Source: Squalus acanthias (Eukaryota). From it: a stretch of 64,000 nucleotides of DNA. The DNA lies in NCBI GenBank assembly GCA_030390025.1, contig CM059431.1:107510001-107574000 (forward strand), read 5' to 3'. Under the pieces are notes generated by a model. It was not told the origin of the DNA and searched no databases. It saw only the letters and a program-made list of their open reading frames with translations. A program made the position numbers and the translations under genes. Each line of letters starts with the position of its first letter. The stretch's first letter is position 1. Positions 1-64,000 of the stretch are shown one piece after another.

Positions 1-657
1 TCCACCATTGCACTTGCCACAGCCGGTAACCCAGCTAGCCCAGACTGCAGCCGCCCATGCAGAGTTGGTGTAGTCTGCAGCCGGGCCCTCCAGGCCCAGA
101 GCTGGTCGAGGGCGTCCTGCAGAGCCATCTGCAGTCTCTGGATCCAGCATTCAGCAGCCTTCCGCCAGCCTTGCTGCAGCCACTGGGGCCACATTACGGA
201 GGAGCAGTAGGGTGGGAAGGAGGGATATGTGGAGGGGAGGGAGATCATTGAAGAAGGCCGAATAACTAAAATTTTTCAAACATTTGGAGGGAATGTTTGT
301 AGCAAATTTGGAAGTGTATGTAAATATATTGTTCACTCTGTTAAGACTTATTTCGATGTGCTAAGTACCAGTTTTGTTTGATAATGAATTGTTGTGTTTG
401 TTTGTTATTGGTTGTGCTTAATAAGACACAGTTGTTATGAAAAATAATTTTTTTTATTGAAACGTTACAAATTTCCTCATGTTACTCATTGGAACTTTGT
501 CCGGTAATATGGACTGCGGGATGGCTGTAATGATGTGCTTGTTGATCCCAAAAGCCATCTTCTCTGTCATTCATCAGAAGCGCTGTCTTATGAGGCGTTC
601 ACAAACGGTCCTTGCAGAAGCAACATGGAGCGCCTCCCTCCCACGTTGTTGCTGCTC

Positions 658-718
658 ATCCTCCTCTTCATCCTCCTCCTCCGCCTCCTCCTCCTCCTCC
701 TCTCCCTCTTCCTCCTCC
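658..718. repeat. (TCC)n microsatellite encoding the poly-Glu tail of the Harbinger transposase
   Basis: ctcctc run reads as GAG codons on the minus strand just before the transposase stop. Confidence 0.8.
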
Positions 719-957
719 TAGGTGGTCCACCAATCCCTGATGGCAATGGCTGGGTCCTCAGAATTACGAGGTTGTGAAGCATGCAGCACACAACAATGAA
801 AACCAATACTCGATCAGGGGAGTATTGCAAGGCTCCTCTGGAGTGGTCAAGTCACCAGAACCATTGCTTCAGCATGCTGATCGTCTGTTCAATGAGATTC
901 CTGGTGGCGCTATGGCTCTCACTGTAGGCGAGCTCAGCAAGAGTGTTGGGGTTACAG

Positions 958-2398
958 TGAAGGGATAATTACAAGTCCTAGCCCTTTTCGGGCTACCCCA
1001 GATCAGGCGTATTCCCCAGACGTTCACCTTCAACTAAAGTTAGCGGTAGCCAAATCCTAGAGACGCTTAATTGGGTCTAAAGGTTCAGACTACCTCTCCC
1101 TAAAGGAAAGAAACGGCCTGAAGATGTTACCATCCTCCGGATAGCACTTTTAACAAGTTTAACTAGACTGTAACCTTCTGGATATTTTATGAGGGTCCGG
1201 AAACCCCCCCAGAATTCTGCAACTCCTCACTGAAGAGTGTACAGAAATTGAGTTTGTGAGATTGATACAGAAATACTCTTTGAGACAATTTTAAAAATAT
1301 ATAGATTTATTAAAGAACCAACATCTAGTTAACAGCTTGTATGGCAATCACAACTTTAACCGTTCAAAATACAAATAGCTTACATTTCTTATCAGAGATC
1401 CTTATTCTCAAATCTTAACTTCGTTACATTTCCACACTTCTACTTATTTCTTAATCCAGAATATCCAACAAAATCAAATACCTTGATTACCCGAGACTCA
1501 GAGTTGTAGACCTACAGAGTGGTTCTGAAGGCAAGAATCGCTCTGCCCCTTCCCAGCGACTTCTGTTTTCTCATTTGAAAAGCTCTTACTTTTATACTCT
1601 TTTTTTAGTGGTATATTCTTTGAAGTTTTCTTTTGATATAAGCTAATTGTCTCTACTGATACTCTATTGAATTCTTTTCTATTCGTACTGTCATCTCAGC
1701 TGCCAACTTTTAGAATTCTGTCTCTACCTTTAGGTGTTTCAAAAACTATCATAACATGGTTATTAGAGATTTATCTTTTGATGCTATTCTTAGGAAGTCT
1801 TTCTATTGAATTCTTAATATCACTTAACTGCTTGTAAGCCAGACGTCGTGACTCCGTGGTGTTCCAAGTTTAACACATAAACAATGTGATTGCTTGGTGT
1901 CATCTATTGATATATTTTCAAAGCCTCTCTGTAGGTATCTTTTACAATATGTAAATCAAAACCACTTCTCTTAGGGTGTTTACTTGTTTTCTTGCTATCT
2001 CAATTGGTTGCATATTTAATCGTGTTTCCTGTCTTATTTGATGTTAATTTATGAAGGCATATGGTTGTTTAATGATCTAAGTTTCTGTTTCACTGAGTGT
2101 TAGCTTATAACACTTTACTTGGTTCATTCCATTGTGTTTCTCCCAAACTCCAGACCTTCTGGAAGCGCCAATGGTTTGCTTCAATAGGGGCATTGTTTTT
2201 GTGTTTACAACCATCTCCCATTTCAAAGCTTGTGGTGTTTTACAGCTTTTGTTTACACTTCACCTTATCTCAGAAGCCTGTATTGTGTTTGCAGCCTGTG
2301 TCACCGAGGGTTTCCAGACTTAGTATGTCATGTATTAATATTATCAAAATCTGTTCATAGGATGATATATATCTTGGAATATGGCTTATTCCATTACA
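958..2398 (-). mobile_element. Solo LTR (1441 bp) of an LTR retrotransposon or endogenous retrovirus
   Basis: TG...CA ends with an imperfect terminal inverted repeat (tgaagggataa / ttattccattaca). 4-bp TSD acag (954-957) / acaa (2399-2402). Removing it restores the transposase frame. Minus-strand TATAAAAG at 1589-1596 and AATAAA at 1306-1311 are in U3-R-U5 order. Confidence 0.8.
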
Positions 2399-5087
2399 AC
2401 AAAGCGGTGTCATCAGCCAGGTGCAGAGGGGATAACCCTTGTCCCCGAGGAGCCAGCCACGAGGTTGATGCAGAGGTTGGAACAGGTCTGGGACACCAGT
2501 CTGGCACAGGATGAATGCATCGTGGCTGCTGCCAGGATAGCGGGCATTGACAGCGAGGATGCGCTGTCTGTAGTTGCACACCAACTGGATGTTGAGAGAG
2601 TGGAAGCCTTTGCAGTTGCGGAAAACATCTGCATTTTCATGAGGTGCCCGCAATGCCACATGCGTGCAGTCAATGGCGCCCTGAACCATGGGGAAACGTG
2701 CTATCCTAGCGAAGCCACATGCGCGTTCACGCTGTTTGTCTCGAGTCATGGGGAATGAGATGTACTCCCTTCTCCTTTTGTAGAGAGCATTTGTGACCTC
2801 CCGGATGCAGCAATGGACAGCAAACTGGGAGATATTCGCTATGTCCCCAGTTGAAGCCTGGAAGGAGCCACTGGCATAGAAATTGAGAGCCACCTTCACC
2901 TTCACTGCCACCGACAGAGGCGTCCTGGTCCTGAGCTGAGGCTGGAGCTCTGGTTACAGGAGGTGCCAGAGCTCTGTGACCACCTCCTTGCTGAAGCAGA
3001 GCCTTCTAAAACACTGCTCCTTGGACAGAGGAATATATGAGAATTGATCCCGGAATACCCTGGGATGGTAGGGTCTCCTGTGCAGAGCCCTGTTGGCCTT
3101 CCTCCCTCTGGCCACGTTTCCACTCTCTCTCTCTCTACCTCCGCTACCTCCGACGATGAAGCTGGAGAACGAGGCCCCGTGCTAGTACAGCTCCCATTTA
3201 ATCTTCTAAATGTGGTAGTAATAAAGCTTACAGAAATGGGAACCTGAAAAGTCTTGCTGACGAACAAAACTCCTTCAAGTAGGATAGCGTTAAATGACTC
3301 CAGATGCCTCTCTCCCTCTTTCAACCTGCATATGCAGAATTGATTGCCGACAGGAAAAAGCAGGAAGCGCACGCCTTTAAATAGCACTCCCCCAGCTCCC
3401 AGCCGAATGCAAACCGTCCCCCTCTACCTGTCGTTCCTAGCGGCAGGTGCTGAGGCAGGGGACGAGAATCAATTTCCGGTCCGGGGCACTAACAGGGCGA
3501 TGCGCGCATGGATGACGTCATGATCTCCAGGCGCAGGAGATCGTGGCGGTAGTGTTTAGCGCCACCGCAAACCGCCAGGTCAATTTCGCGGGCGGCGCTA
3601 AAATCATTGCGCTCGGGCGGTAAGTTGTTAGTGCCCCGTTAGCGCCCCCTGGAGGTGCTGACAGGAGGCGCTAACCAACCAAATTTTTCCCCCTATATGT
3701 TCCCACATTTTAAAAAAGTTGAATACAATAAGGGTCTCGCTGGCTGCAAATCACACTCTGCATCTCAGACTGACAATGAAAACACAGCCTAAAACAGTCT
3801 TTTCGGCCATTCTGACTATTGGGTTTGTTGGCCTGTTGGTCAATAATTTTGCGCCCACTGTTACAGAAGGACATAAGTTTGAAGATGTGGATAGTATCTT
3901 AATATAAGATGAGGCATTTCAAATGTGAAATTTTCTTGTCTCCAAAAGATTGCCAAATTAAGTGTATTTACATTTCCCTTGATTTTACAATGTTACCTTA
4001 CATTTTAACTTCATTATATGCTCAGTGGAGCAGAAGTAGACTTCACAGCATCCTGGCAACTTTTCACCTCCTTTCCAAATGCACATTCATTCCCATGTGT
4101 TAACACTGCACTCTGTATTGCTTCCATGCTATTGTGGTTTCCCTGTGGCCCATGAAATGTGGCAAGAAACAAAAGTCAAACACATTGCCAACACAAGGTA
4201 CCTGCCTGATACACGTTCACAACCTGAAATAAGGTAGCAGCAATGGCCGACATTCTCTTCTTCCACTGGTTGAGCCCAGTTCTTTTCTTCATCTGCTGCA
4301 TGGCAACGGCCCTTTGTATTCGTATGCTTGTGTAAAGTGAGGCACGTTGCGATCAGCCTGTACCGTATGCCTTCTCTGATCCTATACTTCATTCTCCACA
4401 ACCGGGATGGCCAGTGGAATACCCTTGGTCCCTATTTGGACAGAGATCAATTACAGCCCCCTCGGTTAACACCCACAGATAGCAGATGAGGTGAAGCATT
4501 AAGAACCTGTGAATAGCAATTAAATCCTGAGGGAAACAAACAGCTACTTGAGGCAACTACCAAGCAAATGGCCATTAAACAAAAGGGACCAACATGGTCG
4601 AATGGGTCAAATAAACAGTCGCATTTTAAATGGGCACTGTGCTCCAGCATAGACGTTTAGATACTTAGACCCAATTTCCTAGCCCTTAACACCACAGGCA
4701 CGTCTATAGTCCATTATATTGTGCTGTGTGCTACAAGTGCAAAGCTGACCTTAGGATTCAGCATCAGATACAGTGGAACACCTGCACCCAATGCAGAGCT
4801 CTGCTATAAGTACTGACCAATGCATTATTGACATCACAGTTTCTCTCATCATCTCCAGGAAAGATGTAATCAATAGAAAGAAAAATGTCTTCAGGTCGTC
4901 GTGTTGTATCTTCATACTCTTCCCTGGCATTATCATTATATTTGCCGTTTCCTACATTGCAACAGCGAGTATACTTCATAAATACTTCATTGGCTGTAAA
5001 GCTTTGGGACGTCCTGAAGTCGTGAAAGACATGATATATATGCAAGTCTTTCTTTTTCTTTTTGGTACTGCGTGAGAAAAGTCACAG

Positions 5088-5527
5088 TGTCAGCCGTGGC
5101 TCAGTGGGTAGCACTCCCGTGCCTGAGTCAGAAGGTTATGGGTTCATAGTCCCACTCTAGAGACTTGAGCACAAAAATCTAGGCTGACATGCCAGTGCAG
5201 TGCTGCACTGTCGGAGATGCTGTCTTTCAGATGAGATGTTAAACTGAGACCCTGTCTACTCTCTCAGGTGAATATAAAAGATCCCATGGCATCATTTTGA
5301 AGAAGAGTAGGGGAGTTATCCCTGGTGTCCTGGCTAGATTTATCCCTCAATCAACATAACAAAAACAGATTATCTGGTCATTATCACATTGCTGTTTGTG
5401 GGAGCTTGCTGTGTGCAATTGGCTGCCGCGTTTCCTACATTACAACAGTGACTACACTCCAAAAGTATTTCATTGGGACGTCCTGAGTTTGGGAAAGGTT
5501 GCTATATAAATGCAAGTCTTCTTCTTC
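5088..5527 (+). mobile_element. tRNA-derived DeuSINE (SacSINE1/AmnSINE-like)
   Basis: tRNA-like head (gtggctcagtgggtagc ... ggttc), Deu core (gatgagatgttaaac...aaagatcccatggc...gaagaagag), and L2-type tail gctatataaatgcaagtctt. Confidence 0.85.
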
Positions 5528-5880
5528 AGTAGAATAAGCCTTTTAAATTCAAAGTTATTATTGTCAGCAATTTGTGTAACTGTCCTGGATAAGCTTACGT
5601 AAGAAGAATACTGTCGGCTGTGGTGATCTTATGTTTATGCGATTATCGCATGGGAATTTTTGGAAAGTGTGGGACTGCTTGGCTTGGGATGACATTGAAA
5701 TCTATTGACAGGCACAAACAAAAGCTGGCTCAAGTTCCCATAATATAATGAGAAAAGTATAGAATGTTAGAAAGTTTCTCGGAGTGGAACTGGACTCGCT
5801 CAGGTGACCTTGTTGATGTTTAGCAGGTTGTATCTCAACATCATATTTACTGTGCTATAAGTGTAACCATCGTATTTTAA

Positions 5881-7347
5881 CTTCTACTTCTTCTATTAGC
5901 TTCTTTTATAACTGTAATTAACATGCATACTTTGGAACAAAGCTTCCTCTAGTCTCTGAGTATCAAAGACCAAACCTAATATAAATTACTTACACAGTCA
6001 GTAGCATTACAGACTCAGACAGGAGTTGGCAGCAGAGCAGATGGTCCATCATTTGCAGCTCATCACCGCAGTCGCACATCACGGAATTACTGTCATTGTA
6101 ACCCCCTTCTGGCATCATTGCTTTTGAATGACCAGTACCAGTCCATAAGCACATGACAGACTGCAAGATTGCCCATAGTTAAGAGGCTCCAGCTGGGAGA
6201 TGGTCATCGGGTTTGTTATCCAGATGACGTTGCTTATTCTGTGGATGTGTTCTCCAGCCGTTAATTCTCCACTGTTTCACATTGAAGTCGAGAAGGTTTA
6301 CAAAGTGAAGGAAGCTGTGTCACGAATCCTGTCAACAACAACTTGCATTTATATAGCGCCGTTAAGCTAGTAAAATGTCCCAAGGCGCTTCACAGGAGCG
6401 TTATCAAACAAAATTTGACACCGAGAAACATTACATACTGGGCAAGCATATTTGGAAGCAGAAGTGCCAGAGCTGTAATCCTGAAGGTATTTGGATCAGT
6501 TCCCTACTTTGAGGGTTAGCCTGATTTGGTAGGATGTTATTCCTAGCTCCAACTTTATTTTGGTCTTTATGACGTGTTCCTTGCAACTCAAATGAGAAAC
6601 AATGATCAATTAATTTCCCGTTCCACTCAATATGCAATTGCTGTTTGGCTTCTCTATCCTTAAGTTAGAATGCACAGACTTGCCCAGTCTTATCCGCATT
6701 GCCCAATCTTATCCGGATTGGCCCTCAGTTAACTGGGGGTATAGTATTGCGTCAAGCCAGGCTGGGCGTCACTCAGTGTTACTTCAGTCCCATCAAAACT
6801 CTATCTTTGGCCGAAATCACAAAGATTATCTGCATATAGGAAACTTCCGATAGCAGGATGGATGGGTTGGTCATTGATATATATATTGAATAGGAGTGGT
6901 GCTATTCAATGAGATCATGGCTGATCTGTGACCTAACTCCATATATCCATCTTTGCCCCATATTCTTTTATACCTTTAGTTAACAAAAATCTATCAAATG
7001 GTGAGTCACTAACAAAGTTTGGTTGAGCTCTGAGATACGAGCATCCTTTGTCATATTGAAAACCTTCTTCACAAGTATGCGGTGATTAAACCTACCAAGA
7101 TAGACCGGTCAACAAAGACAGCTCCAGTTGTTATGCCTTATTCAGATTCACCTTCAATATGCTGTGCCGGATTAAGCAGTTGGCTTGTGCAAGACTTTTT
7201 TGGGTGGAAACCTGCCTGTTCTGGGATAAGCTGCTGTTCTTCATAGAGAGAGAGCCGGTTCAAAATGAGACGTTCAAAGAACTTATATGTATGACAAAGT
7301 AGAGAAATTGGTCTGAAGTTCTTTGGGTTGGTAGGGTCTTTACCAGC
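5881..7347 (-). mobile_element. Vingi/Ingi-clade non-LTR retrotransposon, degraded, with internal insertions
   Basis: RT motifs GKDPTNPKNFRPISLLCHTYK..ERLILNRL..QAGF, TGAVFVD, LHIEWNG and KVGARNNIL. C-terminal CCHC-like CDCGDELQ..DHLLCC near 6030-6080. Confidence 0.7.
6333..6432 (-). mobile_element. L2-type LINE 3' tail fragment
   Basis: caacaacaacttgcatttatatagcgcc... tail, matching that of the L2 fragment at 10462. Confidence 0.7.
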
Positions 7348-7370
7348 GACTATAGAAGGAGTGGTCATGT

Positions 7371-8750
7371 CACAGAATCAGAGAATCAGAGAATGATACA
7401 GCACAGAAGGAGGCCATTTGGCCCATCGTGCCTCTGTCGGCTCTTTAGTGGAGCTATCCAATCAATCCCACTCCCTTGCTCTTTCCCCATAACTCTGTAA
7501 TATTTTTCCCTTCAAGAATGTATCCAATTCTCTTTTGAAAGTCACTGTTGAAGCTGCTTCCACCGCCCTTTCAGGCAGCGCATTCCAGATCACAACAACT
7601 CGCTGTGTAAAAAAATGTTTCCTCATGTCGCCTCTGGTTCTTTTGCCAATTACCTTAAATCTGTGTCCTCTGGTTACCAACTCTCCTGCCACTGGAAACA
7701 GTTTCCCCTTGTTTACTCTATCATGATTTTGAACACCTATATCAAATCTCCTCTTAACCTTCTCTGCTCTAAGGATAACAACCCCAGCTTCTCTAGTGTC
7801 TCCACATGACTGAAGTCCCTCATCCCAGATACCAGTCTAGTAAATCTCTTCAGCGCCCTCTCTAAGGCCTTGTCATCCTTCCTAAAATATGGTGCCCAGA
7901 AGTGAACACAATGGCCTAGAAATTCGCGTGGCCGGCTTGCCGCGGGGGTAAGGATCGCGCGCGCTCTTACCCACCGCGCCTGCCGTTGTGTTTTGGGCCC
8001 ACAGGAACTTCGGGTCCCGGGCCTCTCTCAAGAGCCGGCGCGCAGTGCTTGCGTGTTCCAGGGGTGCAGTTAGTGCGATGCGACCCCTGGGATCACGTGG
8101 GCCATGGAGAGCCAATGGCAGCAGACCATCTTTCATTCATAGATTTGACAGGAGACCTGTCAAATCTGTGAATTGAAATCGGCCCCAAAAGAACAGCTAA
8201 ACCTCAAATATTTTTTTTTTAAATCCATCACATTTATAAAATAACTATAGTTAAATAAATTAACCACTTTAAACAAAAATTTAAATTTTTGAAAAAATTA
8301 AAATACTTTTTAAAAGTTATAAAAATAAACTTACCTTTCTTTAAAGTATCTAAAAAAGATAAACCTGTTGAAAAAAATTTAAAATTATACTTAATTAACT
8401 ACTTACCTTGTTAAAAGGGGGTCTTACGCCTCCTTTTTACTAGCGTAGAATCTTCAATACTTACCCTCGCGGTGAAACCTGAAAAAAATCTAAGTGTGCT
8501 GCGTGCGCGCAGCCTCTAGCGTGCACACGGTTCACCTAGGAACCGCCCCCTTCACCATACCGGAAGTTCCGGTTTCCCGCGCAGTGCATGCAGGAAACCG
8601 GCACTTCGGGAATGAATACGGGTGAGTACGGACTGTGTACTCACCCGGGAACAGCCGAATTTTTGGGCCAATACTCCAGCAGAGGACTAACCAGTGTTTT
8701 ATAAAGGTTTAGCATAACTTCCTTGCTTTTGTAATCTATTCCTCTACTAA
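7371..8750 (-). mobile_element. CR1 LINE 3' fragment interrupted by a MITE at 7913-8669
   Basis: RT C-terminus TRGHRFKV..FFTQRVV..WNALP and an (agaatc)n tail. CR1 sequence gaacacaat|actccagc continues across the MITE. Confidence 0.9.
7913..8669. mobile_element. Harbinger-type MITE, family A (copy 1)
   Basis: Termini ggcctagaaattc / gaatttttgggcc, 3-bp TSD AAT on both sides. A near-identical inverted copy lies at 31050-31785. Confidence 0.9.
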
Positions 8751-9389
8751 TATACTTTTTTAATAGTCTCTGTATGACTGTTAATCAGCCTACAAATCCA
8801 TCTACTACTTCAAACTATTCTCCAGGTTATAACAAGAGATCTGAGGGCACATTGTCTCACTAGTTGCGCTATTAGATATCCTCTGTTAAATAGACTGCTG
8901 TTTAGACATTCTGTCAGTAGTATTGTTGCCCACTCCATCCCTCAAACCTTTTTGACAGGAAGGTTTGTTAAGGCTCCATAGTACATACTCTATTTAGTTA
9001 AATTGTCTGTCACCGTTACAATGAAAGACTTCTGTACAGATATCGTTCATACTTTTCTGAGAGGAAAGCTATGTCTGGTTACATGAGCGCATCTTAAGCA
9101 TAAGCCACCTTTATTGGAAAAGGAACACAAAGGAACATGAGGCTGGACTACTTTGTTAAATTCAGTGAGGTCAGAGATAGGGTGTAATCTGTACGTCTCA
9201 GTGTCTACCTCAGAAAATATATGGACAAATCCAACATGTCAACTGCAAAAATAGCAAAGTGATGATTTTATTGCCAAAATTGAGGCTAATACAGATGAAG
9301 TAATTAATAAGCATGAAGGAATTAAGAATATACTTGTGCAATTGTATCAACTGCTTGATGCAGCTTAGTGGACACAAGAAGCCACTTTT

Positions 9390-9985
9390 TCTTCTTTGTT
9401 CGTATGGTAGTAGCAAAGCAAATGAAATGTCAATATCTAAGTCAGATATCCAGGCCAAAGCTTCTGCTGTAACAGCGTGGATATCTTGTAGACTGCCTGT
9501 GAATTTCCTCTGAGGGCAGTGCCCAATGATGTGCTCCAGGGTCTGATCAGGAGCTCCATAGTCGCATGCTGGGGATGCTTTAACCTTCCACCTATGGAGA
9601 AGGTGGCAGCATCTACCATGACTGGTTCTGAGGTGGTTGATGGTTGTCCACTGTTTGCGAGGAAGGTTTGATCCTTCAGGTTGTACTGTGGGATTCTCTA
9701 GAAGGAATCCATTCCGTATGTCACAGTTCTTCCAAGCATTTCGCCATCGGTCATCAAGGCTGAGGGGAGATCACTGAAGGGCTTCGGCGACGGTCCAAAA
9801 TGGCCTTCTAGATTTGACACGGGTTGGTGATAGGTTCTTCAAGTCGGCATTCCTTTGCTGGTGTAGCGGTTGTATTCTCTGGAGACTGCATATTCGTGGC
9901 TAGGTGTGGTGGTACGATGTTTGCAAGCATGGGCAGCCAAGGTGTTGGTGGCGATAAAAGCGTACCAGTGATAATTCTCATGGTA
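9390..9985 (-). mobile_element. Vingi/Ingi-clade LINE 3' fragment
   Basis: TMRIITGTL..PTPWLPMLANIVPPHL and LLHRWKVKASPACDYGAPDQTLEHIIGHCP (CCHC-like), ending ccatacgaacaaagaag. Confidence 0.75.
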
Positions 9986-10461
9986 GCCACTAAACCATTA
10001 TCTGACAAAACTCTTTCTTTCCCAAGCCTAAGTAACTCATAACCAGGTCCTGTTATGTTGTACATACATGTCCATTGTGTATGAAATTATCAAGGATACC
10101 TGCATCGCACAGATGCGAAAGAATCTCTGGCCTAGGAATGATCATTTATCATTTCTCATTGATATACTGTGAAAGACTTGCTCTATGTCATATGAGACTA
10201 TATTGTCAATTATGTGTATTCTTGTAGTAGGCTATTAAAGGGCCACCAACTAATGAATGTCTCAAAAGGAGGGTTCTGCTTTTCAGACTCACAGAGATGA
10301 TTTGTTTAAAAATGAAAGGCAGGTTCTTTTTAATTGTACTACCAGAGACAAATAGACAACTCCATGATTTTTTTTCTCATGTACAAGTGCTTCATCAAGC
10401 TGCAAGCTGTTTAAAGTACTGCAGAGAATTGCTAAAGCCGGTTTAGCTTTCATTGCTTTTG

Positions 10462-11065
10462 CAAAACAACAACTTATACTTATATAGAGCCTTTAATGTA
10501 ATAAAACAACCCAAGCCGCTTCACAGGAGTGTTATCAAAAAAGAAAATTTGACACCAAGCCATATAAGGAGATGTTAGGGCAGGTGACCAAAAGCTTGGA
10601 CAAAGTGGTCGGTTTTAAGGAGCATCTTAAAGGAGGAGAGAGAGGACGAGAGGTGGGGAAGGTTTAGACAGGGAATTCCAGAGCTTAGGGCCTAGGCAGC
10701 TGAAGGCATGGCTTCCAAAGGTGGAGCATTTAAAATCGGGGATGTTCAAAAGGCCAGAATAGGCAGAGCGCAGAGGTCTAGGGGCATTATAGGGCTGGAG
10801 GAGATTACAGAGATAAGGAGGGGCGAGGCCATGGAAGGATTTGAAAACAAGGATGAGAATTTTAAAATCGAGGCGTTGCTTAACTGGGAGCCAATGTAGG
10901 TCAGCGAGCACAGGGGAGATGGGTGAGCGGGATTTGGTGCGAGTTAGGACACGGGCGGCAGAGATTTGGATGACCTCAAGTTTATGGAGGGTAGAACTGG
11001 GGAGGCTGGCCAGGAGTGCTTTGGAATAGTCAAGTCTAGAGGTGATAAAGGCATGGATGAGGGTT
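10462..11065 (-). mobile_element. L2-clade LINE 3' fragment
   Basis: ORF2 end LADLHWLPVKQRLDFKIL...GLAPPYL...RPLRS...AFS..GPKLWNSL, followed by a (gtt)n tail. Confidence 0.88.
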
Positions 11066-12488
11066 TAATAATTTAAATGAACCACTGCGATTTGTCTAAT
11101 CTGCTGTTATTTGACTTTTACTTCTGATAATTTGAGTTTTTGATAAACCTGACTCATAGTTGTAGCCTGAGTTACTGCCAGAATGCTGGTTGTCCATCAG
11201 TCCATGAGGTACTATTCCTGAGGTAAAAACTGATGGTAAATAGTTTCATTGTCCACCCGTCCCCAATTACTTTGTCACTTTGTGGGAAATCTGGGCTTGC
11301 CTGTGAAAGCAATCTTTTTAGTTGAGGGCAAGAAAAAGTATCTGAAGAGCATCCAAGTCACAATAAGTAGGAATGACACTCCATGAAAAGGGAAAGGATA
11401 TGAAAACAGTAGCCCCCGACGTTCCTCCATTCTGTGGGTGAATAAGTTACACATTCTGGGTAGACAAGGTAGTAATCTGAGACGGGACCCAGTTACACCA
11501 GATCTCTGCCCCTTTCTTTGTGGATTCTACCAGAAATGGGATGGGCCTTCTATGCGCGGATGTCACTGGAAGAGCTGGTACTTGTGGGATGACGCCATCT
11601 GTCGGAATTCCCTCCAGTTTCACCTCCATTGGCCCCACCACAATGCACACCTGCATGAGGCATTTGAATTTGAAATTTGAAAAGGCCAGTTTCCTTACGG
11701 CAATCAATTGTAGTGCAGTCAATTGTAGATCAATCGATGGCCATTGAGAAAGTGGCACAGCCAGCCCAATTACCCTGTGGCAAGGTGCCACAGCGACATT
11801 CCTGCCACCCTGCCGAGTCGGGCAGTGCAGTTGCACTGAAAGTGACCTGTGCACCCACTGAAAATATTCTAATATCCCTGATCATAAAATTTGGGATGGA
11901 GTCAAGGGTAAGTAGAAGTTCCACCTTACCCCAGCTCCACTCCCAGAGAACATAAGAACATAAGAATTAGGAGCAGGAGTCGGCCATACGGCCCCTCGAG
12001 CCTGCTCCACCATTCAATGAGATCATGGCTGATCTTCGCTTGGTGGGAAATTGAAACTAATTGAAATCATGAAGGTTTATTTGAAGAAGCTATTCCCTAC
12101 AAGCAATAGAAAGCATGGTGGAAGGCATAGACAGGAGATAGCTCGTTAGTGGGACATAAATATGTAATGCCTTATCTGGCCCGGTGTAGCACCCATTGTT
12201 AAAAGAAAGTTTGAGAAGTTAGGGAAGTAAAAGTGGAACTTGGCAAGTCTAGGTATCCGTGCATCATTAACTTGATATTTTCCAGGATACGTATTATTAG
12301 AACTGATTAAGAACATAAGAACATAAGAAATAGGAGCAGGAGTAGGTCATTAGCCCCTCGAGCCTGCTCCGCCATTCAATAAGATCATGGCTGATCTTCT
12401 ACCTCAGCTCCACTTTCCTGCCCATTCCCCATATCCCTTGATTCCCCTAGAGTCCAAAAATCTATCGATCTCAGCCTTGAATATACTC

Positions 12489-12712
12489 TGCTGTGTCTTT
12501 GATGTAATGCCTCCCTGACGGATTGTATCTCTGCAGACACATTGTTCTCTGTCTATATATACTTTGTAACCGATTTGTATTCCCTCACTGTACCTGACGA
12601 AGGAGCAGAGCTCCGAAAGCTCGTAATTTCAAATAAAACTGTTGGACTATAACCTGGTGTTGTGCGACTTCTCATTTTTCTCCACCCCAGTCCAACACCG
12701 GCATCTCCACAT
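12489..12712 (+). mobile_element. Penelope-like element 3' terminus (family P1)
   Basis: 13-bp TSD cttgaatatactc (12476-12488 / 12713-12725), hammerhead core and AATAAA. A second copy lies at 16798-16994. Confidence 0.75.
12591..12625 (+). ncRNA. Minimal type I hammerhead ribozyme motif
   Basis: uac-CUGACGA-a-[ggagc aga gcucc]-GAAA-gc-UC-gua: intact catalytic core, 5-bp stem II, palindromic AGCU stem III, 3-bp stem I. Confidence 0.6.
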
Positions 12713-12845
12713 CTTGAATATACTCAACGACTCAGCATTCACAGCTCTTTCGGGCAGAGAATTCCAAAGATTCTCAACCCTCTGAGTGAAGAAATTCCTC
12801 CTCATCTCAGTCTTAAATGGCCGACCCCTTATCCTGAGACTATTT

Positions 12846-13620
12846 CAGTGCTAGCATTTTTACGAACCAATTTTTCACGTACTTATTAATCCTGATCAGA
12901 CAGATTACCCAGCAAAAACTGGCATTCAGCAGACAGCATATGCATGTTCCTAACATTCCAAAGGATAATCTCTCCTTATCTATTTGAGCAGGTACTTTTT
13001 ATAGCTTGGCTTTATTCATTTTCATTTTTGCAAGATGTTTATTAAATGGTTTGTGTTCCTTTAATTTTACCCAATGCCGATAGTTAAAAATAATGCTGAT
13101 TCGTTTCTTATATGACATGCTAGGAGTAGAAGGCAAGGATGCCCTCTTATTTGACATGTTGTTCCTCCTTCATGATAATACTTTAGCAAAGGTTTCATGC
13201 ACCACCACTGACGTGGATTTTGTGTGGATGGCTAACGACATAAAATATCTGCATGGTGTTGACATTCCGCTTTATATGTCAAAGCTTTTAGTTTTCTTGG
13301 CCAACCTGCCTACAGTGAGTAATGACTATAGTCAATTCGCTGCCTACAAGATTAACCTTGAAAAATCAGACGCTACGCCTATTAATTCCTTTATGTCTGA
13401 CAGCATGTGCTCTGGCTCCCTCTTCCAGTGGGCTAATAGAGGCTTTAAATATCTTGGAGTAAACATCGCATAGCATATGACAGGTTATATCGGGCTAACC
13501 AGCTCCCCCATCCTTTCCTAAAGAGCAGCTATGATAACATTAGTAGATAGACACATCGTTTATTGTCTTGGATGATGAGTTGCTCTGATGAATATTCTGC
13601 AAAACTGTTTATAAATACCA
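12846..13620 (+). mobile_element. Old L1/Tx1-like RT fragment
   Basis: LINPDQT motif near 12882, and YSQFAAYKINLEKSDA...FQWANRGFKYLGVNI (late RT domains of L1). Confidence 0.75.
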
Positions 13621-14074
13621 GTACCATGTAATGTTATATGTGTTATGGTTGCTAAAATGCGTCAATTCTCTATTCTTAGAACTGATATCTATCAAAATAT
13701 AGCCTTCTGAGTCACTATGAATTCCCAATGTAACGTGCTGTGGTTAAAGCTCAATGTCTTCTCCCTCATGAACCTTCTCAGATCTTACGTACTCTACTTT
13801 CCTCTCCCCGCTGCTTGGGATGAGAGGAGCTGGAATTCCACTTACCCACAGCTCAGCCCCTGAGGCTCATTGCAATAACTTGTGGATCATCTGTGGAAAT
13901 CATTGCTTGTCATTTTAATCCACTAGGTATTATGACTGCTTCCTATTGGACCAATGTGTCGGGTTTGGGTCAGATGAAGCGGAGTGGGAGGAGGCTCGCC
14001 TGGAGCATAAACACCAACATGGACCAGTTGGGCTGAATGCCCTGTTTCTGTGCTCTAAATTCCATGTAATGTAC

Positions 14075-14455
14075 TTATCTCCTACATTGCAACGGTGACT
14101 ACACGTCAAAAAATACTTAATTCGTCTTTCGGATGAGACGATAAACCGAGGCCCCCGTCTGCACTCTGGTGGACGTAAAAGATCCCACGGCACTATTTTG
14201 AAGAAGAGCAGGGGAGTTATCCCCGGTGTTCTGGGCCAATATTTATCTCTCAATCAACATCACAAAAAACAGATTATCTGGTCATTATCACATTGCTGTT
14301 TGTGGGAGCTTGCTGTGCGCAAATTAGCTGCTGCATTTCCCACATTGCAACAGTGACTCCACTTCGAAATTACTTCATTTGCTGTAAATCGCTTTGAGAT
14401 GTCCGGTGGTTGTGAAAGGCGCTATATAAATGCAAGTCTTTCTTTCTTTCTTTCG
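14075..14455 (+). mobile_element. DeuSINE, 5'-truncated
   Basis: Deu core gatgagacgataaaccgaggcccc...gatcccacggcactattttgaagaagagcagggg, then tail and (tctt)n. Confidence 0.85.
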
Positions 14456-14565
14456 CTTTAATCATTTTTTATATATATAATTCTGTATTTTTAGGTTTTA
14501 CAGTTTATGACATCTGACTTTTAAGAGTTAAGTAAACCGTACAGTAAGAGAAGTATTTTTATTCA

Positions 14566-15041
14566 AGGATGGCAGGAATGACGTATGAAGAGAGATTGGG
14601 TCGATTGGGCTTGTATTCACTAGAGTTTAGAAGAATGAGAGGGGATCTCATTGAAACTTATAAAATTCTAACAGGACTAGACAGACTAGATGCAGGAAGG
14701 ATCTTCCCGATGGCGGGGGAGTCCAGAATCTGGGGTCACAGTCTAAGGATAAGGGGTAAGCCATTTAGGACTGAGATGAGGAGGAATTTCTTCACCCAGA
14801 GAGTGGTGAACCTGTGGAATTCTCTACCACAGAAGGCAGTTGAGGCCAATTCATTAAATATATTCAAGAAGGAGTTAGATATATTACTTAAGGCTAAAGG
14901 GATCAAGGGATATGGGGAGAAAGCAGGGACAGGGTACTGAATTTGGATGATCAGCCATGATCTCATTAAATGGCGGAACAGGCTCGAGGGGCCGAATGGC
15001 CTACTTCTGCTCCTATCTTCTATGTTTCTATGTTTCTATGT
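14566..15041 (+). mobile_element. CR1 3' fragment
   Basis: ORF YEERLGRLGLYSLEFRRMRGDLIETYKI...FFTQRVVNLWNSLP and a (ttctatgt)n tail. Another CR1 3' piece follows at about 15130-15350. Confidence 0.92.
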
Positions 15042-15819
15042 CTAATAAGCAAGTATCTTAGTTTTCACCTGTGTGCTTTTTGCATTATGTTTCAAATTTC
15101 ATCTCTACAGAATGCTGGAAATTAGAAACTTAGAAATCAGGAAGCAGTTTTCACACAAATGCTATTGGAAATCTGGAACTTTCTTCCCCAGAGGGCTGGG
15201 ATCCATTGAAATTTTCAAGACTAAGATTGATAGATTGTTGTTTGGGTAAGGGTATCAAGGGATATGGCGTTGAGGTACAGATCAGCCATGATCTAATTGA
15301 ATGGCGGAACGGGCTCGAAGGGTTGAATGGCCTCCCCCTGTTCCTATCACATAGGGGAATCAAACCAAACAGCATACAAAAGAAAAAGGGAAAAGAACAA
15401 GAAAGCAATTAACCTTCTCACAGAACAGGAAAGGAAACAAGAAGGGATTTAAAAAAAAACAAAGAAATTAAGTAAAAATCATGTCCACCACCGGACAGAT
15501 AGCAAAAAGGAGAAATTAATAATTATTTTAATCAAGAGATAGCAGAACTGTGACCAGCTAGCTTAGAGATTTTGAAACAGAGGGTAAACAAAGAAGAAAA
15601 ATCGGAGAAGATAGATAACATCATGAAATTATACACATGACTTGGTTCCTATAATTACACATGGCATTACAAAGTCAGTGTAACATTGTTGATGAAATCA
15701 CAGTAGTCTTCATGCTATGAAATCTAGTCATTCCTGTTTCTTGAAACTTTATAGGAATCCTTATAGAAATATCCAAAATGAAAATTGGATTTCCAAATAA
15801 TGAATTGAAGTTAAGAAGC

Positions 15820-16095
15820 AAAAAAGAAAGACTTGCATTTATATAGCGCCTTTCATGACCCCAGGACGTCCCAAAGCGCTTTACAGCCAATGAAGTACTT
15901 TTTGAAGTGTAGTCACTGTTGTGATGTAGGAAAAGCGGCAGCCAATTTGCGCACAGCAAGCTCCCACAAACAGTAATGTGATAAATGATCAGATAATCTG
16001 TTTCAGTGATGTTGGTTGAGCAATAAATATTGGCCAGGACACCGGGGAGAACTCCCCTGCACTTCTTTGAACTAGTGCCGTGGGATCTTTTACGT
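15820..16095 (-). mobile_element. DeuSINE 3' half
   Basis: Reverse complement of the SINE tail and core seen at 5088. Confidence 0.85.
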
Positions 16096-16797
16096 TGTAT
16101 TACAAATGAATATGATTACATCACTTCGTCACCACTGCAATAATTGAAACCATTTGAGATGAAACCTGTGTGAAATTGAGTTGCAATCCTGAAATGACCT
16201 GAACTGTTTTTGTCCCATTTCAGACAACTGGTTCTTTTCCTTTGAAACAAAAACAGGGTAGAAATCCCTTTGCTTCCCGCCAAGTTTTCATGCAGGAAAT
16301 CAGTCATCAATCTCACATCTTCTCGCTCTTCCCTTGGAGAACAGTGAAGTAGTGGAAGGATTTGCAGGCTGATCGGCCACGACAGGAATGCTCCTTCCAT
16401 GGCCATAACCATCTTGATACCAGCCAATAGGGTGGTTAGTCCTAGACAGTGGGAGGGTTTTATGGGCTCCCACAACCTATACGTTGAGGAGAGCCACCCA
16501 CACCCACGAACATCCCGCTGGATGTCAACCCAGAATTCAGAGCCGGAGCTTTGGTCTCCACTCGCCGGGACTGTCTGGAGTGGGGTTCGAACCCTGCACC
16601 ATTCTGACTGAGAGGCAGGAATCCAATCACTGATCCAAAGGCTCACTCCGGGAAATCAGTGCTGGACTTGCAAATTTCACAGTTGGACGTACCACACAGG
16701 GAGTGCACCCTAAAAGTGGCCTCTGCAATATTGGTAAATGTGGACATTAGGGTCCCTGGTGGCCGCCTGAAATGAATGTTGGCCTCATTAAAATATG

Positions 16798-16994
16798 AGA
16801 AGTCGCACAACACCAGGGTATAGTCCAACAGTTTTATTTGAAATTACGAGCTTTCGGAGCCTCACTGTACCTGACGAAGGAGCAGAGCTCCAAAAGCTCG
16901 TAATTTCAAATAAAACTGTTGGACTATAACCTGGTGTTGTGCGACTTCTCATTTTTGTCCACCCCAGTCCAACACCGGCATCTCCGCATCATGA
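16798..16994 (+). mobile_element. Penelope-like terminus (family P1) with an inverted 5' duplication
   Basis: TSD tcattaaaatatg (16785-16797 / 16995-17007). 16796-16860 is the reverse complement of about 16886-16951. It sits inside a degraded GC-rich MITE-like stretch (about 16664-17510). Confidence 0.78.
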
Positions 16995-17531
16995 TCATTA
17001 AAATATGTTACTAGGAACCCTGCGCTTGAATTACGAAATTCAAGGAGCCTTTCATTCACACTTTCTTATACCTGCCAAGAAATACATGGCGCCAACAATC
17101 GGGAAGCCTGAAGCAGCGCTGCTTAAAGGGGCCCCTACCTCTATTAAGATATATATCGGGCACGTCGCCCCCATGATCTCCAGTATCGAGTGGGGAGAGG
17201 ACCTGAATCGGCGCTCTCCCTCCTCCTGTTCTCGCCTCCTCTCTATTATTGTCCACCAGCTTTGCCCGCAGGAAAGAAGGGAGCGTGTTAGTGGTCACCT
17301 GGTGAAATGGTTTGAGGACATGCACGTCAAGGTCGAATAGTCGGGCAGCTTGGTTAAGGCAATCAATCTCTCTGGGATCAATTGCTGCTCGTTTCTGCTG
17401 TGATGGGGCCATTACTCATCCAGCAGACGTAGATCCCACTGGGCCTATCAGTGTCACAGTAGGCAGAATTCCCAGGGATACCCACCAACACGCCCTCAAA
17501 TTCCTAGGGCATCGTTATGGGGGAAAGCAGA

Positions 17532-18160
17532 AGAACATAAGAACATAAGACGTAGGAGCAGGAGTAGGTCATTCGGCCCCTCGAGCGTGCTCCGCCATTC
17601 AATACGATCATGGCTGATCTGATCTTGGCCTCAACTCCACTTCCCTGCCCGCTCCCCATAACCCTTGACTCCCTTACCATTCAAAAATCTGTCTATCTCC
17701 ACCTTCAATATAGTCAATGACCCAGCCTCCACAGCTCTCTGGGGAAGAGAATTCCAAAGATTCACGACCCTCTAAGAGAAGAAATTCCTCCTAATTTTCG
17801 TTTTAAATGGGTGGCCCCCTAGTTCTAGATTCCCCCACGAGGGGAAACATCCTCTCAGCATCTACCCTGTCAAGCCCCCTCAGAATCTTATATGTTTCAA
17901 TAAGATCCCCTCTCATTCTTCTGAACGCCAATGAGCATACACCCAACCTGCTCAACCTTTCTTCATAAGACAAACCTTTCAACTCAGGAATCAACCTCGT
18001 GAACCTTCTCTGAACTGCCTCCAATGCAAGTATATCCTTCCTTAAATAAGGAGACCAAAACTGTACGCAGTACTCCAGGTGTGGTCTCACCTACACCCTG
18101 TACAGTTGTAACAGGACTTCCCTACTTTTATACTCCATTCCCTTTGCAATAAAGGCCAAT
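17532..18160 (-). mobile_element. CR1 3' fragment
   Basis: [34 protein letters not shown] and a (taagaaca)n tail. Confidence 0.92.
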
Positions 18161-19367
18161 TAGTCCCCCGGAGCACAATCTCTTGGAAGGAGAGCTGGGT
18201 TCCATCCCAAATGTTGTCCGCCAGCTGAAATTGTGCCTCAGTTATGCCCAACGGCCCCCCCACCCCCCGCCCCCCAACCCCCATCACACCATGTTTAAAC
18301 TATTGTATCTAAGAGGGTTTTTGATATCCTATATTCAGTGGTTTTCAAGCCAATTCCAGAATCCTAGAACAATATGGCTGTGTGGATTCTTAAAACCCAC
18401 AGAAAATGTATTCGTCACACTGACCTCATCAACATTGGTTACTTCCCTTCCTAGATCTATTATGCCCTGGAGAATCCAATTCAATGGGGATGGTTTAGCA
18501 GGGAAGAGGATTTTTTGGATGTTTTTCACTAGTGACCTTTCTGAATGGCGTTTGTAGAATCTCTGCTGCAGTCGGTTCACGTTTCTATCAATACTGTGTT
18601 GCACAGTGTTATGTCAGTTCGCTTGATCAGGTGCCATGAAAATGTAGTTTGATCCAATGATAATGTTCAATGACGTTATAACATTTTGTGATTTATTTGG
18701 GACTATGAGCCCCGATTTTGTGAGACTGGAAAAATCTGCGCTCTGAGTGATGACTGCCTATTTTTGCAAGGTCAGCTCTTCTGAATAATTAACATACGGT
18801 CCGAGAAAAACGTTGCCTTTCTGCCTTCTGCTAGCCGAATGCGGGATGCGCCTAATCTAGCAGCAGCTCAAATTTAGAGGGATGTGCGGACTTAAAGGTA
18901 AGTGGCTGCACACGGGAGCCAATATTGTTTCAGCCTTTAAGAAGCTGCATAAAGCTCTGTCAAGGCTAAATATTTGTGAACTTTGCCTCGGACAACTGAC
19001 TGACTGATTTAGGCATATGTCACTCAGGCTGGCATAAAACTTTAATGCAGATCCATGGGAAGAGTAGTCCCTGTGGTACAAGTTGCCTGCAAATTGGACT
19101 TCAATTGGTGACAGTTTTGTAGCAGCCTCCTTTGTGTACAGGAGGTGCCAAGGACAAGCCTCCTCTGAAATTTTCAGGAAGGACTGTCTGGCACATGGTG
19201 TCAGCTTAGGTGTGTGGGAACTTGCCAGAGGCTTCACTGCCAACAACTACCAGCATTATTGGAAGCTTGAACATTATGAAATTTATCCCTTGATGATTTC
19301 ATGAATTTCAGGCCTGCTGTCTGAACTGACCCAAAAATATTTACATGCATTTGCCTCAGGCACCTAC

Positions 19368-22300
19368 ACTTGTCCTCTCATGGACATGTCCTCTCATGAA
19401 CTTCTCCTCTCGTGAACTTCTCCTCTCATGAACGTGTCCTCTCCTGAACTTGTCTCTCTCCTGAACTTGTCCTCTCCTGAACTTGTCCTCTCCTGAACTT
19501 CTCCTCTCCTAAACTTGTCCTCTCCTGAACTTGTCCTCTCCTGAACTTGTCCTCTCGTGAACTTGTCCTCTCCTGAACTTGTCCTCTCCTGAACTTGTCC
19601 TCTCCTAAACTTGTCCTCTCCTGAACTTGTCCTCTCCTGAACTTGTCTTCTCGTGAACATGTCCTCTCCTGAACTTGTCCTCTCCTGAACTTTTCCTCTC
19701 CTGAAGTTGTCCTCTCCTGAACTTGTCCTCTCCTGAACTTGTCTTCTCCTGAACTTGTCCTCTCCTAAACTTGTCCTCTCCTAAACTTGTCCTCTCCTGA
19801 ACTTGTCTTCTCGTGAACTTGTCCTCTCCTGAACTTGTCCTCTCGTGAACTTGTCCACTCCTGAACTTGTCCTCTCCTGAACTTTTCCGCTCCTGAACTT
19901 GTCTTCTCCTGAACTTGTCCTCTCCTGAACTTGTCCTCTCGTGAACTTGTCCTCTCCTGAACTTGTCCTCTCCTGATATTGTCCTCTCCTGAACTTGTCC
20001 TCTCCTGAACTTGTCCTCTCCTGAACTTGTCCTCTCCTGAACTTGTCTTCTCCTGAACTTGTCCTCTCCTGAACTTGTCTTCTCCTGAACTTGTCCTCTC
20101 CTGAACTTGTCCTCTCCTGAACTTGTCCTCTCCTGATCTTGTCCTCTCCTGAACTTGTCCTCTCCTGAACTTGTCCTCTCCTGAACTTGTCCTCTCCTGA
20201 ACTTGTCCTCTCGTGAACTTGTCCTCTCGTGAACTTGTCCTCTCCTGAACTTGTCCTCTCCTGAACTTGTCCTCTCATGAACATTTTCCTCCCGTGAACT
20301 TTTCCTCTCATGAACTTGTCCTCTCGTGATCTTGTCCTCTCATGATCTTGTCCTCTCATGAACATTTTCATCTCGTTAACTTTTCCTCTCATGAACTTGT
20401 CCTCTCGTGATCTTGTCCTCTCCTGAACTTGTCCTCTCATGAACTTGTTCTCTCGTGAACTTGTCCCTCTCCTGAACTTGTCCTCTCCTGAACTTGTCCC
20501 TCTCATGAACTTGTCCTCTCCTGAACTTGTCCTCTCCTGAACTTGTCCTCTCTTGAACTTATCCTCTCCTGAATTTGTCCCTCTCGTGAACTTGTCCTCT
20601 CCTGAAATTGTCCTCTCATGAACTTGTCCTCTTGTGATCTTGTCCTCTCCTGAACTTGTCCTCTCGTGATCTTGTCCTCTCCTGAACTTGTCCTCCCCTG
20701 AACGTGTCCTCTCCTGAACTTGTCCTCTCGTGAACTTGTCCTCTCGTGAACTTGTCCTCTCCTGAACTTGTCCTCTCCTGGACTTGTCCTCTCCTGAACT
20801 TGTCTTCTCATGAACTTGTCCTCTCGTGATCTTGTCCTCTCCTGTACTGGTCCTCTCCTGAACTTGTCCTCTCCTGAACTTGTCCTCTCCTGAACTTGTC
20901 CTCTCCTGAAATTGTCCTCTCATGAACTTGTCCTCTTGTGATCTTGTCCTCTCCTGAACTTGTCCTCTCGTGATCTTGTCCTCTCCTGAACTTGTCCTCT
21001 CCTGAACGTGTCCTCTCCTGAACGTGTCCTCTCCTGAACTTGTCCTCTCGTGAACTTGTCCACTCGTGAACTTGTCCTCTCCTGAACTTGTCCTCTCGTG
21101 AACTTGTCCTCTCATGATCTTGTCCTCTCATGAACATTTTCCTCCCGTGAACTTTTCCTCTCATGAATTTGTCCTCTCGTGATCTTGTCCTCTCATGATC
21201 TTGTCCTCTCATGATCATTTTCCTCCCGTGAACTTTTCCTCTCATGAACTTGTCCTCTCGTGATCTTGTCCTCTCCTGAACTTGTCCTCTCCTGAACTTG
21301 TCCTCTCCTGAACTTGTCCTCTCATGATCTTGTCCTCTCATGATCATTTTCCTCCCGTGAACTTTTCCTCTCATGAACTTGTCCTCTCGTGATCTTGTCC
21401 TCTCATGATCTTGTCCTCTCATGAACATTTTCCTCTCGTGAACTTGTCCTCTCCTGAACTTGTCCCTCTCATGAACTTGTCCTCTCCTGAACTTGTCCTC
21501 TCCTGAACTTGTCCTCTCCTGAACTTGACCTCTCCTTAACTTTTCCTCTCCTGAACTTGTCCCTCTCGTGAACTTGTCCTCTCCTGAAATTGTCCTCTCA
21601 TGAACTTGTCCTCTTGTGATCTTGTCCTCTCCTGAACTTGTCCTCTCGTGATCTTGTCCTCTCCTGAACTTGTCCTCTCCTGAACTTGTCCTCTCGTGAA
21701 CTTGTCCTCTCGTGAACTTGTCCTCTCCTGAACTTGTCCTCTCCTGAACTTGTCCTCTCCTGAACTTGTCTTCTCATGAACTTGTCCTCTCGTGATCTTG
21801 TCCTCTCCTGAACTGGTCCTCTCCTGAACTTGTCCTCTCCTGAACTTGTCCTCTCCTGAACTTGTCCTCTCCTGAAATTGTCCTCTCATGAACTTGTCCT
21901 CTTTTGATCTTGTCCTCTCCTGAACTTGTCCTCTCGTGATCTTGTCCTCTCCTGAACTTGTCCTCTCCTGAACGTGTCCTCTCCTGAACTTGTCCTCTCG
22001 TGAACTTGTCCTCTCGTGAAATTGTCCTCTCCTGAACTTGTCCTCTCGTGAACTTGTCCTCTCATGATCCTGTCCTCTCATGAACATTTTCCTCCCGTGA
22101 ACTTTTCCTCTCATGAATTTGTCCTCTCGTGATCTTGTCCTCTCATGATCTTGTCCTCTCATGAACATTTTCCTCTCGTGAACTTTTCCTCTCATGAACT
22201 TGTCCTCTCGTGATCTTGTCCTCACATGTACTTGTCCTCTCATGTACTTGTTTTCTCCTGAACTTGTCCTCTCATGATCTTGTCCTCTCATGTACTTGTT

Positions 22301-23100
22301 TTCTCCTGAACTTGTCCTCTCCTGATCTTGTCCTCACATGAACTTGTCCTCTCGTGATCTTGTCCTCTCATGAACTTGTCCTCACATGAACTTGTCCTCT
22401 CCTAAACTTGTCCTCTCCTGAACTTGTCTTCTCGTGAACTTGTCCTCTCCTGATCTTGTCCTCACATGAACTTGTCCTCACATGAACTTGTCCTCTCTTG
22501 ATCTTGTCCTCTCATGTACTTGTCCTCTCCTGATCTTGTCCTCACATGAACTTGTCCTCTGGTGATCTTGTCCTCTCATGTACTTGTCCTCTCCTGATCT
22601 TGTCCACTTGTGATCTTGTCCTCTCATGTACTTGTCTTCTCATGAACTTGTCCTCTCCTGATCTTGTCCACTTGTGATCTTGTCCTCTCATGTACTTGTC
22701 TTCTCATGAACTTGTCCTCTCCTGAACTTGTCCTCTCATTAACTTGTCCTCTGGTGATCTTGTCCTCTCATGATCTTGTCCTCTCATGAACTTGTCCTCT
22801 CATGAACTTGTCCTCTCCTGAACTTGTCCTCTCCTGAACTTGTCCTCATGAACTTGTCCTCTCCTGAACTTGTCCTCTCCTGAACTTGTCCTCTCCTGAA
22901 CTTGTCCTCTCCTGAACTTGTCCTCTCATGAACTTGTCCTCTCATGAACTTGTCCTCTCCTGATCTTGTCCTCTCGTGATCTTTTCCTCTCATGAACTTG
23001 TCCTCTCCTTATCTTCTCCTCTCGTGAACTTGTCCTCTCATGAACTTGTCCTCTCCTGAACTTGTCCTCTCATGGACCTGTTTCTCTCGTAAACTTGCCT
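19368..23100. repeat. Tandem satellite, 16-bp unit CTGAACTTGTCCTCTC, about 230 copies
   Basis: Directly visible. Variants ctcg/ctca/caca and tgatct/tgtact, degenerate edges, and an internal ~0.95-0.98-kb higher-order duplication. Confidence 0.98.
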
Positions 23101-24254
23101 TCCTCAACTAGGTTATGCTGCGCTATCTGAACCCCCAAAGGAGGTCTTGCGCTCCCCACTTTGTTGGATTGCAGATGCAAACAATGATGCTGTGGAAAAG
23201 TATTTAAAAAATAATTTAAAACAAGGGGTGCCTGCAGGAACAAAAACTAAAGAGCAAAATATAACCAAATATTACTGAAGATTGAAAAAAATCGCAGGTT
23301 TCCAATCATGTTTTGTTACTGTAAGCTACCTTCAGAATCCAACCTCTGCAGGCCAGAATATAGGATTACTCAGTGCCTCTTTCACCTGAGCAAGCTGAGT
23401 GCTGCGGCTATAGGAAGTCAGAAAATTGTGAATTGTGGCTCGGAACCCACTCTCGTAACTTTCACGGTTGTAATGATGTTTGTGTTGGTGTGCAGCCTCC
23501 AGAAACATAGAAACATAGAAAAACAGGAGCAGGAGTAGGCCATTCGGCCCCTCGAGCCTGCTCTGCCATTCAATATGATCATGGCTGATGCTCTATCTCA
23601 ATACCATGTTCCCGCTCTCTTCCCATACCCCTTGATGTCCACATTGCATTAAAATGCAGCAGGCTGCACCTCGGGCGCATGGACCTAACTTTAAAATCTC
23701 CTCTCATTTCTAGCAGGGCTCCATGACAATAGCAGACTCTCGTACAATTGGCCTTATGATTTTTACAGGTCAATCAAAATGCCCCAAAACTTCTATGTGC
23801 GCCAGTGATGATTTTTTTGCTGCTGAATTTAGATTCTCCAGAGCATTATAATTAAACAGTATTTAAGTGGTAATTTTCTGAGGTTGCGCTCCAGGTCTGA
23901 TGGGCCGTGTGAAGTTGGAAAATTACCCCTTTAGTGTAGACGCAAGGCTTCATGGCTGTCAAATTTTGCAAATGAATCCCCCCACAAATTTAACAAGGAC
24001 TCAACAAATTCAGGATGTTGCTGAAGTCTTTCAACCTTTAATAGTACTCATCCAAAATGAGAAACACCAGAGCAGCAGAGAGAATGAAATACCGTACTGT
24101 TGCTCCTGCAGTCTCCAACACTTTCAGAATTTTTGCTTCATATCCAGTAACGATTGGCCTGACGAACCTTGCCCACTGCTTCAGCATTATTGGCCAAATT
24201 CGTACTAGTCTCAGTAGCTTAGCTGTGTGATACAATATTAGTTTGTTGCAACCT

Positions 24255-24645
24255 AGGGGTACGGTAGCATACTGAACTAGTAATCCTAATGGAGTAATGA
24301 TCCAGTTAGATGTGAGTTCAAATCCCACCACAGCAGCTGGGGAACTTAAGTTCAGTTACATTAGATGAATCTGGAATAAAAAGCTAGTGTCAGGCATGGT
24401 GACCACAAAACTATCAGATTGTTTTAAAAACGCATCTGGTTCACTAATGTCCTTTAGGGAAGGAAATTTGCCGTCCTTACCTGGTCTGGCCCATATGTGA
24501 CTCCAGACCCACAGCAATGTGGTTGACTCTTAACTGCCCTCTGAAATGGCAGCTCATCAGCACCTTCTCAAGGGGCAATTAGGGATGGGCAATAAATGCT
24601 GGCCTTGCCAGCGACGTCCACATCCCAGGAACAAATAAAAAATAA
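24255..24645 (+). mobile_element. tRNA-derived SINE (third family)
   Basis: B-box gagttcaaatccc, core ctggttcactaatgtcctttagggaaggaa, and LINE-like tail gggatgggcaataaatgctggcc...aaataaaaa. Confidence 0.7.
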
Positions 24646-25759
24646 CTCAGAAACCAGCATTTTCGCTGTGTCAGGACTTTTTATACAAAATTGCAGTATT
24701 CAAGCAGAAAAATCACAATACACATGTTAAGCATAGATATTTATTTTCGTGATTTGTTGTGGGACGTCAAATCACACATAATGAAAATACTACAGTTGAA
24801 GTCACTACTAATATGCCTGTTCTCAAATTGTCTGGGTCCTTCTGATAATCTCTGCCTAGCGTTGTGAATAGAACACTTACAATTTGCAATTGTGATCTTT
24901 CGATAGCATTTTTCCTCATGATGGATTCTTTTTGCTGTTTTTTAAAAAAATGTTTGGAAGATGAGCCGTTGGTTTGTACAGTGCTGGCAGTGGGAGCTGT
25001 GGACTCGTGGCACTGTTCTGGGTTCGAGTAATACCTAAGTAGCTTCAATAAAAGGCAATATAAACGGATTAATCGTCGCTGGTGAAATAGGCAGGTGCAT
25101 AGCAGATGAAATTTAATGCAGAGAAGTGTGAAGTGATGCATTTTCTGGCCAAATTACCCTTTGTTCTGATCTTGATGGGGGAAATCTGTCACTGTAGACT
25201 GCAAAAAGTGAGAACAAAATTTCTCTCTCATGATCATTGTCGACTCGTTCAGATGCAACCAAGTCCTGTGAGAATAAATTATGTGCAATCTAAAATTTGT
25301 ATTGGTGCAATTTTTAACAACAGTTGGGAAACATGAAAAAGCTTATTGTTGGTAATTACTTCACAAGATGCTGTAGAGCAACTGATGACAGCTATTATTA
25401 AAACATGTTCATTGTTGAGCTGGTAACAGAGGCACTGGGCGTAATGAAATAGTCTATACAAATGAAAAAGGAGTCAGGAGATCGTTCTTTCAGTCTTTGT
25501 AAAGTCTAAAGTTGAACACTGATTGTAATAATGGAGGCATTGTGCAAGCTTCCTTAGAACACTACTTAGCATTCCTTCCATTACATCCCTACAGAATACA
25601 GAAGCATGCCTCCTACTATAATATAATGGACCTATCCTTGCCTTACTCATAAGGGCATCAGAGCACATAGTGTGGAACTTTCAGCTTTGGTGGGGATGTA
25701 AAATGGATGATATCGGATTGATTGCCCATTATACACCTCCTCCAACTTTTCTTTCCATT

Positions 25760-27560
25760 GAAGTGAAGGTACCCAATCAAAATTTGCCGATGACACCAAT
25801 TTGGAGGCATGCCAAGTTGTGATGAGGATTGTGAAAGACAGCAGGGTGACGTTGGATAGGCTAGCAGAATGGCCCATGCAGGGTTCGGTATCAGGACCAC
25901 TGCTCTTTTCGATATATATTAATGACCCGGACTTGGGTATAAAGAGCATAATTTCAAAGTTTGCAGCTAACACAAGACTTGGAAATGTAGTACAGGAAAC
26001 TCTTTGGTATCCGGCACCTACGGGACCGGGATGGTGCCGGTTGATTAAAAATTCCGGATAACGGAGAGGGTTATCTACCAAGGCTATTTTTAACAAACAA
26101 AGAGTCAGACTCCTGTTATTGAGGTGTTCAGATTCCGACAGCGCCAAGAGGCCGAGTAGTGGCAGTTTGGAGAACTACCCCCACTGACCAACTCGGCCAC
26201 CGCGGGAGACTCGGACTCGGACTCGGCAACATTTCCGGTTATTGAGGTGTTTTTGGAGTATGAATTTTGCCGGTTAATAGAGAATTCCGGATATTTAGGT
26301 GCCGTTTAAACGAGAGTTTCCTGTAAATGGTGAGGATGATAGTGGCAGACTTCAGGAGGACATAGACAGACTGGTGAAATGGGCAGATGCATGAAGTGTG
26401 AAGTGATGCATTTTGGAAGGAAGAAAGCAGAGAGGCAATATAAACGAAATGGTGAAATTTTAAAGGCGATGCAAGAACAGAGAAACTTGGGGGTTCTCAT
26501 AAACAAGTCTATGACGGGGGTTACACAAGTTGATAAGGCTGTTGAAAAAGCATGCGGGATCCTCGGCTTTGTAAGCAGAGGCATAAAAGCAAGGAAATTA
26601 TGCCAAACCTTTATAAATCACTGGTTCTGCCTCAGATGGAGAATTGTGTCCAACTCTGGGCACTACACTTCAGGAAGGATGTCAAGGCCTTGGAGAGGGT
26701 GCAGAGGAGATTTACTAGAATGCATGAGGGAATTCTGTTATGTGGAGAGACTAGAGAATCTGGGATTGTTCTCCTTAGAGCAGAGAAGGTTAAGGGGAGA
26801 TAGATTTTGGAAGTGAGTATAGAGACTGGAAGTGCACCTAATATGGTAAGATTTTAGCAAAGTAGAGGTGCAGAAAGGACCTTGATGTGCAGATACACAG
26901 ATCATTAAAGATAGCAGCATGGGCTCGAGGGGACGAATGGCCTCCTGCTGTGCTGTAACCATTCTATGATTCTAATTAGGTGAGGCCACAAACTGAATTA
27001 TTGTCATTGTATCTGGAGGCATGGAATACAGAAACAAGATGGTAATGTTGAACTTGTGTCAGGCCTTAGTTAGGCTGCAGTTGGAGTATTGAGTACAGTT
27101 TTGAACATCCCATTATACGAAGGACGGACTGTCGGGAAGATTCACAGATATGTTACCAGGAATGAAGGTTTCCAGTTATGAAGAAAGAGTTGAGAAGCAA
27201 ACCTTTTTCACTGGAGCTGAGAAGTTTTCAAGACAATGAAGCATTATGAGTGAGTAAATAGTCAAAGGTTGTTTCTATTGATTGGCGAGACAGTGATGAG
27301 AAGGCATCAATTTAAGATCATTAGAAGAAGCATTAATGGGAAGTTAGAGAAACAGTCTTTGCCCAGATGCGGTTAGATTATGGAATGTTCTGCAATAAAT
27401 CTGTTGTTGAAACAGAGTTCATAAAAGGGAATTTCGTAGTTGTTTGAAAAGAGTAATTTCAAAGGGTATGGAGAGTGAGCTGGAGAGTGGAGCAAGACAC
27501 AGACACGGGCTTGATTGGTCAAGTGGCCTGTTTATGTTCTGTAACCTCCTGTGGTTGTAT
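25760..27560 (+). mobile_element. Cluster of degraded CR1 RT fragments
   Basis: QGSVSGPLLFSIYIND..ISKFAAN, KCEVMHFGRK and LFSLEQRRLRGD. CR1 tails near 26970 and 27560. Confidence 0.85.
25993..26323. mobile_element. Tc1/mariner (pogo/Tigger-like) MITE
   Basis: TIRs caggaaactc / gagtttcctg with TA duplication (25991-25992, 26324-26325). Interrupts CR1 at ggaaatgtagta|aat. Confidence 0.85.
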
Positions 27561-27678
27561 GAAAACCACGGTGACCATTAAAGAATCACTGACACGATTG
27601 GCAGCAACAGGAATAGGAGCACAGGTGATGGATCAGTTTTAATTTCAGAACTTTAGAACAGGCCCCCTTAAAGATAAC

Positions 27679-28472
27679 GGCCCGGAATTTGCGTGGTCGG
27701 GATGACAGCGAACTGGCAGCGTTCGCTGTCACTGCGCCTTTGAAACTGACCGCAGCTTTAGGAAATCCTGAAGTTGCGGTCTGTCAATTACATCTCGGAA
27801 ACTGGCAGCGCCGTGCACCCAGCCCCCCCTCCCCCCCACCCCCGCCCCCTGCTCCTCATCCCACAGAGCCGGCAATCAGTGAAATCTTGTAAATCATTGA
27901 AACGGATGAAAACTTCGGCTCTTCCGCAGTAATTACGCTGTTAAATTCCCCACTAAAAGTTAGACCCAAAGGGGTTAGCTGTAACGGGGGGTTTAACAGT
28001 GTATTGACCACTAACTAAATGTTAATGTCCTGGAAAACTAATTTTAATTTTGTGCAGTGTGAAATTTGTCCATTTTAACAAAAATTAAAATCTTCAAGAG
28101 ACGCTTCAAAAAAATGGTTTTTTTTTAATTTTGAAGATTGTGCATCTTTATTTTAGTTTTGCCTTCGCCCCGTGTGAGAACCTCAATCTTTCTTTTGCTC
28201 TCTCGAACTGTTTTAAAATGCTAGAATTTTAAGGGCTTACTCACTTCCTTGTTCGCTGTCTGCGAGAATTCTGCCTTCGATTGGCTGCTTAGGCAGCTTG
28301 TTGGCATCACAGCAGCTCGCACTTGGGGATCCCCATTAAGTTCCGTTGAATTGAATTCAAGGTCGCAAAACCCGAAGTTCTCGACACAGGGATTGCGAGA
28401 TCCTTGCGTGGAGCGTACTTCGAGGCCAGCTGCGAACGCCTTCGCTTCGCTGCTGGTCGCAATCTCCGGGCC
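27679..28472. mobile_element. Harbinger-type MITE, family E
   Basis: Termini ggcccggaatttgcg / cgcaatctccgggcc, TSD AAC, and an AT-rich centre. Confidence 0.85.
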
Positions 28473-28714
28473 AACAACACATGCATCATTTTCCTCTTGT
28501 GATTCCGCCATAAAGCTATGGATCGTTACTCTGGATGACTGCTTTCTGTCACAAGTAAGGAGCCAAACTAGAAAACCAAGCTGTTAACATTCTAGAGAAA
28601 ACATGCAATGCCTTTTTAAAGAAATTTTAGAATAAATATATATGTATATTTTAAAGAAAATAAGTGATCTAAGGGAAGTATTACAGTGACGTTCTCCAAG
28701 GTTCAGTACTAGGA

Positions 28715-29676
28715 CTTGGACTTGGGCGTAAAGGGCACAATTTTGAAATATGCAGATGACACAAAAGTTGGAATTGTAGTAAACAGTGAGGAAGATAGCA
28801 ATAGACTTCAAGAGGACGTAGACAGGCTGGTGGGATGGGCAGACATATGGCAGATGAAATTCAATGCAGAAAAGTGTGAGGTGATACATTTTGGTAGGAA
28901 GAATGAGGAGAGACAATAAAAGCTGAACGGTACAATTTTAAAGGGGGTGCAAGAACAGAGAGACCTGGGATGTTTGTGCACAAATCTTTGAAGGTGGCAG
29001 GACAGGTCAACAAAGCAGTTAATAAAGCATCTGGGATCCTGGGCTTTATAAACAGAGGCAGAGAGTACAAAAGCCAGAAAGTTATGTTAAACCTATATAA
29101 AATACTAGTTCAGCCCCAACTGGAGTATTGTGTCCAATTCTGGGCACCACACTTTAGGAAGGATGGTAAGGCCTTAGAGAGGGTGCAGAGGAAATTTATT
29201 AGAATGGTACCAGGGATTAAAGACTTCAGTTGGTTGGATAGACTGGAAAAGCTGGGGTTGTTCTCCTTTGAGCAGAGAAGGCTATGAGGAGATTTAATTG
29301 AGGTGTTTAAAATCATGACGTCTTTAGATAGAGTAAATAAAGAGAAACTGTTTCCAATGGCCGAAGGGTCGATAACCTAAGGGCATAGATTTAAGGTGAT
29401 TGGCAAATGAACCAGAGGCAACATGAGGAAAAACTTTTTTATGCAACGAGTGGTTAGGATTTGGAATGCACTGCCTGATAGGGTGGTGGATACAGATTCA
29501 ATAGTAGCCTTCAAAAGGGAATTAGATAAATACTTGAAGGAGAAAAACTGCAGTGATATGGGGAAAGATCGGGGGAGTGGGACTGACTGGATTGCTCTTC
29601 GAAAGAGCCGGGCGCAGACTCGATGGGCCGAATTGCCTCCTTCTTTGCTTTACTATTCTATGACTCTATGATTCTA
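28715..29676 (+). mobile_element. CR1 3' fragment
   Basis: LKYADDTKVG...WQMKFNAEKCEVIHFG and [11 protein letters not shown], with a (ttctatga)n tail. Confidence 0.92.
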
Positions 29677-30255
29677 AATCACTTCAGAAATTATTAAGAG
29701 CGTAACACTTTTAATATTTTTAGTGCGTTAGAAATGTGAGTGGATGAGTAAAAACAAATAGTACAAGAATCTGTCGAGGCTCCGATTTTAATTCCAGGTG
29801 GATTCCCCGCTCAGGCCTGAGTTAAAATTACAGTTGGGACTCAATGATGTCATTGGGCCGCAACATGCCTGTGTAAAGAAGGACCCTGTTGGCTCCGGGC
29901 GCGTGTCCTTGCTGCCTGCTCAGGAGAGGAGATTAAAATTGTAGCTTTTCCAATCATGGCGGCTTTCGGACAGGTAAGAGCCAGGAGCAATTTTAACTGC
30001 CCACCCACCAGGTTTCTGCTGAGTGAGTAGGGTTAAAATCACTCACAAAGGCAGCATTCTCAGATTGGAAAAGAAAGCAGTTACTGTTCTACATTGAAAT
30101 CAAAATTTAAGGTGATTTTTGTCCCGTTAGTAGAGTCTTGTGAAGATTTGTGATTTCTCCAGGGCTAAATGGACCACCCAGTGATAGCCAATGATTGTAA
30201 AGTCTAGCGATGTTATGAATATCATCGTGTCAATGGTGTAATTCTACCTGACAGT

Positions 30256-30398
30256 GGGGGTAATTTTGACTTTGAGTGATAGCGTCACCTCTCCCGCCCA
30301 TTGACTTCAATGGAAACAAAAATCAGGAGAGGCGTTTAACGGGTGGCCGAGCCGATATTGCATGCTTTACACTATCATCCAAAGTCATAATTACCCCC
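30256..30398. mobile_element. Small Harbinger-type MITE (143 bp)
   Basis: TIRs gggggtaattttgactttg / caaagtcataattaccccc with TSD AGT. A more degraded MITE-like piece lies at about 29777-30044. Confidence 0.8.
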
Positions 30399-31049
30399 AG
30401 TGCCACCAAAGAAAAAGGAACAGTAATGCAAGGGTAGATTTGGAACATTCAAACTGGGAAGTAAGGGTAGACCCTGGAAGTCATATATTTATAGCAGAGA
30501 CATTTGAGTCATGTGCAATATTGGCTTTGTGTTCACTTGTTTCATTTCCTCTTAGCTTGGAAGATGAACAAGCAATGCTTGACAAAAGATTGAATTAACT
30601 GTTAAAAGAAGTGCAGACTAATGATTATGGTTTTGCATTCATCAGAACCAGGCTGAGCAGAAGAACTGACTTGAATCAAATAAGAAAGAATCTGCAAAAG
30701 ATGACATTTGGGATAATAGGAAATTCTACAGCTTAGGGTTATAAAATGAATGAGTTTCACCAGGGGTAGAAGTCAGGACACTATCTGGTCGTGACTTAAA
30801 TAAGTTTGGGTCAGTTTGATTTCAGTGGGATTGAGGTAAACCAATGCAGACTGGTTCACTGATAGTGACAAATATATTAGTGATGTAATTGTGTTTGTCT
30901 AAAAAACTACTGCACCTTAATCAGTAAAATTATTAAAATACGAAATATTGCAAAACTATGAGTGAAGCAAAGAGAGAATATGTACAGTGACGATGCATTA
31001 TGAAGTCATGCGGAAGAACAAGAGAACTCTTGTTTGCACGCTACACAAT

Positions 31050-31785
31050 GGCCCAAAAATTCGGCCGTTCCCGGGTGAGTACACAGTCCGTACTCACCCG
31101 TATTCATTCCCGAAGTGCCGGTTTCCTGCATGCACTGCGCATGCGCGGGAAACCGGAACTTCCGGTATGGTGAAGGGGGCTGTTCCTAGGTGAACCGCGT
31201 GCGCGCTAGAGGCTGCGCGCACGCAGCACACTTAGATTTTTTTTCAGGTTTCAACGCGAGGGTAAGTATTGAAGATTCTACGCTAATAAAAAGGAGGCGT
31301 AAGACCCCTTTTGAACAAGGTAAGTAGTTAAATAAGTATAATTTTAAATTTTTTCAACAGGTTTATCTTTTTTAGATACTTTAAAGAAAGGTAAGTTTAT
31401 TTTTATAACTTTTAAAAAGTATTTTAATTTTTTCAAAAATTTTAATTTTTGTTTAAAGTGGTTAAATGTGATGGTTTTTTAAAAATTTATTTGAGGTTTA
31501 GCTGTTCTTTTGGGGCTGATTTCAATTCACAGATTTGACAGGTCTCCTGTCAAATCTATGAATGAAAGATGGTCTGCTGCCATTGGCTCTCCATGGCCCA
31601 TGTGATCCCAGGGGTTGCATCGCACTAACTGCGCCCCTGGAACACGCAAGCACTGCGCGCCGGCACTTGGGAGAGGCCCGGGACCCGAAGTTCCCGTGGG
31701 CCCAAAACACAACGGCAGGCGCGGTGGGTAAGAGCGCGCGCGATCCTTACCCCCGCGGCAAGCCGGCCACGCGAATTTCTAGGCC
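31050..31785. mobile_element. Harbinger-type MITE, family A (copy 2, inverted relative to copy 1)
   Basis: Reverse complement of 7913-8669 with few differences. Flanks are aat / att. Confidence 0.9.
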
Positions 31786-33149
31786 ATTATGTATTAAATT
31801 GGTAATATTTAAAGCTGGGCAATTTGGCTCACGCAGCTTAGCGTAACTCAACCTTAGTACCAGAGAAAAGGACAAACTGCTACATTGCAATCAGTCAGGT
31901 GACTATAAGTAAGTGCTATTGCTGAATTTAAAACTGGGTGAATCCTCCTATCTGGTAAGCTACTCTATTCAGCGATATTTCTATCCCCTGTGTAATTAAA
32001 TGTCCCAGATAGTGTAGAGTCTTACTTCTGCGTGGTTTATAAGCTCAATTGAAAGGCTATCATTGTGCATTAAAAATAAGTTACTGAATTGACCTGCCTA
32101 CCATTGACCCTATTTGGAGTCTTGAGTTTTCCCAAATACATTTCTTAAAATATACTGCTGTTATCTCATCTAAGTTGACTATACCCTTCTGAATGAAATA
32201 CAGAGCGTCTTCTGCTAATCAATGAAGTCTCCACTTAGAGCAGTAAATCTTAATGGCCTCATTAATATTTAGCTGTTTCTAACTGTTTTCTAAGGGAAAT
32301 AATGAGATCTTGCAAGCATTGGCATTTTTGTTGGAGTTGAAAATTAATAATTAATTCCTTTACAATAAAAACACTTTTTAAAAAATATTCCCGGTGATGT
32401 TGTCCATTTTCTCAGTATCGCATTATTATTCAAATGGGTCTAGCAAAATACAGCAGTAATAAAAATTACAATTATGTGTATGAGCAGTTAATAAAAATTG
32501 GTATGAAACTGCAGATCAGCTGCAACCCTTATATTGGTCTCATGCAGCCCTATAATTTCAAACGTATGGAACAAATTAACAATGAATTTCTTTTTTCCAA
32601 GAGTCCTCAGGGAGAATAATTTAAGGCCTAGAAATTGGTTTGCACTGGCCTGGAACTGGGCGCAGTGAGTGATTCCTGCAAGGGAACGGGTAGGCCTGAT
32701 GCACACCTGATATTGGGGCTCGGGCCTCATTTAAAAGAGACATCTCGCCGGGGAGTCGCCGCTGAATTATGATTCGCTGCCATGCCAACAGCGGCCCTCA
32801 ATCAGGACGGGGACGGGGGGGTGGGTGCGGAGAGGTGACTGGGAATGGGCAGAAGCGATGGGGAGAGAGCCGGGGGCGGGGGGTGCAATCGGGAGAGAGA
32901 GAGAAGCAATTAGGAGGTGGGGAGGAATGATTGGAAGAGGGGGTAAGCATATTGGGACAAGGACGGGAGCGATCAGCTGGCGGCAATCGGGAGAGAGCTG
33001 AGCGGGAGCCAGCAACAAACTTCAGCTCCACATTCATTTACGTATCTTTTAACAAACTTATCTTTTTGATGGCGGCCTCCAGTGGTTCCTTTAAGAAACG
33101 ATTTCCTGAACATAGCCGTCTCAGTGCCATCTGTGTTCAGGGCAGACTT

Positions 33150-34445
33150 AGGCTGGAGTTTTGTGGAAGAAGGCGGTTTGGGGGCGGGGGGTCTCCGAGA
33201 CGGTCTGGAAACCTGGGAGCCGGGTTTCCTGCAGGCCCTGCTGACTTTAACGGCAGGGCCTGATTTGCATGTGAGGCCTCGGTTTCCCGCCCGCAGCCAG
33301 CCAGATTGAGAGGCTGGCTGGCTGCGGGCAGGTAGGCCTTCGGCTGAACAGAGGGGGGTGGGAGGGTTCACATGAGGGCCAGCTGATAAATGGATCGGGG
33401 TGTGGGGGGTTAGAGGATTGGGGGTCAGATCGGGCTGGGCCATTAAATGGATCGGGACGGGTGGTGGTGTGGGAGAGAGGATCGGGGGTCAGGCAGACAA
33501 TCCGGGGGGAGAGAGAATCAAGGGTCGGGCAGACGATCAGTGAGGGGGTAGAGGATCGGGGTGGGGGGGAGAGAGGATTGGGGGTCGGGCAGACGATTGA
33601 GGGGGAGAGAGAATCAAGAGTCGGGCAGACGATCGAAGGGGGGGGGGTAGAGGATCGGGCTGGGGGGGGAGAGAGGATTGGGGGTCGGGCAGACGATTGG
33701 GGGGGAGAGAGAATCAAGGGTCGGGCAGACGATCGAAGGGGTGGGTAGAGGATCGGGGTGGGGGGAGAGAGGATTGGGGGTCAGGCAGACGATTGAGGGG
33801 GAGAGAGAATCAAGGGTCGGGCAGACGATCAGTGAGGGGGTAGAGGATCGGGGTGGGGGGAGAGAGGATTGGGGGTCAGGCAGACGATTGAGGGGGAGAG
33901 AGAATCAAGGGTCGGGCAGACGATCAGTGAGGGGGTAGAGGATCGGGGTGGGGGGAGAGAGGATTGGGGGTCGGGCAGATGATTGGGGGGGAGAGAGAAT
34001 TGTGGCCGGCCTGAGCATCATCGCTGGGGGCAGGGTGGGGGGAATGCCTGGGAAGGCAATATGAGGTCTCGTGAGGGGTTCCCCGATTGCGGGGGTGGGT
34101 TAGGCAGGGACCCTGGATCCAGGAGGTAGGTATAAAGCCACTTACCTCCTGGATCCAGCAATCCTCGCCTTGCTGCAATTGCCGAATTTCATGAATTGTG
34201 TGAAACCCGTCCACATGCAGTTAAAAACAAAATGGAGGTTAAAAAAAGAGGCTTCCAGCCTCATTACAATATTTAAATTGACGTTCCGTCCCCTAAAAGT
34301 GAGTTGGTCGCCCGCCCTGTCCCGCCTCCGTTAAAACCAGAAGTGAGCGGGTCGGAGGCAGGATCAGGTCGGGATTCCCATTTTTAACAATTTAACTACC
34401 CCCACGCTCCGAACCCACCCATTTTTTAAGGTTAAAATTCCCCCC
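33150..34445. mobile_element. Harbinger-type MITE, family C (nested), with an internal minisatellite
   Basis: Termini aggctggagtttt / aaaattccccc. Homologous in reverse to 52140-52946. Confidence 0.8.
33470..34000. repeat. G-rich minisatellite, period about 96-100 bp, about 5 copies
   Basis: gagaatcaag recurs at 33513, 33609, 33709, 33805 and 33900. Subunits are ggtcgggcagacgat and gaggatcgggg. Confidence 0.9.
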
Positions 34446-34697
34446 TGATAGTGCAAAAATGGGCTGAAACAGGCATTATTAGCCACTTTATGAAAAGATT
34501 TTGGGTGTGGTCCCTGGATGCCTCTTTTTCTGCCTTTACCAATATGGTGGGTGGTGCACTTCCCACCCAGAATATGCGTTTGCATGCTGCTCAGCACATT
34601 GGACACTTCGGTGCCCACTTTGTGCCTGAAAAGTGTGTGCGGCGCCAACAAACTTCTAGGCCAAAGTACTTTCGTCAAGAGTGTCAGGGCAAGCCAT

Positions 34698-35530
34698 TAT
34701 AGAATCATAAAATCATACAACACAAAAGGAGACCATTCGGCCCATCATGCCTGTGCCGGCTCTAGGAACATAGGAACATAGAAACAGAAGTAGGCCATTC
34801 AGCCCCTCGAGCCTGTTCCGCCATTCAATGAGATCATGGCTGATCTGTGACCTAACTCCATAGACCCGCCTTTGTCCCATATCCCTTAATACCTTTGGTT
34901 AACAAAAAGTTATCAATCTCAGATTTAAAATTAACAATTGATCTAGCATCAATTGCCATTTGCGGAAGTGAGTTCCAAACTTCTACCACCCTTTGTGTGT
35001 AGAAGTATTTCCTAACTTCACTCCTGAAATTTTTAGATTATGCCCCCTAGTCCTAGACTCCCCAACCAGCGGAAATAATTTTTCTCTATCTATCCTTTCT
35101 GTTCCCCTTAACATCTTGAAAACTTCAAACAAATCATCCCCTTACCTTCTAAATTCCAGGGAATACAACCCTAGTTTGTGCAATCTCTCCTCATAATTTA
35201 ACCCTTGGAGTCCAGGTATCATTCTGGTAAATCTACGCTGCACTCCCTCTCCCTCCAAGGCCAATATGCCCTTCTGAAAGAACTACCAATTGTCCCACTT
35301 CCCTGCTCTTTCCCCATAGCCCAGCAAATATTTCCTTTTTAAGTAAAGATCCAATTCCCTTTTGAAAGTTACTATTGAATCTGCTTCCACCACTCTTTCA
35401 GACAGTGCATTCTAGATCATAACAATTTGCTGCATAAAAAAAAAATCTTATTTCCCCCCCTGGATCTTTTGCCAATTATTTTAAATCCATATCCTCTCGT
35501 AACCAACCCTCCTGCCAGTGGAAACAGTTT
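34698..35530 (-). mobile_element. Two nested CR1 3' fragments
   Basis: A CR1 with a (taggaaca)n tail at 34763-35250 is inserted into a CR1 with a tagaatca tail (34698-34762, resuming at about 35270). Confidence 0.8.
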
Positions 35531-35667
35531 AGAACTTCACACAAATATATTTCAAAAACTGTAAGTGGCATTCAGCACTCTGAGGAAATAATCTCCACTG
35601 TTTGAAGAATATTTAAATAGATATTTACTTTGACAATCAGGTGCAAAAAAGGAAAGAATGAAAATAA

Positions 35668-36095
35668 AGAAAGACCTGCATTTCATTAGTGCCTTTCACA
35701 GCCTCAGGATGTTCCAAAATGCTTAACAGCCATTGAAATACTTTTGAAGTGTAGTCACTGTTGTAATGTAAGAAAGGGGGCAGCCAATTTGAGCACAGCA
35801 AGGTCCCACAAACAGCAAGGTGATAATGACCAGATAATCTGTGGATTGAGGGAAAATATTGGCCAGGACACCAGGGAGAACACCCCTACTCTTCTTTGAT
35901 ATAGTGCCATGGGATCATTCACATCCACCTGAGAGGGCAGACAGGACCTCAGCTTATTATCTCATCTGAAAGACAGCACCTCTGACAGTGCAGCACTCCC
36001 TCAGTCTAGATTTTGTGCTCAAGCCTCTGGGCTGGGCTGTGAACCCACAACCTTCTGACTCAGAGGCAAGACTGGTACCCACTGAGCCACAGCTG
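35668..36095 (-). mobile_element. DeuSINE, near full length
   Basis: Reverse complement of the 5088 SINE, including the tRNA head. Confidence 0.85.
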
Positions 36096-38904
36096 AACAC
36101 CTCATGAAACCCATGAGTACGAATAAAAGCAATTAACCGAGCAATGGTTAACTTATTTGTGCACCTAGAAACAAAGTGCGGCATCATGCACATCATAACT
36201 TCTGCATTAGTACTTTTACTCAATTTGAAGTACAAATAAAACTATATTGAAAATAGCATCATAGAAATGCACTCAGTGCTTCAGTATTCTAATTCTGTCA
36301 CTGCTGTAGTGAAGGTCTACTGGAACCAAGGCAGTTGGGTTTGATAGAATGACAAAATATTTGCAAAACGGGCATTGAGATATTTTAACTGTTCAGCTTG
36401 TGGAAATAAAGACTGACAGCGAAAGATCCATGGACTTGTCTGTAACAAAATCAGCATGATGTCGTGCACATCAGAAACTCACGTCATTGACAACATTAAA
36501 TATTTAGCTAAGATAGCGAACGGAGGGATGTCTACTCCATAATCTTTGCCAAAACCATTTAATTAAATTTGTACCACTTATGTGAATGTTATAACTAATA
36601 GATTTTTTCTTTAAAAATGTGTTATTCTGTAACTTCTGTGGAAGAGTGTATCGGGTTCAATTTGTCCTTGTGCTTTTCTGGACTTGCGTGATACATTCTG
36701 TTGTTCGTCTTGAGGGAGCATGAAATTGGCCTGAAAAAGAGGACTGGAGCATAGTTCATCTGTTCACACGCCAAAAAAATAAATAAACAAAGGCACAAAT
36801 GGACCTTTTCGCTATATTTTATTATGATCTTGATTCGAATAACATAAATGAGGTCAAGCAGCAAATGGTTCTGCTGCGGTTGGGGTTAGAGCGCGTTGCT
36901 GGGGAAACCGGAGCTTTTCTGTGTCGCTGGCTGCGCCATACCTGACCTGGAAGTGCTTGATGCTGACCCTGGATGCCTGTTCAATTTCCAGGATTGAGAT
37001 GTTTCATCGTGATAAGCTTAAGTCTTCACTAAAGAAAACAGATAGAATCACATGGGCATTATATTTATGAATTCGTTTCTGGCAAATCTTTCTTACTTGA
37101 TTTCCTGATATGTGCTGGCAGCAGATGAAGATTTGGAAAATCTATACCAGTATGCAATGACATAAATTGTAACTCATCCTTGCATCACTTGCACATGACG
37201 TCACCAAGAGAAAATGATGCAGTTATCCTCCCTTCCCAAACAAAACAGTCTTGACCAACAATTATTTTCATGATGATGGCGACCCTTATTAAATGAAATG
37301 TTATTTATTGCATTTAATATGCAGAACGATAAAATAAAGATGATTGAATGACTCAAATTCCCCTCTTTACTCAGTACAGTGGAGTGACCCCTTGGCTCAG
37401 TGATAGCATTCCCAACTCTGAGTCAGAAGGTGAAGGGTTCAATGCCCACTCCAGATGGTCAGAGTGAGTGGAGACTAGAATATGGTCTCTAAATACTGGG
37501 TTAACAGCCAGCGGGGTACTCGTGTTCACATGAGTGAACACTGCCTCAGTGGTAACATTCCCCGAGACAGATGGGTTGAGTTTGAGCCCCACTCCAGACA
37601 GCCTCAGAAAGCAGAGACTGGAGTATATGTCCTGCATACTGGATTAAAGACCAGCGGCCGGGGGTTGGGGGGACTTGCGTCTGATGTGTGCATGTGGCCC
37701 TCCCATTGTAAAGGGTAAGTGGGGATCTGCAGCCCTGCTAGGAGAACGTACTCCAAAGATAAAAGCTCTGAGGAAAGCAATAGAAAACCACCTCTGCTAG
37801 TCTGCCCCAGTATGTGGCTCAAGAATCTCATGTGTAAGACTTGAGTTATGACCTGCCCTAGGGCAGAAGAGATGGATGAGTCAGCTCAGTAATTAGCATA
37901 CGTTATTTCATTCCATTGTACTACATATCTCAGCTCTACTATTTAAAATACAAAGATCCTTATGTATATTTAATTCATTCTTTGCAGAGTTGCTGATTGA
38001 GCTGTTTAGTGTGCCAAACGTGTCATTATCATTGAATTTACAGGTCATATCTGATTGGGTGGAATAGACCAAACTACAAAATTGTATGGTGCAAAATCAC
38101 TACAACACAATCCCATTTCACATTGAGCCCAATGATATTTGAAAATCAGGCCTCTTTCATCTGAAATTCCCCATATGCTACCTTAGAGACTGTCCCCAGC
38201 CCAGTTTTAACAAGCTTGATCTGTCAAATAAGTGCCTAAGTCTCCAGCTTGATTTAAATAAATATTCACACCTTTTATTATTGAAGTTACAAAACTTCTT
38301 CGCATAAAAAACATCGGCAATCTTAACAAAAAAAGTACTCTCTTCTGAAGTGCACTCTGAATCCGATCTCAGTTCCGACAAAGTGCGTGCTACCATTTAA
38401 ACTAATGCCTTTTCAAACATTTGCCACTGTGCTCAAACATTTCTTTTTTTACACCTACTGATTTATTAATGGTCCTTCAGTCACACATCCTGCATCTGAC
38501 CTATGAAGAAGTCCACACTTAACACTGCCAAGGTCATTCCATTACATGCTTTCCCCTCTGGGCTTCTAGTGTATCTGCAGCGCTTGTTCCTGAAATCTGT
38601 GTTAAGCATGAGTGCAACATCTGAGTGGAGTTAGTCCCACTCCCCCGCTCTTTCCCCATATCCCTGCAATTTTTTTCTCCTTCTAATATTTATCCAATTC
38701 CCTTTTGAAGGCTGCTATTAGATCTGTATCCACCACCCTATCATATATCAGCTTAAAAAAAATAAACCTTGGATTTAACAAGCCAAAATTTGTCGCAGCC
38801 TAAAGTGACTAGAGTGTCAGCCTGTACTTTTTTCTTTCCCCATGCTAGTTTTGAGGTAAATATTTAATTTTTAATTGAAATTATTATATTGTATTCCCTT
38901 AAGT

Positions 38905-39675
38905 ACAGAAGCTTAAGGGATGAAATAATTGAGGTGTTTAAGTGGTTGATAGGCAAGAGAGAGAGAAACTATTTCATAGAAACATAGAATCTAGGAGCAG
39001 GAGTAGGCCATTCGGCCCGTCGAGCCTGCTCCACCATTCAATACGATCATGGCTGATCATCCAAATCCAGTACCCTGTCCCTGCTTTAATCCCCACAGTA
39101 CACATATCCCACCCGACCCCCGTAACCCCACGTATTTAATTCCCCCCTAACACTAAGGGTCAATTTATCATAGCCAAATCAACCTAACCCGCACATTTTT
39201 GGACTATGGGAGGAAACCGGAGCACCCGGAGGAAACCCACGCAGACACGGGGAGAATGTGCAAACTCCACACAGACAGTCACCCGAGTTCAGATTCGAAC
39301 CCGGGTCTCTGGCGCTGTGAGGCACCAGTGCTAACCACTATGCCACCGTGTTGCCCACTTTTCCTCTGGTGGACGAGTCCAGAACAAAGGGGCATAACCT
39401 TAAAGTTAGAGCCAGGCCGTTCAAGGAATGTCAGGAAGCACTTCTTCACACAAAGGGTAGTGGAAATCTGGAACACTCTTCCCAAAAAAAGATGTTGAGG
39501 CTGGGGATCAATTGAAAATTTCAAAACTGAGATTGATAGATTTTTGTTAGGTAAGGGTATTAAGGGTTACGGAACCAAGGTGGATAGATGGAGTAAAGAT
39601 ACAGATCAGCAATAATCTAATTGACTGGCAGAACAGGCACGAGAGGCTGAATGGCCTCCTCCTGTTCCTATGTTC
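38905..39675 (+). mobile_element. CR1 3' fragment split by an HE1-type SINE
   Basis: gagaaactatttc|...|ctctggtgg continues across the SINE. FFTQRVVEIWN and a CR1 tail follow. Confidence 0.85.
38975..39355 (-). mobile_element. HE1-type V-SINE with a compound tail
   Basis: tRNA head (ggtggcatagtggttagcac...ggttcgaatc) and V-domain gtctgtgtggagtttgcacattctccccgtgtctgcgtgggtttcctccgg. Confidence 0.88.
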
Positions 39676-39949
39676 CTAATAGCCTTCCTTTCAAATTCTC
39701 CTGGCAGCATAATGGTGTATAGATATGAGATTTCTGTTTGAGATCATCTAAGAGGTAAATACAAATACAAGATTGGTGATAAGTATGTTGAAAGGGCTCA
39801 TTACTGAGTGATGGGTATGAATCCATGCCATCTTGGCAGTCTACTGGTGGGTGCATGTCTGAAACAATGATGATCTAGTGGTGAATATGAGCCCAAGTGG
39901 TTAGCAACCTAATGCTGTATGATGTGTATGTTTCCAAGCCCCAGGCAAT

Positions 39950-42900
39950 CTAAGAATATAAGAATTAGGAGCAGGAGTCGGCCATTTGGCCCTTCGAGCC
40001 TGCTCCGCCATTCAATAAGATCATGGCTGATCTTCTACCTCATCCCCACTTTCCTGAACTATCCCCATATCCCTTGATTCCCTTAATATACAAAAATCTA
40101 TCGATCTCTGTCTTGAATATACTCAACGACTGAGCCTCCACAGCCCTCTGGGTTAGAGAATTCCAAAGATTCACCACCCTCTGAGTGAAGAAATTTCTCC
40201 TCATCTCAGTCCTAAATGGCCGACCCCTTATTCTGAGACTGTGACCCCTGGTTGTAGACTCCCCAGCCAGGGGAAACATCCTCCCTGCATCCACATTGTC
40301 AAGCCCTGTAAGAATTTTGTATGCCTCAATGAGATCACCTCTCATTCTTCTAAACTCTAGAGAATATAGGCCTAGTCTACTCAATCTCTCCTCATAGAAT
40401 AATCCCCCCATCCCAGGAACCAGTTTGGTGAACCTTCGTTGCACTCCCTCTATGGCAAGTATATCCTTCCTTAGGTAACAAGACCAAAACTGTACACAAT
40501 ATGCCAAGTGTGGTCTCACCAGGGCACTATATAATTGCAGTAAGATGTCTTTACTCTTATATTCAAATCCTCTTGTAATAAAGGCCAACATACCATTTGC
40601 TTTCCTAATTGCTTGCTGTAGCTACATGTTAACTTTCAGTGATTCGTGTACAAGGACACCAAGGTCCCTCTGAACACTAACATTTCCCAATCTCTCACCA
40701 TTTAAAAAATATTCTGCTTTTCTATTTTTCCTAACAAAGTGGATAACTTCACATTTCTCCACATTATATTCCATTTGCCATGTTCTTGCCCATTCACTTA
40801 ACCTATCTATATCCCCTTGAAGCCTCCTTGCATCCATACCCAGCTTTGTATCATCAGCAAACTTGGATATATTGCATTTGATCCCCTCATCCAAATCATT
40901 GATATATATTGTGAATAGCTGAGGCCCAAGCACTGATCCTTGCGGTACCCCACTAGTTCCAGCCTGCCATCCCGAAAATGACCCATTTATTCCTACTCTT
41001 TGTTTTCTGTCCATTAATAACCTCTTGTGTGGCACCTTATCGAATGCCTTCTGAAAATCCAAATACACCACATCCAGTGGTTCCCCCTTATCTATTCTGC
41101 TAGTTACAACCTCAAAAAACTCTAATAGATTTGTCAAACACGATTTCCCTTTCAAAAATCCGTGTTGACTCTGCCCAATCCTATTATTATTTTCTAAGTG
41201 CCCTGTTACCACGTCCTTAATAATAGAGTCTAGCATTTTCCCTACTACTGATGTCAGGCTAACTGGTCTGTAGTTCCCTGTTTTCTCTCTCCCTCCTTTC
41301 TTAAATAGTGGGGTTACATTTGCTACCTTCCAATCCACAGGAACTGTTCTAGAATCTATGGAATTTTGGAAAGCGACAGCTAATGCATCCACTATCTCTA
41401 TAGCCACCTCTTTCAAAACCCTAGGATGTAGGCCATCAGGTCCAGGGGATTTATTGGATTTCAGTCCCATTAATTTCTCCAGTACTACTTTTTCACTAAT
41501 ACTAATTTCTTTCAGTTCCTCATTCTCGCTAGACCCTTGGTTCTCCACTATTTCCGGGAAGTTTTTTGCGTCTTCTTCCTTGAAGACAGACACAAAGGGG
41601 GGAATTTTCCCAGCCCTGGGGAGGCGGGTATGGAGGCGGGACTGCTGGGAAAATGGCAGAAACTGGGAGCGGGTACCGAACCCGCTCCCAACCCGCCTCC
41701 GTGCCATCTTCCCGGGAGGCGGGTCCCCAACTAGCGCAGGGAACCGCCTCCTCGAGGTGGGAAGGGGATTAGAGCCAATTAACTGCCTGTTAGCAGGTAG
41801 TTAACAGGCAGTTTTGAGGCTTATCCCCATTTTGCCCCTGTAAGTGCGGGCTTCCCGACTGCTGCGAATCTCACCAGGGTCAGCGAGGCGAGCAGTGGGT
41901 CTGCGGGGGTCGGAGGGTTCGAAACGTCCGCTGTGGAGGTGAGTGATGGGTGCAAGTGTGGAGAGGTAAGTATGAGAGGTGAATGTAAAGTGATAGAAAA
42001 AGTTTACTTACCTTTGCTTCTTCCTGCAGGCTTCAACCCTTGGGGATCCGGAGGTGCCTTATCTCAACGGCAGAAGAAGAAGAGATGACAGAATGGCTGC
42101 TGCATTCTCAGATGAGGAAAGAGGTTTTGGTGAGTCTTTATGCAAGGGCTCAACTTAGAACAGAGATTGTCAGTGTTTGACAGCTGACAATTCATGTGTC
42201 AAAAATTTTCGACAGATGCAACGTCTTACGCTGATGTCCTCTGTCACCGGCTTTCCCTTAATTGACCAGCGAAGTCCGGAGGGCGGGCATAACAAGGTCA
42301 ATCAAGGGAAAATAGCGTGGGTTGGCCGGACGTTGTTGGGGGTGGGACTGAAACCCGACAACCAGCAGTCCCACCCCCAACGCGCCCCCATTGACAAAAT
42401 CCAGCCCAAAGTATTTGTTTAATTTCTCAGCCATTTCCTTATTCCCCATTATAATTTCTCCTGTCTCAGCCTGTAAGGGACCCACAATTACTTTCGTTAA
42501 TCCTTTCCTTTTTACATACCTATAGAAGCTTTTACAGTCTGTTTTTATGTCTCTCGCTAGTTTACTCTCATTCTATTTTCCATTTCTTTATCAATTTCTT
42601 GGCCCTCCTTTGCTGAATTCTAAAATCCTCCCAATCCTCAGGCTTACTACTCTTTTTGGCAGCATTATAAGCTGCTTCCTTTGATCTAATACTATCTTTA
42701 ACTTCTTTTGTTAGCCATAGTTGGACCACTTTTCCTGTGGTGTTTTTGTGCCTTAAAGGAATGTATATTTGTTATAAATTATGTATTAATTCTTTAAATG
42801 CTAGCCATTGCTTGCCTACTGACATATCTTTTAATGTAGTTTCCCAATCCACCTTAGCCAACTCGCCCCGTCATACCTACGCAGTTTGCTTTGTTTAAAT

Positions 42901-44380
42901 TTAAGACCCTAGTTTCGGATTTAACGAAGTCACTTTCAAACTCAATATAAAATTCTCTCATATTATGGTCACTCTTCCCTAAAGACCCCTTTACTACAAG
43001 GTAATTAATTAACCCTTTCTCGTTACACAATACTAGATCTAAAATAGCCTGTTCCCTAGTTGGTTCCTCAACATACTGATCTAGAAAACTATCTTGCATA
43101 CATTCTATGAATTCGTCCTCCAAACTATTGCTGCAAATTTGGTTTGCCCATTCTATATGTAGATTAAAGTCCCCCATGATTATTGTATTATCTTGCTACA
43201 TGCGCCTCTAATTTCCTGATTTATACTCTGCCCTACATTACAACTACTGTATGGGGGCCTATAAACAACTCCCACCGATGTTTTCTGCCCCTTGCTGTTT
43301 CTTAGCTCCACCCAAACTGATTCTACTTCTTGATTTTTGGAGCTAAGATCCTTTCTCTCTACTGTCTTTATCCCATCCTTTATTTTCAGGGCTACACTTC
43401 CTCCTTTTCTATTTTGCCTATCCCTTCTAAAAGTTATGTATCCTGGAATATTTAGTTCCCAACCTTGGCCACTTTGCAACCACATCTCTGTTATGGCTAT
43501 TAGATCAAACCTGTTAATTTCTATCTGCACTATTAATTCATCTATTTTGTTGCAAATGCTTCGCGCATTCAGATATAGTGCCTTTAGCTTTGACTTATTT
43601 CATTTTTTCCCTGATGTTACCTTAGTCACTGATGTCTTTGTTACTCTCTCTGTCTCCTCCTGACCCACTCTGCTTATTTTTACCCAATACTGCTCTAGAG
43701 CCTTGACATGTCTCTCACTGCTTTTAATTTTACTCTTTTCTGAATCCTCCCACCCCCACTTCATTAGTTTAAAACCCTGTCCACTGCCCTAGGTATTCGG
43801 TTCGCCAGGACACTGGTCCCAACCCGGTTTAAGTGGAGCCCATCCCAATGGAACAGCTCCCTCTTTCCCCAGTACTGGTGCCAGTGCCCCATGAACTGAA
43901 ACCCCTTCCTCCCACACCACTCTTTAAACCTCTAATCTGTCTGTCCCTATGCCAATTTGCGCGTGGCTCAGGTAACAATCCAAAGGTTCTTACCTTTGAG
44001 GTTCTGCTTTTTAATTTGGATCCTAGCCCCTCAAACTCCCTCAGCAGAACCTCATTCCTAGTTCTACCGATGTTGTTGGTTCCTACGTGGACCACGACAA
44101 CTGGATCCTCCCCCTCCCACTCTAAGTTCTTCTCCAGCCACGAGGAGATGCTTTAACCCGGGCACTAGGCAGGCAGCACAACCTTCGGAACTCTCAGTCG
44201 CGGCTGCAGAGAACAGTATCTATCCCCCTGACTATACTGTCTCCTACCACAACTACATGCCCTTTCACTCCCCCCACTTGAATGGCCTCCTGCATCTTGG
44301 TGCCATGGTCAGCCTGCTCATCCATCCTGCAGGCTTTTCCCTCATCCACACAGGCAGCAAGAACATCATACCTGTGCTGC
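39950..44380 (-). mobile_element. Long CR1 LINE: esterase ORF1 plus APE-RT ORF2, frameshifted and 5'-truncated
   Basis: ORF1 has VVVGDSIVRG and VHVGTNNIG (SGNH). The endonuclease has DLIAITE, VGVVYRPP, MGDFN, LDLVL and SDHN. RT has NYRPVSLTS, YLDFQKAFDKVPH, GVPQGSVLGP and FADDTK. A 3' tail is present, and a MITE is inserted at 41597. Confidence 0.95.
41597..42407. mobile_element. Harbinger-type MITE, family B (copy 1)
   Basis: Termini ggggggaatttt / aaaatccagccc, TSD AAA. Removing it restores CR1 gacacaaagtatttg. Confidence 0.9.
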
Positions 44381-44654
44381 ACAAGTGTCCAAATCCCTAA
44401 CAATCTAGTAATTTGGTATGTATCCAAATTTTTGATGATCTTTGATGCATTTTATGTTCCACTTAAGGCCAACTGGGGAATGCATCCCTGACAGGCCAGT
44501 GTTGGAATGTTCCTAATTTCCTGCCAAACACAGTTGAGTCTCCTTTCTGCTTGGGCGCAGGACTTCCCACTGCGTGCAATAAACCTTCAGCATTACAAAT
44601 ACGAACAGGAATGAAGTCTGGCATGGCGAAAGCCAAATTTGGTGCAATTGGTTG

Positions 44655-44933
44655 AACAACAACAACTTGCATTTATATAGCACCGTTAATGTAGTAACAC
44701 ATCCCCAAGATGCTTCACAGGAGTGTTATCAAACAAAATTTGACACCGAGCTACATAAGCAGATGTTAAAGAGGTAAAATTTAAAGAGCCTCTAAAAGGA
44801 GGAGAGGGAGGTAGAGAGGCGGAAAAGTTCAGGAAGGGAATTCCAGAGCTTAGGCCGAGACAACAGAAGGCACGTCCACCAATGGTGGAGCAATGAAAAT
44901 CGGGGATGGGCAATAGGCCAGAATTGGAGGAGA
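44655..44933 (-). mobile_element. L2 3' fragment, continuing at about 45909-45973 beyond the CR1 insertion
   Basis: Same family as 10462-11065, with a (caa)n tail. Confidence 0.8.
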
Positions 44934-45908
44934 ACATAAGAACATAGGAAATAGGAGCAGGAATAGGCCACTTGGCCCCTTGAACCTGCTCCGCCACTTA
45001 ATAAGATCATGGCTGATCTCGGGCTCAAAGCCACTTCCCCGCCCGCTCCCCATAACCCTTCACTCCCTTATCTTGCAAAAATCTGTCTATCTCCACCTTA
45101 AATGTATTTAATGACCCAGCCTCCACAGCTCTCTGGGGCAGAGAATTCCACAGATTTACAACCCTCTGAGAGAAGAAATTCCTCCTCATCTCAGTTCTAA
45201 ATGGGCGACCCTTTATTCTAAAACAATGTCCCCGAGTTCTAGATTTCCCCACGAGGGGAAACATCCTCTCTGCATCTACCTTGTCGAGACCCCTCAGTAT
45301 CTTATATGTTTCAATAAGATCACCTCTCATTCTTCTAAATTCCAATGAGTATAGGCCCAGCCTGCTCAACCTTTCCTCATAAGTCAACCATCTCATCTCT
45401 GGAATTAACCTAGTGAATCGTCTCTGAACTGTCTCCAATGCAAGTATATCCTTCCTTAAATAAGGAGACCAAAACTGTATGCAGTACTCAAGGTGTGGTC
45501 TCACCAATACCCTGTACAGTTGTAGCAAGACTTCCCTGCTTTTATACTCCAACCCCTTTGAAATAAAGGCCAGCATTCCATTTGCCTTTTTGATTCCTTG
45601 CTGTACCTGCATGCTAACTTTTTGTGTTTCATGCACAAGGACCCCCAGGTCCCTCTGAACTGTAGCATTTTGTAATCTCTCGCCATTTAAATAATAATTT
45701 GTTTTTTTATTTTTCCTGCCAAAGTGTATAACCTCGCACTTTCCCACATTATACTCCATCTGCCAAATGTTTGCCCACTCACTTAGCCTGTCTATATCCC
45801 TTTGCAGGTTCTTTGCGTCCTCTGCACAACTTGCTTTCCCACCCATCTTTGTATCATCAACAAACTTGGCTACATTACACTCGGTCCCTTCATCCAAGTC
45901 ATTAATGT
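44934..45908 (-). mobile_element. Young CR1 3' kilobase with an uninterrupted RT C-terminal frame
   Basis: ORF 45025-46020 reads YINDLDEG..KFVDDTK...RPHLEYC...WNSLPQ...GYGERAGKW. A tail is present. Confidence 0.95.
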
Positions 45909-45973
45909 AGTGCAGAGATCTCAGAGTGTTGTAGGAGCTGGAGGAGGTTACAGAGATTAAAGGCAAAGTCATG

Positions 45974-46349
45974 GAGGGCGAATTTTCACGGTGGTTCTCC
46001 CATTCTAACTTTAGCAGCAAATCCTCAGAAACCCCAGAGAAAGAGCATAAAGCTGTTTACACCATTTCTCCGCTGAAGTAATGGTGGACGGTCGGGAGAA
46101 AACCTGTGGAAGTTCACTCCCCACTGTGCACACCTTTCTGTCACTGAGTTGTTGCTCTGATCAACGCTCAGAAATCTTCCGGGGAACGTGAATCTCCACA
46201 GATGTTCTCCCAATCGGCAGTCACATCTTCAGCGAAGATCTGTGGAAACCCCGGAGTAACACTGCAAGCGCATTTCTCCTGGGTTTCCCTGTAATTTTCC
46301 GCCAAGGTTCTGGTGGCGGATAAGAAGAACCCCCGCAGAAAATAAACCC
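45974..46349. mobile_element. Probable degraded Harbinger-type MITE
   Basis: Ends gggcgaattttc / gaaaataaaccc. A related partial copy lies at about 46437-46600. Confidence 0.5.
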
Positions 46350-47025
46350 TTTAGTTTTTAAAACTGTTTGAAGGGCATGAGCCTCTTTGAAGTGGAAGCG
46401 GCTAACTTAGCAGCCGCTTACACTAACAAATGTAACAGGGGTAGAATTGCCACCGGGGGATCCCTAAACAACAGCAGAAAATTGGTGGAAACCCAAAGAA
46501 ATACCATGCATGGCCGTTTATGCCGGTTGTCCAGGGTTTCTGTGGATTTTCCACCAAAGTTACGGCAGCTAAGCAGGAGATTCACCACCGATGTGATTCA
46601 GAAACTGCTGCTTTAATGTGTACCAGCCAATCGTCTCTAACATATAAAAACAAAGTCACATCGCTGTGTGATATCAAACAACGTTGAAATTCACATAGCC
46701 AGTGTTTGTAGGGAACTGAATTGCTGGTTACACAGTTTACCTTGGAAAATCATAAAACAATTATCACATACAAAACCTTTGAAGTAGGTCATTTGCAATT
46801 TGACTAACTGGAGGATGTATGATGATAGATCAAAGTTTCCTCATTCACCCTTTCCCAGATGCCATTTTATGTATAAAAAAAACAAGCAGCAAATTTATTT
46901 TAGAGTTTAACCTTTACATTTTTTAGATTTCTTTCTAAATCTTGATCTTACAGCATTCGCCACTTCTCAAGGAACTCAATCTCCTGATATTTTTTTGCCT
47001 TTCAGATGTTGTGGGAAATTATGCT

Positions 47026-48708
47026 GTGATAGATATTCCTCACCTCGGTGGGTCCGGGGCGGGCGACGTCGGTGGCGGGTCCCGACCCCGCTGCTGGCTC
47101 CAGCCCGCTCTGGAAAATGAACTTACTTTAACGGGGCTTGTTAAGCCCGCCCCGCACGTTTCCTGGCCCAATTAGAAGGAGCGGGTCTGGTGACATCATT
47201 CATGACGCATCTTGAGGGACCATCTTAAAGGGACCATAGCCAACTTACTTTTGACATTTGTGCTGTCAGTGTTCTACAGCATTGAAGTGCTGCAAACACT
47301 GACAATGACTGCACAGAGGTGCACGGCTGCACCCAGGCTCTCCCCTGACTCCCTCCATGTGCTTATGGAGGGAGTCACAGCATACAGGGAGGTCCTCTTC
47401 CCTTTCCATGGGCAGAAGAGACCTCCCCAGGAGACCAACACAGCCTGGTTGCACATTGGACAGGAGGGCACAAGCAGGGATGTCATCAGGGGGACCAGGC
47501 TGCAGTGGCACAAACCTTTCAATGATCTCAGTAGATCATGAAACGTTAGTACAAAGCCACTCTCAACCTCATCCTGCTGTGCCTCTCAGCAGATCCCCAT
47601 CACCCTGCCTTCCCTACCCTACTCCTGCACATCCTTACACCAACTTACCTTGCACCTCCACCCATCCCTCTCTATCTACATTATCACATCCCCATCTCAC
47701 TAGCCACCCCTCACATTCACCCTAATCCTAGTGCCATCATACCAACTAACAACACACAAGGGTAGCCACTTGGGTGTTTTAGCCAATGTTCATGTAAAAT
47801 TTCTGTTAATGTGCTGTCAAATATTGAAACCTTTATTTTCAACACTTTGTGTTCTTGGACAGATTTGTGTGCACCTTGGAAGTGTCTTAGTGAGTTGTAG
47901 TGAATGGTGAGTTGTAACGGTATCCCCCGCAATGGTGATGAGTGTGAAAGGAATGGCTTGGACATTGTAGGGATACTTTATGTTGTTGGTGTGGGGTGGT
48001 GCCAACCTGGCACATCATGTGGCAGCCAGGGTGTACAGCATCAAGTGAAGTATATCTGGCCATGTGTGAGGTCATCCTTGGCCTCACAGGCAGCAATGTG
48101 CTCGGGTGTTGATGCCCTCTGTTCTGTGGTCGGATTCTGAGGACCAAGGTTGGGCAGTATAAAGGGCACCCATATTGATGGAATAGATAGCAGGTGAAGT
48201 AGAGATGATAGAAGCATTCTGTCAATGGTGAGAGAATTCTTCCAATGAGGTGAGAGTGGATGCAGAGTGGAAAGTGGAAAGCCTGCAGAATCAGTGCTGG
48301 AAATGGACTGAGAAACAGGTTGTGGCTGAGGAAAGTGATGATCTGTCACGTGGGAGCGTTTACTGTACATTTGAAGCTGTCAAGAAATCAGCTGGAGCAA
48401 TGGCCACTGAACTCCCGCCTCAGGTTGACAGCTGTGATCACCGAACAATGTGGTTCCCGTGGTCCTGCAGTTAAAGTCAAAAAGTAAGTTAAAAAAGTCT
48501 GTTAAGCATCTGTCAACTAGATGCTAGTGAGTTTAATTGGGTCCCCCGCCGCTGCTGGTTGGGTCTGCTCAGTGTTGACAGACCCGACATTGGGAAAGGT
48601 GCGTTGGAGCAGTTTGACAGCCGGTTTCCGACCCGCTGTAAAAAAAAACACTTTCCCACCTGACCCACCACCGATCCTGCCCGCTAACTCCCCGCAAAAT
48701 CTCAGCCC
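47026..48708 (+). mobile_element. Non-autonomous Harbinger retaining a Myb/SANT-like DNA-binding domain remnant
   Basis: 47305-47541 reads APRLSPDSLHVLMEGVTAYREVLFP..GQKRPPQETNTAWLHI..E.TSRDV..T.LQW.K.FNDL (MSANTD/NAIF1-like). GC-rich ends, right terminus aaaatctcagccc. Confidence 0.8.
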
Positions 48709-49306
48709 CAGGTGATTGATCACAACCGTTCAAGATGTTCCAGTACCTCAGGCGTGGTTTTCCGATGCTTTTTCCGTTACCCTTCCCTCTCCACTCCCAG
48801 CTTACTCTTACAATCACACTGCTGACTATTTTTTTTCTCCCCACCAAACCCTCCCCCACCCCCACCCCCTACACCACTTCCTTTTGGTTCAGCAGCTTTT
48901 GATCCATATTATCTCCTGCTCTTCTTCCCCCTTTGCTTTATTAACAGCTGGAGGTTTAGCAGAGATTCTCCAATTGGATGGTACCATAGTCAAACACAGG
49001 TCTGCAGCCTGGCCGTCCCATCGTTTGAGTCATTGATGGCACTTTGAGAAGCTGCCAGGTAAATCCTGGCATAGCTGCACTGACAGTTCTTGACTGGTTG
49101 GGTGTCTGTATCATGGAGTTCCGTCTAAAGGGGACACCACTAAGGCAATCGATAGGACACATGCCTTCTAGTATTGGAATCTGGCAATCATTTTCCAATC
49201 ACAGTGGTGACTCTTGCTCCCTATCAACATTGAGAAAATTAGCTGTCTAGCTTAAAGAACCTGAGCTACTCAGATAGGCACAAGGACCTTGGTCTATTTA
49301 CTTTAG

Positions 49307-49770
49307 TGCAGCGTAGACTTAGAGGTGACCTGATAGAGGTCTATAAAATCATTAAAGGGCTGGATAGCATTCTATTGAGAGATTCTTCCAGTTTAGCAGA
49401 TTCAGGAGGACCAGGGCACATGAGCTTAAACTATGTAAGAGTAGGAGTAGACTGGATGTTGGGCGTTTCTTCTTTTCCCAGAGAGTAGTGAGACTTGGAA
49501 TACATTGCCGGTTGGTGTGGTGGGTGCTGACTCTCTGCATTGCCTTCAAGAGAGAGCTGGACCGGTTCCTGACTGGAGCAGTGATCACATCATAGAGAAG
49601 GTAACTGTTTTTACAGATAACACTTGGTCCATGTGATCCCCTGAACTGGTTTTGATTGCCTGAGGGGATTGGAGAGGAATTTTCCAGGGTATTTTTTCCC
49701 GTATTGGCACTGGATGTTTTGCTCTGGTTTTTTGCCTCTCCCAGGAGATTGCATGGCTGCCTGGTGTCCG
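49307..49770 (+). mobile_element. CR1-like 3' fragment (distinct subfamily), followed by a DeuSINE tail to about 49980
   Basis: QRRLRGDLIEVYKIIKGLD and a different 3'UTR. Confidence 0.7.
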
Positions 49771-50559
49771 GGGGGCCAATATTTATCCCTCAATCAACAT
49801 CAGTAAAACAGATGATCTGGTCATTATCACATTGCTGTTTGTGGGAGCTTGCTGTGCGCAAATTGGCTGCTGTGTTTCCTACATTACAACAGTGACTACA
49901 CTTCAAAAGTAATTCATTGGCTGTAAACTGCTTTAGGATGTCCTGAGGTCATGAAAGGAATGCAAGTTCTTTCTTTCTTTATTTCACTCAATATTTAGCA
50001 CTCAAGGGTAGATTTTCTGATCCTGCCAGGAAGACTACTGGGACCGGATTGCATCATGCTGGTGGATCAGTTTATTATAATAGTTTCAATAGGCTCCCTG
50101 CATAGTTTGGGTTACACACAGTGGCCGGGGTGGGGTTGGGGGGTGGGGGGGGGGGGTGTGCGGGGCAGGGGCGAGGAAGGAGGGCATGCAGGAGATCTTC
50201 CAAAATTGCAGGTCTAGAAGGTGTTGCATCTCAAACTTAAGTGCTTGCATAGGGGGACAAATATTGCTGACATTTTCAAAAGTTTAAAGTGCAAGGTAAG
50301 ACTATACAGTAACATGTACCAGATGGATAGTCCAAAATTCCATAGAGTGTTGCCTATCAACCTTTTCCAAATTTACCACTCACCCATGCCAAGTCCTCAA
50401 ACAACATTACAGCTCTTTCATTGCATCACCTTTACCTCAGTAGGGCATACACAATATGAAAAACACAATTGTCACATTCACTGCTTTCAAGGGCTCACTC
50501 AGCAATCCAGTGTAACACAAACATGGATGATTTATTACCACCCAGGATAGGCTAAGATT

Positions 50560-51425
50560 GGCCACATGGCTGCTCAGGGTAGTTGGAAATCTGAAACTCT
50601 CTCTCCCAAAAGGCTGTGGATGCTGGGTCAGTTGCAATTTTCAGGACTGAGATCGACAGATTTTTATTAGATAAGTTTATCAAAGGATAAGGATCAAAGG
50701 CGGGTTTAAATGAGTTGAGATACAGATCAGCCATGATCTAATTGAATGGCAGTAAAAGCCTCCAGGGGCTGCCTGGCCTCCTCCTGTTCCTACTTCTAAC
50801 AGTGGGCCCTTGTGCTTTAGGAAATGCAGCATTGCAGTGATATTGGACAGTCGTGTCATACTATTTTGCAGGAAAAGAGTTGAATGTGCTGGTCACGCTG
50901 ACCTACATATCAGTCATAGAGTCATAACGGCACAGAAGGAGGCCATTCGTCCCATAGAGTCCGTGCCAGCTCTTTGTAGAGCAATCCAGTCAGTCCCACT
51001 CCCCCGCTCTATCCCCGTAGCCCTGCAAGTTTATTTCCTCCAAGTGCCTATCCAGTCTCCCCTTAAAAACACTGAGCGTCTCCGCTTCCACCACTTCCGT
51101 CGGCAGCGAGTTCCAGGTCCTCACCACTCGCTGCGTAAAAAGATTTTCCTCACGTCCCCCCTGTATCTCTTGCCCAAAACCTTAAATCTGTGTCCCCTAG
51201 TCCTTGTACCATCAACTAGTGGGAACAGCCTTTCCCCGTCTAGCCTATCCAAACCCGTCATAATCTTGTACACTTCGATCAAATCACCCCTCAACCTCCT
51301 TTGCTCTAATGAAAACAAATCCAGCTTCTGCAACCTGTTCTTGTAGCTATGATCCCTCATCCCCGGAACCATTCTGGTAAATCCCCTCTGCACCCTCTCA
51401 AGGGCCTTCACATCCTTCCTAAAGT
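50560..51425. mobile_element. Two CR1 3' fragments (+ at about 50560-50795, - at 50913-51425)
   Basis: FRKDVKALERVQR...LFSLEQRRLRGDLIEVYK and CR1 tails. Confidence 0.85.
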
Positions 51426-52139
51426 CCACCAGCCTGATACTTGTGTGGACAACATATTAACTGAAGCTGCATTGTTAGACAGCAATGAGCAAGATGCATG
51501 ATAGCTGAGGGCAGTGGGACCCTGCCAGCCACCAAGAGTGGCTTTCCTATGTTGCAACCAAGCTTCAGGCGTCCTTGCTGCCGATTGTTAATCTCTGCCA
51601 CTGGCTCCCTGCTGATGTGGAGCAAACCGAGGTGATTTTTCTTGGTCATTGGCAGGTAGGCGTGCCAAGGTTTCTAGATATGGTCTGATACCTGCTGATC
51701 TCCCTGGCATGCTTTTTTATCATTTGTGTACCATGTCAACCGTGCAATCCTGTATGTGTGTCCCTGAAAAATAAATTGTGCCAAAAATACATATTATTAG
51801 TAAACATTTCAGAAATATAGAAAAAAATTTCTAATAACAATTTAATAGAGTCGTAAAAATGTACCATGTTTTATTGCAACAATAAAAAATATAAAAACCT
51901 GTGGCACTTAGAGAGCTCCTTCTCACAATGATTTTCCCACAGAGCCATTCAAAATGGGCCCCAATAGAAAATAAAACACAAACCCAGCATAAAAACTGCA
52001 AAATTGAGCGAGGCATTCATCCTAATACTTTTGCATCAAATCTGAGGCCTTATTTATTCAGGCCTAAATCTAGAAGGGCTAGGTTTTCATCTTTGCATCC
52101 CAGCTTAGAGCTTCAACACTTTGGGGGGGGGGAGGAGGC

Positions 52140-52946
52140 AAGGAATTTTAGCCTAAAAAAAGGGTGGGTTTAGAGCGTGGGGGTAGTTAAATTGTTATAA
52201 ATGGGACTCCCGACCTGAACCTGCCTCTAACCCGCCCTCTTCCGGTTTTAACGGCGGCAAGACGGGGGCAGGAATGGGGTGGGCAGCCAACCCGCTTCCA
52301 GGAGGCGGGACGTCAATTTAAATATTACAAGCGTCTTTTTTAACTTCCATTTTGCTTTTAACTGCATGTGGACGAGTTTCACGCTATTTATAAAACCCGG
52401 CAGTTACAGCAAGGCGGGGATCCAGGAGGTAAGTGGGTTTATACCTACCTCCTGGATCCAGGGTCCCTGCCTAACCCAACCCCCCCCATGATCAGAGATC
52501 CCCTCACGAGGCATCCGATCACCCACCGCACCCCCCCCCCCCCCCCACCCAGGCCTCTCCACCACCCCCACACCTCAATCATCCGGCCCCAATCCTCTCT
52601 CCCCTCCACCCCCCCGATCGCGGCCCAATGCCCCCCCCCGCCCCCCCGCCCGCCCCCAATCCTTTTCACGGCCCGGACTGATCCCCGATCCCTGGCTGAC
52701 ACCCCCATCAGCCCCCCCCCCCCCCGATTCTTTTAACAGCATGGCCCGATCCCTCCCTCCCTCCTCTGTGCGGCCTAGTGCCGCAGGCCTACCTGCCCGC
52801 AGCCAGCCAGCCTTTCAATCTGGCTGGCTGCGGGAGGGAAACCGTTAAAGTCGGCAGGGCCTGCGGGAAACCCAGCCTCCTGGGTTTCCAGCCCACCTCG
52901 GAGACCTCCCGCCCCCAACCCGCCCTCCTCCTTAAAATCCAGCCCT
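52140..52946. mobile_element. Harbinger-type MITE, family C (copy 2)
   Basis: Reverse homologue of 33150-34445 without the minisatellite expansion. Ends aaaatccagccc. Confidence 0.8.
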
Positions 52947-52974
52947 GGGAGTGTCGATTGGGAATATGAGCACA

Positions 52975-53773
52975 TGTTTCCTGAACCTGAATGATTTCAC
53001 ACTTGAAAGGCTTCGGTCCAATTTGAAGGTTATGCCTCTTGATCTGGATTCCCTTTCCTGAGGAAATACTTTCTCTGTATCTACTCTATCAGATCCTTTT
53101 ATCATTTTGAACGCCTCAATTACATTACCCCTCAACCTTCTAAACTCAAGGAAATACAAACCGAGTTTATGCAACCCGTTCTCATAATTTAATCCATTAA
53201 ACCCTGGTATCATTCTGATGCTGTACCGCCTCCAAGCCCAATAAGTCCTTCCTGAGGTGTGGTGCCCAAAACTGAACACAGTACTCCAGATGGGGTCTAA
53301 CAACTGAAACGTAACTGCCTCCTCTTTGTATCGCAGCCCCCCTTGAGATGAAGGCCAATATTCCATTAGCCTATTTGATTAATTTTTGTACCTGAGCACT
53401 AGCTTTTAGCAGTTTGTGCACCTGGACATCCAAATCCCTTTGCTCCTCCACAGTTCCTAACACCTCACCATTCACACACAGCAGGGGCGCATAGATTTAA
53501 AGTAATTGGTAGAAGGGTTAGAGGAGAACTTTTTCACCCAGGAGGGTGGTGGGGATCTGGAACTCACTGCCTGAAAGGGTGGTAGCGGCAGAAACCCTCA
53601 TCACATTTAAAAAGTACTTGGATATGCACTTGAAGTGCCGTAACCTCCAGGGCTACGGACCAAGAGCTGGAAAGTGGGATTAGGCTGGGTGGCTCTTTTT
53701 CGGCCGGCACAGACACGATGGGCCGAATGGCCTCCTTCTGTGCTGTAAATTTCTATGATTGTTTGATTCTATG
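52975..53773. mobile_element. CR1 fragments (- at 52975-53470, + 3' end at 53475-53773)
   Basis: LGLYFLEFRRLRG motif and a (ttctatga) tail. A MITE-like stretch ending aaaattgcccc follows at about 53798-54089. Confidence 0.8.
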
Positions 53774-54737
53774 ATACAGCAAACACTCCACCCATTAGTA
53801 CCTGAAAATTGCACGGAGGTCCTACAATTGGCGTAGGATCCCAATTTAAATACTGAAGTAGACTCCCGCCTGTTTTAGGTGGGAGCATTAGCTGCCTATT
53901 TCTCACCTGATGGCAGCACTGTTTTCCAGCCAGGGGGGGGGCAGACTGGCCATATGGGAGATTGCCCGAGTTCCCCCCATGAACGGTTGTGTAGCGCTGT
54001 ACGAGAATCCCAAAGAATCTCACGTCATTTCGAGGGAGCCAGCCTTCCCCTGTTTCTAGTGTGAACGGGGCCGTTGAAAAATTGCCCCCATGCACTTCCT
54101 CTCAAAGGATATAGTAGATTGTAAAATCCCAGGTAAGGGTTGCAAAGCCTGCATTCACTGTTTTTGTGATTCTCCTTATGCTCATTGCGTAGCTGAAATC
54201 TTGGAACGCAAAATTGTACTTCAGGCCACTGGGATGATCTTGGAGAATTCTTTATTGCCTTTCCCTGGACCGACTGCTACTTTCACTCTTCTGTCTCTTT
54301 TCTGCGTAGCTGATATTTTTTCGAGCTACTACAGAATGTTTCATACATCAGGCTTGCTCTTCTGTCTCATCTGGCACTACATCTTCAGGCGTAGATGCAC
54401 ATCAATCATGCCTGTAGTGCTACTGTCCTCTTGTAAAACTTCTGTCCAATGCATCGGTCATCTTGACCAGTGGGAAGCATTCCAAGTGAACCTTATCTCT
54501 GCTTGTAACTTCAGTAAATCCAGATTTAGAGCTGTTAAGTGCCACTTTATTGAAACAGAAGTATTGATCATCATCCTGCTTGTTGGGGTGTGGTCATCTC
54601 TCTGAGTCATGCAGATCAGAAAGATTCCATGTTCCTGACCTGAGCTAAGTTACCCGATCTCAGTTGGGTCAACAGTCGGTGTGCTAGATGTTAGCTGAAG
54701 CACATCTAGGTTAGGGCAAGGAAAGCTGGCTAGTTTT

Positions 54738-55170
54738 CAACAACAACAACAACTTGTATTTATATAGCGCCTTTAATGTAGTAAAACATCCCAAGGCGCT
54801 GCACAGGAGTATTTTAAGACAAAAAATTTGAAACTCATCCACATAAGGATAAATTAGGGCAGGTGACCAAAAGCTTGGTCAAAGTGGTAGGTTTTAAGGA
54901 GCGTCTTAAAGGAGGAAAGAGAGGCGGAGAGGCTTAGGCAGGGAATTCCAGAGCTTAGGGCCCAGGCAACAGAAGGCACGGCCACCAATGGTTGAGCGAT
55001 TATAATCAGGGATGCTCAAGAGGTCAAAATTAGAAGAGCGCAGATATCTCGGGGTGGGGGGGGGGGTGGAGGGGGTTGTGGGGCTGGAGGAGTTGTGGGG
55101 CTGGAGGAGATCACAGAGATAGGGAGGGGCGAGGCCATGGAGGGATTTGAAAACAAGGGTGAGAATTTTG
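54738..55170 (-). mobile_element. L2 3' fragment
   Basis: Same family as 10462-11065. Confidence 0.85.
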
Positions 55171-55250
55171 ATGAGAATTATTTCCTCCTAACTGCTATAC
55201 AGGAAGTTCAGGCATGCAGATGCTGGGTGAAGATAGGTTTGGGCTTGAAT

Positions 55251-55565
55251 CACACACAGAATCCCCACAGTGCAGATAGAGGCCATTTCGGCCCATCGAG
55301 CCTGCACCAACACATATCCCACCCTATCCCCGTAACCCCATGTATTTAATCCCCCTACCACTAAGGGTCAATTTATCATAGCCAAATCAACCTAACCCGC
55401 ACATCTTTGGACTGTGGGAGGAAACCGGAGCACCCGGAGGAAACCCACGCAGACACGGGGAGAATGTGCAAACTCCACACAGACAATCACACCGAGGCCG
55501 GATTCGAACCCTGGGTTCCTGGCGCTGTGAGGCAACAGTGCTAACCACTATGCCACCGTGTTGCC
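55251..55565 (-). mobile_element. HE1-type V-SINE with a single tail
   Basis: Same head and V-domain as the copies at 38975 and 61090. Confidence 0.88.
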
Positions 55566-56185
55566 ATAAACATGAATGTGACACTCTCCATGGTCCATAG
55601 TGCTTGCTGGCACTCACTGCCATGGCTAACGCACAAATTATTGCTATTTGGGCAAGGTACTACAGGATGATTGATGCCGGTGAACTATACTTCAGTAAGG
55701 GAGTTAACACCTTTGGGAGAGGAGGGAAAGGTTGATAATTGGAGGAGAAAATTAGAGATTTTAAAAAAAGAACACAGAAAAGGATCATCAAGCGCTGTCT
55801 TCCTGTCCCTTCCTGCACGCACTCCTTCCGTTCCCTTGTTAAAGTTGTCTCTCCTAACTATTGTAAATCCTCCTTTCAAACCATCATCTGTCCAGATGGG
55901 CGAAATACTGCTGATGCTCGAAATCTGAAAGTAAACCAGAAAAATGCTGGAGATACTTGGCGGGTCAGGCAGCAGCTGTGGACAGAACAAACACATTTCA
56001 GTTTGCAAACTCTTCATCAGAACTGGAAGACATTACAGATACAAAAAGCATTTTAAAACCGAACAGGACAAGGGGTGGGGGAAGGGGGAAAAACACATAC
56101 AGGAAAAGAAGTGTAATGAGCTGTAAAGTGCTCAGATTGAAAACAGGAGATGGTTAAATGGCAGAAGCGATGTTAGCATGAGGTA

Positions 56186-56551
56186 TCGGGTTGCCGACCC
56201 TTCAGGATTGCCCTGGAGTCCCCAGAAATTAAAGATTAACCTCCTTGACCCTGCTACAAGCAAACAGGGAGATAGAAAACATATTTATTTTCATTTATGT
56301 TTGATCACTTTCAATTATTATTTCTAAAAATATTGGAGATGGGGGGTTAAAGGCTGTTTAACTGAAAGTCGACAATCATCCAATGGGTAATGAAGATTAC
56401 TTTTGCTCTCCAATGGGCGCGGGAAGAGCGTGCGCCATTATGGTGGACATGTCAGGTGACCAATAGCGGAGTGTGGGGGCGGGATGGTTAGAGGCAGGAG
56501 GTCATGAAGCGGAATCTACAAGAGTTCATCCAACGAGAGTTGGCAACCCTA
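56186..56551. mobile_element. hAT (Blackjack-like) MITE
   Basis: TIRs tcgggttgcc / ggcaacccta with an 8-bp TSD atgaggta / atgaggca. Confidence 0.85.
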
Positions 56552-56622
56552 ATGAGGCAATAGGGGGAACAATGAGAGAAATCAAAGAATAAAGAGACAC
56601 AAGGTCAGGGACCTGAAACGTT

Positions 56623-57263
56623 GGGGGTGATTTTGCCAATGGAGGCGGGACTGCTGCTTGTCGGGTTTCAGTCCCACCTCCATTGACTTGTGGCCAACCC
56701 ACGCTATTTTCCCTTGATTGACCTTGTTAAGTCCGCCCAGGAGGCTTAGCAGGCCAATTAAGGGAAAGCCGGTTACAGAGAACATCAGCGTATGACGTTT
56801 CATCTGTCAAAAATTTTTGAGAGATGAATTGTCATCATTTGACAGCTCTGTGAAGCTGTCAAACACTGACATCCTCTGTTGTTTGATGATTTCTTGTATT
56901 CAAGGCTCATCAAACCTCTTTTGTGAGCAGAAATTAGATGGCTGTTGCATCGGAAAATGCAGCAGCCATCTGTCATCTCTGCCGGTGAGATGCGAGAGTC
57001 TCCGCATCCCCTACTGTTGAAGCCTGCAGGAAGAAACAAAGGTAAGTAAACATTTTCTATCACTTTCCACTCACCTCACATACTCACCTCTCCACACTTG
57101 CGTCCATCACTTACCTCCACAGCGCACTTTTGTACCCCTCTCACCCCCGCAGACCCTCTGCTCGCCTCGGTGACCCTGGTGGGGTACCCGCCCCCAAATT
57201 CTGCCATTTTCCCAGCAGTCCCGCCTCCAAACCCGCCTCCCCAGGGCTGGCAAGATCGCGCCC
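56623..57263. mobile_element. Harbinger-type MITE, family B (copy 2, internally deleted)
   Basis: Termini gggggtgattttgcc / ggcaagatcgcgccc, flanks gtt / att. Homologous to 41597-42407 in reverse. Confidence 0.85.
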
Positions 57264-57363
57264 ATTAACTCTGTTTCTCACTCCATAGATGCTGCCTGGC
57301 CTGCTGCGTGTTTCCAGCATTTTCTGTTTTTACTTTAAACAAGAGACGTATATGAGATATAGA

Positions 57364-58211
57364 GGGCTGGATTTTGAATCTGGGGTCGGGTTGGGGTCGG
57401 GAATCACACATTCTGGCTTGTGAACCCGCCTCCATCGAGATGTGGCCAACCCACTGTATTTTCCCTTGATTGACCTTGTTGAGCCCGCCCAGTGGGCTCA
57501 GCAGGCCAATTAAGGGCCACCCGGCAACAGGTGACGTCACAGACTGACATTTCATCTGTCAAGAGCTTTTGACAGATGAAATATCAGCGTTTGACAGCTC
57601 TGTGAAGCTGTCAAACACTCACAATATGATTTCTAACTTCAGTCCTTCCTCTCAGGCTGAGTTAGAAATCATTCCAGCACAGAAAACAGAAGGCTGCAGG
57701 TTTTGACAGAACCACGGCTTTCCTGCTTTCTGTGCCGGTGAGATTTCTAACTCCCGAGAACTGAAGGGCTGACACCTGCAGGAGGAAGTTAAGGTAAGTA
57801 AAACTTTTCCCAACACTTAGCACTTACCTTACACACTTACCTTTGCACACATGCACCCATCACTCACCTGCCCACCGGACATATCGACCCCTCCAACCCC
57901 TGCAGACCCACGGCCCGCCCCGATAACTTGGTGTGGTTGCCACCTGTCGGGAAGCCCACACTTTTCTTTTTAAAATAGGGATTATGCAAAACATTGCCTG
58001 TTAACTACCTGTTAACAGGCAGTTAATTGTCACTAATCCCTTCCCGCCTCGGGGAGTCGGGTCTCAGAACAGGTCGGGTACCCGCCGCCAGAGAAACTGG
58101 CATAGAGGCGGGTTGGAGTCGGGATGGGGTCGGGACCCCCGAATCTGCAACTTTAACCCCCCCCCCCACCGCCTGCAAACCCGACTCCACGGGTCATTGA
58201 AAATCCAGCCC
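57364..58211. mobile_element. Harbinger-type MITE, family B (copy 3)
   Basis: Termini gggctggatttt / aaaatccagccc, TSD AGA. Confidence 0.9.
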
Positions 58212-58544
58212 AGAGAGTGTGTCAATAGAGAAAAGGATGGGGATTAAGAAGCTGAAAGAAAAGCATGAAAAACTGGCAAAGCTGCGCTGGTTCCATTGGC
58301 CACGCTCCCAGCCTTTCAGCTGTTTACGCAGCCATTATATGTCTCCTATATTTCTTTGATTTCTCCCATTATGTGACGCCTCCTATTATCTCAGGCTATA
58401 CCACTTCTGCCAGTTAACCATCTCCTGTTTTCCACTCGGCAGCTCCATTTATTTTAATGGCTCACCTAACTTCAGAGCAGAGTGCAAATATCCAGAGTAA
58501 AAATATCCAGAGCTACCCCACCTTGGGACACAGACTGCTGCAGA

Positions 58545-58733
58545 CATAAGAACATAAGAACTAGGAGCAGGAGTCGGCCATACGGTCCCTCGAGCCTGCT
58601 CCGCCATTTAATGAGATCATGGCTGATCTTCGACCTCAACTCCACTTTCCTGCCCGATTCCCCATATCCCTTAATTCCTCTGGAGTCCAAAAATCTATCG
58701 ATCTCAGCCTTGAATATACTCAATGACTGAGCA
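58545..58733 (-). mobile_element. CR1 3' tail
   Basis: (taagaaca)n and CR1 3'UTR. Confidence 0.85.
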
Positions 58734-59680
58734 TGCACCCAGGACCCAGTTGGCAGGATCTTTTCCTGGGATTTGCCCGCTCCCCTATCTAAAGTTCCAA
58801 CCATAATAAAACTTTGGAGGCAATCTGGGACAAAGGAAGGTTCTTCCTTGTCAGTGTATTTACACAGACATTGGAGGGATTACTTTGCACAAGAACTATG
58901 CCCCCTTAAACTTTCCTTCTCCTTCAATAAGTACCATCCTTGACTCGGCTTATTTCCAGGATTCTCAGAAACCTTCTGAACTACGGGGGAAAAAAAAGTA
59001 TCCTCATTTCCGTAGCTCCTTGGAGGGGGGAAAAAAATACTATTTTTTTTTTTGCTTCACAAATAAATCTAAATTCTTCAAATAAATTGTAGCACTTTCA
59101 ATTTGAAGGAAGCGGCACTATGAAAAGAAAAGTGGCAACACTTAATTTATTTCACTGGTGATCAATTCCGGGTACTTTTCATCCATGACCTCCTGATCTG
59201 TGAGTCACCGGGTGTAGCCACTGCTGCACAGTGTGCATCTTCGATTTGCCGACTTTTATTAGACTAAGTAATACTAAGCATCTAATTGAGGATGAGTTTT
59301 GTTTACCTGCCCTTAGGCTACATTCACTGAACTTATCAATAATTCAAAAGTATTCACAAATATCTTTTACGGAACAGGCTGAAATAGAAAGCTACCCATA
59401 ATTCCTATCACTGGTAGTCTAATCTCATTAGACAATGATAGCACCGTTAACTAGTTCTTAACCAAAGAGCCCAGTATTAAAATTGCTGTCGATGTACAAC
59501 TGTTTACGGGCTGCTTTAGGAGGAAAACGTTAAAAAGGAATCTCCCAATGTTTTGTAAGAATTATAAAAAATATTAATAATAATTTGTCTGATTAAAATT
59601 GAAGCTCCGATGTATGGAAAATTCAATACGAAAGCTTAGTCTGCACGGATGAGAGAACATGATTGAAATGGTAGTGTTAG

Positions 59681-59695
59681 AGTGCCCCCTACAGG
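59681..59695 (-). promoter_or_regulatory. CTCF-like motif in non-repetitive sequence
   Basis: CCTGTAGGGGGCACT against consensus CCASYAGRKGGCRS (one mismatch). Motif match only. Confidence 0.35.
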
Positions 59696-59740
59696 ATAAC
59701 ATTTTATTTTTGGTTGCCGGAACAACTCAGAATTTCTGAC

Positions 59741-60706
59741 ATAAAAACAGAAAATGCTGGAAATGCTCAGCAGGTCAGGCAGCATCTGTGGTGAGAGAAA
59801 CAGAGTTAACGGGGGGAGAAATTGGGAACGTTAGCGCCTCCCGGGGGGGGTGGGCACTAACGGGGCGCTAAGCGCTTACCGACCGGGCACAGCGAGATGA
59901 TCGATTCCCGCTATATTTGGCGGGAGGTTTGCGGCAGCAGTATGGCGTTGCGCCCAGATCTCCTTCGCCCGCAGATCGTGACGTCATCGCCGTGCGCATC
60001 GCCCCAGCAGCGCCCCAGTCCCAAACTTCGGTTCCGCCTCCTGCTGCATGACACCGACAGCTGCAGGAAGCGTTCATCGGGAGGCCGGGCGTTTCAGGGG
60101 CGATACTTAAAGTCGAGGTAGCCGAGGTAAGTGAAAAAAGTTCTGAAATGCTCTTGCTTTTTTTTTTCGTTCTCTTCTCCAGCGCTTGATCAGCCCAGCA
60201 CTCTGCTGCAGTGCATCGGGCTGATCGGGCCGGATCGCGGCTGCCGTCGGGGACCAGGTAAGTTTTGCCCTTGCAGAGCCTGCAGCGATGGCCCTTCCCT
60301 TTGAGGGAGGGAAGGAGCCTTCCAACGCGGCAGCGCTGCATGGCCCAGTGTGCTGTGCACCTACCGCCCCGCCTGCTGCCTGTGGAGCTCCAGGAAGGAA
60401 GTGGAACACTTGATTTAGCGCCCCACCTCCTTCCCAGAGCGCAAACCCCCCAATTTTTTTTAAAGTTGAAAATCATTAGCGCCTGGCACTAATTTTTCAA
60501 CTTTTAAAAGTTAGCGCCCCAAACGGGGCTATGATGAATTTCTCCCCCCACGTTTCAGGTCGGTGACCTTTATGTCAGATTGGGTCATTGACCTGAAACG
60601 TTAACTCTGTTTCTCTCTCCACAGATGTTGCCTGACCTGCTGAGTATTTCCAGCATTTTCTGTTTTTATTTCAGATTTCCAGCATCCGCAGTATTTTGCT
60701 TTTGCA
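59741..60706 (+). mobile_element. Penelope-like terminus (family P2) with inverted duplication and a MITE inserted
   Basis: 14-bp TSD tcagaatttctgac (59727-59740 / 60707-60720). 59741-59810 plus 60550-60561 is the reverse complement of about 60588-60670. Confidence 0.78.
59811..60549. mobile_element. Harbinger MITE, family D, related to the element at 1-3693
   Basis: TIRs gggggagaaatt / aatttctccccc. The first ~200 bp align by eye to the reverse complement of about 3480-3693. Confidence 0.88.
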
Positions 60707-60844
60707 TCAGAATTTCTGACGCTTGTGCACACACTATAGTGGTCACACTCCACTCTTTCAACAACAGACATACACAAACACACAGGTTGTGCATACATTT
60801 CTGAAAAAAATGTTTTGTAATGCAGCACCTTTCATTCGATACAG

Positions 60845-61089
60845 AAAAAGAACAACTTGCATTTCTATAGCCTCTTTCACGACCTCAGGATGTCCCAAAG
60901 CGCTTTACAGACAATGAGGTACTTTTTGAAGTGTCGTCACTTTTGTAATGTAGGAGACGTAGCAGCCAATTTACATTCAGCAAGCTCCCACAAACAGCAA
61001 TGAGATAATGTTCAGATAATCTGTTCTTTAGTGATGTTGGTTGGAGGAGAAATATTAGGCCAGGACACCGGAGAGAACTCCCCTGCTCT
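60845..61089 (-). mobile_element. DeuSINE 3' part
   Basis: Reverse complement of the SINE tail, cut off by the HE1 insertion. Confidence 0.8.
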
Positions 61090-61562
61090 TAGAAACATAG
61101 AAACTAGGAGCAGGAGTAGGCCATTCGGCCCGTCGAGCCTGCTCCACCATTCAATACGATCATGGCTGATCATCCAAATCCAGTACCCTGTCCCTGCTTT
61201 CTCACACAGAATCCCCACAGTACAGGTAGAGGCCATCTCGGCCCATCGAGCCTGCACCGACACATATCTCACCCTATCCCTGTAACCCCACGTATTTAAT
61301 TCCCCCTAACATATCCCATCCTATCCCCGTAACCCCACATATTTAATCCCCCCCTAACACTAAGGGTCAATTTATCATAGCCAAATCAACCTAACCCGCA
61401 CATTTTTGGACTGTGGGAGGAAACCGGAGCACCCGGAGGAAACCCACGCAGACACGGGGAGAATGTGCAAACTCCACACAGACAGTCACCCGAGGCCAGA
61501 TTCGAACCCGGGTCCCTGGCGCTGTGAGGCACCAGTGCTAACCACTATGCCACCGTGTTGCC
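61090..61562 (-). mobile_element. HE1-type V-SINE with a compound tail
   Basis: tRNA head, V-domain, a ~48-bp internal tandem duplication (61261-61357), and two successive CR1-type tails. Confidence 0.88.
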
Positions 61563-61987
61563 TTTCCTCAAGGGTGTGTATTAAAACTAAGCCCAATGTT
61601 GCTCCTTACATCATTGGTAGTGTATGGCTTTTATAGTCCAGGTATGATCGATTATCAGATGCTTTTATGGAAGTAGACCTATTGCTCACACTTGAATAAT
61701 GTCCACTTGACGTACTAGAGGGTGCCTAGCATCCAAGGGACCTAACAAGGAAGTCAGCAGAGCAAGGAAGAGGGGAGACAATCGGCTCCATATGTATTCA
61801 TGTTTAGACCACATTTCCAGGTAGGCACTTAAATTGATAAAAGTTAGATCTAAGTTTAAGCCAGTAGACTGCTGATAGGTTCAAGGAAGCTCATGACTTC
61901 CTAGGATAGATTTTACAATTGTTAAACTAGGTGTAATCAATTGCAAAAAATGAGCAGAGACCCACTACACTGGATTTAGATCGATTT

Positions 61988-62455
61988 AGCCAGTGGCTCA
62001 GTCGGTAGCACCCTCGCCTCTGAGTCAGAAGGTCATGGGTTCGAAGTACCCACTCCAGAGACTTGAGCACATGAAGTCCAGGCTGTCACTCCAGTGCAGT
62101 GCTGAGGGAGTGCTGCACTGTCGGAGGAGCTGTCTTTCGGATGAGACGTTAAACCGAGGCCCCGTCTGCCTTCTCAGGTGGACGTAAAAGATCCCATGGC
62201 CACTATTTCAAAGACGAGCAGGGGAGTTATCCCCAGTGTCCTGGCTGATATTTATCCTTCAATCAACAAAACAAAAACAGATTATCTGGTCATTATCACA
62301 TTGCTGTTTGTGGGAGCTTGCTGTGCGCAAATTGGCTGCTGCATTTCCTACATTACAACAGTGACTACACTTGAAAAAGTACTTCATTGGCTGTAAAGCA
62401 CTTTGGGATGTCCGGTGGCCATGAAAGGCACTCTATAAATGCAAGTCTTTCTTTT
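61988..62455 (+). mobile_element. DeuSINE, full length
   Basis: A-box tggctcagtcgg, B-box ggttcgaagtaccc, Deu core and L2 tail. Confidence 0.9.
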
Positions 62456-62854
62456 CGATCAAATTTTTTGCTGGGCTTTGTACTGGTGCTGAAGCATCCA
62501 CTAATTTGCAGTTTAAACTATTTAAATTATGGCCTGATGACTTAATTTGGACACCCATGCAATTTCCCAGCATTTGTGCTGGTGTAGCACTCACCCATGG
62601 AGCCACCCACTTAAAATGGGCATCCAGAGCTAATACTTACAGAAGTGGATTTACGCTGCACTCAAGCATTTTAAGCTATTTCTCAACTTTGTGTTTTATT
62701 GTTTCATAGAGTCATAGAGTCATAGAGTTATACAGCACAGAAAGAGGCCCTTCGGCCCATCGTGTCCACGCCGGCCATCATTGTTTCCACTTAGCTAATT
62801 AGAATTCTTTGTGCTAAGTATTCTGAGACTGCCCTGGATTTTTTTGGGTACAGC

Positions 62855-63483
62855 ATAAGAACATAAGAAATAGGAGCAGGAGTCGGCCATTTGGCCCTTC
62901 GAGCCTGCTCCGCCATTCAATAAGATCATGGCTGATCTTCTACCTCATCTCCACTTTCCTGAACTATCCCATATCTCTTGATTCCCTTATTATTCAAAAA
63001 TCTATCGATCTCAGTCTTGAATATACTCAACGACTGAGCCTCCACAGCCCTCTGGGGTAGAGAATTCCAAAGATTCACCACCCTCTGAGTGAAGAAATTT
63101 CTCCTCATCTCAGTCCTAAATGGCCGACCCCTTATTCTGAGACTGTGACCCCTGGTTGTAGACTCCCCAGCCAGGGGAAACATCCTCCCTGCATATACCC
63201 AGTCAAGCCCTATAAGAATTTTGTATGCTTCAGTGAGATCACCTCTCATTCTTCTAAACTCTAGAGAATATAGGCCTAGTCTACTCAATCTCTCCTCAGA
63301 GGACAATCCCCCCATCCCAGAAACCAGTCTGGTGAACCTTCGTTGCACTCCGTCTATGGCAAGTATATCCTTCCTTAGGTAAGGAGACCAAAACTGTACA
63401 CAATACTCTAGGTGTGGTCTCACCAGGGCCCTATATAATTGCAGTAAGACATCTTTACTCTTACACTCAAATCCTCTTGTAAT
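62855..63483 (-). mobile_element. CR1 3' fragment, near-identical to 39950-40580
   Basis: ORF 62926-63423 closely matches ORF 40040-40591. Confidence 0.93.
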
Positions 63484-64000
63484 AATATCTACAATATTTG
63501 GATAATGGGTTTCTCAATGGGAATTCCTCACAGTTTTTTGGAGGAAGAAGAGGAGGAGAAATGAATTGCCAACTAAGAAATTGTCAAAAGTTTCCTGAAA
63601 ATCCAAGAATGTATTATCAACTGCATTTCCCCTGTTCATCATGTCAGTAATAGAAGAGTTTTGTTCCTCATCAAAATTAACATGGCCAAATCCTCTATAA
63701 GCTAGGGTGACATCGCTATGCCTCCAGCATATTTAACCTGAGAATAGATATCAGTCACCCATTTACATGGGTTGCTAGCAAATTACTTTTTTCCCCCTAA
63801 CATGCTGGTTGTACCATTTTCCCTTCTACTTTTACCAAGAAATTAACACAAATATAATAGGAATGGTTGAATAATTCATTAATTATGCAACAGAATCAAA
63901 AACAACATTCAATTTGCTATAGAATGACAAGAGCACTCTTTCCATGCCGTTTTCTAATGCTATGCGATGTTGAATTTTTTTTTGCAAGAATAATTTAACA

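Follow-up and report, generated by a model that had tools for sequence, protein, structure and literature searches.

Three copies of a non-coding transposable element in a 64-kb stretch of Squalus acanthias DNA (the window, whose own positions are used below) carry an intron-like cassette of 91 or 92 nt that is intact on one strand in every copy. We give a probability of about one half to the reading that this cassette is a 5'-leader intron of a transposase gene, retained by the element together with a mirror-image antisense donor. The feature is non-random, and the original prediction of two spliceable introns running antiparallel over the same DNA was not supported. The word intron is used here for a reading of motifs only.

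Family B and its convergent relative

The three family B copies are non-coding PIF/Harbinger-type MITEs (Table 1). All three have imperfect TIRs of about 12 bp and 3-bp TSDs (AAA/AAA, AGA/AGA and GTT/ATT), copies 1 and 3 measure 811 and 848 nt, and the BLAST identities were 77%, 68% and 71%. Copy 1 was inserted into a decayed reverse-transcriptase region, with an RT-like ORF alongside, which we take to be CR1-like. An empty paralogous site at 60583–60665 confirmed the insertion point of copy 2; the same search found none for copies 1 and 3. Harbinger elements, according to the available sections of PMC9179366 and PMC9392472, produce a 3-bp duplication and possess a transposase and a Myb-like gene. 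In the family B copies, tblastn with 120 transposase homologues revealed no transposase coding (best E only 0.15), and a Myb HMM found no coding remnant above noise. The family occurs three times in 64 kb, and 32,291 contigs of run X11, whose molecule type is not on record, matched copy 1 at 80% likeness; this figure is not a copy number, and the word depth of the X11 and X1 contigs served neither as copy number nor as a measure of expression. Rfam gave 0 matches in the 64-kb window, and pattern scans gave 0 loci in metagenome, viral and prokaryote genome contigs.

Table 1 Elements and splice-like features of the window
Feature	Positions	Strand	Remarks
Family B copy 1	41597–42407	+ (transposase-sense)	Imperfect TIRs of about 12 bp; TSD AAA
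Family B copy 2	56623–57263	−	Internal deletion in transposase-side end; TSD GTT/ATT
Family B copy 3	57364–58211	−	TSD AGA; TIRs near-perfect
Transposase-side terminal segment of B	41597–41904	+	Homologous to 48681–48464 and to family A ends
Intron-like cassette, 91 nt	41939–42029	+	Donors 41939, 41966, 41979; branch TACTTAC; CTGCAG acceptor
Antisense donor AAG/GTAAGTA (GT 42011)	42005–42013	−	Inside 13-nt invariant run 42002–42014
Antisense intron of the original prediction, 81 nt	41931–42011	−	Acceptor in 2/3 copies
Alternative antisense reading, 111/111/112 nt	41901–42011	−	AG at 41901 invariant in 3/3 copies
Least conserved segment of B	42030–42160	+	50/119 columns invariant; weakly colinear with leader downstream of 48283 acceptor
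Myb-side terminal segment of B	42161–42407	−	Homologous to 47057–47306; stops at Myb ATG position
Internally deleted convergent Harbinger	~47025–48708 (left end and left TIR approximate)		Myb on +, transposase on −
Family A inverted repeat	52418–52459, 34113–34158		Arms of 17–19 bp: back-to-back donors GAG/GTAAGT and GAG/GTAGGT
Family C	31051–31790, 7906–8670		Copies 92% identical; perfect 11-bp GTGAGT donor hairpin beside one TIR
Further MITE	59812–60549		56-nt intron-like cassette 60127–60182; second donor 60258
Harbinger transposase remnants	2156–3700, 30–956		

The insertion sites of copy 2 (56620–56622) and of the MITE at 59812–60549 (59809–59811) correspond, to within about 1 nt, to one and the same site of a short host repeat, and this near-identity suggests that the two elements may share a target preference. 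Hairpins are numerous across the elements, and the fold of the whole of copy 1 had a z of −11.6 (20 shuffles). TGACAG hairpins lie within the Myb-side terminal segment of B, and a 24-nt run at this promoter end (42291–42314), invariant in 3/3 copies, forms one arm of a hairpin. The same run is a depth island in the X11 contigs.

The element at about 47025–48708 is a relative of B and not its direct parent, which was not seen in the window. On the + strand it keeps Myb exon 1 and the start of the following intron; on the − strand, the transposase has collapsed. The Myb/SANT exon starts at ATG 47305 (atlas score 0.87). A representative search returned 14 homologues of this exon, all 8 of those scanned carry PF13873, and a profile made from them gave the exon 66 bits; Pfam run on the exon itself stayed below the cut-off (E 0.07), and a homologue search in longer proteins accepted none of 11 candidates. 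The remnant on the − strand has its ATG at 48173, and its identity as a transposase comes solely from a C-terminal match (48111–47965) to one protein (P0106, E 3e-8). Because Myb lies on + and transposase on −, the two genes are convergent.

Both ends of B are related to those of this element. The segment 41597–41904 scored 84 against the transposase side (shuffle maximum 51, reached in 0 of 500; E 8.8e-5), and it also matched the ends of family A with E values of 8e-10 and 3e-8. The Myb-side end scored 66–78 against 47057–47306 (shuffle maxima 47–49, 0 of 1000 each; E 1.1e-11). The + strand of copy 1 is therefore transposase-sense and the − strand Myb-sense. We infer that B is roughly the leader plus the leader of a convergent parent that has lost both coding regions. 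In favor of this, the TIR-to-ATG leaders of the relative, 535 nt for transposase and about 279 nt for Myb with the left TIR approximate, add up to about 814 nt, against 811 nt in copy 1 and 848 nt in copy 3.

Three further MITE families in the window have donors 210–320 nt inside one end. Measured from the transposase-side TIR, the first donor stands at 342 nt in B copy 1, 344 nt in B copy 3, 286 nt in A copy 2, 300 nt in A copy 1 and 316 nt in the element at 59812; in family C, counted irrespective of parent orientation, the first donor outside the hairpin comes at 211 nt, and one strand has three strong donors besides those of the hairpin. The left end of the 59812–60549 MITE matches the 5' end of a transposase element at 3693–3455 (66.5%), and its 56-nt intron-like cassette lies on that side, which counts for the leader-intron reading. 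The window also contains a transposase remnant of the DDE_Tnp_4 type; its closest relatives among named proteins are those called 'putative nuclease HARBI1' in sharks and rays. The remnants at 2156–3700 and 30–956 are both on the − strand, and the first of them has short sequences resembling acceptors ahead of a probable ATG near 3175. A G-rich tandem repeat that expanded within copy 1 of family A (33400–34000) has made this copy longer. A separate, strongly strand-skewed array of at least about 175 copies of a 16-nt unit runs from 19307 to about 22400–23000.

The cassette, its antisense mirror and RNA reads

In copy 1, the + donors GAG/GTGAGT at 41939 and GAG/GTAAGT at 41966 precede an acceptor ttcttcctgCAG ending at 42029, and on the − strand a donor AAG/GTAAGT at 42011 precedes an AG ending at 41931, all as predicted. 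Both arrangements recur in copy 2, from 57114 to 57024 (91 nt) and from 57042 to 57122 (81 nt). For copy 3, one + donor and three − donors had been reported; these are present, but the positions given were hexamer ends or off by one, the GTs being at 57794 (+) and 57827, 57840 and 57867 (−), and the transposase-sense intron, which is kept whole in this copy (57867 to 57776, 92 nt), had been missed. The acceptor of the 81-nt intron is lost in this copy, which reads GTGG there.

The transposase-sense cassette is intact in 3/3 copies (91, 91 and 92 nt), each with a GT donor, a branch motif, a pyrimidine tract and an AG. Three GTRAGT donors are present, the third being at 41979 and 57074 in copies 1 and 2, and the acceptor is CTGCAG. 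Branch motifs TTTAC and CTTAC are located at −24 and −20 (branch A at −20), and 16–17 of 20 positions are pyrimidines (17 of 20 in copy 1). The donor and branch motifs conform to the U1- and U2-type consensus. TACTTAC, the branch motif, is identical to the − donor GTAAGTA in reverse complement, and on the − strand every + GTRAG donor becomes a CTYAC branch motif, at −10 and −37 from the 41931 acceptor or −40 and −67 from 41901. Because donor and branch site are reverse complementary, a single intron with repeated donors yields an apparent antisense intron. The geometry of the + intron is constant in 3/3 copies while the 81-nt − acceptor fails in one of three, which counts for the one-intron reading. 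On the transposase-sense strand of 3/3 copies, ACUUACCU is predicted to pair with an internal donor, the z values of the fold being modest (−1.8, −2.6 and −1.35).

We examined the cassette in two raw RNA runs, X16 and X17, chosen by the species label of a run that contains 0.40 of the window words; their source is a related or identical species, and tissue and library strandedness are not on record. Reads from approximately 24% (X16) and 31% (X17) of each run were mapped to copy 1 at 80% likeness with a 2% listing floor, and 6,514 and 16,998 reads matched (about 23,500). Among the 15 of 59 joints listed, none had GT..AG or CT..AC ends or skipped 91, 81 or 111 nt; each was covered by 0–2 reads, and rare joints may be hidden. 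Read depth peaked inside the cassette at 41933–41960 (3,014 in X16 and 5,707 in X17), partly through mapping to the most conserved part of B, compared with 813 and 1,490 just upstream of the cassette and 257 and 809 at 42045–42072. Thousands of colinear reads cross the antisense interval 42011–41931 unspliced. Within the joints listed, the cassette is thus mostly left unspliced in the bulk RNA of the two runs, and the idea of a spliceable intron in each direction found no joint to carry it where unspliced depth is greatest.

The largest groups of loose read ends, before 41937 and behind 41971, recur in X11 contigs and resemble colinear copies (24 of 1,359 listed). They represent a diverged, RNA-abundant subfamily that shares only the core from donor 1 to donor 2, and not splicing. 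Over 41933–41960, reads are biased to first-mate-+ by 9:1 in X17 and 2.7:1 in X16, which would be Myb-sense RNA if the usual stranded protocol was used. In X17 the bias flips near 42240, from first-mate-+ at 41905–42240 to first-mate-minus further right (42241–42352), and the flip, which may reflect divergent initiation or a mapping effect, coincides with a CCAAT/GC-box-like segment in the Myb-side end.

The leader-intron reading would account for these results as follows. The + cassette would be a short 5'-leader intron of the transposase gene of the parent, putatively spliced there, and the antisense intron would be its mirror image. The predicted fold-back of ACUUACCU onto an internal donor may explain why the cassette of the MITE is poorly spliced. 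The motifs would have been conserved by selection acting on transcribed parents or by ongoing exchange between these parents and the MITE.

Constraint on the motifs and origin of the center

In the three-copy alignment of B, on which all conservation counts are based, 30 of 31 core splice positions in 41931–42029 are invariant, compared with 43 of 64 others (Fisher p 7e-4, a value inflated by picking positions for their match to the consensus); elsewhere in the alignment, 298 of 497 positions are invariant. A less circular sign of constraint is that position +3 toggles between A and G only, at all three + donors. Over its full length the interval (74/99) does not surpass its upstream flank (42/58) in conservation, and a non-splice island at 42291–42330 is more conserved (36/40). 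The splice motifs look constrained on the strength of this alignment: three copies share one architecture at 68–77% identity, yet the core is kept at 30/31 with toggling at +3, a pattern for which passive retention alone is insufficient and which counts against the leader-intron reading.

Donors were scored in two ways, by counting strict GGTRAGT sites and by simply counting matches to a donor consensus. The window contains 36 GGTRAGT sites, whereas 200 dinucleotide shuffles, made in 1-kb blocks with the tandem array left out, gave 13.0 ± 3.6 (maximum 24). Opposite-strand pairs within 120 nt were found at 5 loci belonging to 2 families, against a shuffle mean of 0.1 (maximum 1). Eight MITE copies, with approximate boundaries and 6,623 nt in total, account for 26 of the sites, and the 54,277 nt elsewhere for 10.

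These counts bear on a different, rather unlikely explanation, that MITE lineages may themselves be selected for U1 sites, plus a U2-like site, on each of the two strands even though no productive splicing follows. Such sites might, again with low probability, keep the retained promoters transcribing or make premature termination in host transcripts less frequent. The constrained core (ascertained as it is) with its toggling at +3 and the enrichment in the eight MITE copies are in line with it, as are the donors that stand back to back on opposite strands of families A and C and the RNA-abundant subfamily that shares only 41937–41971 (donors 1 and 2). U1 at 5' splice sites suppresses the use of polyA signals, as the accessible part of PMC10760643 states; the same part states that promoter-proximal splice sites alone are insufficient for productive non-coding transcription, which counts against the explanation, as do the equally conserved non-splice island and the alignment of only three copies. 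Selection for U1 sites at the level of the MITE keeps some credibility because of the motif-level constraint and the recurrence in four families. In its widest form, which we regard as improbable but worth stating, several unrelated shark Harbinger MITE lineages would be under their own selection for a self-complementary cassette that loads U1 (and U2) in either direction without efficient splicing, the early spliceosome serving as a transcription or tolerance device. If that were true, selection for U1 sites would act on the RNA of non-coding cut-and-paste elements, and promoter retention and host tolerance within introns would become testable.

The likeness to splice sites would be coincidental if AGGTRAGT/ACTYACCT acted in DNA as an inverted-repeat site recognised by the Myb/SANT protein, by the transposase or by some host factor, which we consider doubtful. 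The elements are rich in hairpins, as the fold of copy 1 illustrates, the motif stands in the inverted arms of family A (17–19 bp) and family C (11 bp), and Harbinger terminal sequences are bound by Myb-like proteins according to the sections of PMC9179366 and PMC9392472 at hand. The motifs of B, however, are located about 340–410 nt from the nearest TIRs and not at the TIRs, and a DNA-level site leaves the correctly spaced pyrimidine tract and the invariant TCCTGCAGG unexplained.

As for the center of B, local alignment of 41905–42160 with the 47025–48708 element gave scores within those of shuffles and nhmmer gave no hit, which counts against the leader-intron reading; the middle of B likewise stayed within shuffles against either transposase leader in the window. 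The transposase leader of 47025–48708 contains an acceptor CTGCAG/GCTT at 48283, 110 nt before the ATG, and no strong donor was found upstream of it in that element; the acceptor counts for the leader-intron reading and the missing donor against it. Shuffles equalled or beat the anchored global alignments downstream of 48283 in 21, 3 and 7 of 1000 cases if the acceptor was part of the alignment, and in 140, 99 and 84 of 2000 if it was left out, a weak result.

An origin on the other side is also improbable, with the center being Myb exon 1 and the start of Myb intron 1, the antisense donor real and the + cassette its mirror, or with two separate leftovers, or with both introns spliced. A strong antisense donor is present at 47648 in the CA-rich Myb intron of 47025–48708, and copy 3 aligns locally to this intron (47610–47722) with a score of 63 against shuffle maxima of 62–63 (0–1 of 1000), which favors an origin of the center other than the transposase leader. 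Furthermore, CRKK or CRRK, a motif of Myb helix 3, is encoded just before the − donor in 3/3 copies, and the first-mate-+ bias over the cassette would fit Myb-sense RNA from the usual stranded libraries. Against this origin, copies 1 and 2 are not above shuffles locally (405 and 595 of 1000 reach the score), global tests against the Myb intron were reached by 716, 734 and 182 of 1000, and the Myb HMM finds nothing in B. Global tests against Myb exon plus intron were mixed (9, 421 and 64 of 1000). The motif stands about ten codons from the likely exon end in the 47305 gene and two in B, and thousands of reads cross the interval unspliced. A Myb-exon origin of the CRKK-like codons found no support from the profile. 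Because no Myb coding remnant was found in B and only one of three copies exceeds shuffles against Myb intron 1, one intron is likelier than two. The suggestion that the cassette is left over from a convergent Harbinger parent is supported for the ends and their orientation, with a single transposase-leader intron likelier than two introns.

Shielding of MITE transcripts from HUSH-type silencing by the mini-introns is very improbable: in the available text of PMC8770142, introns protect transgenes even when unspliced, but transgenes of 1 kb or less mostly escape HUSH, longer introns protect more, those of 0.13–0.4 kb giving limited protection or none, and spliced stuffer sequences do not protect, whereas the MITE is 0.8 kb (811 nt) with introns of 81–111 nt and moves as DNA.

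Implications and comparison with known systems

If the leader-intron reading holds, B is an ordinary MITE in which the two promoter-leader ends of the parent have been preserved, and an example of the branch site of one intron faking a second, antisense intron. A very abundant repeat would then spread strong 5' and 3' splice signals over the genome and would be a source of exonisation.

B resembles introners in being a DNA transposon with splice signals. Introners, reportedly DNA transposons from which introns arise (Huff et al. 2016), have a splice site at either end, and splicing takes out the entire insertion. In B the sites are internal, 342 nt from one end of copy 1 and 378 nt from the other, and splicing, which was not seen among the joints listed, would remove 91 of 811 nt. 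We rejected an introner reading, as the splice sites are not at the element ends.

Clusters of strong donors a few hundred nucleotides inside a putative promoter end recall U1 telescripting and promoter-proximal 5' splice sites (PMC10760643, in part). Unlike the cases described there, B is a non-coding mobile element with candidate U1 sites on both strands. It shares with HUSH-protective introns an intron-like sequence within a mobile element and differs in that both B and its intron are below the sizes showing repression or protection in the available text of PMC8770142.

The closest likeness in structure is to Tourist-like MITEs and other non-autonomous PIF/Harbinger elements, judged from sections of PMC9179366 and PMC9392472: B has TIRs, a 3-bp TSD and no coding, and shares its ends with an element that holds transposase and Myb-like gene remnants. 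The literature searched, with subscription journals and Repbase/Dfam annotations outside its scope, gave no description of a splice cassette in Harbinger MITEs, and the excerpts of PMC11872487 and PMC10901741 contain nothing on such cassettes. The TIR match of B, about 12 bp, is shorter than the 25–50 bp usual for PIF/Harbinger MITEs in the portions of the sources covered, and, unlike the MITEs described in these portions, B carries a conserved intron-like cassette.
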